DNA of 64,000 nucleotides, taken from assembly GCA_000165425.1 (NCBI GenBank), contig CT868016.1:124001-188000 (forward strand), given 5' to 3'. The translations under genes and the position numbers were made by a program. Source of the stretch: Paramecium tetraurelia. Taxonomy: Eukaryota. The notes under the pieces were generated by a model. The model had not been told where the DNA came from and did no database searches. It saw nothing but the letters and a program-made list of their open reading frames with translations. Shown here piece by piece: positions 1 through 64,000 of this stretch; the first letter of the stretch is position 1, and each line of letters opens with the position of its first letter.

Positions 1-405
1 TGGGCAATAATCCCCAAGAGAATAAATATTTTAGCCAATTAATTAAGCCAAAACCTCTTGTGGATTACAAATAGGCCTCGGAAAATTTTAGAGAATTCTT
101 CATCAGCTCTAAACATTTCGAATGAGATCAAAAAAAATCTAATGTCCAAACTGAAATCAGACATTGACAAAATGCAACAAAAAATAAAGACTATTTCAAT
201 GCTGAAGAAATGGATAAACAACCAACAAGTGGATTAGAATGAGTACAAGAACTTGTAATCCTCCCTTTCCCAAATTCAATAAATCCATTATACTAATTTC
301 CTCAGGATCACTAACATTTCAATATCCAGTATTTATACCTTAATACAATTAGATTAAGCCAAATTCAACAATTAGTTTCAAAATGTCGAATACGTCTAAT
401 AATGA
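1..405 (+). CDS. 3' end of a hypothetical protein (partial)
   Basis: Frame 1 is open in code 6 from base 1 to TGA 403-405 (...LDQAKFNNQFQNVEYVQQ*). Confidence 0.6.
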
Positions 406-461
406 ATTGTATCATTATAGCATGTATAGAGAGTTATGTGAATAATAAAATATTTAATATA

Positions 462-1484
462 TCAATTGCTCTGATCAAGCGAGTTGCTTTTATTTCTCTG
501 GTCTTTTATTATACAAACCCGAGTTGCATCATCGAATTCTAAAAAATCATAGATGCTCGGAGTCAAATACTCTATTTTAGAAATAATTTGTCTCAACCAA
601 ATCTTTATCATAGCTATTTTCTCATTAAACATTTAATTAGTGTCAGGTCCATGTTGGAAAAAGTCATTTGGTAATTTATAAATTTCAAATCCAAATTTAT
701 CTTCCTATTAGAGCCTACTTTCAAGCATGACAAAATCATTGATGGTCTTTTTAAGTTGATAATGTTTATTAGGATTGGATAGAAATATTTTTAATGTAAT
801 TACTGCATCTATTCTACCATCCTTTTGTTATACAATTTTCCAAGTTTTACTAAAATGAATATTACATTTGAATAAGGATTAAGTAGAAGATAATCCAATA
901 AAACTATTTTATATAGGTATCATATTTTGTCTACTATCCTCGTAATCTGGTACAGTCATACCAAGTCCTGAGATGCCTTCGAATTCAATCTTGTCCTATT
1001 TTCTGATAAAAAAACTAAAAATGTTGAGACTGAATTGATCAACAATTATCAAATACAACACTACATTGCTCAAAATATCGTATTCCGATTGATTCAATCC
1101 ATTCAATATAGCCTAAATTAGATTAGTTATTAGACAAATAATCCAAAATATTTTGTGAGCGAACATAATAGGGACATTCTTATTATACTCATGTAAAATG
1201 CCAGCTACTTGAGTTGAATAGACTATACACATAAACATAAATATTTAAGAATAGTCTGATTTATATAAATAGAATTTTGGATTCAAAATAGAAACAAAGT
1301 TATAGGTTAATGTTAATAGAACACATAGAATTAGTAAAAACACTCTAATTTTTAAGGTAGCATTGTATTATCTGTATTAATGATGGCCTGTATTTTTGAG
1401 TTAAACAAACCTAATGGTTAGTAAAATGAGCGTAACAATTCCACTAATGGCAGGTATATAGATATCAAAAATTCTATTCTGCAT
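462..1484 (-). CDS. Multi-pass membrane protein with a C-terminal PX-like domain
   Basis: Starts MQNRIFDIYIPAISGIVTLILLTIRF with several hydrophobic segments. The C-terminal 'HYQLKKTINDFVMLESRL...KLP...IKIWLRQII...SIYDFLEF' resembles a PX fold. One short intron near 1120; TGA at 462-464. Confidence 0.6.
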
Positions 1485-1556
1485 TAGAATAGTTTGATTA
1501 ATTATTTAAAAAATGGAATAATATTATTTAATATTGATTCAATATGCTTTAAATTA

Positions 1557-2653
1557 TCATATTTTTTCTTAGAATGTCCTGTCCGATTTAGTTACTTTTT
1601 TGTAGTCAGCTTATTAATAGATGTTGTAAGATGTTCCCTTGGGATACCAATTCTCATCTAAATTAAAAGTTAATGCAATAATAAACCTTCCATTTCCAAT
1701 TGTTCTTAGATGTCATCCTAGGACTTCCATAATTCCCTTCTGCAATTAGGATTTCTGGGTGAGGGAAAGACTCTGTCACTTTCAGGAATATTGAATTGAT
1801 CTTCAATTCCGACCATTTCACCTCCCCCTAGATAGATCAAAGACTTTATTTACATTCGCATTCATATTCGAACCAAGTATTAGGCACACCCAAATCCAAA
1901 TCACCTGTTGGTTTGATCATTGGATCTGACCACAGGAAAATTTCCCAATGATAATCTATCAATTCCCTCACTGGTGCAAATCCAACAGGCAATTTAGCCA
2001 AATCTTCCAACACTTGAACATTCCAAAGAATTTCAACCTTCTCGCCCTTTGAATTGGTCACTACTTGTCTTGCAACATAAACACTGTTTGGAACATAATC
2101 CACATCGAAACCACAATTATAAACTAGATATGCAAAATCCACTTATTCTTATGGTGTTAAACCCATATTCAAGATCTTCTCCACTTCTCTTCTTGTGATT
2201 CCTAGCCATTTTAATGATTGAACATACCTGGTACTCTTCTCATGATTTCATCTGGGTCCATTTAACAACTCCAAGTTCCTTGTCTACCAAGGGAAGTGTT
2301 CTGCCACACAGCTCTTACATCTTCCATGCTAGAGAATAATATAAAGGAGGGTAATACGTATATGGACCGTCATATGGAGGCAGTGGGCCTGATTGTCTGA
2401 CTGGATTGACATGTCTGACATTACGCACTTTGAATAATCAAGTTTAACATACCTGGAAGTGGTACTTATTGTGATTTGGCTATATCGGCAATTTCTTTGT
2501 TAGATTAGAAAAAGTTGGGATTCAAATAATGTCGATACCTGTTTGGATTGTAAGGCCCATCTATGATATTTGAACAACCACTTTACTTCTTGATGAGAAA
2601 GTATATTGAGGCATTGCTTTACGAAAACCAATATTAATCGCACGATTGAGCAT
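1557..2653 (-). CDS. Ciliate-specific mitochondrial protein, probably a respiratory-chain accessory subunit
   Basis: Presequence-like start MLNRAINIGFRKAMPQYTFSSRS, about 4 tiny introns, core VARQVVTNSKGEKVEILWN...DYHWEIFLWSDP. The function is recalled from similarity to Tetrahymena mitochondrial complex subunits and is not verified. Confidence 0.55.
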
Positions 2654-2841
2654 ATCTATATAAAAATAATTTATAAATCTAGATAAAATAAATGTATGTA
2701 TAAACTATATGCACTCCTAAACTGTGATTATTATGCATATCGATTCCCACTTTAAGATGTATTTTGCAGAAAGAAAAAGATATATCAAGCTTTATAGATT
2801 AAAAATAAAAAAATATATATTTATATATATATAAATAAATA

Positions 2842-4152
2842 ATGGATAGAGAACTTATATCTATTACCATCACAAACTATAAAAGCGACGAAAATGTGGA
2901 GGGCCCATATGAAAAACAATTTAGAAGTGATTGCACTATGGCATAAGTTTTGCAAGAATTTGGACTAGATTCTGCATTAATTGTTGGCTACAAAGACATT
3001 ATTGAGTCTAATAAAATTTTGAAAAAAGTATATGAGGAATCTCCATAATTCATATCATAAGGGTATCAACCTAAATAGCTTCAATTAAAAATTATACACT
3101 AATAGAATAATCTTTAAGGGAATACTAAATGTAAATTTTATATAAAAAATGTGGTTGACTAACCTTTTATTGAATATATCCTGGTAGATTAAAATTACAC
3201 TATATGCTCGAAGATTAAAGCCGAAAACTCAGTTATTCACAACAATAAAATTGCAGATAGAGAAGAACAATTTAAAAACATCTAAAGTGATCATTAGATC
3301 GAATTGAGTATAATTCCAAATAGTGAAGGAGAGATAGATAAATTGAGTTAAATGTAGGTTCAAATTTTTTCTGATCAAATTTAAAACCATGGCTCTTATA
3401 AAGATGGTAATGTAATTAGAGAAAAACTATTATACTTAGAGATTGAGGAAAAGTCAATTATAATTTAAAGCCTAATAGAAAAATTCAACAATAAGAATAA
3501 TGACAACATCTTTGCACCTCTAAAGTAGCAAAGGGATTTTGGAATTCTAAAAGAAAATTGTAAGATTATTTCCGAAACAGAATCCTTGTGTAAATTAATA
3601 GGCTTGCGTAATGAGAAACAGGGAAATCACCTTTAGCAAAGGGCAGACGAATAAAAACGTATAGTTAATGTATTTTACAATGGGAAATAGATTTTGCATG
3701 AAATTTTCGAGAAAGATGATGAGGTAAAAGCAATTGATAATAAATTACCCGAAGAACTTAGAGGGAAGGTAGATTTTATCATACCTGATAATGTTGTGGT
3801 ATAAGAATACCAGGAGTTAGGTGAATTGTCATACAATGTTAATGATGAAATAAATTTACAAGTTATAAATAGATAAGTATTATATGATAAGATGGAGACT
3901 GTTTTGAAATAAGCATTGTAGTAAGTTTAGAAATTGAAATAGGACTAAAATGATATTGAAATCAGAGAGGACTAAAATGATATTAAAATTAAATAGGAAT
4001 TGTCAGCATATAGCCTTATTTTGGAGAAAGACTAAACGATTGATAGGCTCTAATAGGTTATAGAATAATTAAGGTTTAAGAAGAGTAAATAAGAACAGAT
4101 TCTTGAGATTCAAAATATAACTGAAACAGTCAGCAAACAAATAGATACATGA
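2842..4152 (+). CDS. Hypothetical protein (436 aa) with a coiled-coil C-terminus
   Basis: Single code-6 ORF from ATG 2842 to TGA 4150-4152, with a short internal duplication DQNDIEIRE/DQNDIKIKQ at ~3940-3995. Confidence 0.7.
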
Positions 4153-4219
4153 TTTTATATTAAGTAAGAATTAATATCAATTATATTTATTCGATACTAT
4201 TTTAATTATAATAATAAAA

Positions 4220-5736
4220 ATGCAAAATAATTTGTTAGATTATAAATAAGATGAGCAATCGATTAAAAAGGTGATTGAAAAGGAAATCAATGGTAAATCC
4301 AAGCGATTATTTGATCCCAATACCTATTACTCTCAATTTCAAAATTTGACTTCGGAAAGTTTATAGTAATGCGAGAAATCATAAGCGTAGAAAGGAGCGA
4401 AAGAAATGATTGAATGTATTACAATATAATCAATTGAGTTAAGGCATAAGTTACAAGTCAAGATAAGGTGATTGAAGCAATCAGAGCAGCTAACTTTGTA
4501 GAAATTCAGAATGTGAACTTTAAGTTCAAAAGGCTACTGAAGGAGATCTTGTAATAAATAGCGGACCAATTGGGAAACCTCTTCAAGGATGAGTATTTGA
4601 AGTTATGGTTGGAATGGAAAAGTGCTAAAGCAGCATTAATGGACAAGGAAGTCAAATTGAAAAATTCAGAAATGAGTCAATAGTTACAGGAATAGGAATT
4701 GATCTAAATAAGAACAGAATTTACAGCCTAAAACACCTTTCTTAGTATGAATAAACAGCTAGAGGCAACTGTTTAGAATTTAGAGACTGAAAATAATAAG
4801 TTGAAGGATAGCCTAAAAAATCTTAATCAATATTGCAATGAATTAAAGCAGAACAATGAGGAACTAAATAAAAGAATGAAGAAACTAGAGTAACAATTTG
4901 AGGAGGCAAAAGAAAAATATGAAAATGAAATCAATCAGTTAAAACTAAAAGAGTAGAATTTAATAAGGGCAAATAAGGATCTTATTGATTTAAACAATTA
5001 ATTAACCCAACAATTAGATAAATATAGAGATTTGTATGAAATGCAAAACCAGAAAAATAATGATTTGGCTGATCAAGTCAGGTATTGGAAATCAACTCAT
5101 TAATAGAGATTAACGGATTTATAGTAGTCAGAAACAAGAATAGGATCATAGAAAGGGTATCTATTTAAATACAGGAGAGAAGTGCAGGACTTAAAAAGGT
5201 TTAAGTTATATAGTGAAGAGGCTTAGAAAGAATTATCGAATGCTAGATAGACAGTTCATTTATTAAATTAATAAACTGAATAATTAAAATTCAGTTATGA
5301 AAATGCAATTCAACAAAATCTATAAATTTAGACTGAAAAAACAGAGAACTTGAATCAAATATTATTACGCAATGCTCAATCAACCAAAAAGGTAAATAAT
5401 GAAACCAATGTGTTTTATGAATCCCCTTAAAAAAGCAAATTTGATTTTCATAGTGTCAAAAAGATTACTTAACCCTCAGTTGATGAATTAAGCTAATTTG
5501 TTATAAGTTATTCAAAGGTGCCAATCCAATCAAGGAGAACTAAAGTGAGAAGTGTTAGTGCGTAAAAGAATTCCTAGTCAGAAACTGATACCTCTAAAAA
5601 CAATATTGGAATCTAAGAATTTGATTAGTTTACACCATATACTGAGAGTAATGTGAATCAATTAAACTTTAATTCTGCTCCCAAACATCCTTTAAGTAAA
5701 AACAAAAGGATTAAAAGACAAAATACTGAAAGCTGA
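4220..5736 (+). CDS. Coiled-coil hypothetical protein
   Basis: ATG 4220; a 23-nt GT..AG intron at 4416-4438 restores the frame; long E/K/Q/L heptad region; TGA 5734-5736. Confidence 0.7.
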
Positions 5737-5779
5737 TGAACTTGAATTTTAATTATTCAGATATATAATCCTTTTATAA

Positions 5780-8700
5780 TCAAATCATAATATTTCTTTA
5801 TTCATTTACTTTTCGAGCAGATTCTTGGGTATTGTCTACTTAAAGATAAGAGTCTGATGATAAGTTCGCTTCTTCATGCAACCTGTACTTTAGTATTCTT
5901 GGAATGCTGTGACATTGGGATGGATCAAATTTGATGAGTTTCATGCAGTTGCTGATAAGCACAACAATAATTGATGATAAGGACATCGATGTAGAGGATA
6001 TCATTGGAGATATAGTGAATCCTTATCCATAGAACACACCTGCTGCGATAGCTAAAACTATTAAATAATCTTACGTGCCATCAATAAATTATAAGCAAAG
6101 GCCCAAATCAAATTAATATAGATTACTTTTAAAGCTGTGTTCATCAAATTTATGAGAGATACAATGCTCCACAAATTTTCTTTAAGAACTATCACATCTG
6201 AAGCCATGAGATTCAATTCTGATTTTGCATTGATGGCAACACCAATAGATGCTTATTGGAGTGAGAGGATATCATTGAGACCATCTCCAATCATCATCAC
6301 CTCTTATTTTCTCTCTTTTAACTCCATTAAAAACTTTTATTTTCCCTCTGCATCTATTTCAGCATACTAATGGCTCGGTGGTATTTCTAGGTATTTGCCT
6401 ACAGAGGACACTGTTTTTTTTGAATCCCCAGACAAAATATAAACAGTCTTCTTCAGATTTTCTCTTAAATATGTTATCACAGCCTTGGCTTCAGGTCTTA
6501 AATTGGTTTTGTTATCCAAACATAAGATTACTTCTGGTATATCATCAATAGCCATTAGAATTACTGTTTTTCCTTTTCTTTCCAGACACTAGCATTTTTT
6601 TATGATATAGTCTTCTAGGATCGCTCTATTTTCAGTTAAATGAGCTAGATTTCCAATTAAACATCTAAACTATGTTTGATCAGTAGTTCTGGTTACATTT
6701 CCAATGATTCCATTTTTCTCTTATTTTGCTTGTTCTGTAAGAACAAATGTACTCTATCTTCCAATTTATCTTTGAACAGATTCCTTGAATAATAAAGTAG
6801 CAATAGGATGATTGAAGTCTTTTTCTAAAACTCCCAGAATAGCCCATAAATCTTGACCTGACAAAGTCTTATTGAATTTCAAATTTGATTATATTTTACC
6901 TTCTGAATTAGGGATATCCCTTTTAGTTTCTACAGGATCAGACATTACCAAAGATTTCTAAAATTATTTAACCTTCACAACAGTTTTATCCTATTACTTT
7001 AATGAGATCTCTGTCTCATTCTTAGATAGAAGAGTGAAAGATTCAATATGGTCCACTTTAGTGAATAGGGTTCCTGTCTTATCAAAAATAATACAATTTA
7101 TTTTGTTTATTGATTCAAAAATAGTATTCTAAGATGTATAATGATCTAATACCTTTTTTATTAAAATCCCTGATTTCAAAGCCAAGTTTAATGTAATTAT
7201 AACCACAGATGGTACTGCCAGTCCCAATGCACAAGGACATGAGGCAACCAAAATAGAAATAGCTCTCTCAAATGGAAAACACCAAACACAATATTCCTCA
7301 ATTTCAACAATATCAAATCCTATTAAAAATGTCCAAACTATAAAAACTATCAATGCCACACAAATGACTCCAAGCACAAATCTCTAAGATAACTATTGCA
7401 ACATTGCTGTAATACCAAAGTCCTTGCTTTCCCTTTCTGATTATGCTAAATTTAATTGTTCAGCTATTTGAAACAACATAGAAGACTCAATCACTTACTC
7501 TACCTAAAAGATACATGATCCATCTAAGATATCAGCACCTGATTTCAGTCTAGTTCCCATAGAGGCTTGGAATCTGTCATCTTACCCATAACAAATTGAA
7601 TCAATCACTTATACCTAACCTTTAACAATTACTCCATCCAATAATAATTTCATTCCCTTCTCAAGAATTATCAAATCTCCCTTTTCCAACAATGAAATAT
7701 CACAACTCTCTTAAATATTGATGTCATAATCCTAGTTCTTCACTTATACCTTCATAACAGTAGGTGTCTTTAATAACTAATCTTGAGGAAATATTTAATT
7801 CTGCATCTCCATTATTGTCTGTTTTGCCTTTCCTTCGAAGTATTTGCCTATCATAATAACAGTAAGTATCAATCCTGCAGATTCTAGATCGTGAATTATG
7901 TTCATTATTCTTTCCATTTAAATTTCTTGACCTTTAGTCTCTTCTTCGTTATTCTATCCTTCCAGAGTGTAAACAACGATCAAGAACAAACTCATACAAT
8001 AAGCAGCCAATGAACCAAGAGTCAATAATGTATCCATATTACACATTCTAAATGATAGAAGTAAAGATATACCTGTATTTGGTGAACAAGTGATATGCAT
8101 TCTTGTAAGTTGGAGTTCCAAATTTAATCAATGTGAAAGTTGTCATGAAAAAGATGAATACCAAGTAGATACTAAATATGGATTCTTCATGAGGATACGA
8201 TAGAAAAGGGTTATAATAATCAAAATGAGGCATGATTGAGCAAAACACCAAAAATATGATGCTTAACACAATGGCTAAGATGAACTTTCTATAGGTGACT
8301 GCTTCCTAATATCCACTTTTCTTTTTGAATTTCTCAAGGAGTGCATTGTAAACAAGGAATCCTGGATCTGAACCAATCTTCTCTTTTTCATCTATTGTGG
8401 GAATTTTGTCCTGGATTTAGGCTTAGATATTCTATTTTATCTAAAATGCTGAAATTGATAATGGCTAATAAGATATGGTTATTAATTAACCAGACTTTTA
8501 AAAAATTATTAATAAAATTATACTTGCATGTTATATTTAAAATTTTCTTACTAAATTTCTCTAACTCCACCCTGATATTATTGGTGGAGATTGCTCCTTA
8601 TCTGTTTCAAGTCGTCCAATTGAAACTCCGAATTTGGAAAAAAGAACTAACACCTCCTCAATTAATTGGAGTCAGTATTAATTAATCTTGGTTGACCAAC

Positions 8701-8965
8701 TATAAAAAAATTATTTTGCTCCAAGATCAACTTAATCGAGTCGAGTGAGCTACAGGATACACAAAAATCATTTACATGAGGGATTGATTGAAAGAAATGA
8801 TCACTCGTTCAGCCATTACGTTCACTTGGACATATATTATACCTTGAAATGGTTGAAATAACTAGTACCTTGCTGACCTTCAAAGCTCGATTTTATCTTA
8901 TTCACACACATAGTACACCATATCTTTGAAACAGTTAGATCATAAACTACAATATCTGATTGCAT
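5780..8965 (-). CDS. Heavy-metal (Cu+-type, P1B-1) P-type ATPase
   Basis: N-terminal HMA CxxC (WCTMC), TM6 SCPCALGLA, FDKTGTL, NHP, SGD, GDGLND, TM7 YN and TM8 MSLSS; several tiny introns. Confidence 0.92.
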
Positions 8966-8989
8966 AAATAATATAATTATTATATAATA

Positions 8990-9598
8990 ATGTCATAAAT
9001 TTGCAATCACGAGAGTTGTATCAAATCCTCTCTCCTTGGTTTAAGACAGGGCATATATTATGGAGGAAAGATAAGATTCTTTCACGCTCTAGTAATGACT
9101 TTTCTTTTTAGACCTGGCTCTATCAAGTCCAAATTCATCACTGTTATATAGTTGACGTACTAACATGCAAAAAATCTGGGCACTTTTGTATTCCTCTACA
9201 AATCAATCGTCTGTATTCTAAATAACATAAGAAAGAAGCAGACCAAGCTCCATAATCTAATTAGTGGAGCCATATGTGGCTATCTTGTTTTTGGAAGAAA
9301 TAAATCTGCTGTCAATTAATAAATTGTTCTCTACGTTATGAGTAGAGTCATTATAGGTTTGGCTTCAAACATTTAGAGAAGAAAACTATTACCATCCTCA
9401 TGGGATGCTTTCCCTCTTCAAGCAGCTGTTGTCTGGGGATTAGTCATGCTATTATTTGAAGATGATAAAGGATGCTTATAGAACTCACTAACTTCTAGCA
9501 TGACCTTTTTATATAAAGACAGTGATAGATCTTATTCAAGTTGGGCTGAACTAATACCATTCGAAATGCCAGACTTTTTATCATTTCTTTGGAAATGA
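8990..9598 (+). CDS. PXMP4: Peroxisomal membrane protein 4 (PMP24, Tim17 family)
   Basis: 202-aa intronless ORF containing GIYYGGKIRFFHALVMTFLF, HAKNLGTFVFLYK, SAVNQQIVLYVMSRV and AAVVWGLVMLLFE...SLTSSMTFLY. Confidence 0.9.
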
Positions 9599-10165
9599 TT
9601 AAATTAATTATAGTCTAACTTTATTTTAAATATCATTTCATATAACTAACTCAATATTTTTGAGTTCTTGTATAAGACTAAATGGCAATAAATTGAGATC
9701 CAATTTATTATCTCGATAAACAATACTTCTTTATTAAATATTTAATTTTATCGGAGAATTCAAATTCAAATTTTTATAAACCTTCTAAAATTCAATTTAA
9801 AATATACATAATATCAAATAATTGAGATAGGTTCAAATAATGCTAACTTTATTTGTTTATTGGTTAATATCGTTAATTTATATGTAAATTCATGTTATTC
9901 TTATCGAAATGTGTATTTGTTTGATAAATTTGATTATCTGTTTCATGGTGTTTGAGTTTTATTAATTTTAAATTCAGTATTAAATTTAATCAAAATAAGC
10001 AGAGATATTAGTAATTATTTATTATTACGATTTATTCAATAACGTATTTTTACCTAAATATTATAAAATGAATATTGAATATAGGTTATGCTAATTTGTA
10101 AAGCAAAAGCATGTAATATTTAATAAAGTATAGATTTGATATATATATAATACAGCATGAATTTT

Positions 10166-11857
10166 TCAATATTTGGAATTCTTCTTCCCTGCCACTACTG
10201 TTGTTGATTATAAATTGTTGATTTGAGGGGGAATGTAACTTTCTGAAAATTTAGGTTATGCAGATTCTCCAAATTGATTCGGAGGCACGTACGCAGGATC
10301 TCCAAATTAATTCGGAGGTACATACTCATTTACATAGTTTGCTGGGTTGCTTTGATTTTGAATTATGTTATTTTTAACACTAGAATAGACAGGTGGAAAT
10401 TTGGATTAATGTGGGGATAAAGGGTTTTGATAAGGACTTGTTTCAGAATGATGGATGTCTTCTTTTGAAGGAATTGGTTGTCTCTAAGTGTCTGACTCAG
10501 GAAAGTACGCTTTCTCCTTCTTTTGTTTGAAGCACCAATGGAACATCTATACTATAAACATCATAATTAAGATGAATTCGCTTATGGCTATAATTATTAT
10601 CGAGATCGTTATGAGCGAAATGTAGGTATTGACATCTGCAGGGAAGAGGTTGGGAAAATTTGCAAATACATTCTAAATTTGGTCAGAAGAATAGCAATCT
10701 GCAATCGATTTAAAGTAGAGTTCTGAGTCACTTCTGAGCTTTTCTTGATATAGGATCAGACCTCCTTCAATCAATATGAATGACATCTGGCATATCAGTA
10801 GGATTTTTAAAATGACTGTAATTATTCGAATGTCATTCACTATCCTAAATTTAAGCATATAAATTTCTATGATTAACACAATTCCTATAAATCCAGAGAA
10901 AATCTCTTTTATGACTACATAAATGAACCCAATTTCCTGTATCGATTATTCACAATTTTCAGTGTCATTAATCATATTGTTATCAATCTATATGCATTTA
11001 TTATCAGAAGTTGAAGCAATTTTATTCTTTATTAAAATATATTAAGTACTCTTGCTGTCAAATATGTAACAGCTGAATTAGTAACAGATGAAGGAACTCC
11101 ATTAAAAGATAATGCTTCTAAGCCTTACTTAGCGAATTCTGAAAGTGTTGTTTATTCTATTTTGACACTATTATCTGTGTCGAAATCAGAACCTTCACAA
11201 TTTTCAGGATCAATATAATCACTATTATTGGTTAACCCTGCTGTTATATAAATTAAGGGATTCAAACATGGGTATCCTCGTATTACAACTTGAATTTTAA
11301 ATATCCCGTAGGATGAATTCTCTCTTTGAATATACAAATCCCTTTTACTCTCTAAGTTCTGATCTGCATCTTCATCAACAACCTCATTTTAAATTATAGT
11401 CAATTTAGAAATGGGACACTAAGATCCTTCACTGGTTTCTATGCAATATGGGCCACAGTTGTATTCAGTAGCCGAACATTCAGTCGACAATCTAATGTCA
11501 ACATATCTAGTCACACAAATCAATTGAGAATACCATCTAGTAATATTGTATTCTGCAAATGGAAATAATTATTAGGTTTCTTCAGATGAATCACAATCCA
11601 AGTCTCTAAAATATACTCTAATTATTTAGTATTTGATACTGTTTGATTGGTTTGTAGACTAGATTATCAGAGATGTACGCAATTGTAGCATTCTGAGCTT
11701 CGTATTAATAGTCATTTGAATAAAAATCAACTACCCCATGGACGATATCCAATCCAATGCTGATCAACAAGGAGAGAATCATGAAAAAGAGAGTTAAAGA
11801 TTTCACAACTTTATCAAAAATAGAACTATGTATTTGTTCAATTGGATTCTTTTTCAT
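10166..11857 (-). CDS. Ciliate Cys-rich transmembrane protein (N-terminal TM, Cys-rich ectodomain, C-terminal TMs, Pro-rich tail)
   Basis: 1692-nt code-6 ORF with 'ECSATEYNCGPYC...QCPISKL', hydrophobic segments near 10900-10560 and a duplicated YVPPNQFG motif in the tail. Confidence 0.7.
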
Positions 11858-11903
11858 TAAATTTATATTTATTCAGAAATACATTAACAAATATTTTTAT
11901 CAT

Positions 11904-13297
11904 TCATTAGTTCTCTTATTGATTTCTAATGGAACTTCCTGGAAGTACAATTTATTTTTTTATTAAAAATTAGTCTTCTTTAGTGAAGCCTAATTGTGAG
12001 AGCTTTCTGTTGAAGTTGGTTCTTGTTATAGCTTCATCCAGATATAAATTCATCATTTAAAATTCCTTCATAAACTCATTATACAACAATTTCTGTTCAT
12101 CCTTATTACACATATTGATAATCCTCTTTGATTTCAGATTAAATTAACTTAGCAACAAGGTCTTTTCTTTCTTATTGTCCATTCTCTCCTACATCTGTGA
12201 TTTCCTATCTCCAGAGGCTAGAGTGAGCTCTTTGCTCTCTGGTTGGTATCTTGATTTGGGAAGAGGATAATTCTTAGAAAAATTGAAGAACTATTACTCG
12301 AACATGGAACTTATCCTCTTCTTTTAAGGTCTGATCTAATATTTGTTTTTCAGTTGATCTTCCTCTATGTTGTGATTGTGTCTCACTTTGGCCTCATTTA
12401 TTTTTGACTTGATAAAATCATTAGCCTTCTATTTGAATGCAGAATAGATCTCTTCCTCCAAATATTCTGTTGAATTCAAGTCTATTCCATATTACAACAC
12501 TAACTTCAAGAGTTCCTTATCGTAATCTATTTAGGTTATCTTCTACTACGACGTCTAATTACTACGCTTTTCTTCAGCTTTGCCTAAATGTGTTGTGCTT
12601 TTCGTAGATTTCCCTAATTTCTATATGAAATTCTCCGTTTCTTCTTTCTCTTTTTTTAGTTATTCTATGTGATCTTCAACATAATAATAAAATAGATTTT
12701 ATTCATACTGAGATTTGGTCACTTAATCTCTGCTTGACATTTATTCAGAGGAAGTTTAAAATTAACTGATTGCTCTCTTTCCAATTTCATTTAATTTCTC
12801 TTAAGACAATACCTTAGCTTTATTGATTGGAGCCTTAACTAAACCTAAATCTAGAAAACAATCACTGTCTAAAAATGCCTTATCAAATTCTGTTTCAAAC
12901 TTCACTTCATATTATTCATAAATCTTTTCCAAATCTGCCTCTTCTTAGCCCAATTATCTAGCTATTTTCCTTCTTATTAGATAATTCTTTACTGATTCTA
13001 TTAAATCTCTGTTATTTAAGATATTCATCTTCCTTAGTTTGGTTTTTGTGTCAACAAAAGTATCGAGTATCCTAAACGATTGCAGTTAACGATTAAATCT
13101 AATGATGCTGCAATAATGTACCTCGCATCAGGTGTGTTATTGATTAATTTGAGCTTCGCTTTCACCTTATTTACCAAATTTATCACTCTGTCTGTGCTAC
13201 ATCCATCCTGATAATCCTGTTACAACTTCGTTTGTTGAGAGATCTAAATATTTGGCAAAGCATGATTCAATTTTTGGAATTTCAGATTTTAAGTCAT
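11904..13297 (-). CDS. Hypothetical charged/coiled-coil protein
   Basis: Starts MTQNLKFQKLNHALP; one 23-nt intron near 13100-13122; open frame to TGA 11904-11906. Confidence 0.65.
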
Positions 13298-13451
13298 TCA
13301 GTATATATTCTTAGAAATTAAATTTATCATATCACTATCTAATAAATTTAATAAATTTAATAAATTTATATATATATATACTCTGCCTATTGACAATTAA
13401 CAATTATCCTGAACGAATTATTATAATCTAAAACTAATTACAATAATATAT

Positions 13452-13675
13452 TTAGCCAGTGGATTTGTGACTCCATGACTATTTTAAAAAAGCCTCAATT
13501 CGAGTCTGTAATCTTCAGAGATAGATGTAGATGTGATAATTATATAAATTTCGTTTGTTTAATTTGAGAACGAGCTTAGCTTCCGGAATAGGAGCCTTGC
13601 CCGCAACCTATTAAATAGGTTTAAACTTGGATATGTTTTGCATCAATAAATGAAAAGAACCCGCTAGGATTGAGT
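13452..13675 (-). ncRNA. Candidate orphan structured small RNA (~190 nt to the U6 run, ~224 nt with the 3' hairpin)
   Basis: GC-enriched intergenic island with a USE and TATA at the expected spacing upstream. 5' CUCAAU pairs with AUUGAG ahead of a U6 run. Internal hairpins AACCUAU/AUAGGUU and GCGGGC/GCUCGU; 3' hairpin UAGUCAUGGA/UCCA-C-UGGCUA. Confidence 0.6.
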
Positions 13676-13696
13676 TTTATTAATTAATAAATATTC

Positions 13697-13736
13697 TTTT
13701 ATATTAGATTATTAATTTTAAATTTATGGGGGTTTT
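13697..13736 (-). promoter_or_regulatory. Ciliate snRNA/telomerase-RNA-type upstream sequence element (USE) plus TATA
   Basis: Minus strand AAAACCCCCATAAA at 13736-13723 (about -61 to -48) and TATAAAA at 13703-13697 (about -28 to -22) relative to 13675. This resembles the CCCATAAA-core USE found about 55 nt upstream of ciliate snRNA and telomerase RNA genes. Confidence 0.6.
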
Positions 13737-13828
13737 ATATTATAATTAATAATTAATAATTAAAGAATGTTCAATTTAATAATTGCGATCTTATGAGAAC
13801 TTTTTACATAGATAAATTAATATATATA

Positions 13829-15245
13829 TCAATACATCTAACTGTTCATAGTTATTCTTGTATGTTATTAGTTTTCGAGTTTTTTTCTGATTCTCTCATG
13901 TTACAAATGAATCGATCTAAGTTTGTTGATATAGAGACACACTTAATAATAAAAATCATAAATACCAAAGAGTAGAAGCACTATCAAAACGAAACAAAAA
14001 CTCACCAACAACTAGACGATTGGATTGTATTAATTACCCTCAATCCTTTAGACAATCAACTATTGAACGTGTTATTCATTTGTAGTATTGTAAAATAAAG
14101 TGAATTATTACTCCTCACTATTTTGGACATGTGAACATAATATCCGAAATGGCAATTTAATGATATTGCCTATGTAAAAGTTAGTTCCAGTAACTGCGAC
14201 GACCTTTTTGTCTTTCAAGATGAGATCATGCAATCCAATAAATTTCCATTCCATATCTTCAATGTAATGCGTATTGAATCCTAGAACTACAATTTCTTCT
14301 TGAGTTTCACTTGTTTACAGTTTCTGGATATTTTTCAACTTTTGAATACTTATTAATTTGTAAGTGAGAATGTCATATTTATTCAATTGAACATTCGATG
14401 ATATGTAAATGAATTTGTTGGTTGTTTGAATCTTGTCAGGATTGTTGAAATCTAGAGGGTGTTGGGAGTCTAGATTTATTACTCCTTTGTCATTCAGTTC
14501 AGCTACGATTAATCCGAGCTTTTGATCCAAAATGAACAGTTTGTTGGGCTCTATTTTATTATAACTAATGCCTATTGGATGCAGATGTAGATGCACAGCA
14601 CTGGAATGATGTTTGATTGCGATTTCTTGGTTTGGATAGTTGTAGTGGATTTCGTAGATGTCAAAACCATAGGGACCAACGGCAGTTATGATGTAGTTGT
14701 TAAGATGGTAAATTGTTTGATGCCTTTGTCCTCTATTGATGAGAAAGTAGGGTATTATAGTCCTGTTGGTAATCAATAGGATGGAGTCTTGTTGATGAAT
14801 AAAAATATTGTTGAACTTGTCTTTAAAAAAGGAGACATCGAAATCTTTGGATAAATAATCGGACAGGTTGATAATATCAATTGTTTAACGTTGTTGCGCA
14901 TCAATTTAGTATAGTTTGAGGTTGTCACTTATGATCCAAAATTGAGTATCATTCTTTTAAATAATTGCTATGAACTAATGAAAATAGAATTGAGTCTCAT
15001 CCATGAAATCTATACTTCCATTATTTTAAAAAGATTTACTTGATCACGTTGTCCTCTATGATTTTGAGTTAGTCGAGGTTATTCTGGATGATTGGTTTAT
15101 ATATCTGACATTATTCATTGGTTGGTATCAATTCAGCATTAATCGCAGTGGGTAATGATATTTGTAATTGATGACTGTATCTATATATCTTGGTGTCATC
15201 TACAATCAATTATTTTGAAATTTATATAATCAAGAATATTATCAT
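13829..15245 (-). CDS. Single-pass membrane protein with a signal peptide and beta-rich ectodomain
   Basis: MIIFLIIQISKQ start, 25-nt intron at 15015-15039, C-terminal TM LLVSFCFVLIVLLLFGIY, TGA 13829-13831. Confidence 0.7.
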
Positions 15246-15358
15246 TAATAATAATAATAATTCACTAATTGAACTTGAATTGCAAATAATAGTATACTGA
15301 GACTATTATACTCAATAATTTATTTAGATATTATTATCTATGTTAAATATATTAAAGA

Positions 15359-17011
15359 ATGCATTCTCAAAGAAACAAAAATCAGATAAGCAAACAATTT
15401 AATTTGCATAATTTGATCAATAACAACAGGGTGATCCTCCTTTGCCATAAGAATTTCCTAATGATTTCCAAATTATTGATGAACAGGCCATGAACATTAT
15501 AGAATCAGAGTATTATAATAAATAGCAAGTTGAGCCAGAATATCAGGAAGAACAGGAATTCGAGGAAGATCTTATCGAATATGAGGTCAAAGTAGATGAT
15601 TCATTATATGGAATTGCACTTAAATTTAGTGTTTGCGAAGATTAAATTATGAGGATCAACAACTTATCAAGTGATTTGATATTCCAAGGCTAAATTATTA
15701 AAGTACCCAAAGGAATTGAGAAGACATTTTCTGTTATTCCCATCCAAGAGTAAAAGTAGAAATCTGAATATCTATGGAACCCTGACACTATTGCCTAAAA
15801 ATGTAATGCAATTCATTATTATAAATAGTTGATGTATTTTATTGTAACAACAAATAAAATGTCGAGGGCTAATTGACTCTTACTTCTGACTTAGTTCTTT
15901 TTAATCCTTTTTAATAAGATCATATCGAAGACAATCAAAAGAAAATAAGATTATAAGCATGTATCTCAATGCGAGATATTAATGAGGCTGTCTATTACAT
16001 ACTACCTAATAAAAATGGCCATTTGGATTATGTTGTGCAGATTTTACTCTCAGGAATAGGCAAACCAAAATTCGAAAAGAAATACAGAAAACAATTAGAC
16101 AGATATAAAGAATAAAAGAAAAGCATTGCAACTGTGTTTTTTAGAGTAATTCTTTTTTTTGATATAACTTATTTTAGCATGCTGAAAGAGACCATACAGG
16201 TAAATTGTATACTGAAGAAATCAAAAAACAAAATTGTATTATGATGGCTAGATTTATCACTGAAGCCTGTTCAAATTATACAGCCATTGTCGAATTAACT
16301 AAATTACCATTTATAGATTTCATTTAGGATACGACTTAGAAATAGAATTTAGATGTTGATGTAGATGCAGATGGGGATGCAGATGAAATTCAAGATGTAA
16401 TTGGAGAACGCATGGGAAGTATCATTTATTAAGAATACTTAGAATTATGGGCTAGTTTGGAGTATGTTCCTATTTTGAGAGGAAGTTCCAATTGTTTTAC
16501 TGATACAACCTATAAATAAGTTATTGAATCAATTCCTGCTATTTATCGATTAGCCAATTGGAATAAACTGTATGACATCGATATTGATGGATCCAGTTAT
16601 CAAAATATGCTACAAGAGATTAGACACATATTTCCAATTTTGTTAATCATTAAAGACTTTGATCTCAATATTTTTGGTGCCTATGTCTCAAGTGAAATTC
16701 ATAAATATTTTGAAGGTTTCAAAGGGAATGGCGAGACCTTTTTATTTAAAGTAGACACAGAAGTAAGGATTATATTAAATTAGAATAATGAAGTACTGAC
16801 TTACTCATGGACGGAAAAGAATAAAGATTTTATTTTTTGTGATGACACAGGGCTAGGAGTAGGATGTGGAGACAAATTTGGACTCTTTGTTGATTCAAGT
16901 CTTTTGTTTGGATATTCTAATCCATGTACTACTTTTGACAATCCAAGATTTACAAATCAAGAGAAATTCAAGATTAAGAATCTAGAATTATGGAGTATTG
17001 AACAATAATGA
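15359..17011 (+). CDS. LysM + TLDc domain protein (OXR1/NCOA7-like)
   Basis: LysM YEVKVDDSLYGIALKFSV...IMRINNLSSDLIFQGQIIKVP; TLDc WNKLYDIDIDGSS...FGAY...GNGETFLF...GLFVDSSLLFGYSNPCTTFDN...KNLELW; about 4 tiny introns. Confidence 0.9.
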
Positions 17012-17177
17012 ATTAGAGTACTATTTTATATCAATCAAATTACAATTCCTATATAAACTTGTTTATTTATAATTAAATTTATATCAGTTTACTGATTTAA
17101 CAATTTCTCTCATTTATTTTCTCCTTTTTAGATATTCATCTTTCCATTATTAATTAATTTTCTAAAAATCTCACAAA

Positions 17178-17818
17178 ATGAGTAATTTAAAATTGGAGGA
17201 AGATTTAAAAAGGTAAATTAATTCCTTGCTTTAATATTACATACAACAATATTTATGTAATGGTACTTTATCTCTTAATTATATTTTGTTGTTATATTAT
17301 AGTATTATTATGATAAATTTAAGGACCTATTTTAATAGTGGTATCATTTATTAATTATGTTCTAATCTTTTAATTTAACTAGAAAACTTCAAATTAATAA
17401 TGAAAGCACATTATATTGTGAAACCCCTAGAGCTATTTTTCGATCTGAAAGAAATATTATCGTTCCATCTCTGTTTTAGAAACTTAAATTAAAGCCTATC
17501 TAAGACTTTTAAGTACAAACTTAAACAAACAATAATTCAATAAAATCCTCATTAAAAAATAGCAATTTGTTCACTTAAAGAGATTAGGAGGATTTGCTGA
17601 ACAAATAGCGATTAAGACACAATAAGAAGTAGGTTAGTTTTAGTGATAAATTATTAATCATATAACCAAATAAAGGAGTCATCATAAGAGAAAGAATTCC
17701 TGAATTATCTGAACAAGTTAAAGTTATTCGAACAAGAAAAAGAAAGAATTGTATTTTAATCCATAGCTAAATTAGAACATTACAAACTTGCTAATCCACT
17801 TTCATTGATTAGCTTTGA
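17178..17818 (+). CDS. Small hypothetical protein with a KQVSF (RVxF-like) motif and an apparent 170-nt intron
   Basis: Exon 1 MSNLKLEEDLK(R) 17178-17212, GT..AG 17213-17382, exon 2 open to TGA 17816-17818. Confidence 0.55.
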
Positions 17819-17872
17819 CTCTTATTATAATATTTTCGATGTGGATATAAATATTAATTTTATTAAAAATAA

Positions 17873-18474
17873 ATGGCTCAAGATTAGAGATCTCCCTTTG
17901 AATTGAGAATCTGGCATTTCTATACTGAGGAAGAGAAATCCATCACACTCCTTAATGCATACAAACAAAGAGTATTGTTCTCAGAAGATATCAAATCTTT
18001 CCTTCTCAAGGATAGATTAAATACTTGGTCCTATTGGGGATTCCCTGTTGCATGCTATGCACTCTTTCATTATACTGGAGCACTGTAACCATACATCGCA
18101 ACAAAATACTCAGTAGGTGCCTAAAGATTGATTCCTGCAGCAATATCTGGTTTACTTTGGCTTGGTTGGGTCAATGTCAATCCATTTTACACTACTTTGC
18201 AAAGGTAACAAATTTCCCCTATTACTCTCTTAGTGAGAAGTTGAAATTACTGAATTTGATTGAGAAAAGAGTAGGCTTGAATATGAAGGCACTCAATGAG
18301 TAAGTACCTCGTACTTGGACAACATAAGAGATTCACAGATAAATCAGAGAAGCCTATAACAACAGACACGGATTTTTCACAAACATACTATATCCAAGCG
18401 AGGAAAGAGCCTCCCCATTATAGGATATTTCATCATATCCATTCAAATACAGAAGAGATAAAATTGTTAAATGA
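17873..18474 (+). CDS. Small two-TM protein, possibly mitochondrial inner membrane
   Basis: MAQDQRSPFELRIWHFY...WSYWGFPVACYALFHY...AAISGLLWLGWV; one intron at ~18205-18233; ends YPFKYRRDKIVK*. Confidence 0.7.
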
Positions 18475-18625
18475 TAAATTCCAATATATCATTTAGAATA
18501 AAATCATATTAATTCCATTATTTTTAACTTATTAATAGTTCTTAGCAAGCAATGAAGAAAAGGTTTATATTAAATTTATAAAGAATTCTTATAGTACTTA
18601 ATAAGATTATTATTATAATGGATTG

Positions 18626-19434
18626 TCATGCATATTCATTTTTTAATTTGAGTTTCTATTCAGTTTATGACAATAAGTTAGATTCCTTTTGATTATTTCT
18701 AAGTGTCTGCAATTTTCGAGCCTTCTCCCTCTCCTGAATAATTAATTATTTTCGGTTATGCTATAACAATGAATACTGACTGTTACTTCATTATATTGAG
18801 CCCACATTCTTTCATCATCTTTTTCCTGTTGTCTTTTTTATTCATTTTATTCTCTCTGTTTGGCTTGATCGTTCCTTATTTCTTATCTCTGTTATTCTGA
18901 CATACCTTTATAATGATAAGGTATCACTCTATGAGGAGCTAAAGCACTTTGACAAGTGGCAGTACTAGTATAAGATTTTTGAATTACTTCTCAGTCCAAA
19001 CATCATTATTCAAAATCTCTTCCATATGCTATTTCTTCTCCAGTTGAGCCTATCTAGCCATATATTCCTCTCTATCCTATTTCTCCTTTGCCAATTGATT
19101 ATTGATTTGCTAATTGGCAATTTCCATTTCGACTCTCCTCCTCTATTTCTCTTCCTCCAACTCCTTTAAACTCTAATTAATTTATAATGTCTGCTGATCG
19201 TATTATTATTATATCTGTTTATTCAATTGCTTTTTCTGTTGATTCTCTTGTGTTTATTATTATACCCAGTCCTTCATTTACAGTTACTGCAATTTTCTCC
19301 TGTCTCCAGCAGCTAAGAGAGTATATATATAACTGAATACTTAAGTCTTCTCCATCAAGCATTTTTAAATTGGAAACACCAACTTGATTTTTCATTTGTG
19401 CATGATTGTAGGTTGGATTTTGATAATGACTCAT
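18626..19434 (-). CDS. RIB43A: RIB43A-like ciliary microtubule inner protein
   Basis: GVSNLKMLDGEDL...RRKLQQLQMKDW and TEN...SALAPHRVIPYHYKGMS motifs typical of the RIB43A family; tiny introns. Confidence 0.85.
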
Positions 19435-19463
19435 TAAATTTAATATACTTTATATTTTAATAT

Positions 19464-20358
19464 TCAAGCGTTATATACTCCAATTACAATAGCGTGATCT
19501 CTTTCATATGGTTCTAGAGTGAGTTATTCTTAAGGTGTAAGTCCTTCATCCTAGAATATGCATTAAACTATACCTTTAAACGTTACACTTCATGTTGAAA
19601 TACAACTTCAGCACGATTGGTGGAATCAATACAGTTGGCTTTGATGGAGATCATGAAATGCCCTCCCTTTTTAAGGAAATATTATGAATTTAATCCAACA
19701 ATTCTGGCTTAATCAGGTTGTGCAACATCTGCAAACACAACATCCACCATTCCTACGAGCATTCTGTATTCCAATGGCTTTCTTGCATCAGCGATGATAG
19801 GCACAATGTTTGTTCTTTTCTTTGCCATATTTACAAGATCTCTACCAGATCTGTGAGAGAATTCCACTGCATAAACCACGCCTAAAAGACATTACTATTA
19901 ATCATACCTTCTGATCCTACGACATCTGAAACGTGAGACACTGTTGTTCCTGATGCAGCTCCCAAATATAATACTTTGGCACCTGGCTTTATGAAGATGT
20001 CACTAACACCACCAATTATACCAGCAGCAATCTTTGATCTGAATGGGTTCCAAACTCTATATTCGACTTTCTCTCCAGTTTGTTTGTCTTCCACTGAAAT
20101 TCTCTTTTCATTGTACACTGATTCTCCTGGCACCATGTTCTTTGTCACCAAAGCTTCTTGTTATCCTTTAGCAACAAAAACTCCTGCTAATCTTGGATGT
20201 GGAACCACAAAAGCCTTAGGAGCTCCTCCCATTCGGCCTCCTCGACCTCCTCGGCCTCCTCTGTCACCACCCCTACCTCTTGGGGCTCCTCTACCTCGGT
20301 CTCCTCCTCGACCGCCTCCTCTTGTGTCGCCTCTTCCTCCTCTGAAGTCTCTACCCAT
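19464..20358 (-). CDS. NOP1: Fibrillarin (rRNA 2'-O-methyltransferase)
   Basis: RGG/GAR N-terminus, [37 protein letters not shown]. Confidence 0.97.
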
Positions 20359-21069
20359 AAATTATATTTTAATATATTTAATTAAAGAAAATTGATTCTT
20401 TCATTCATTTTCATTTATACCTAATGCAACATCAGAAAAGCCCCCTTTTTATCTTGGATCAAACTTTCAGCTACGCCAATTGCATTTATTATTCTTATAA
20501 GGTTATTTAAAGCTGCTTGAATGCTATTATAGATATATTTTTATATATATATTGCTCAAAAAAATTAATATTAAATTATTGGTTTTTTTTTTGACTTTTA
20601 GAATTTATTTAATTTTATGAATCATATATGTACAATTAAAATAAGAAGCTAAAAGCTTATTAAAAAATCCATAATTGCTTTATCATTTGAATGTAAAACT
20701 TTGTCTGGGGATATTTTAAGGGAATTTTATATATACCCTCAAATTCAGCATATCTGCATAATTGGACAACTTTATTACAATTACTTAATGAAATAACATT
20801 TAAAATGTTATTCTAGGACAAAAAATAATTTATAAATAAAATACGATTGCAAAAAATGATTTGAGTCTAGACTATTATCAATTAGTAAAATAATTCATCC
20901 TCAATTGAAATTTATAGAGAAAGCGATATTGATTTTTTTTTGGAGTTTTCCTCATTTTAGATTTATTTTAAAATTCTAACTAAATTCTAATTTATTTCAT
21001 TAAATTAGCATTTAGATATAAATCGAAAATTGATGTTCATTTATAATAATAATCTGGTATATAATAAAT

Positions 21070-21735
21070 TCATTCTTTAATTTTCTGACTATTGTTTTCA
21101 ATCTATAAAGTATCTATGATAAAATGTTTTTAAATATTTCTTTCATTTGTGTTTATCTCAAAATATTAAGATTTTCCAATAAATTTAACATTGTCATGAT
21201 AAAATCGAAGATCATCACTTAAGTTTTTTGTCTTCTATCTTCTAAATAATGGTTTTTATGATCCATCTATACTACTTTTCTTATAGGTTTAATTTATATA
21301 ATCATACACTAAAACATCTTATTAAAATTCAACTTTTTTATTGTTTTAATGATGAGGTTAGTTAAATTGATTATTGTCTGCAATTTCATGGTTCTCTGTA
21401 GAAGTCTTCCTTGATGAATGTTACCCTTTAGCATTAGAATATAGTTCCTACTATATTGAACTTTTGATAAAAAACTTTTCATCAATCTCAGGCAGTTTGA
21501 TATAATCCATTTTCTCTCTAGGTATTTGATACCTTGGGCTGATCTAATGTTTTTAATCCTAATTGTCTTAAGGTACATAGATTTGCGGAAATATTATTTT
21601 CCTTTGATGTTGAGGTGATCCTCCTTTTTAGTCATGCTAAAATGGATGTAAGTGGGAATTAAATAATTTTTCTGAAATCTATTTTTTTAAGAGAAATTTC
21701 TTGATAGGGAGATACTCTTATTAATCTGTATTCAT
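21070..21735 (-). CDS. Hypothetical protein (221 aa) with a KKVEF (RVxF-like) motif
   Basis: Intronless code-6 ORF MNTDQQEYLPIKK...KKVEFQQDVLVYDY...*. Confidence 0.6.
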
Positions 21736-22098
21736 AGTGTTAGTAATGAAAAAGAGATTTTATTCACTTTAAATTATATAAATTATTTACAAAAATCTAT
21801 CCATCAAAATCTGAAATATTATTACAACCTTAATTTTAATATTATTAAAAATAAACTAATTAATTAAGATGATAATAGATTTCTAGTATTTGATAAATAA
21901 CTTAGTATTTAAATCTCTATTATGTTCTTTATTATGAAAAGATATAATAATTAATATATTTGGACTATGATAAATATTCAAATCACACTTATGTATCCCC
22001 AGAAAATTCTGAACACTCATTTTAACTTCTGATAAAAAATGAAAAATCTTCAATTGCATCATTAATTCTGATTGGAGGAAGTTAATAATCATTAATAA

Positions 22099-23316
22099 TC
22101 ACTTAAAGTAGATGTTTATTAATATCAACTCTTACTCCTAGTATATCGTCAATTTATAATTTATAAGTTAACAATTTTCCATATTCTGTCGTTCCTCTTT
22201 TAAATGTTCCTTCAGGCAAGCTGATATAATAGGATCCTTTTTTCTTTTCAATATTCTATAAATCGCCATCTGCTAATATACCAACTTCAAAATCTGCCTC
22301 ATCATCAATAATAGATAATTCTAATTCATATTATCCATTAAATAATTTAGTTGTATATATATTACCATCTTGTTATTAAGCCAATTATAATTAATTTAGG
22401 GATATTTTTTTATATGGATTTTACTATTTTTGAATTAATTATTGGCATTGTATATTAAGTTTTTATTCGACTTATTATATTTATTTTGCTACATCAAACT
22501 TCAAACTGTTAAGATCTTATTTGATTTAATTAACTATTTAATTTTGGCCTGCAGTATCTGATTATAGTTTTTCCAAATTCTTTTCAATTTTTTCAAATTT
22601 TTCATTTTACTTTTTTACTTCCTTTTCTTTTCTCCTTTTTTCTTGCTCTTCTGGATTTTATTCCTTTAAATTTAGTGAAATTTTTATATTATACTCAATG
22701 GTTTTCTTTCCTTTTGCCAAAAGTAATTTCACATCCAATGAAGAATCTTAATTTTTAAGCTTTAATTATACTGGGCTGCTATTATTAAAGATGTTTTTAA
22801 TATTATCTGCTATCTCTTTATTTAAATCATCCAAATCTGCAAGACTTTCTGTTTAGTTTTCGAAATCTTTCTCTGAGATAAATCCTTCATATTCATTGAA
22901 GTTTTCATAATTGACTACTTCAACAACCAGTCCTTATTCACTATTACCTTGATTCTATATTGGGATCAATTATTGAGGTTATTATTATTTTTATTAATAT
23001 TCATCTATTTTCTGCTATAATGTAACCCAGTTGTTACTTTGTTGATCAAAGATATAACATAAATTTGTTTATTCTTAAATTTAAGCTACGAAGCTTTATC
23101 CATTAGTAAAATTTACTCTTCCTCCTACAAATCCAGGCTGTATTTCCATATCTGGATTATTTTCTAAACTAATTTCATAAGGAACTTATTATTATGGAAG
23201 ATCGGTATTCTGTTGTGAGACTATTTTCGTGAATAATAAATACTTATTTTCTATTCAATTCTCCATTTCACTTCAATGTCCCTATCTTAAAAGTGATGTC
23301 TATTATTTTAGTTCAT
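22099..23316 (-). CDS. Hypothetical protein with a central coiled coil (405 aa)
   Basis: 1218-nt code-6 ORF from MNQNNRHHFQDRD to INIYFK*. Confidence 0.6.
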
Positions 23317-23974
23317 ATATTTCTATTAAAATTAATATTGAATTTTTATGAATTAGATTACAGCTTTGAACCGAAATAATAGAATTACGAAAGGATATAT
23401 AAAAAAATCAAAATCTCATTAAAATTCTCAATTTTTATATCGGTATGATAAAGAATCACACTGCAAAACAATAGCAAAATTGAAAAAAAGTATTTCATTA
23501 CAATTAGAACATTCTAAATTTGATTTAAGTTTATATATCAATAAATTTTTAGTAATTCACAATCCACAATAAAAGACATTGAATAATTATGAGATGGCTT
23601 ATAATTTATGATATAAAAATATCTTAGCTGATTAAAAATTTTATGAGTGTGAGAAAAAATCACCATAAAATTATTAGCCTACATCTTAATGAGTCAATGA
23701 GTTAAATATAGCATTGCTACAAGAATTAGTTGTAATTATATGTTAATTATTTATGCATTTATCAAGACACCTTACTATATCTAAAAGCAAGGTCTTATAA
23801 TATAAGAATTATTTAATATTTATTTTCAATATATATTTTTTAATATTAATGGAACCTATTTCTAATATAGAAAAATAAGTAAAACTAAATCAGTTAAAGT
23901 TAATTATAATACATTTTAATATTGTCTTAAATTTTTATGTGCTCTATAATTTTATTATATATTTAATAAATCAA

Positions 23975-25105
23975 ATGGGAAAAATTTTTTCAAGTCCTTA
24001 AGACTAAAATCGATAGAATGTAGTTCTTTAAAAATAATTTAAAGAAATTAATGACTCTAGCCAACCATGTGTTTCTATTTCAACCCATCGGCCAAAATAG
24101 TCTTAAGGAGAGACTAATCACTAGGATTATCCATGCTCATATATATTTTAAGAAACCAAATCATAAACAGCTCAGCAGGAATCTGAAAATATTTAAAGAG
24201 TTTCCTTAGATGAATCTCATGAACAAATTGTAATTGATGCTAGCGGAAGATTAGTTAAAAGCCAAGAAAATTTCAATCAAAATCATATATGTTATTATTG
24301 CAATAAATAAATTGAAGAATTACTTATCAAAGTGATATGTTAGCATAAATATCATCATGAGTGCTTTGTAAAATTAATTGAATAGTAATTCCTTTAATCT
24401 GATAGACATTATATTAAATGTAAATGTGGAACTAAACTGAATCCCAATCTTTTGAGATAAATAGTCGATAAAGAAGTTAGATATAAAATGTTATATTAAT
24501 TATTCTCTTCATAACTTTAAATAATATTGAAAACTTCAATAATAAGAAAAAACCCTGATCATAATCAAATTGTTTAACTCGTTTAATCCAATACAGTTTA
24601 ATAAGATTTTGATTATTAATAAATTGTTAATCAAACTGAACAAATGTAAATTAAAATATAAGAGATTTAATTTAAATCTAATGGAATGTTATATTAAAGT
24701 GCATCAAAATTATTAATTACTAGCAACTGTTAAGTATGTCAGAAGTAGATTGATTAAAATGTAATCAAATTAAATTGCGACCATTTTTATCATATAAACT
24801 GCTTTCTAGAATGGATGGAAATGTAAATTACAGATAGGACTAAGCATATAGTTAAGTGTAAATGCGGGAGCAAATTAAGCACAAATATCATTAGAACTTT
24901 ACCTGATCTTCCAAAACGAATGATGCTACTTAATCAATTATTTTCTTCATAATTGATTTGTATCCTAAAACTATTAAAGAAAAAGGATGATTTTATCTAA
25001 ATTATGGAACTTTTTCATAGATTTTAGAATACAGAGGACTACGATTATATATCGCATACGGGCTTTATTTATTAGAGCAATACTGATACCCCAGACGGAG
25101 AATGA
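23975..25105 (+). CDS. Tandem RING-like zinc finger protein with an N-myristoylation motif
   Basis: MGKIFSS start and two units of CxxC-x12-CxHxYHxxC-x17-CKC; 1131-nt ORF. Confidence 0.75.
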
Positions 25106-25923
25106 AATAACACATTATTTATATTACCATAATTTATCTTACGCAGATTATATCAATCAATGTTTAAATTAATACATTTTTCTTTTCTCATTCCAATGCT
25201 GTTTAAATTATTTTTTTCAAGTTTATCTCTTTATATCAATCTAATTATTTGTTGAACATAGAATTATTAAAATTTGTTTTTTGTTGCTATATTAATTTAC
25301 AAATTAAAAATACTCACTTAAAATCTTGTTATACATTATTTTTTTCTTGTTTCATTATTATAAGGGTTTCTAGAGCATAATGTAATTATGTAATTATCAA
25401 ATAAATTGGTCAATTATTCTAAATAGATCCAGCTGAATTAATTTCATCTAAAATATTATTTTACTTATCAAGAAATATGCAAATAGATTAAAAGTCTAGT
25501 TCTTTCTAAATTATTTGACGATTTTGTCGCCATCATATGTTCCTTGAGCACAATATACGAATAAATATAAGAATAGTTTTAAAATAAATATCTCCAATTA
25601 ATATATGTTGTTAAAATGATAATATAAATTCAATAGAATTTGTACAATTAAATTATTTATATATAACTTTTATCAATAGTATCAATATTTAAATTAGATA
25701 ATCGGGGCTGAAAGATGGAAATCTAAAATAACGTTAGTAGTTAAGAATGATGAATGTCTAGAACATATGTATCTACATTTTGTAATTTTCCATTTTAATT
25801 GTTGCAAAATATATATTAGAGTTTCTTAGAATAGTACTAATAAAATATTTGTGATTTATTAATTTATTGAATATTCATTACAATTATTGTGTAGATATTT
25901 TTTTTTCTAAATTTTGATAATTA

Positions 25924-27336
25924 ATGCATAAATGTTCTTTAAATTTTGAGGATAAAAAATTAGAGGATTAGTTTTAAAATGAGAAACTGCAAAAGATAAG
26001 ACGACCTGTTTATTATGCTACATTTATATTTTTTGTTTTAAATGGAATGAAAGCAATTTTGGAATTTGTAAGGGGAACAAGCTTTAAATCAGAAATTAAT
26101 GTTGGTTTTGTTGCAGTCCAAACCATAATGGCAGTGATGGTGCTTAAGGACTAAAAGTATATAAAGTAGGCATTGGTTATAACCAACATAATGTCTGGAT
26201 TTCTATAGATGAATTTTAATGAAGATGCTACTGCAAAGTAAGAGTTCTATTCATTTGGAAACAGTTATGCGTTATTTTAAGCAATTGGTTATTTTATTTC
26301 AGATTTCAGAGATGGAGTAATCCAAGCAATTAGTCATCTGACAACTAAGATAATTATCACGAGTATTCATTCAAACAAAGTTGATCCCCTTTGCACAAGT
26401 TTGGCTATCACTAGCACTTTTTTTATAGTGCTTACAATATATGTGAGTGACTACAATTATAGAAAATAATTTCTAGCCAGCATCTAAGATGATGTATGGG
26501 ATAAGCAACTACCATTTCTGGTTAAGAAGCCCTATATAAAATTCACTCATAAAAATACCTATTTTAACATAACTAGCTGCAACCTGATTGAAAGGTTTGC
26601 TGGTTATAAAAGCGACTATTGTTTTGGATGCAATGCAAGAGAATTTTTAAGTGAAACAAAAGTCAACAATGTTTGTCTTTTGAATAAGCTTCTGAATGAT
26701 TCCATATTATTGAATACTGATATAGAAGCTCATTTGAAATGCTTTAGATTCAATATCAGGGTTTGTATGTATGGGATTGAAAAGATGAATCGAATAGTAA
26801 TCTTGGAGAAGATAGTCACAAAGGAGAAGAGCAAGTAGTTTTCTTTTGAATTTCGAAAGGATTTAGTTTAAACATTAAAATAAGGCTAGCAAAAATTGAA
26901 GTTTTTGTAATTTTATAATTGGGGAATACAATCATGTTTGTTGATCAACAGCATGTAGATTAGATCTATATCTTTGATTGATGTGATTTCAAAGTTAAAT
27001 AGGAATTATAGAAGTTATTTAAATCCTTTAAGGCTTATTTGTATTAATAAGTCGAAACTATAAATTAGAACATACTCAAATTTGATAAAAATATACTTAT
27101 TTCAAATATATCATCTGCTGATAATGACGCAACCCAGATCCAAAGATACTACAGATGCAATCGTTAAGGAGAATGAGGAATATATCGAAGTTCATCTATA
27201 AGTAAGGAACGCGAGAGAGTTCTGCGATCATTATTCCAAGAATATTTTCATAAGTCAAATAGAGAGAGTAATTCTGTGGGAGAGAGTGAAGAGTGATGTA
27301 AGAATATAATTTAGTAAATAAATTTCATTTAAGTGA
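25924..27336 (+). CDS. Multi-pass membrane protein of the ciliate sensor-kinase-like TM family, no recognisable kinase motifs
   Basis: 1413-nt ORF; MHKCSLNFEDKKLEDQFQNEK followed by about 5-6 hydrophobic segments. Confidence 0.7.
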
Positions 27337-27349
27337 AATAATTTTATTC

Positions 27350-27874
27350 ATGGTCAAGCGTCTCATAATTAAATTGATAATCGAGGTCGGTTCTACTGTT
27401 GCCAAGTCTTTTGTGAAAGCCTACCAATAGAGTGCTAAATGTAACAAAGTTATCTATTCGATTAGAAACAGGAGGAAAACCAGGAAATCCATTTACAGAG
27501 TTTCTGAATCAAACTATGTAAGCAGCAAATCTGACTCACAAACCTATGACAAGAGAGGAAGCCTTTAAGATATTACAATTAGTTCCGGAGAAGGCTAATC
27601 CAGAGGATATTATCAGAGTAAATGGAAGAATGATAATTTGTAGGTTTATTGGAGGTAGTTTCATAAGAATGATCCTGTCAAGGGTGGGTCCTTTTATCTT
27701 CAATCGATGCTACACAATGCAAAATGCGAGTTGATGAGGGACTTCCCAGATGTTAATGAGAAGGAGATCTTGGAAAAGATTAGGAAGGAAGGGGAGAGTT
27801 AGAAGGGAGAAGAAGAAGAGAATAAAGATGAGGCAAAGGTGGGGGAGAAGAGTGAAGAAAAGAAGGAAAACTGA
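27350..27874 (+). CDS. PAM16: Mitochondrial import motor subunit Pam16/Tim16
   Basis: KSFVKAYQQ...MTREEAFKILQL...NDPVKGGSFYLQS (J-like domain without HPD); two tiny introns. Confidence 0.9.
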
Positions 27875-27923
27875 GTTCTTAATTACTTATTTTGAGGATT
27901 GAAATTGATATATAAATTTAATT

Positions 27924-28922
27924 ATGTTATAGAGATTGTCTACAATAATAAGAAGACCAATGTTCTGGCATGGCACACATCATCATGATAGTAATGATGC
28001 TACAAAGAGATTGTTTGATACTGTTTCAAGTACAGTAAAAGGCATTCAATAAATAAACTATGTGGTGGAACATGATCCAAAACTAACAGTGGAAGAGAAG
28101 GCTAAAATGAAGCAATTTTTGATCTATAGATACGATCCAGCTGTACAATTCAATATATTGATTTTAGGACGAAAATGACTTCCCAAAATACGTGAGTTAC
28201 TATGTGGACTTGAAGAAGATACCCCCTATGTATTTGGATGCATTATTGTACATCAAAGACAATTATGATTCCTCTCTCTCCCTCCGTCGTTCATGCAGAG
28301 AGGGTATCTGTGGATCATGTTCTATGAACTGCAATGGTCTCCATAAGTTGGCCTGCATCCATGCAATCGACACTGATTTGACTTAGCCAGCCTACATCAC
28401 TCCTCTAGGTCACATGTTCGTTGTGAAGGACCTTGTGGTTGACATGACCAACTTCTATACTCAATACAAAACCATCGACCCTTATCTGAAGAGAAAGACT
28501 CCAAAGGTATGAAAATCTAATTTTATCATCTTAGGAAGGAAATAAGGAATACATCCAATCAGTAGAAGACAGAAAGTTATTAGATGGTCTCTATGAATGT
28601 GTGTTGTGTGCATGCTGTTCCACCTCATGTCCATCATACTGGTGGCATCCAGATAGATATCTCGGTCCAGCTGTCCTTATGCAAGCCTACAGATGGATTG
28701 TGGATTCTAGAGATGAGTATACTGATGAGAGATTGGAAAAATTAGGTATCCTTATCTCTCTATATATCTATAGCTGAGGATGTTAAGGTTGAGGACTGCT
28801 AAAATATCGGAATGTGTTCTTTTACATGTCCAAAGGGACTCGATCCATAAAGATCAATGAATCACTTAATGAAATTGATTGAAGAATATAAAGAAAGAAA
28901 GATTGCATCAGCCACATTATGA
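27924..28922 (+). CDS. SDHB: Succinate dehydrogenase iron-sulfur subunit
   Basis: [41 protein letters not shown]; three tiny introns. Confidence 0.97.
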
Positions 28923-28965
28923 CATTATCATAACATAAATAAAAATATCATAAAATACTTGTTTG

Positions 28966-29779
28966 TCAGGCATTTCTAAATTCACTAATCTTTGATCTGC
29001 ACTTTGGGCAACTAAAGTTTAAAATTAACCAAGCCTTTATACAATGCATATGGAAATGATGTTACTAATTACAAGGCAGAATCAACAATTCTTCATTTCT
29101 ACAATACGCTTGTAAGCATATTCCACATTCTTGATCCCCTTACACATTATCATTCCTATAGATTGCTTTTTATTTTGTTATGAGTTCGTTCAATATTTGC
29201 TGATTCTCATAATTCTATTTTTGTTATTTCAACTTGTTCCATAAGATCATCAATAGAATAAATGGTAGTGATATCAGTAGTATTAAACATAAGACGTACC
29301 CTTCCCAATATTAATACAATGATATTATTAAAAACATCCTTTGAAAAGTGGCTAAATTATTGTAGCAAGCATCTAGTGGCTCCTTTATCATTTCTATGTA
29401 AAAAGCCCAAATTATGAGTATTTGATTCATTAATGCATTAAAATAATGCACACATCGGATGGTTCTAGTTCTTTAAGCAACTTCAGATTTGATTTATTCC
29501 GTAAGTATCATTTATCTTCTTTCTGTTTCTTCTAAACTCATAAAGATATTAGGGTCTTGATTAGAAGTCACCACAAATTCAAAAGGTTGATTCCCTTAGG
29601 GTTAAGGTTGAAAATGTCCCTCTTCAAATTATATAGCATGATTTAAACTTTCTGCAATTTCCAATACAATTTCCTAGAATGCTTATGTACATTACTATGT
29701 TGTTTAAGGAGTGATATAATTTGGTATAATAAAAATATGCTACAATCGAATGCAGTTCTAAAATTGTTAGCCAATGCAT
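28966..29779 (-). CDS. Membrane-anchored RING-H2 E3 ligase
   Basis: C-terminal CGICLQAY...LPCNQQHHFHMHCIKAWL...CPKCR; hydrophobic N-terminal part; start approximate. Confidence 0.75.
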
Positions 29780-30057
29780 AATTTAATCTGATTAACAAAT
29801 TAAGTTGGAACCCAAAATCAAAGCAATTCCAAATTTCGATATACTATAGAACCTATATAAGAATATTAGTTTTTTTGCACTTTGCAAAGACTTATAAAAA
29901 ATAAAAGTAAATCTCTTATTTATTAACATTATAATACTTTAATTTTTGTGCTATTAAAATATAAAATTCAAAAATATTTCTTTTGATTTTAAATAGGAAT
30001 GAATTATGTATAAAGAATAATGATAGAAGTTTGCATTAATTATATAATGGAATATAA

Positions 30058-33000
30058 TCATTATTATAATTATTATTGTTGTTATTATTATTATTCTGGC
30101 TCTTCTTCAGGTGGTATTTATTCAATAAATGGGCAAATCTCTTACCAAATTTTCATACTTCCATTGGAACCTTAATAATAAATTTTTAATAATTACTTGC
30201 AGTAATCAGCAATCGACCAACAATATAAATACCTCTTATTTCTTCCTTAATTAATTCTAATGCCTTTATTAGTTAACCTTTTTCGGTATTCCATATACTC
30301 AATCTACCGTCGGAACCACCAGTTATAAGATGCTTACAGTATAGATAACTACACAAAATCGATCCAGTATGGCCATCCTTTAACGGTCTTAATATAATTG
30401 AATGACTTACTTTAATTTAGTACCTAGATCCATATTAATTAGATCACTAACCTTATCCATACCTCCGATAAACAATTAATTATTGCTAATCTGGTACAAA
30501 TGTTGCACTTTTACTGTCGTAACAGTTCTTAAAGTCTTCAATTAAATTTTTGGACCAGTCTTTTCCTATAATCATATAGCAAACATCAAAATTACTCTTT
30601 TGTATATTTTGACCCTTCCATCCGGGAACCCAGCTGCAAAGGAATCTTTATTGTAAGCAACCAAAGATATCACAAATGTTCTGTCTACTGATTCTATATA
30701 TTCTTGAGCACTTGATTAGAAATTGACTAGGTGAATTTTTCTATCATCTGATGCTGTTACAAGACTACCATCAACATAGATGATAGAATAAACTCCTTTT
30801 TCATGATATTTGAATTTGATATCCATTTGCCAGATACCATCGTGTTGTTTCCATCCAATTACAGTTCCCTCTTTATTTCCAGCCAACAACATTCCATTAT
30901 ATACGTAGATACTCAAGACTTCAGCTTCATGGGTAAATACTTTATTGATTCCAAATGTTTTAGCATTCCAAATGATAATTTATTTATCTTCTCCTGCAGT
31001 GATAAACTCATCTTTATTAAGGATGACTATTTGATTGATTTTACCCTCATGTTTATTCATTTCTAAACTTGGAAATTTGCCAACAATTTAAGAATCTGTA
31101 CAAAGTGAAGTAAATTTCAATGTTTCTACATTAGGAATAAGAGTGCCGATTAGCCATTGATACGATTAATTCTTTTTAAAAGCAATTGATTAAGGAAAAT
31201 TTAAAACTTAAAACCCATCAGAGGTTATAAAATATATTTTAGGCTATTTTGATTTGATTGCTTCTGCATTCTGAAGTTATGCTCCCAATCTCCATAAGCC
31301 TTATTGTTACGTTTAATCAATTTCCATATAGAAATAGTTTTCTTCCCTTTAGAATTTGACGACTTGTGTAGAATCCTTTATGATTTATCCATTTTCATTA
31401 ATTAAAAAAAGAGAGAAACTCTCTTTAGGGATTTGGGCATCTACCAATAGGAATTAAGTCTTGTTAGGTTTTAATTGACGTGGAAATTCAGTGTTACTCA
31501 AAAAGGTGCTAATACTGGGGAAGATTGGATCTTGCAAAGACCAAACAACCATCTTACCTTAATTAGTAAAGGTAAGTAACCTTTTTTCATAACTTACACA
31601 TTCTCCTAAATATAACTCAACTGGTGATTTAAAATATTTTTAATGAGTAATTTTAAGTTCATTGACAGTCTCTAGAGAAGTGGCAAAACTAATATGGCTG
31701 CCCTACGCAATAAGGACTCTATCTTCATTTTATAACACACTATTGACTTGTTAAGTTGAGTTGAGACTGATGTTTGGACCTCTTTCAAGTGAGTCAATGC
31801 CTAAAGTATGTAATACACCATCTAGTCCTCCAAAAATCAAATAACGTTGATCCAAAGAGATAATCTATAAAATGGGTTATCCACCACTGAGATAGCCCTT
31901 GATTTCCAGTTATTGAATGAGTGTTCCAGTTAATGGTTAATCTAATGATTTTTCAATCTTATAAATAAAAATGGATTTGCTATTATCACATAAGCAGGCT
32001 ATTTGGTCGTTTGTAATGTTAACCATCTTATTGATTGGATCAACAGTTTAGGTGGAAGATACAACTAGGATGGTTGCATCAATAGACAATCGCAATTATC
32101 TCAAGTCTACTTTGACTAGGACCAATTACCCAACAACAGTCCCCACAGCTATTCCTTCAGCACCTATTCTACACATAGAATTGGTTTTCTTGTTGATACT
32201 AAGTGAAGTTTATATGAAAAACTATTGGGTTTCATCTTCCTTCTTCAACCAGACTATTAAGCCACTATTGTCAGAGATTAGGACATTGTCATCGTCCCAA
32301 ATGATAATTGTGTTGACAAGTTCAAAGAATACACTGTTAATTGTACAATCAACTAAGTAACTATCCAAGTTCCAAACATAAACGCTACCATTTCGATTGG
32401 CAGCCACTATGAGATTGGGTGATTGGAATGCACATTATACAACTTCTTACTAGTCTTTGAGTGACTTAGTAAGATTGGGATAAGTTTTCAATTGGGATGT
32501 ATTGATAATTTGATTCACGACATCAAATGCCTCATATGGTTCTTTCAATGAGCCTAGTATCCAGAAGTAAGGGTATAATGTGCCTTGTTCAGATGGCACT
32601 TTGGGTAATTAATACTTTTGTATTTAATTGGGAGTCAAGACATACATTTCTTTAACGGAATCCATCTTTAATTTAGGCAGACAGGCAACCAATTATAAGA
32701 TGTCTCTCTTATTTTACAGATTAGAAAATCTAATTATTTGAATTCCATCTGCTGGATTTTATTAAGGCTATTCAATATCTTAATCAGATTGAATGACTTA
32801 TTTGTCTAAAATAAATGAAATGTATAAATTACTTTCCAAAATGATATAGAAATTCAAGAAGCCTTCATTAGGCTAATTCACAATTAAGACTTCCAATTGA
32901 GACTGTTGTGGTTTGCGTATAATATAATAGTAGTTGATTGTATTTAAGGATAATGGATATTATTCATTAATTTCCTTGATTTCATCATAATATTCAACAT

Positions 33001-34829
33001 TCTATATAAAGATTTTACCTTTTGTAACTAGTATATTATCAAAAAGATAAAATACTTTTATTTTGCAATAGAGCCTTACAAATTCCTCTCTCATTTGAAC
33101 GATAGCTGTACAATTTATTATTGGTTTAATCTTCAACCTTGATATAAACATTCGGAACTGGATTCTTGTAGACCATATCTATGAATTGAAATTAAATGAG
33201 ATTAATTTGATTTAAATTTATAGATGGAGGTTGCAAGTATCTTGGTTTCTATACCGTCAAATCACTAGACGATTAAGCAGCACGTCTCTTATTTAATGCA
33301 TCCTAAACAGGATCATACCCTTCTTCTTAATCTCGAGCATTTGTCAATTCGAATTTAAATTCACAAACTCCAGCACTTGTGGTTATTTAATCCTTGTAAA
33401 CTAAATATCCTGTTTTTTTCACATAAATTTTAAAGTGATCAGGCTCCACTATAATTTCATACTTTCCACTCCCTGAAGGTGATTCTTTCAATACAGCATC
33501 CTTCCCACCTCTTATTGGGACTATCTCTACTCTGCATTCTGTAACTGGTGCCAATTAACAATGCACAATAACTAAAATGCAAGAATTCGTTTGTTTCTGC
33601 AATTCAATTGTTTGATCAAGAGGCAGATCATTATTGTGCAATGAAAACAAATCAATTTTCTACATTTATTTTTCAATATTACATAATTTTTGCTTAGAAA
33701 ATCATTGGTCTCCTCTATAATCACCTCATAAACATCCAGAGGCACATTTCTTAGAGCAATACGACCATCTTAATTTGTTCGCTCTATCCTATGTTAGGGA
33801 TTATCCTCTGCCTCTTTCTAGCTTCTATGAGATTACCCTTATTTTTCAGACAATGTAGTTTACGCACTCTGTGGCCGTAATATTCTATGAGACCTGGAGG
33901 TTGATACTAGATTTAAATATGGAGCCCATTTTACACATAATGCTTTGAGTTCTTGGTAGAACAGGACGGTATGGTTGTATTTTGACGTTGATGCCTTTTA
34001 ATTTCTGATCAGAATCAGCGAATTTTAAATCTATATTGAAGGAAACTTTCTTAAAATATTGTGGCAACGTATTTATTATCACTGAAATTTATGGCCATGC
34101 ATTATTATTAAGTTTGGATCCAATAACAGCCTACTTGATTTATCCTTTTTGTTTGGATATCACTTAGACTTCAAAACACCCTAAGGGGAATGTCAATAGG
34201 GAATACCTAATCGACGTTATAGAAACATTGTGTCTATACCATGATCGAGATGATCATAGATTAATGGCTTGAGAATGACTTTAACAATTGGAAAGCGTTA
34301 GATAATTTCATTCTTAAGAGCTTGGGCATATGCTTGATAGCGTGCCTCGTCATGCTTTGTTGAGTTCAAGTGTTCATGACAATTAGTACTGCAATTAATT
34401 TAGTTTGTTACCAATATTCGATTGAAACAATCACATCTTCTTCAGAAATATCTTTGAATTCTCTAAATTCCCTAAAGCCTTGATGCCGCTCACTTTTACT
34501 ATGTATCTCCTCATTCTTCTCCCACAACTCTTAAAATGTTCGTAACTTTTTAATCTTCAAATTAGTGTAAGACAACCCAGTATCTGAATGTTAATATTTG
34601 ATCATCTGACTACACTTAATAGCATTCTTATAAGTACTCATAAGGGAATATTCCTAAAGAGATCCACGGTTTCTCGTGTACATCCCTATCGAAATGATTG
34701 TCAATTTATCTACACTCTAAATTGTTATTACCTTGACATCATCTTTTATGGATTCTATGAATACTTTTTATTTCTCTTAGTTGGTTGGGCAAGTTGAGAT
34801 ATTCTGATTGATCCATGGTATCTCTACAT
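30058..34829 (-). CDS. Large (~1500 aa) protein: N-terminal Rdx/SelW-like CxxC domain, beta-sandwich modules, two WD40 regions
   Basis: Frame appears continuous after removing tiny introns. Contains VSIEYCTNC...RLGCFEV...SKLNNNAWP, WD40 repeats (HEKGVYSI...LVTASDDRKI; GHTGSILC) and a poly-Q end before TGA 30058-30060. Confidence 0.75.
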
Positions 34830-34871
34830 TAGTTTGTATATATATATATTATTAGGTAATAATAATAAGTT

Positions 34872-37632
34872 TCAAAATGAATGGCGTTTATAATGAGGAT
34901 TTTGCATTTCCTCCTAATCCTCTTCTTCTTCTTCCTCTTCCTCCTCATCATCCTCATATTCCATTCCTTATACAGCTTCGAATCCTCCCATTTTTTGTAT
35001 TTCCTCCATCTATTCCTCGGTTAATCCATATTATTTAGCTACGACATAATTGTAAACAAATACCTATTGCATCCTTCTACAGTTTTTCCAGTAATTTGGG
35101 ATCAAGATTATCAATGTCAATCTAATCATCATAATCTCCATCTATCTCCTATCCATCATACTCTCTCAAAGATTACTCTGCTTGTTCTCCTACTTAATCA
35201 ACGCCTTCTGGATCCTGTTAGGAAATTCTCTCTGACTCCTCCACTTCCTATTCACCAATAGGGTTCATGTAATCAAACTACTCTTATTGCTCCTGTTCCT
35301 CCTGAGGCTATTATTGACTCTTGGCTGCTTCCACTTCCATCAACAAAGGTCTTTAATAAACTCTGACAAAGATCTCCTTCATCATATTATTGAAATCTTC
35401 CTCTTCTTGTCTCCTCTTCTAATATTGTTCTATGAACTTTTATTGTTGTCTCTCATACTGAACTTGGTTATGATCTTGAATCGCCCAAGATTAGTGTACT
35501 CTTGGTCTAAATAACTATTTTTTATCTTCCCTTTATTTTTACTCCTCATCATTCTATTAATCGAGAGCAAGTTGATTCTACTTCATAGTAAATATGTAAT
35601 CCACATAGGCATTAAATTTATCCGTTGATCTAGGTTGGATCTTGGGTTTCTTTGATGTAGCCTTCTTGGCCTTTTTCAAGGGATCGTCCTTTTAGACTGG
35701 TTTCTCATCCAAATAGTCTCGTTGGGCTCTCTTTTTACTTTCATGGAATGTAGGTCCAACAGGAACTGTAGGTTTTGATTTCTTTTTCTTTTGTTCTAAT
35801 TACTTTTGGAATTGATCATGCAATTTATTAAAATTGGGAATAGATTTGGCTCTGACTTTTCTAGGGGAATCATGATGAGATCTCAATAATTATTCTTATT
35901 ATTTCTCTTATTCTTGCAATTTCATCTTGTCTATCCATTCCTACATCCTAGGTGGCAATTTGGAGTTCTCTTGCAACCAAAACTTTCTTATCTTCTTTCT
36001 ATTCTCACTTTTGATCTTCTACTCTTGCATATTACGTTCATACAATTTCAATGAACAATACCAAGGAATAGGATTGGCTCTAAATTTATGTGGTTCCTCT
36101 ACCTCCTCAGGTATTTTAATAGGTTTCTCTCTTTTCCTGTCCTCAAAATTAAATGGTTTCTGCAATGATTGAGTCTTCTCCTTGCATCTCTCCTTCAATT
36201 CTCTCCTTCGTATTTCTTCCCTTTCCAACAATTCGTTATAATAATTCTTATCCTTCACCTTGTATGGAATGGCCTTTGCCTTAAATGGTCTAAATTTATA
36301 AGCCTCCTCAATTTCCTCCTACTTCTGTCTAACTTGCTCCATCACCCACTTCTCCCTTATGCTAGGCTACTTATTCACATCCCTTTTCTCCTGCCCGGTC
36401 TTCTTGGGTACAGTAAATTGCATCCTCTCCACATTGATCTCTTGAAATGGTTTTCTTGGACTTGATCTCTTCCTTACTTTCTTCTTCTCAGGTTCTGGAG
36501 GTGGAGGAATCTCCTACTTTGCTGTCATCTAATAGAAATAATCATCAGATGACTCCGATGAAACAGCCTCTTCCTACTCTTACGGCTGTGGTTCTTCCTC
36601 CTGATCATTTGGGAGATTGTCAAGGAAATACATGAACTAATTCCACGAGATTTGCTCATCAGGATTATTAAGATATCCAATCTCTATTTGTTATAGCACA
36701 CTCTCCAAGAGTAGGTTCAAACCAAAAACAACAACATGAACAGCATAAACAAACAACTCGCAATTTTAACGAATTGCTTTAATCGCATCATCAACAGTAG
36801 CCAAACCATTTTCACTGACTGAATCGAAGGCTTCCTTCATAATTGAGATATCTTCTAAGAGAAGGATTCTAGGAGTATTCTCAAATAAATTGACTTGTTT
36901 GTGAATTGGATCGAATAAATGCACATATTCTCGAAACCCTTTCTCTGGTTTCACCTTCTGGTACTTCTATAAAAACTATATGAATTCATCTTGGCTTAAG
37001 TGAAATCTCTCCTTGACAGGAAAAGAGTCTAAGGCCATTGAGAGGGATTGCCTATCAAATTGAAAGAGAGTCATTATTAGTGGGTTGTCGTACATAAAGT
37101 TTTTGATCTGCAAGTGATGGACTTACCCTTTGCGATGGGGATCTATTTGAGTGTAAAAGAAATCAAACATTTCTAAGTCATTTGGATCCTTGGTCACCCA
37201 CTTTTGAAGAGCCTCTGTTTGTTGGTCCAATAACTTAAGAAGTTTGAATTCTTACTCTCTCTACAGTCGTTCCCTTGAGTAGAATGAATGTGAAAGTACC
37301 TTTTTCGACGTAAATACATTTTGAATTAGAATATGTAATGTCTCCTTTGCAGGACTTCCTCGTTGTATTTGCTTTGGTATGGTTTTTTCTCTTCGGGAAT
37401 GTGGCAATCTTATGATTCTTCACTTTCTTCAGTTTAAACCTTTGGCCTTCTTCCTTGAACTCTCCTGAGGATTTCACATATCTTATCTCTGGATCGTTGC
37501 TAATTAGATCAACCTACTGTATACTATTTTGGCATTGATGGTGTTGTCTTTGATACTGCGTTGTAGATCATACTCGGTTTTCAATTCTCCCACTTTCTGC
37601 TACAATTAACCGACAAATAGTTAATCTGTCAT
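34872..37632 (-). CDS. FAM161: FAM161-like (UPF0564) basal body/centriole protein
   Basis: FKAKAIP, QKPFNF, FRANPIP, LPPRM, IPNFNKLH and PTVPVGPTF motifs; acidic C-terminus. Confidence 0.75.
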
Positions 37633-37645
37633 TTTATTTTTATTT

Positions 37646-39371
37646 ATGCAAAAACTCAACACCTACGAGGCAACTCCTTGGGTAGCAGGATATCAATGTT
37701 GCATCGTCATCTACACTTTCATAAGTTTTGGACTTATTTTGGTTTCAGTGTTCAATTAATCAATACTCATGGATTCTGTATGTTAAAATGATATATAATC
37801 AAGGCACCTCAATTTTATTCAGATTGGGATAATAAATTTGTGGAAGACCTAAAAATCGGAGAATCCTGCCAAGAAGGCTATCTTAACTTGTTAAATTTCA
37901 CATGGCCTGGTACTGAACTTGGATGTGATTGTACATAATCGAATGGAACTGGCACATACAAATATTAGAAGTAAATAAAAATAAAGATCAAGTTATTATT
38001 ATATGGAATGCAGCGAGTTTATGCTAGCTGAGAATTGCCAACCAGTTGAACCAATCTACGAAATGCAATTCCACCATTGGCCTATTAATGATTAATCTTC
38101 GGTTAAAGGTTGTTTAATATGATCTATCTCAAGCTTTCAAATTATGTGCCAAACAGAGCACTGAAACTGCAATAGAAGCATTTCAAATAGAGGAGGCTAG
38201 CGAGGGATACAAAAAGTGTGGAAATGTCTATTAAGTTCCATCTAATGAATTATGTCCAATTAGCGATTTTTCTATAACGACAGATACAACTGGAGAGGCA
38301 ATCGGAACTACTGGATTGTATCTGAAAATTAAGAGAGTCTAAGAGGAAGAAGTGCCATTGACTGCATTTACAATAGGATTTAGTAAATACCATTTTAAAC
38401 TATTACTAGATTCAATATGTTTTTCAGTTTCAGAAATAAATTAGTTTTAGTATTTAGATAAGATGATCAATTATAATTGCTATGATAATGATGAGAGATT
38501 TGTACGTTTTACTAGTGATATGCCTTATAGTGATTTACTAATGGTAAATGAAATAAAAAACGAATATAATCAATTATATAAAAATGCAATTGTTGAAAGC
38601 AGAAGTATTTGATAAAATAATGTAGATGTGAATCTGTTTTACAAGTACCTAACTCAATTCTATTACAACTCGTCATAGTTGTGTTAAGCAGAAGATCTAG
38701 AATACATTTACAATTTGAATGCATACATAAAAGACAATGTAATGGATGTTTAATTAGCTGCGTAAGTGATTGTAGGAATACAAGCAGGAGTGTTCGGATT
38801 CTTAATTCCATTAGTATCAGCAATATCTTTGGTCGGTTGCAATTTTAAATATGCTCATTTGAACAGAAAAAGTTCACTCTATAAGGACTTGTTTGGATTC
38901 TGGTTGGGAGTCAAGATGATAGGTGAGACCCTGTGCACCATCATCTTGGCTGCCGATATGGGGTATTAATAATAAATGATGAACCACTTCTCAGATTTCA
39001 TTAATGCTGATTGTTCTGATAAATACTCTTTACAGGAGATGAGTGATTTCTATAATGAATACGAAATCAAGGTTTACAATTATGTGCTTCTGAATTTCAT
39101 TCTTTGCATAATCACTAATGTCTTTGATATCTATGTCACTTATCTGATGTGCAGAGACAAACACAAGGAAGGGATATTTTTGAAGAATAGTGAGACTTCT
39201 CACCTTAGAAACATCACTTCTACTCATCCTGAAGATTTGCTCAACAGAACCAAGGTACAACCTTAATCAGAAATAAAATAACAACAACGAGACAGTCAAC
39301 AGAAACGACAATTTGATGATGTTGAAATACCAGGCGATGACATGCCCAAACCACATAAACCTGAGAATTGA
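37646..39371 (+). CDS. Ciliate Cys-rich transmembrane protein (same layout as 10166-11857)
   Basis: N-terminal TM, FTWPGTELGCDC, LCPISDF, three C-terminal TMs, DCSDKY; several introns. Confidence 0.75.
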
Positions 39372-39417
39372 ACATGAGATTATAATTTATCATGTATCAT
39401 ATTTTTCTAAACACATT

Positions 39418-40145
39418 TCACTTGTGATATTGCTAGGTAGTTATTTACGCAATCTATTTAATCTTTCATTCACTCTGTCTTGAATGGTATCTCCCTATTA
39501 TTACAAAGACTATCTGATTATGTTGTCTACGATCATATAATTCAAGTATAATACCCTTCCTTTCTACTTCGTCATCCCAATGCTTGATCAAATCAACTTA
39601 GACTTTTTATTCATTTTATGATTGGTATATCTTCTCCGTCATTGTCAACTTCTTCGAACGAACTTCCCTAATTACTTTATGCGAAATCTTCTTGTTTTCT
39701 ATGTTAATCTCCTAAATTTGTTATTATTCCTCTTCCTTCACAGGTGTCTGAAACTTTGGTTTAGGTGGTTTTTCTGGGCGTTTGAGAGGATCATATTTCA
39801 CTAGTCCTTCCTTAACGATTGGTTTGATTTACATTTGCTTCTCTCTTTTCTCTCTTGCCAACATCTCATCCTTTAACATTATTTCAAATGCCTCCTTCTC
39901 TGCAATTGTATTCGAAATCTTTTCCATAAAATAATACTTGGCAGGATTTCCTACCGTATCAAAGAATTCAACACACATCGCATACATATTGAGCAAATCC
40001 AAAATTTGTTACATTGATTCAATCTTTGTGATAAACTGAATTAAAGAATGCACTTTACTTTTCTTTCTTTCTCTAATAATTAAATGAAAAATTTCTTCCC
40101 TATCCCAAATTTACTATCATCCTCATCAGATGAATCGCAATGCAT
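39418..40145 (-). CDS. Hypothetical coiled-coil protein
   Basis: MHCDSSDEDD...LLNMYAMCVEFFDTVGNPAKYYFMEKI; one tiny intron; TGA 39418-39420. Confidence 0.7.
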
Positions 40146-41033
40146 TCGAATTTTAAAATAAAAATATTTATTTTCTAAACCCACCTCAAATTCTTAATTA
40201 TATGATCACATTTATCTCCTTTATTCCACATCTCTCTATAATTCCTATAAGGGATTGATATAGATTCTTGATAATTATTCAATTTTTAATCAGAGTCATA
40301 TGAAAACTTTTCATTGTTATTTTCATAATGAACTTGCTGAAATTCACTATACTTAGTGTCTAGAATAGTATTAAGTGGTTTTATTCTCCTTCAAAAGCCG
40401 ATATATTGTAAGTTCTCTGAGTTTTTCTATTTGTATTGTATTATTAAGGGAATAAATTTGATTGAAGCCTCATTACAACCATTTCCCTTATTATTTGTTA
40501 TTACTTCCTTATGAAGCCGATATTCAATCATACTATATAGCTTTCGTAAGAGAATTCGAAGACATGAACAAGGATCTGGATCTATTAGAATTGATTACAA
40601 AAGATGGAGTTGATAGGAGGACAAGAAAAATGAATAGTGTGCAGATTAGCCAATTAGAATGATCTTGTTTAGTAATTGATTGGTGTTATTTTGAAGATAT
40701 CCAATTAAAAGGGAATTCGCATTGATTGCCCAGGATTAGACAATGATTTCATTGAGAAAACTATACAGACTGTAAAGAGAAGTTGGGATGGCTGTGTGTT
40801 TGATGTTGGATTAGGGAAATTTGGTATGGGATGTAAATTTATGTGATTTGAGAGAATTGCACTTTGATTTAAGAGAATGTGTTATTGATTGTAATTATAA
40901 TTAATAGGAATTTGGGTTGTTTTTAATGGCTAAAGAACATTGAAATGAAATCGGTGGAAATGATTAAGAAGTATGGGGATAATTAAATATATAAATGGAA
41001 TGAAAATAAAGATATTTATTTTTTTAATTTAAA

Positions 41034-43003
41034 ATGTCTGTGGACAACAGCTTCGATAATTTTGAGTAGTTGATGTTTCCCTCCTATGATGATATGGAAA
41101 ACAGAGAGAAGATAGAGGAGTAATACATTTTAGATCCGATTCCATAAGAATAGGAAGACAAGCCAATACTCCAAAATCCAGCTAATAATGGGAAAACTTA
41201 CTAACAATTATTCGAATTAGTTTAACGATTAAATGACATTAATTGGGTGGAACCATTATCAAAAATCACTCCTATCAAGTACTTGACTCCAATTACTTAC
41301 TGGTTCATCGTATGTTCCCAATACTTTCAAAACGATGCTGATCCTAAAATCATCAAGTATACAACACTCTCTACCTCTTTAGAATCAAGCAGGAATGCCA
41401 ACAAGTCCAAGAAGAAACTGCTCGTCCATACACTTACTTTGACGATTGGTTCATCATGGAGATGAGAAACATAGTAAACTATAATCTAAGATAGATGGTT
41501 AAAAGAATTACCACCCAATAATGATTTGGAATTATTGTAGACTGAACTAGAACAACAATTACTCGAAACTCAACTCCAAGTAAATACTCAAATAGATGCA
41601 ATACAAATAGAAAAGCCCACTTTGAATATCCAAAATCCCCCAGATTACATCCTCAAAGATCTTGTTGGCCTAACCGAGATCGAAAACCAATATCTAACAT
41701 ATCTTGAAAGCTAACAAAGGTAATATATCTAACAATATCTAGATATTATGATGAATAAATTATCAATCAAACTAAGTCCTCTAATTTGGCTGGAACTGCA
41801 AGAAAACTACAGAATGTTTATAATAATTGTTAAATTTGCAATCAAGGTGTTAGATCAGAAGATCCTCTTCTATCTTGTCAGAAGTGTTAGATTATTGTTC
41901 ATTAAAAATGTTATGGATTAGAGAATGTACTAAGTAATTGGATTTGTGATGTTTGCTTGAATTTTGGCAATAAAGGAAAGTTCTTGAAATGTCCTCTCTG
42001 TCCAAAATTAGGAGGAGCTATGAGACCAACTGCTATGGCAATGAAAGATTCCATATTTGAACTAATTAACCCATCTTTTCATACATATGCTACCAATTCC
42101 AAAGTTGATAGACAAAGTAGTAAATAGATTTATTTTAGAACCTCCTCCTGATGGAGAAGAGAATTATAATTTCATGATACTTTAATATCAACTTGAAAAT
42201 ATGACTGGAGAACCACCTAAAGCTGAAAAGATATGGACTCATGTTTCTTGTTCTCTATGGTTAGAATTTGATTTAGTTAAGATTGATAAGAGAAAATTCA
42301 ACACTTTATGTAGTATATGTAAACAGAAAAAGAATGGAGCATGTGTATCTTGCTCGAAATCCAAGTGTGCCATATCATTTCATCCTGAATGTGCTAGAAG
42401 ATAGCAAATTTATATGGAATAAGATAACATCTATTGTTTTAAGCATTAGCCTTTAAAAATCAAGAGAATATTTGATGATTAACACAAATAATGGAAGGAG
42501 GAGATCTATTCCTTTTTTAAACAATATGAGAAATTAGAATAATAAATAGCAAATAGACCTAAATTAAATGAAGTAGAATTCTTAAAGTTTGAACTCAAAG
42601 CGTAGCAAGAAGAAATAGAAGCTGATATCAAATAAGAAAATGAATTATTATTTCAAAGAATTGCTGAAATTCTGGAAAAGGATGAAAAATTCATCGTCAC
42701 TTTCCAATAAAATCAGGTTATAGACATTTAGTTACCTTATAAGAGACAATCTATCTATGACATTGAAGAGGGTGACAGAATTTGGTAATAGTTAGCTAAT
42801 GAAAAATACTCATCTGAATAGGTGTACATCCTATATCAGAGAGCCATTAGAATGAGAAAAAAGAAGAAGTAAGGAAATGCAATTATATAATTGTAAATGC
42901 CTTCTATTTAGGAATTACCTAACAGAAAAAGACTCTCTATTTATTCTAGACCTAAATACTTTAAGTATCACAAGAAACAAAAGTAAAATCGGTCATCTAA
43001 TAA

Positions 43004-43048
<45 letters not shown>

Positions 43049-43568
43049 CAACAACAGCAATAACAATACTAACAATAACAACAATAACAACAATAATAAC
43101 AATATTAATATTAATAATAATAATAATAGCATTAATATAAGCATTTATAATAATACTAATAATAGAAATAATAATAACAATAATAATAACAATAATATTA
43201 TATCTCTAAAAATCAAAATACCTAAGGAGGCTATCAATATACAACAGTAATATTGTATTTGCAAATAATAAAATGATGACGAGATGATGTGTATTATTAT
43301 TTTTATTCTTTTAGAGTGTGAAATTTGCTCAGAATGGTATCATCTCAAATGCTTAGGATTCTTGAGCACTGTGGAAGATGCGCAGAATCTGTATTTCTAT
43401 TGTTTTAGATGTGAATAAAAATTAAATCGAGAATAAACCAAATATATCAAGAGATATAAATAATATTTTGTAGATGCTACATTTCGAGATTTAAAATTGA
43501 AGATAGGAATGTCCCCCCATGAGTTAAGAGCTCACGAAAAAAAGAACTATAAATAGTTGTCTAAATGA
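41034..43568 (+). CDS. PHD-Zn knuckle-ePHD (PZP, BRPF/JADE/AF10-like) chromatin protein with a C-terminal PHD
   Basis: CQIC...CQKCQIIVHQKCYG...WICDVC, CPLCPKLGGAMRPT, WTHVSC, CSICKQKKNGACVSCSKSKCAISFHPECAR; C-terminal CEICSEWYHLKC. The 5' region has an unresolved frame problem (see findings). Confidence 0.85.
43005..43200 (+). repeat. (AAT/AAC)n microsatellite encoding poly-Asn
   Basis: Long AAT/AAC runs in frame within the PHD gene. Confidence 0.9.
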
Positions 43569-43614
43569 TCAATAGAATTACATAACATATAGATTATATT
43601 ACATTTATATCAAT

Positions 43615-45522
43615 TCAATTGAATATACTAAATAGATAATCAATAAAATCAGATACGTAAATTCATTAAATAATTCAATCTCTTGATTTGTGTCTAATAA
43701 ATTCAAGTAAGGATTTTGAATAGCATTGAAATGAAAGAAACTCTTCATAGTTTGACTATGATTATTGTTATCGATTACTTCTAAAGGTGTATTTGATAAA
43801 TCCACAACTCCAGGGGGTGTCTCATAATTAATGTTAAGCTCATAGAACCCAACAGCATATTGAATGGCTGGCAAGATGTCTTATAAGGCAAATCCAAAGG
43901 TAGTTTGTACAAATTGTCCAAAAATAACGTTAAATTAATTATCCTCTGAATGATAAATGGATAATTATACTATTTAATAGAAACATCGAAGTTTATGACA
44001 TTATTTCAAGCATGTCCTAGTCATATACGTTAAGTTAGAAGGAAATGATCAAGTACATGAATGACGCAACTATAGTTCTTGGCATATACTGCAAAGTTTA
44101 AATGTCCATCAATGTGCAATCTACCAATTAGCATAGCTTTCTAAACACTTTTAATTAAATTTGGATTACATTGATAAGATTCTTCATTTGGTTTTCTAAA
44201 TTAAACATTCAACCCATAATTCTCTGCATAAATATCCCATTGATCTGTAAACCAATTTATCCAGTATGTATAAGAAGGAGGATTGACATGCCATTTCAAA
44301 GTCTAAAATTAATAACTCCAATTACAAACAGAATGGTTAATTCCATATTTAGGATTTCATCTTTTGTATAACCGTAATTAGCAGCCTTCTCAAATTGCTT
44401 AACTCCAATCGGGATAACTTCCTCAACCTTGTTTGCTATCAATAAACTAGTTAAACCAATCAGTTATAAATTTTATTTATTAACCTATCTCTTTGATAGA
44501 TATGAATCTAAGTAGAAGATAGCCAGGTGAAAAGTTTATCTCTTCAATCTGAATTCCATGGCCACTTCCATCATCCAATCGATAAGAATAGCCCTCATGA
44601 GCTGATTGATATCACTCTACTCAGTCAAATAATATGGATCTGTTAGATATTCCCTCTCTTGTTAAATTAAAGGGTCAGGCTCTGTTTTGATTCTCTCCTC
44701 TAGGTTCACATTATTAATCACAATTTCATTCTCATCACAAGTCAAATCTAAGTCTTTTGGATTTGAATTAGCCTAAGTAGAGCCAAGAAATCTAGATTCT
44801 TTATGGTCGATAGAGGAAGATCTAGATTTTTCAAAGGGACTTTTCGATAGTAATTACAAATCAGCAGAAACGCATCTTTGGGAGCTTTTTCTAAAATGAG
44901 AATCTTTATTTTTCAAATCATCTTTCATTTCAATTAATAAGTTTTGATATTCTTAAGAACAACGATACATATTTTCGATAACTCCATTGAATCGTAACTT
45001 TTCGTTATTTTAGATTTATGAAGTTTGAGCTATGGACTGTAATTTCAGAGTTAATTTGTCATTGCAATCTCCTTAATTCAAATACATACTGTCCTTTATA
45101 CGTGTTCTGCTGTTTGTATTGCTAAGAAGAACCGTATTTGGGAAACTGATTTATCTAACTTTTTGAGAAGGCTTATTAATATTATTAAATGAATTTTCCT
45201 TATTTTGTTTATTTTGATTTCTGAAATCTTGCAACAATTAATGGAAGGTTGTTGAAGTATCTCTACATTCAGCAGGTCTTGAGGTAATTTGAGCATGAAT
45301 CACTTAGTTTGGCATTGATTTTTCTGAGGGTTTGTATTGTCTTTCGGTGTGTCTGTCTTTTGAGCTTTTAATCAATTAGGTGATTTATTTAATTATTTAA
45401 GGTTCAACAGGTTTTGCTGAGTATTTTGGAGATCTACTTTGAGTAAGACATTTAGGATGACTAACTTGCTTATTATATTATACATACTTAAATCCATTTA
45501 ACTAAAGTTGCTTCTTTTGCAT
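43615..45522 (-). CDS. Cyclin (A/E-like cyclin box) with a long N-terminal extension
   Basis: MRAILIDWMMEVAMEFRLKRQTFHLAIFYLDSYL...LQLIGLTSLLIANKVEE. Confidence 0.9.
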
Positions 45523-45905
45523 ATATTGTTATATTAATTCAAATTTAATTTATGAAATGCTATTAATAATGAAATCAAATTTCGCGTTTGAACTCTTCTC
45601 TAAAGAATCCATAAAGTTTTTAACAAGAAAAGCCAGTGAAATTAATTAGCCACACGAAAATGATGAAAATTATTATTGTATTCTAGAATGATAAAATCAA
45701 AATAGAATATCTATATATGTTTAATTGTTTTTATTTATTATATTATTTTGATAATCTGAATTTAGACTAATATATGATCAAATTCTAGAAATATAAGTAA
45801 AGAAATGAATCAGAAGAAGTGATAAAAATAACTATGGAAGTTCTATACCAAACAGGACCAAAGGTGTTCTGCGATTTATATAATATACATTAATTATACT
45901 TATAT

Positions 45906-46451
45906 TCACAATGGTAAAAAGGTTTTTTTTAAGAATATTCCTTTGAGTTGGCCTTTTAATAGTTTAAAAGCAGCGTGCATACCTGACTTACCTCCTGGAA
46001 AAAGGGATACTGTCAAATATATTAATGTTGAGATCTTGATTTATTGGAGATCTTACTTGTAGTGATAATAATCCCAGAGTATAAAAGTATCCCATATAGA
46101 ACATTCCGGTGTAGAGACAAGCTATTAGAGATACTAGGTAAACCAAGGTAGCAGCTGAGGAAGAAATTTTATTGAAAAGCGTTTTTAGTTCAATGATTTG
46201 AAGCATGGATATCAAGACGACAAAGGAGCCGGCTGAAAAAAGTAAACAGAATGGTTTAGGATTGAGTATTAGAAAAGAGGCAAATGGAATTGATATTATG
46301 ATGAGGATGAGTCCAGCTATGAACAGGATTGCAAATACTCCCCAATTCTTTTAGGTTTCAGTTTTTCTATAGTTTATTATCATTAATACTTTGGTTGAAA
46401 GCTAGATACGAGTGATCCTAATAAAGTTTCCTCCTCTGCAAAAAACTGCAT
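45906..46451 (-). CDS. SFT2: Got1/SFT2-like vesicle transport membrane protein
   Basis: Four TMs, LNPKPFCLLFSAGS, SLFPGGKSGM, C-terminal FLPL*. Confidence 0.85.
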
Positions 46452-46490
46452 GATTAATAATCCTAATCTAATTTAATTTTTAAATAAAAG

Positions 46491-47744
<1,254 letters not shown>

Positions 47745-48199
47745 CTTATGTATACAAATTATAATTATATATTTAATGATTCAACCTAAAGTCTTAACGC
47801 AGTTATTGACTCAATGTTAGAACGAATTCAAGGTCTAATCAATTTTTGTTGCAGCCACAATTGATGGATAAATGATAGCTTAAGTAGGTTAAACCTAACA
47901 TCAATTACCTCAATTTTCTACATTGAGCATATTTTTCGATGATTGCAAAGAAATTGGCAGCATTTAATTATGTACTCTTTTAATGTATACTCCATAGCTT
48001 AAAACATTAAGTTGAATTATGTATTTGTCGAAATAGAAGATTAAAGCATTGTATTATCCAACTTTTAGAATTTATTTACTTTGGGAATAGCATCTTCTCA
48101 AAATGTCGGCATGTTGGTTTTGTATATGAATAAATTACATCGTCAATTAGAAAAGATCATTAACTGATTGTCTTCTATATATTATTATCATATATTCAT

Positions 48200-48595
48200 T
48201 CATTAAATGTTTAGCTTTAGAATTTCATTCTTTACATGTTCTTTTTGGTTATCATTAATCTCTTCGCTATCTAGAAAATTAATAAGAATTTATTTAGCTT
48301 CTCTATCGGTTTTATTGCTTTTCTGCATTATGTGTTTAATTAATTCGACATATTATTTTTTTCCATAGTATTTTTTTCTGACATTTAGTTCGTCAAAATA
48401 GGAGAGACGAGATAACCTTTTTGCAACAATTTGTAGGTAATGCCTTTCTGGTTTATTCTTTTAAGCTTTAAAGCAACCCTTATAATATTCTTGACCATTC
48501 TGTTATTATTCTGCACAACTTAGCATAAAGTTAAGTTCTTAAAAGTAATCCTCACGATTTTAGATTTTATTACTGCTTAATATATATTTCGGCAT
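48200..48595 (-). CDS. Small hypothetical protein (131 aa), possibly a truncated gene
   Basis: Code-6 ORF MPKYILSS...EILKLNIQ*; no recognisable domain. Confidence 0.35.
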
Positions 48596-48801
48596 TTCAT
48601 AAGTCAAAAAAATTTTAAATCTTTTCCTGTTTATATTGTCTAAAGCCATATGCAAATCAGATTTCGTATATTTGGCTTATCTTTTTTCTTTATTTGAGTT
48701 AAATCTTTTTAACACAAAATTAATAAATGATTTCCTAGAATTTTTTTCAGGTTGTTACTCCATTGAAAAATTTTACAAATATATTTTTATAAATATTTTT
48801 T

Positions 48802-50287
48802 ATGAAAGAAAGCTCACATCTTTTCTCGAAATATTAATTAGAATACATACAAAAAATAGGGGACGGAGCATTTGGCAAAGTGTACAAAGCCTTCGATTTA
48901 ACCACAAAAAAAGTAGTTGCAGTCAAAGTATTTATACACCTGTAGAGCAACAGATTCTAAATACAGATGAAGAATAGGAATTGTTATCATCCTTGAATCA
49001 CAAAAATATAGTCAAGCACATAAGAGGGTAATTAACTTAAGTTCTAATTGCTTAGATCAACTTAATTGCTAGTGATGGAATATATGGAAGGTGGATCATT
49101 AAAGAATTACTTGATTTAAAACCCGAATTTGAATGAAGAACAATGTATATAAATTATGAAATCCATTCTTGCTGGATTAAGTTATTTACATCAGCATAAT
49201 GTCATTCATCGTGACATAAAACCTGGTTATCATTTTTGTTTATCTCTAAAGATAATATCCTATTAACCAAAGATCTTGTACCAAAGATAGGAGACTTTGG
49301 TCTCAGCATCCACTTAGAGAACTTTGACTTCTCCACTTCCAAGTGCAGCACTTATCTATATATGGCTCCTGAAATCCTACTAAACAAACTCTATTCTAAA
49401 GTATCCGTCTTATTTAAACATAGCCAGTTGACGTTTGGGCTACTGGCATCATCATGTATTAATTACTCTAAGGAATTCATCCTTACTATAAATCAGAATC
49501 AACTAAACAACAATACCTTCAAAACATCCTAGAGAAACCTTTATATTTTAAAAAGCAGATTTCCCCCCAGGCCAAGGACTTGCTTATTAGACTACTAAAG
49601 TTAGATATTACCGATCGGTACACGGCTCGTCAAGCTTTGCAACATCCTTGGCTTACTAAATAGGACAGTATGCCTCTAAGTCTTTTTGAGTAATTTAAAT
49701 TGTTTGATTGCAAGAACAAATTCATCAATGTATTGAATTCATCACATTTAGATCATCAAATTGTTGATGTTCATTCAATAATTAAAGATACCCAAATTCT
49801 CATATGGATACATTTTAGGCCAATAAGGCTTTCATATTAAGCAAGTTCAATACATTTTAGGATAAATACAATCTCCTCTCAAATTTGAATCTCCAACTAT
49901 ATCAAGTTCCAACACTCTTAAAAAAAAAGGTAAAATTGACAATTCAGAAGAGAACACGCCAATGAGTCTACAAAATTCAACATTCTATTAGAAAAATAAA
50001 AAATTACAAGTAATTAATTACATTCATAAATTAATAATTAGAAATTATCCAATTTTTATGAATAAGCATATAAATCTAATGAAAACTCAGTTGCTTAATT
50101 AAGTCCTTAGAAACCTAAACGAAGTAATATGAACTTTTCTCAAGCCTCTAGAGAATACGCAGAAATTATGTTAGGATATTCTGCTATAAAAGAAAAGCGA
50201 AAGCCCTCCTCTTAAATAAGATTGGAACCTTTAGATAGAAGAGCAAAGAGAACATCTTCTGTAATAGTAATTTCAAATAAATAATGA
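48802..50287 (+). CDS. Ser/Thr protein kinase (CAMK-like)
   Basis: IGDGAFGKV, VAVK, HRDIKP, DFG, YMAPE, DVWATG; several tiny introns. Confidence 0.9.
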
Positions 50288-50494
50288 TGATTCTAATTCA
50301 TTTTCTATATTTATAAATATATTGATTTAAATTGGAGGGTTTTAGTGGAAAAATCTTAAAAATATGGTAAATGAAATTTGAATTTAAATTATTAAAATAA
50401 ATAAAGTATGAGAAGATACAACAATTATAATTGGAAAAGATGCTCTTATGATTAAATAATGAAAATGATAATTATAAGAAGGATTCAAATAAAA

Positions 50495-51175
50495 TCACAT
50501 TTTTCTCTTTCCGCATCCTGATCTACCTCCAGATCTTTATCCAGACCTTTAGCCGGATCTGCATCCGGATCTGCTTGACCTGGCTTTATACTATTTCTTA
50601 TTAGTTTTATGTTCCCCGTCTTCATTAACTTTATCTTAGTTCTCCTCATCATCCTCTTAATCTTCTTTTTCTGACATTTTTTATTTGCCCTATTTGGAAT
50701 GATGTGCACTCTTGCTTTAATGATCGCCTTCTTTTTCATCATCCTCTCCATCTTCCTTGTCATCATGCTTATCACTCTTCATTTCATGGTTTTTTTTTTT
50801 ATTATGTGATTTTTCTTCATGTATTTTCATATTTTAAACACTCTTCTAAACATCTTCCATGTCATCTTCGTGCTTTTCATTTTAATGATGACTCTTATGT
50901 GATTTTTTTGATTTATCTTTTTCTTTTTCTTTTTCCTTTTCTTTCTTCTCTTTTTAAATATGTTCTCTAATTTCTTCTTCCTTTTCTTAAAATTCTTTCT
51001 TCTCATCTGAGGATAATTTATTCCATTGCTGAATTATTTTTTCTTATTATTCAAGACTCTTTTTTTTATGAGCCGATTGGAACAATTATTCATTTAAATA
51101 TGCATTAAAGCCGCTGCATTTTTGTTCATCACTCATAACATTTAATTGATATTTCAAGAGTTCAGAGGGTTCCAT
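50495..51175 (-). CDS. HMG-box-like protein with a highly charged tail
   Basis: SGFNAYLNEQ...IIQQWNKLSSDEKKEF resembles an HMG box; K/E/D/H-rich middle; C-terminal RSG repeats; 681-nt ORF. Confidence 0.65.
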
Positions 51176-51278
51176 AAAATCAATATATATAATACTATTT
51201 TGAATTTAATAATTACAAATCTGTTAATTTGTAAAACCTAAAAACAGCAAAATCAATCAGAAATAATTAAGCTACACA

Positions 51279-52373
51279 TCATTTGAATTAAAATGATCTT
51301 CTGCATTACATCAATTTCTCTAGAGTAGATTCCTTATAATCCGAATCTTAGTCTGTAGTTAACGAATTCTCTGATCGATCATTATTTTTCTTATAAGCCT
51401 TTTGCCAATTCTAAACATTCTCTTTGTTTCTCTGTGTGTCTAATTCTTTCAATCTTTGCTCATATTCAACCAATTACTACTATTTCTTTTTTAAATCCTC
51501 TTCTCTTTGTGAAAGCAACAGCGAATTTTCTTTTAGTCTTTTTTCCCTTAATCGAATTGAGATTCTAGGCAAATTCAACAAATCATCAACACTTGGCCTC
51601 TAATCCTGATTCACACTCAAACACCAGCTGATTACACGCTTCATTTCGGATGTATATTGTTAGGGGACATTATCAAATTGCGCCTATTTGATTTTCATCG
51701 CTAAAGCTAAATAGTTTTATGCTTGGAAAGGTGGTTACAGGGAACACATTTCATATAGTAAACAACCACAAGCCCAAATATCAGACTTTTCATTGTATTT
51801 ATGATCTTCTATCAATTCTGGACTCATGTAATACGGAGTACCCACTTAAGTATGAGCAAACTCGCTGTTTATGTTTAACATTCTGGCCAAACCAAAATCT
51901 CCTAGTTTCACAGTTTTATCTAAAAATATATTTGCTGGTTTGATATCTCTATGTAATATTTTATTTTATCTTTTATGTATTTCACACAACGCCTAAACTA
52001 TTTGAGAGAATATTTTCCAAACAGATTCTTCTGGTAAGAATTCTTTGTCCTTTTTTAGTTTCTTCAGAAATTATGCCAAATCTCCACCCTCACAATATTC
52101 CATTATTATATATAGCTTTTATGTCTATTTATCGACGATGCGATCATAATATTTGATTATGTTTGGATGTTTGAGTTCTCTCAAAATATTAACTTCATTT
52201 ACCTATTTTGAAATTTAAATTTAAAATACTAATTGTTATTTTTCTTTCTCACTCATCCTACCATACTCCATCTCTTTGGCAACAAATATCTTTTGATCTG
52301 CCTTCCTAAGAACTTTGTAAACTTTTGCAAATGATCCTTTTCCAATATTGTCCAAAAATTAATATGCTTCCAT
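51279..52373 (-). CDS. NIMA-related kinase (NEK2-like)
   Basis: [52 protein letters not shown]. Confidence 0.92.
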
Positions 52374-52913
52374 TTTATAATTTATGATTAAATTTATCTG
52401 AATGTTGAATAAAATTAAACCTTCCAAGACTTGGTACTCTGTATAATATTACAGTATTGAAAAAATCAATCAGTAACCTACTTATTTTTAATGCTCTTGT
52501 TATTGGACTAGCTGATATAACGGATCTCATCTAATCCTATATTAATTTCAATTTGCATTCAATTATTAATTCTAAAATAATACAATAATCAATCAATAAA
52601 CAAAAATAAAGATATTAAATTTAATATTGAAATACAAAACATTCGATCAAGCTTAATTTATTCAAGCACTTTTTTTGGTCTTCAAAACATTTGAGGTTTA
52701 CAATTTTTTACTTTTATTGCAAAAAACCTTAACGACTTATTTCATCTTCAACACTTTAAAAGGCGTGCAAATGTTAGTTAAATTTCAATGGCGTTGAGGG
52801 AAATTGGTTGCAATACTTTTTATCATCATATGAGGCATGTTTTATGTTAAATTGAATTGAGAATTTTGTAAATATCTTATAATTAATAAACAACTTCTTA
52901 TTCTTATAGTAGT

Positions 52914-54099
52914 ATGAATAATAATAAATATTATGATTTGTAAAACAAAACACTATTTTTTTGATCATCAGTATAAAGTGTTTATCGAAAACGATCAAAT
53001 ACTTATCGGAAAGGTATTGTTGTGTTATGAATTATTTTAGTAAAAAGAATCTATCAAGTACAGGGTTCCCTTCTCGCATAAAATGTTGATATTATGGATG
53101 TTTTAGAAAGGGAAATTCACTGGGTTTAAAATTTTGTTAAAAGAGAAATGGAAGTAATTTGACATGAATCATGAGGATTGTCTAAAATTCAAAAAGAGTT
53201 TGGATGGGAGAATAGGTTACAGCAAAATAGAATCTCTCTATAAATTCTTAGGCACAGTAGGCTTGGGGAGCTATAGTGAAGTACTCAAACTTTTAAAAAC
53301 TAGGTATTTTTAATTGAAAGTTATCTCGATAATTCAAAATACATCGCCAAGAAAATGGGAATCAATTCAAAAAATGTGTTTAGCGTAAGGCGTTATTAAT
53401 AATTTATAGCTTTTCAATAATGAATTAAAGGCCTTGCAAAACCTCAAACATCCACATATCATAAAGTTGAAAGAGTTTTACTTGAATTACGCTGATTGTT
53501 ACATAATAACAAATTACATAGAAGGAGAATCCCTTGCTAAATTCTTGAGATACAATAAAAAAATAAGTTCGAAAGAAATCATAAATATCTTGAAAGTATA
53601 CACATACAATTAATACAAAAGCAATCATTCGAAGCACTATCTTACATCCATGAAAATGGCTTCATACATAGAGACATAAAACCAGAGAACATTATATATG
53701 ACAAAGATCATAAATTTATTACTTTGATAGATTTCGGATTCGCAACAAGAATCGGATTACAAGAGTATATTGCAGGGACTCCTGGTTATACTGCCCCTGA
53801 ATTATTTGATAATGTAGTTTCAAACGAGAAATGCGACATTTTCAGTTTGGGGTGTATTTTGTACGAATTGTAGAGAAATTATTATTATGATTAGAATTTA
53901 TGGGAAGAAACTATTCTAAGGATAGTCTCTTTTTGACATTCAATTTGCAAACAGGGAGTGTCAGTATACTCTCAACCTGACTGATCACCCTTTACATGAT
54001 TTGCTAAGGAGAATGCTCGAAATAGACTTAAGCAATAGGATAGTCGCTAAGGAAGGATTGAATCTTCTACTATAGTTTGAATAAAACATTCAAATTTGA
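52914..54099 (+). CDS. Ser/Thr kinase (ciliate CAMK-type with an N-terminal PH-like region)
   Basis: VGLGSYSEV, HRDIKPEN, DFG, GTPGYTAPE, DIFSLG. The start could extend to an in-frame ATG at 52788. Confidence 0.85.
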
Positions 54100-54149
54100 T
54101 ATTCATCATTAAGCAAATGTATTTGATATAATAATAATAAATAATGACT

Positions 54150-55274
54150 TCAACTTGAATATTTTATTGTTAATAGGATGCTGCAAATAGCAATCATAAT
54201 AACAAGTATTATAATGCATCGTTTTGCTAAAGGAGAGTTCTAGTAATCTTCAGCCTATTTGATAATAATAATAAAGTGGATTACTTTTTTCAATTCTTCG
54301 TTGGCTTTCTTGACATTGAATACAGCTTAATCAATATTGTAATCGATTCTATCTAAAATAGTGCCTTGATCAATCACCAATTAATTTAATGATTTGAACA
54401 CTTCAGCCAACTCGTTAATCATAGTAACAAGTTTGTTGATTTCTTAGTCTCTAAATACAGAAATTAATAAAAGTGAACCTCTCGCAAATGATGTCATCGT
54501 ACATCTACTCTTCTGCTTGGGTAAGCTCATCATCGGCGACCTTCATTTCTTATTGTTTTTGCTCACTTAATTTCAAGAAATTTGCTAATTCCTTTTATTT
54601 ATAGATACCTCCATCGTCTTTGTTAATTTACTTGATCATAGTGACCATTCTCTTCTATTGATTTCTCAACGCATTAGTTAATTCCTAGATTTATTATGCC
54701 AACGCCCTATTGATATTCATTCGGACTATTGATAAGGAGAGTACAATACTTCTCTGGTCACTTGGTGTTTCCTTTTCACTACTATAATTGGCAATCAATT
54801 CTGTGTTTTTCTCACATTCCATAATTTTCTACTTTAGAGAGGAGGAATACTTATGTCGCTTTCTAATTGTTTTCGTATATCAGTTTCTCCAAAGCTGTGG
54901 CATCTCCAAATTGCATCTTCAATCTTTTCGATCCCAGTAATTGAAGTTCCTTAACTATTCGTATTAAGATTTAATAATATACGTATCTCCTGTACTTGTT
55001 TGATTTTGTCAAGACAATCCTCGTAATGACTGGCCCATTCAGATGGCAAACCCTTATTGTGAGCCTGCATTTCAATTGAGAAATTGCTGGCTGTCGACTC
55101 ACCGGAACTGTCTAATAACAATGTATTTGGTTCTATATGGGATAAAACAATTTAAAAACTTGATATGTGAAGATCATTGGCTTTCTTGAATCTATTGGCT
55201 TATTGCTTCTATTCCTCCTTGTACTTGAATAGTAAATGAGTTTTATTCCTCATCACTCCAACACTTTGTCTCAT
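54150..55274 (-). CDS. STX16: Syntaxin 16 / Tlg2 (Qa-SNARE)
   Basis: N-peptide RNKTHLLFKYK, LPSEW, SNARE motif INELAEVFKSLNQLVIDQGTILDRIDYNI, C-terminal TM. Confidence 0.9.
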
Positions 55275-55298
55275 TATTATATTTTAATTATTGAATAA

Positions 55299-56330
55299 AT
55301 GTTTCAAACCCTATAAAAATTAAGGGTCATGTGCTTTATGTTCGCCACAACTGCCGAAAGGAAAGTCCCACCTACACCCTCCAATGCGCCTTTCGCCTTG
55401 AATAATCTTTGGGACAACCCAGGAGCCAGTAAAACACAAAAGAGATGGGGAAGAAGTGGCACCAGAGGAAATGCCTGTGGAAGAGGACAAAGAGGACAAG
55501 GAGCCCGTTCAGGAGCAGGAGTCCCTCCCAAATTCGAAGGAGGACAAACACCCTTGACCAGAAGACTTCCTAAATGGGGTGCCAAACCAAGGTACTCCAA
55601 AATTAAGCATATTTAGTTTGGAAATTTATCGAGAAGTCAACATCTGTCAAATCATTGATAGAATCAAACAAGGAAGAATCGATGCCACTCAGCCTATCCA
55701 AATAAAGGACATGTTGGAATCAAGAATTTTTAGCAAATGCAAATACGGAGTCAAACTATTGGCTAGAGGAGCTGAAAGATTGAGTGAATTGAATACTCCT
55801 TTAACTATTGAAGTATCAGATGCTTCAAAAACCGCTATCGATGCAATAAAGAAGGCGGGAGGTGAAGTCAAAGTTATCTACTTTACACCCCTTTTATTGA
55901 GATAACATTTATTCCCAGATAAATATCCATTAGAATTAAGACCTGCTCTCCCTCCCTCAAGAGCAGTTGAAGCTATCCAAAGAACAGAAGAGAGAGGAGC
56001 TGTCGCCGATTACATCAAGCCTAAGTGGGTTATTGAGGATGAAATTGAAAAGAAGAAATTAGAGGAGATGGCCAAACTGGATGTAGATACTCTCAAAGTT
56101 CAATTGCAAGGAGCTGAAACTGTTGAGACTGTAAAGAAAGAGAAGAAGAAGAAGGTTTTAAATTATAATGAATATTATAGAAATAAAAATAATAAGAAGA
56201 GAAATAAGTTAGCACTCTGGATTTAACAAACTTCAAATATCCAGTTAGCAGGGAACCTGGATGTGGCAAAGGCAAAATCAAACAGCGCAAACCAGTAGTG
56301 TATAAAAAGTTAACGATAAACTTGGATTGA
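55299..56330 (+). CDS. MRPL15: Mitochondrial ribosomal protein uL15m
   Basis: [10 protein letters not shown]...KRWGR...[12 protein letters not shown]...[34 protein letters not shown]. Confidence 0.92.
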
Positions 56331-56345
56331 GTTATTCATATAATT

Positions 56346-57568
56346 TCATAGTAAATAAAATGCATATTATTATGAACAAATATGAGCATGCTTTGTAGGT
56401 TGAAGTGTGTTTTATAATATTTGAAGTGCTTCCTAATGTTTCTTCTCTGTGAAATATTTATCTTCCTGTCTATTTCTAAAAAATTATATGTTTCTCATAA
56501 TTTGATCTCCAACTATAAAGTACATTCCCGTAATTTTATTCGTAGTACGACTCTTGATGTATTCAATTACACAATCTCTCAAACTAATTCTTAATAAGAT
56601 CATACTTTTCTGCTCTGTCTTCTGGAGATTCTATGGGCATTTGTTCCTTTTTAAATTGTTATTTACACTTTTTCTTTATATCGACTACCTTTTGAAGATA
56701 TGTTAATTTAGATTAAATTTGGAGACAATTTTCAGAGCATTCTTGCAGAATCCTTTTAAGATTTAACTATATCAAATCCTATTGTTCATACTTAAATATA
56801 TGACAAAGGACATAATATAATTTCTAGAGATTTGGTTTCGCCTTTTAAAGAAAGAGATGAATCATCTTACAATTTCCAGCATACAATATTTTATTTTTTA
56901 AATCCTCAAGGCTGAAGGTATTGTTTTCATTTACAACTTCTTCGATCATGATGATTTATTCTGGCTATTTAAATGTATGTATCAAATGATTCACATTTAT
57001 CCAAATCTAATTCACATTCCTTTAATAACTCAAAACATCATTTGGATGAATGCGAGGGGGTTACATTATGCAATCATACTAATCATTTATTTAAGATAAG
57101 TTATTAGTTAATAAGACTAATATGCATTCAGATTTAATTTTTTAGATTAACTATCTGTTAAGTGAGACTGATTCACCTATGATGGCAATCCTTTATAGAT
57201 GAGTTGTATCTCTATTACCTTTATATAGTATTTTTGGTTAGGCTATATTTAATTAATAGATATCAATCATCTCATATTTAATATCTGCAAACTTTGGTTT
57301 ACTTATTAATGTTATATTCTTACATGATGAGACTGGGCTGAGTTTACAGACCAATTAATCTTCTTGAAGAATTCTTCTTATTTTATATGGTGTTGACTGA
57401 GATTTGTTTCTCCTTCAAGGGCTCACTATGGAAATGCGTATCATGAACTGATATTGTTCTACTCGTTAACTATTAGGACTATTAATTGTGATTGGTAGGC
57501 AATCTTCGAACAATTTAAGAGTTTTTCGAAGACCGAGTTGCTATCACATTTATTTGTAGACATTACAT
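56346..57568 (-). CDS. Hypothetical protein
   Basis: Code-6 frame is open after removing one 22-nt intron near 57300; start uncertain. Confidence 0.5.
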
Positions 57569-57854
57569 ATGGAAAGCTAACGAATCGGAGTATTCTTTGC
57601 AATTAGTAGAGTGCTAAAATCATTTTCTGAGGGAGGTTTCATATTCATTCTCTTAGTCAATCTCGTTATATTTAATCTCATCATTTATAAATTATTAAAT
57701 TGCCAAAGGAATATTAATATTATTTTAATACAGTTTAGTTTGAATAAAGTTATACCTTAATAAACTCTATTAGATTGTAAGTATTTAATAATATTACAAA
57801 GTGTATTTAACTATTTTATACTCTAAACATCCTAAACAAACAAAAAACAAATAA

Positions 57855-60341
57855 TCACAAAACTCCAAATTTCTTCATAACTTTTATTAGATCCTCCATG
57901 TTTAATGGCTTTTCCAAATGATAGTCTGCTCCGCATTGTTAGGATCTCAGTTTATCATCAGATCCTGAAAAGGCTGTAACTATTACAATAATCGATCGAG
58001 ATAGTTTTTAGATTTGTTCAAATTTCCTTATCTCTTATGTACATTAATACCCATCCATTTCTGGCATATTAACATCCATGAAGATTATATTCATTTACTC
58101 CTTAGAGTATAAATCGAATGCTTATTTTCCATTGAAGGCTTTGAACAATTTGCAATTAATCACCACTTAATTAAGCATGGCACTCAAAGCAATTATATTA
58201 AAAGGAGTGTCATCAACAATAAGAATCTTAAAGGAATCATCTGGAGTAGTTTCTAATTTGTAATATGTTTGAGCCTTCTTTAATTAAATTCGTTTCTATA
58301 TTTTAGAATTAATATTATTAAATGATGGAAATCGAGGAACAATCTACTTTTGATGCAAATCCTACTCTTGTATGGAACTCTCAAGTTGTTGCTATAAAAT
58401 CCTATAGATCTTGAATTTAAAGGTGGATCCCTTGCCTACCTGCGATTTAAGTTCAATTTTATCTGATGGCCCCAAAAGAGAAACCAATTATTAACTAATT
58501 GTTAAACCCAAACCAACTCCATGTCTGTTATTTTTACCGATATCATAGGTACTGTACAATCTAAATAGATTCTTCTAGATTTCTTCTGGAATTCCATACC
58601 CAGTATCCGAAACGGATATTTCTATTAAATCTGCTTCAAGTTGATGAGTAGCTAAAATTGAGATTTCACCTTGCATAGTAAACTTAATGGCGTTGGCGAC
58701 CAAATTGATGAGCACTTGTTTTAATCTGGTTTCATCTGTTAGAAGGGTACTGTTTTTCTCATTGATGTTATTTTGCCAAATTAGTTTGACTCCTTTTTCA
58801 AGAGATTGCTTATTCAACAATTAGTTTATAAATTTAAAGGTGTTATTCAAATTAAAGGTTTTAGGTATCAATCTTAACTAACCTTTGTTGATTTAACTAT
58901 AATCGAGTAGATCATTTATCATTGACAATAACAATTAGCCGGACTAATTAAATTCATCCAAGTGTGCACATAATTATTCGATGTTACTCAACGTAATCGA
59001 GGTTTTTTATTATAATATGTGCTACATTATTTCGATGTCAATCATCATTCCATTCAAAGGAGTCTTTAAATCATGGGAGACTGTTGCCAATAATCTATCC
59101 TTGTATTGATCCATTTCTTTTAGATGCTTCAATCTAATCTTTTCTGAGATATCATTCATTATAACCAAAATTGAATTTCTATTTTCCCAAATGCAATTCA
59201 ATACACGAATTTCAAAATGAGATTTTATTTTTACTTGTGACTTTGTAGATAGAGATACTTTGGATTAGGAATCAAGCTTGAAACACAAATAGTAATCGCT
59301 AACATCAGATATATCATATTCATTGTTTATTACTGATGATCTATCACTTGAGGTTTATTGGAATTACCCCTCCACTTAATTTAGTTTTTATTAGAGGATG
59401 TCATAGATGCTAATACAGGTATTATATGTCTCTTGTTCTGTTTCTTATTCAGTTTGGATAAATATACACTTTAATTTTCGAATAATTTCATTCTCATCAG
59501 AAACTTAAAGGTATTTTATTGCAAAATCATTCGTGTAAATCAATTTCATTTCTTTACCAGTCAGAGTACAATCTTGCAAATCATCACTTTATCCAGATAA
59601 GATTAGAATTGAATTCAAAACTGTTTTATCAAAAATGTTCTTGCAGGCATTCAAGTTTGAAGTCTGTTAACATATCTTATAAAAATCCAACCTCTTATAA
59701 TATTCCAAAGAACGAAAGAATATAAACAACATAATCAATAACACATAAAAAGTCCAATAAATTGAGCCAATAATTCCCACTAAACCTACCAATAAGATTG
59801 TTGCTGCAACTAATATTAATCCTTGACAAAACCATAATGGGCAAACTATTAAATAGCTAATTATAATTATTCCAGTTTATATTCCGGTACTTAAAGCCTA
59901 AGCGGTGGTTTGCTAATTACATTATTTATTTAATAATTGTGCTTATATATAAACATTTGTTATTAATATCGTCGAAAAAGCACTAATTATCTCCGATATT
60001 GAAATAAAGTATTTATAATGTATTTTCTGTATGTTTGCTTACGAAATTAAGCATACTATATGCCAAAAACTAAATCCAATTCTTAAATATGCCACTGTTT
60101 AATTTTTCAAGACAAACTGATTATTAATAAAGTAGATAAAATTGATAAAGAAATGGATCAAATATGATAGTCTAAATAGAACAATTATTCTTTTTTTCTC
60201 CTTATTTGAATATTTTACTTCTATATCTGAATTTCTAAATTGTAACGTCCATAGATTCATAATTTTTTTTGGCTCCAAATCGGTCTAGGCTTCCTCTGGA
60301 TGCAAAAAGAACTTTACAATGAATTAATAAATTTTTAACAT
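57855..60341 (-). CDS. Membrane hybrid histidine kinase (TM - HisKA - HATPase - receiver)
   Basis: H-box ATVSHDLKTPLNG, N-box RLKQVLINLVANAIKFT, G1 VSDTGYGI, G2 GVGLGL, receiver ILIVDD...FMDVNMPEMDG...EKP; intronless 828 aa. Confidence 0.95.
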
Positions 60342-61439
60342 TAATAAATAAGAATAAAATATTGATAAGCGAAATCCAATTAAATTAAAATTATACAAAT
60401 TGGGAATTAATATTAGCAGTATTACATAATGAGGTTATTTTCCATAATCAAAAAATCTTTCATAAAAGTCAGAATTAATACAAATCAATTATATTTGTGT
60501 ATTTTACAAACCATTAAAATATTATAAAATGGATAAAACCAAATTTTCTTCTATTCCTCATAATTTTATTTTTCCTTATTCTTCTTTCAAAGGAACTAAA
60601 CTTAAGAGGTGATAACTATTGTATTACTCCATTTCAGATCTAATTTCCATATGTCCATTATTAATAATATTAGCCTTAAAGTTAATTAAAGCAAACTTAT
60701 TTTTAAAAAATTCTTCAATTAATATTTTTTTGTTTACTTGATCAATTAATTAAATATTTATTCTGACAAACTTTTATACATTATCCATAATAATCCATAT
60801 CAAATGGACTAAATATTTAACATATTACATAGTATATGAAGATTGATGGTTCGGTATATATGGTAACATTAACCTAAAAATACTTTCCTATAAATTTATT
60901 TTTAAAAATATATTAATTTTGATAGAATTATTTTCTTATTTATCAAATTAATTAAGAATATACGGATTCACAGGGAAATAGGTTACAAAGCTTACAGTCC
61001 AAAAATCTAATAACTAACATTAAAGAATTGATATTATTTTTTCAATTTTTGAATATTAATAAGTTTATTTGAATTTGAAATACATATTAATAGATTATTT
61101 TGATTACAATATATGATGAAATTGAATCGCTATCTTGAAGAACTCTTCAAAATAAGTAATTTTAATTTAAGGTATAGATTAATGTTGAAAACTAAAGGAA
61201 AAGTGAAAAGTTACTTAATTATATGTGAATATTAGTTCAATTATTTTAATCTAAGAGGATTAGAGTTTGTAGATATGGATAGATTTAGGGCTTTAAATTT
61301 AAATTAAGGTTGTTAATGTGAAAAATCGGTAGTAGCACTAATTTAGTACGTCACTATAAATCAGATCTTGGAAACAAGTATAGGATTGGAGGAAAGAGTA
61401 TATTTAGGATAGTAAATATCAAATAAATTAATATAAATA

Positions 61440-63047
61440 ATGTCCAAATTTTAATAAGATGGTATAACCATCTGTTTACTGGGGGGGTTCCAGAAGTGGC
61501 CTTCCAGTGCTCAACATTCCTTCACTCCTCACAAATGTGGATTAAGGGTATAAATTTTCACATTACTATTTTCAAGTTTGTTAAATAATTTACATGGCAT
61601 TATAAGGATTATTTATAGAAATTGAATGGCAAACCAATTTAAGTGCCAGTGAGGATTTTCACTTCTCCGAAAGAAGGTAAAATTTGGGTTGATTTTGGTA
61701 GGGAAATATAATGATGGTTATGATAATGAAAACCATGATCTTATAATCAGATAATATGACAAATTATACAACAGCAAAAAGAATATGTAAGTCATGTGAG
61801 GTTTATTGTTAAGAACATATATTTGCGAGGCTCTGTTAGGTGCAGGAACATTCGGCTAAGTGATAAAATGCAGTGTAGAAGGAACGAAACAATAAGTTGC
61901 AATAAAGGTATGTCATTGTGAGGATAATTAGATCATAAAAAATTAACATGCTTTTCAAAAACAACAAAAAATAGAAATAAATGTGCTAAGAACTCTCTAA
62001 ACATTCTCAAAAGAGCAAAACATTTAAAAAAATCGTATAATCTAACTAAATGATTAATTTCTACACAAGAAACACGCGTGCCTAGTTTTCCCTTTGTTGG
62101 CATAGAACTTATTTGAAGTGATGAAGACAAATCGATAAGAAGCATTTAGTGTATCGTTGGTCCGAAAATTTCTCAATCAAATAGTGACTGGACTCACAGT
62201 GGCTGAACAATGTGGAGTTGTTCATGCTGATCTGAAACCAGAGAATATAATGATCGAATAAAAGCAGCCTGTATTGGATGATTGTTCTCTTTAAATCATT
62301 GATTTTGGATCCAGTTGCTTTATGAATGACAAACACCCTTATATCTACATTCAAAGTCGTTTCTACAGAGCTCCAGAGATAATTTTAGAGAATCACTATT
62401 ACAATAGTATGAATATGGAACTATGAATTATTAGCTAAAATTGATATCTGGAGTTTGGGTTGTATAGCAGTGGAATTATTATAGGGTAATCCCCTTTTTC
62501 CTTGTGGGGACCAATACTCCTGTTTGGAGCGAATCATTCAAGTGACCAGACCTACAATAAGTAATGCGTTTGAATATGATATTTTAGCTATGCAGGGATA
62601 TGTGAAAACTGCTCCTGCTTCAAAAAAATACTTTAACTTACTTCAAAATGATACTTTTCAATTAAAATCGAGGGAGCAATTCACAGCTGAGTTTCCTCAC
62701 TTAAAAATAAAAACTAAAGAGGGGTACAATTCTATGCATCCTATAAAGATACTTACCGATCTAGCCCAATATTACAATTAGCAATCTTCAAAAGGTATGA
62801 AAATGAATGCGATATTTGTGTAGATCAACCTACATTCAATTAATTTCTGGATTTCGTGTAGAAATGTCTTGAATGGGAGCCAAGTGCTAGGATGTCTGCC
62901 TAGGATGCTAGTTAACACCCATTTTTGACTGGATAAAATCAAGGATTTGAAATCAACATAGATTTAGATGACTTGTTTGCAAAATTGGATACGTAATCTA
63001 ATTAAAGTAGTACTTCCTCTTTTTATGAAGACCAACCAGAGTTTTGA
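61440..63047 (+). CDS. DYRK-family kinase, YAK1-like
   Basis: GYDNENHDLII, LGAGTFGQV, HADLKPEN, IDFGS, YIQSRFYRAPE; several tiny introns. Confidence 0.88.
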
Positions 63048-63284
63048 GATATTTCCCATTCCTCAGATTAAAATGTTCATTCAAATAACAATAAGTAAAA
63101 AAAAAAATAAAAATTCCATTTGAATGATGTTTTGATCATTAAGAGGCAATTAATTAAAACAAATAATAATTTTTCACAATATATAACTTATATTAGAACT
63201 CATCGATTCAGTAAATTAAATTCTGCTATATAATTCAATCAATTGTTGGATTTCATTTCATTATTAAATAATAATAAAACTCAA

Positions 63285-63464
63285 ATGGGTCTTTGCCAAT
63301 CTACCTAATCTACTCTTAAACTCCCTCGTATTCCAGCCCAAAAACACATCCAGATCAACTTTGAAAAGATTAAAGAATACGAAATCGAATATGCTCGTCA
63401 ACAACCATTTACAAAAAAGCAATCTACTGAGGGATCCTCACCTCTCAGCCAAGTGGACAAATGA
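63285..63464 (+). CDS. 59-aa microprotein with a MGLCQS dual-acylation-like N-terminus
   Basis: Intronless ORF MGLCQSTQSTLKLPRIP...SPLSQVDK*; markedly less AT-rich than its flanks. Confidence 0.7.
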
Positions 63465-63912
63465 ATCTGAACATGATTTCCTTATTTTCATAATCTCCAA
63501 TCTATAATATGTGATATAATGTAAATTTCGCCTTTCATCTCAGCTCATCAATTGCGAATGATTGACGTCAGATGTTTTCTTCACATAATTAATATCGCTG
63601 AAAAAAATGAAATTTCTAGAAATCAACATTGAATTCTTCTAATTGAAGTTGATAGATAAAATTATCAGGTTTTAACAGAATGATCACCATAAATGTCATT
63701 TAATCATCGGGAACAGAATTGGTATGAAAATTTAAAACAATACTGGTTAGTCATTTAATTAACTATCATTAAAAAAATGATAAAATAATCCAATTATAAC
63801 ATATTACTTGATTACAATAAAATAAATATTATAAAAGAATAAATCGGTCGCTTTCTTATTATGAAGTTTAGAATTAGAAAATATTATTTTTATATAATAT
63901 TAATAGATAAAA

Positions 63913-64000
63913 ATGGATTAGAGTAAATACCAAATAAAGAATGAACTCTTAAATTTGAGTTTTACAGAAGAACAAATTGCTCAAGTATTACCAAGTGCTG
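63913..64000 (+). CDS. 5' end of a gene (partial), UBA-like N-terminus possible
   Basis: MDQSKYQIKNELLNLSFTEEQIAQVLPSA, running off the window. Confidence 0.5.

Follow-up and report, generated by a model that had tools for sequence, protein, structure and literature searches.

Arisong is the sole new small-RNA family to have emerged when the whole genome of Oxytricha was screened (Jung et al. 2011, PMC3177221), where its members are Onc91/Onc94 and their relatives; the same paper cites Chen et al. 2009 for the Paramecium counterpart, PM01. According to that account, the family is common to distant ciliate classes, and its genes, which have snRNA-type promoters and are described as Pol II-type, carry a PSE 50-60 nt upstream and a 3' box 5-10 nt downstream. 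The RNA is characterized there by a highly variable 5' end, a 'coaxially-stacked dumbbell' and, at the 3' end, a GUUC tail of high conservation, and no Sm site is described as convincing. Letters where the two stems of the dumbbell stack are likewise highly conserved among members. Eight Arisong loci are given for P. tetraurelia, six of which are PM01_1-6. Two other groups of ciliate genes invite comparison: (i) the intergenic snoRNA genes of Tetrahymena, in which a USE lies 53-179 bp upstream of the mature snoRNA (Andersen and Nielsen 2012, PMC3273799), and (ii) the RNase P, telomerase and SRP RNA genes of Oxytricha, which carry the same PSE as the snRNA-type genes and among which T-runs mark those of Pol III (PMC3177221).

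The locus compared here with these systems lies on the minus strand of a 64,000-nt stretch of Paramecium tetraurelia DNA (hereafter, the window), within a 531-nt spacer flanked by two minus-strand genes of a Paramecium aurelia-complex species. The flanking protein shares 88% identity with a protein of P. primaurelia and 80% with one of P. sonneborni, all with a common C-terminus, and neither flanking ORF belongs to a Pfam family. The stop of the upstream gene at 13829 is real, as its C-terminus coincides with that of the 455-aa P. primaurelia orthologue; because the gene ends exactly as its orthologue does, a protein-coding reading of the locus was dropped. Since only TGA serves as a stop in the ciliate code, open frames over the locus are expected by chance, and the longest frame between two stops across the RNA (table 11) encodes 46 aa and lies outside the two-hairpin block described below. 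A search for relatives by way of translated frames was abandoned. No tRNA or tRNA-like genes were found in the 64-kb window.

The original prediction placed a separately promoted small-RNA gene of no classical class in this spacer, and the motifs that it listed all recur, letter for letter and in place, on the minus strand. A PSE/USE-like element, AAAACCCCCATAAA, with the core CCCATAA, occupies 13723..13736, and a TATA-like box, TATAAAA, occupies 13697..13703 (both minus strand). Within AAAACCCCCATAAA is the CCCATnAA core that characterizes both the PSE of Oxytricha, TgACCCATnAAnnnTTA (PMC3177221), and the Tetrahymena/Paramecium USE, AAACCCATAA (PMC3273799). We placed the probable start at 13675 from the 50-60 nt PSE spacing in Oxytricha (PMC3177221), which puts the PSE between -61 and -48 and the TATA-like box between -28 and -22, and from which the predicted minus-strand RNA begins ACUCAAUCCUAG; as the start was itself derived from that spacing, the distance from PSE to 5' end is partly circular. 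Neither promoter word is significant alone: the 9-mer CCCCATAAA occurs once in the window against 0.58 expected (at least one copy in 41 of 100 shuffles), and CCCATAA occurs seven times against 8.4 expected. TATAAAA is likewise weak by itself, because TATA-like words are frequent in AT-rich DNA. The weight lies instead in the combination of a PSE, then a TATA, then an exceptional structure, all on one strand of a gene-free spacer.

That structure was located by scoring the parts of the transcript separately (300 shuffles each), which concentrated the signal in two places: a block at 13569-13622 and a 3' hairpin at 13452-13485. The block consists of two predicted minus-strand hairpins, the 7-bp hairpin A, AACCUAU-UUA-AUAGGUU (13605..13621; mean pair probability 0.93-0.94), and hairpin B, GCGGGC-AA-GGCUCC-loop-GG-A-AGCU-AA-GCUCGU (13570..13604; outer stem 0.98), which begins at the base adjoining hairpin A, with zero spacer. 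Both hold at 0.94 and 0.98, respectively, in all four sequence contexts tried, and the block as a whole folds with a z-score of -3.53 (1 of 300 shuffles as good). By contrast, its plus strand reaches only -1.72, which fits the three G.U pairs of hairpin B, as these become A.C mismatches on the plus strand; on the predicted fold, the G.U pairs and the weaker plus-strand structure fix the RNA strand as minus. A degenerate pattern of the dumbbell has one match in the 64-kb window, with 0.00 expected and no second copy there. Upstream of hairpin A, the proposed 5' arm of about 53 nt (13623..13675, minus strand) is weakly structured and shows no excess structure (z -0.19).

The block ends in GUUC (13568..13571, minus strand), whose G and U close the stem of hairpin B while UC overhangs; we propose this 3' edge as the mature end of the RNA. 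By our own estimate, GUUC would fall at the edge of hairpin B about 1% of the time by chance. Directly after GUUC, both composition and structure drop, from a GC content of 0.46 in the dumbbell to 0.28 downstream and from a z-score of -3.53 to +1.00. Nematode SmY RNAs offer a parallel, as they are small, driven by a PSE and a 3' box, built of two hairpins and arranged in multi-copy families of unclear function. SmY hairpins, however, flank an Sm site, whereas those of the locus abut and have none, and as the two come from different phyla, homology is not implied.

We considered it improbable that there is no gene here, and that a PSE-like word, a TATA-like word and some hairpins merely coincide in a long AT-rich spacer. 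Each promoter word does occur at chance frequency, and T-runs and small hairpins are common in the window; the folding energy of the two-hairpin block, however, departs by over 5 SD from the mean for 54-nt stretches of the window. When 54-nt windows were scanned in steps of 3 on both strands (42,632 windows, 128 kb of strand sequence), -21.0 kcal/mol or lower was reached at four loci only, the dumbbell among them. The block is also strand-specific, the single CCCCATAAA of the window precedes it by the distance expected, and the spacer that holds all of this measures 531 nt.

Searches with Rfam 15 covariance models returned no match at the gathering threshold anywhere in the window. Three nested stretches of the locus, searched at E-values up to 10, gave unrelated chance matches only (E 0.98-3.6), and this lack of any match at E<0.9 agrees with the proposal of a separately promoted minus-strand RNA outside the classical classes. 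Relatives in other sequence collections were not found: a 20-mer spanning the hairpin junction had no match in metagenome contigs, and a pattern of the dumbbell that was degenerate for purine/pyrimidine and allowed the loop to vary had none in metagenome or viral contigs. Shorter seeds were rejected as yielding chance hits in GC-richer DNA only (25 loci in prokaryote genome contigs with an 18-mer and at least 120 loci in viral contigs with a 14-mer): when 13400-13800 was compared by BLAST with all 145 seed loci, no alignment exceeded 23 nt.

We compared these features with the published description of Arisong, and the PSE upstream, the dumbbell and the GUUC tail that it names were each found at the locus. 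The two share (i) a ciliate host, an upstream PSE, no Sm site and no classical-family match, (ii) a long 5' part that is unconserved or unstructured, two abutting hairpins and GUUC at the 3' edge, and possibly (iii) a 3'-box half-site about 11 nt downstream. On this likeness we regard the locus as a stand-alone small nuclear-type RNA gene that probably belongs to the ciliate Arisong family (PM01 in Paramecium), an assignment that is a match to the family's verbal description, made after the sequence had been read, rather than an alignment or covariance-model result. The locus would thus probably add a new member to a family that is already on record and whose role is itself unexplained. The original prediction had suspected that the locus might coincide with an orphan candidate of previous screens in Paramecium, and this looks right, as the PM01/Arisong description fits (PMC3177221). 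The mature RNA would then be about 108 nt long (13675 to 13568), not the 190 or 224 nt first suggested.

If the locus is an Arisong gene, the PSE at 13736-13723 would recruit snRNA-type promoter machinery, and minus-strand transcription would start near 13675. The transcript is predicted to carry a mostly unpaired 5' arm of about 53 nt, followed by two hairpins with no intervening base, whose stems could stack upon each other as a 'dumbbell'. A cut a few bases past hairpin B, at GUUC (13568), may release the ~108-nt RNA, perhaps directed by a 3'-box-like signal downstream. Judging from how the family is described, protein would bind the dumbbell as a handle, and the 5' arm, variable among members, would pair with a nuclear target RNA.

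A candidate for the downstream signal is AAACGAAA (13549..13556, minus strand), which starts 11 nt past GUUC and agrees with AAAnGAAA, the opening half of the 3' box in Oxytricha. Words of the AAAnGAAA type number 55 on the two strands of the window, corresponding to a chance of about 0.5% for a slot of 10-15 nt; the remaining half of the Oxytricha box has no match, and the observation is weak and post hoc. As the Paramecium 3' box is stated to differ from that of Oxytricha (PMC3177221), the match may mean nothing.

Two properties set the locus apart from Arisong as described. Unlike those Pol II-type genes, it has a TATA box at -28 with its PSE at -61 to -48, a Pol III-like spacing, and 77-115 nt downstream it carries a T6 run together with a further stable hairpin, neither of which appears in the description of the family in Jung et al. 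(2011).

The type-3 layout of Pol III genes comprises a PSE near -55, a TATA box some 25-30 nt before the start and a T-run, and the PSE (-61 to -48) and TATAAAA (-28 to -22) of the locus have the spacing that this rule prescribes. In having a PSE near -55, a TATA near -25 and a T-run downstream, the locus resembles the type-3 genes for U6, U6atac, 7SK, RNase MRP/P and ciliate telomerase RNA. The main and live rival to Arisong membership, although not the best reading and in our view unlikely, is accordingly an orphan Pol III transcript of about 190 nt, of a class as yet undescribed, which an external promoter of the U6 type (PSE plus TATA) would drive and which would run from 13675 to the T6 run (UUUUUU, 13486..13491, minus strand), with its ends joined by CUCAAU/AUUGAG. 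The run would serve as terminator if this is a Pol III gene, and besides the Oxytricha genes mentioned above, USE-driven monocistronic snoRNA genes of Tetrahymena are also followed by T-runs (PMC3273799). The 6-bp closing helix, CUCAAU (13669-13674) with AUUGAG (13494-13499), attains a probability of 0.92-0.93 if the RNA extends exactly from 13675 to 13486.

Two sequencing runs, X17 and X18, which we guessed to be RNA and which may be DNA, contained 0.49 and 0.46 (17/35 and 16/35) of 35 words sampled from 13420-13780, a share that would equal about 190 nt if contiguous, more than expected from a 108-nt RNA, and that is compatible with the Pol III transcript. Conservation of the promoter and RNA in another strain would yield a similar share. 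Metatranscriptome runs X19 and X20 contained 0.09 of the sampled words and have no bearing on expression or habitat.

Several results speak against the 190-nt transcript. The 83-nt stretch from GUUC to the T-run (13486-13568) has no excess structure (z +1.00) and a background GC content of 0.28; it includes an AT-rich unstructured segment (13492..13548, minus strand) containing the AUUGAG that could pair with CUCAAU. The T6 run, which follows the structured part at a distance of 77 nt and is in that respect unlike the T-run of type-3 genes, is of a kind expected within 190 nt about one time in six, given 0.97 runs of T6 or longer per kb per strand, and a T4 run (13653-13656) lies inside the RNA. 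Over 190 nt the fold has a z-score of only -1.91 (13 of 300 shuffles as good), and the closing helix falls to a probability of 0.01 when 25 nt of upstream flank are added. Nor, in contrast to type-3 genes, was there a covariance-model match: no Rfam model of the Pol III families U6, U6atac, 7SK, MRP, RNase P, telomerase, SRP, Y or vault matched. The template of ciliate telomerase RNA is complementary to the telomeric repeat, and no such template was found, as 13452-13675 contains no C4 run and the only run of C4 or longer is that of the promoter.

In a more specific form, which we consider quite unlikely, the locus would encode the first of an undescribed kind of ciliate Pol III RNA, about 190 nt long, with a U6-type promoter and outside the Arisong family, its ends clamped by a terminal helix. 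Such an RNA would present the single-stranded, AT-rich segment 13500-13567 between a protein-binding dumbbell and the clamp, a layout that resembles the presentation of the template in ciliate telomerase RNA.

The original prediction had gone further, describing a closed multibranch core in which CUCAAU/AUUGAG encloses four hairpins, with a U-run as a possible Sm-like site and a final hairpin beyond it. Two of the four inner hairpins stood up to our folding, AACCUAU/AUAGGUU (0.94) and GCGGGC/GCUCGU (0.98), which are the stems of hairpins A and B; the other two, UUUUCAU/AUG-C-AAAA (0.10-0.23) and UCUG/CAGA (0.06), did not. With two weak inner hairpins and a closing helix that depends on context, the closed core as a whole is unsupported. 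The predicted robust helices are three only: A, B and the separate 3' hairpin at 13453-13481.

These results bear directly on whether the locus encodes a U1/U11-shaped, Sm-class snRNA of about 224 nt, with a four-way core, the U-run as Sm site and 13453-13481 as terminal stem-loop, which we judge highly improbable. The PSE is of the snRNA type, and the 3' hairpin, UAGUCAUGGA/UCCA-C-UGGCUA (13453..13481, minus strand), is very stable (13452-13485: z -3.93, 0 of 300 shuffles as good; pair probability 0.97-0.99), although it is only a candidate part of the RNA, and equally or more stable 34-nt hairpins occur at 44 loci in the window. The full 224 nt also give the best z-score of any whole molecule (-47.2 kcal/mol; z -2.71 to -2.73; 2 of 200 shuffles as good), against -0.70 for the plus strand of the same stretch (52 of 200 shuffles as good). 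The cloverleaf is nevertheless unsupported in its parts, as two of the four core hairpins remain below a probability of 0.25, closure depends on context, and the intervening 83 nt are unstructured and of background composition. Its 5' end would be locked in the closing helix, leaving none free to read a splice site. The Sm consensus is an A-U-rich run flanked by A and G, and the U-run, CUUUUUUA (GCUUUUUUAA), has C and A as neighbours, so that the suggested Sm site is unsupported. No match to U1, U11, U2, U12, U4, U5 or U4atac was obtained at E-values up to 10, and the literature on the ciliate minor spliceosome (U11/U12) contributed nothing that bears on the locus. This corrects the proposed anatomy: in place of a U1-like cloverleaf, the unit that looks conserved is a dumbbell of 54 nt with GUUC at its end.

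Many ciliate snoRNAs are missing from Rfam, and a USE-driven precursor of the Tetrahymena kind, from which a box C/D or H/ACA RNA is excised, was weighed separately and appears very doubtful. Like the intergenic snoRNA genes that a USE drives in Tetrahymena (Andersen and Nielsen 2012, PMC3273799), the locus has this USE word, a stand-alone intergenic position and a T-run; in Tetrahymena, AAACCCATAA precedes 22 of 27 intergenic snoRNAs, and T3-13 follows the monocistronic ones. UUGAUGC, which resembles a C box, lies at about +29, and CUGA occurs near +158; these could be taken as a box pair, but the former fits the RUGAUGA motif as given in PMC3273799 at only 5 of 7 positions, the two are about 125 nt apart and no terminal stem flanks them. 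In the minimum-energy fold, moreover, CUGA is buried in another helix, and 13568-13675 contains no CUGA. The hairpin-hinge-hairpin-ACA layout is absent as well, and hairpin A (17 nt) and the 2x2 internal loop of hairpin B are too small for a pseudouridylation pocket. In contrast to the Tetrahymena genes, then, the locus has no credible C/D or H/ACA box set. Seven Tetrahymena RNAs, the TtnuUkn group, are unclassified, and those examined (TtnuUkn1-5, as given in the supplement of PMC3273799) bear no obvious likeness to it by eye.

Arisong membership thus remains our preferred reading. In the literature searched, the family is named by its founding paper alone, and its function is accordingly still open. 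In a bold reading that is compatible with membership of this locus, Arisong RNAs would act as guides, with the variable 5' arm choosing an RNA target in the nucleus. If the locus proves not to be Arisong, it would represent an uncatalogued PSE-driven RNA, of greater interest still. As an Arisong gene, a cleanly delimited locus in Paramecium, which has good genetics and is open to RNAi by feeding, would offer a practical route to the function of the family.

The locus on the minus strand combines two promoter words, one of PSE type (PSE, an upstream snRNA-type element) and one TATA-like, with a strand-specific fold of two hairpins that ends in GUUC. All motifs of the original prediction were found again, at their minus-strand positions, when the sequence was re-read: the PSE-type word AAAACCCCCATAAA at 13736-13723, TATAAAA at 13703-13697, the putative RNA 5' sequence ACUCAAUCCUAG from the inferred start at 13675, AUUGAG at 13499-13494, a T6 run at 13491-13486, and a 3' hairpin, UAGUCAUGGA/UCCA-C-UGGCUA, at 13481-13453. 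The promoter words and the T-run each occur individually at chance frequency in the window, so the case for a gene depends on a combination of features. Specifically, it rests on CCCCATAAA, which occurs only once in the window, at the candidate promoter; on the TATA box 20 nt beyond that word; and on an exceptional strand-specific structure ~50 nt past the inferred start. That the locus holds no gene at all seems to us quite improbable.

The upstream flanking ORF, which occupies 13829-15004 on the minus strand when read in the ciliate code, shares 88% identity with a P. primaurelia protein of 455 aa and 80% with one of P. sonneborni. Because its last residue coincides with that of the P. primaurelia protein, the stop at 13829 is real; with the ATG of the next minus-strand ORF at 13297, this places the candidate inside 531 nt of gene-free spacer in the genome of a member of the Paramecium aurelia complex. 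No tRNA genes were present in the window. Among 5.8 billion proteins, the relatives of the upstream ORF formed just two clusters, those of P. primaurelia and P. sonneborni, both 455 aa, annotated “transmembrane protein” and without a Pfam family. Relative to the P. primaurelia protein, the ORF carries eight extra residues (GIYDFYYQ) in its hydrophobic C-terminal segment, which could be an unspliced 24-nt intron.

The 224-nt RNA folded modestly better than its shuffles (z -2.7; 2/200 and 2/300 shuffles as good), while the plus strand of the same stretch was no better than shuffles (z -0.5 to -0.7). By piece, on the minus strand, the signal came from the two-hairpin block at 13569-13622 (z -3.53; 1/300 as good; GC 0.46) and the 3' hairpin piece at 13452-13485 (z -3.93; 0/300; GC 0.38), and not from the 5' 53 nt (z -0.19; 112/300; GC 0.34) or the 83-nt piece at 13486-13568 (z +1.00; 262/300; GC 0.28). 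As the unit to follow, the U1-shaped 224-mer, one of the two forms originally proposed, gives way to a 53-nt arm with a 54-nt “dumbbell” and GUUC after it; a U1/U11-like Sm snRNA of 224 nt is scarcely probable. Within the block, hairpin A (AACCUAU/AUAGGUU, 13605-13621) and hairpin B (outer stem GCGGGC/GCUCGU, 13570-13604) abut with zero bases between them; hairpin B has three G.U pairs, which become A.C mismatches if read on the opposite strand. The closed fold first proposed survived in part. Three elements were robust in all contexts tried: the 3' hairpin, with pair probabilities of 0.97-0.99, hairpin A, at 0.94, and hairpin B, at 0.98 in its outer stem. The other inner hairpins, UUUUCAU/AUG-C-AAAA (0.10-0.23) and UCUG/CAGA (0.06), were weak, and the closing helix CUCAAU/AUUGAG reached 0.92 only when the RNA began exactly at 13675, dropping to 0.01 once 25 nt of upstream sequence was added.

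When 54-nt windows were folded on both strands at a step of 3 (mean -5.0, SD 3.0 kcal/mol), only four loci among 42,632 windows reached -21.0 kcal/mol or below, the two-hairpin block included; hairpins matching the 3' hairpin in stability were more frequent (44 loci in the window). The window's strongest local structure, at 38899-38952 (+), is a long hairpin when read as 38890-38960 (-30.5 kcal/mol over 71 nt), and lies within overlapping long ORFs in the ciliate code. Another two-hairpin block, at 61456-61509 (+; -23.9 kcal/mol over 66 nt), starts ~15 nt past an ATG at 61441, an apparent protein-coding gene start, has no PSE word near it, and is probably an incidental structure of the coding 5' region. 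The fourth locus is at 10265-10318 (-).

The absence of known-class signatures, noted in the original prediction, agrees with Rfam 15, which gave no match in the whole window at gathering thresholds. At E up to 10, three nested stretches yielded only unrelated, chance-level matches (E 0.98-3.6, scores far under threshold) to a microRNA, a pseudoknot from a plant virus and pieces of mammalian lncRNAs. These searches thus leave unsupported U1, U2, U4, U5, U6, U11, U12, U4atac and U6atac, as well as U3, 7SK, RNase P/MRP, SRP and ciliate telomerase RNA. The candidate RNA also lacks a telomeric template, the sole run of at least four C's being located in the promoter.

Relative to the inferred start, the candidate's PSE lies at -61 to -48 and its TATA box at -28 to -22. 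This is the layout of an external Pol III promoter and is consistent with the ~190-nt orphan Pol III RNA first proposed, running from 13675 to the T6 run; folding predicts the terminal helix when the RNA has precisely these two ends. The Oxytricha study places the same PSE before Pol III genes (PMC3177221), and a Tetrahymena study describes T-runs behind USE-driven snoRNA genes (PMC3273799). A snoRNA precursor is a very improbable product here. Further, two sequencing runs, putatively of RNA but possibly of DNA, contain 17/35 and 16/35 of the words sampled from 13420-13780, or ~190 nt if contiguous. However, the promoter plus a 108-nt RNA (169 nt), if conserved in another strain, would give a nearly equal share of words, the additional 83 nt resemble plain spacer, the 190-nt fold has a z of only -1.91, and a run of T6 or longer is expected within 190 nt about one time in six. 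We regard this longer transcript as unlikely, if less so than the other alternatives.

We lean instead, cautiously, towards membership in the Arisong RNA family (PM01 in Paramecium), whose published description the robust part of the locus matches well, the comparison having been made by description after the sequence was seen. According to Jung et al. 2011 (PMC3177221), Arisong RNAs were the single new small-RNA family of the Oxytricha screen, with distinct loci in Oxytricha (seven), Stylonychia (eight), Nyctotherus (one) and P. tetraurelia (eight, six of which Chen et al. 2009 had predicted as PM01_1-6). The same paper gives the family a PSE 50-60 nt upstream, a dumbbell of coaxially stacked helices, a GUUC tail conserved at the 3' end, a 5' end that varies strongly, a 3' box 5-10 nt downstream and no convincing Sm site. 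In line with this description, the two hairpins of the locus adjoin without a spacer, hairpin B terminates in ...GCUCGUUC, with GUUC at 13571-13568, ~53 nt of weakly structured RNA precedes the hairpins, and structure and GC drop to background immediately past GUUC. We give little weight to AAACGAAA, 11 nt past GUUC, which is identical to the opening half of the 3' box of Oxytricha, AAAnGAAAnnGTTTGATTAg, because the second half is unmatched and the Paramecium box is reported to differ (PMC3177221). On the Arisong reading the mature RNA would be ~108 nt (13675 to 13568), and its downstream flank would take in the closing helix and the T6 run, perhaps with the 3' hairpin as well. No relative emerged from pattern searches: junction or dumbbell patterns of the hairpin block had no match in either of two scans of metagenome contigs or in one of viral contigs, and what the shorter patterns hit in bacterial and phage DNA were chance seeds, none of 145 loci extending beyond 23 nt.

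An Arisong-type gene would initiate snRNA-type transcription near 13675 and have its RNA processed just past GUUC; the helices of both hairpins may stack into a protein-binding handle, with the 5' arm as the variable part that selects a target. We found no functional tests of the family, whose name, in the literature searched, is confined to the founding paper (PMC3177221). If membership is true, the locus would belong to a family that is known but unexplained, either as a further member or possibly as one of the eight loci already catalogued, a useful and unsurprising result; if membership fails, it would be an uncatalogued PSE-driven RNA, and more interesting.
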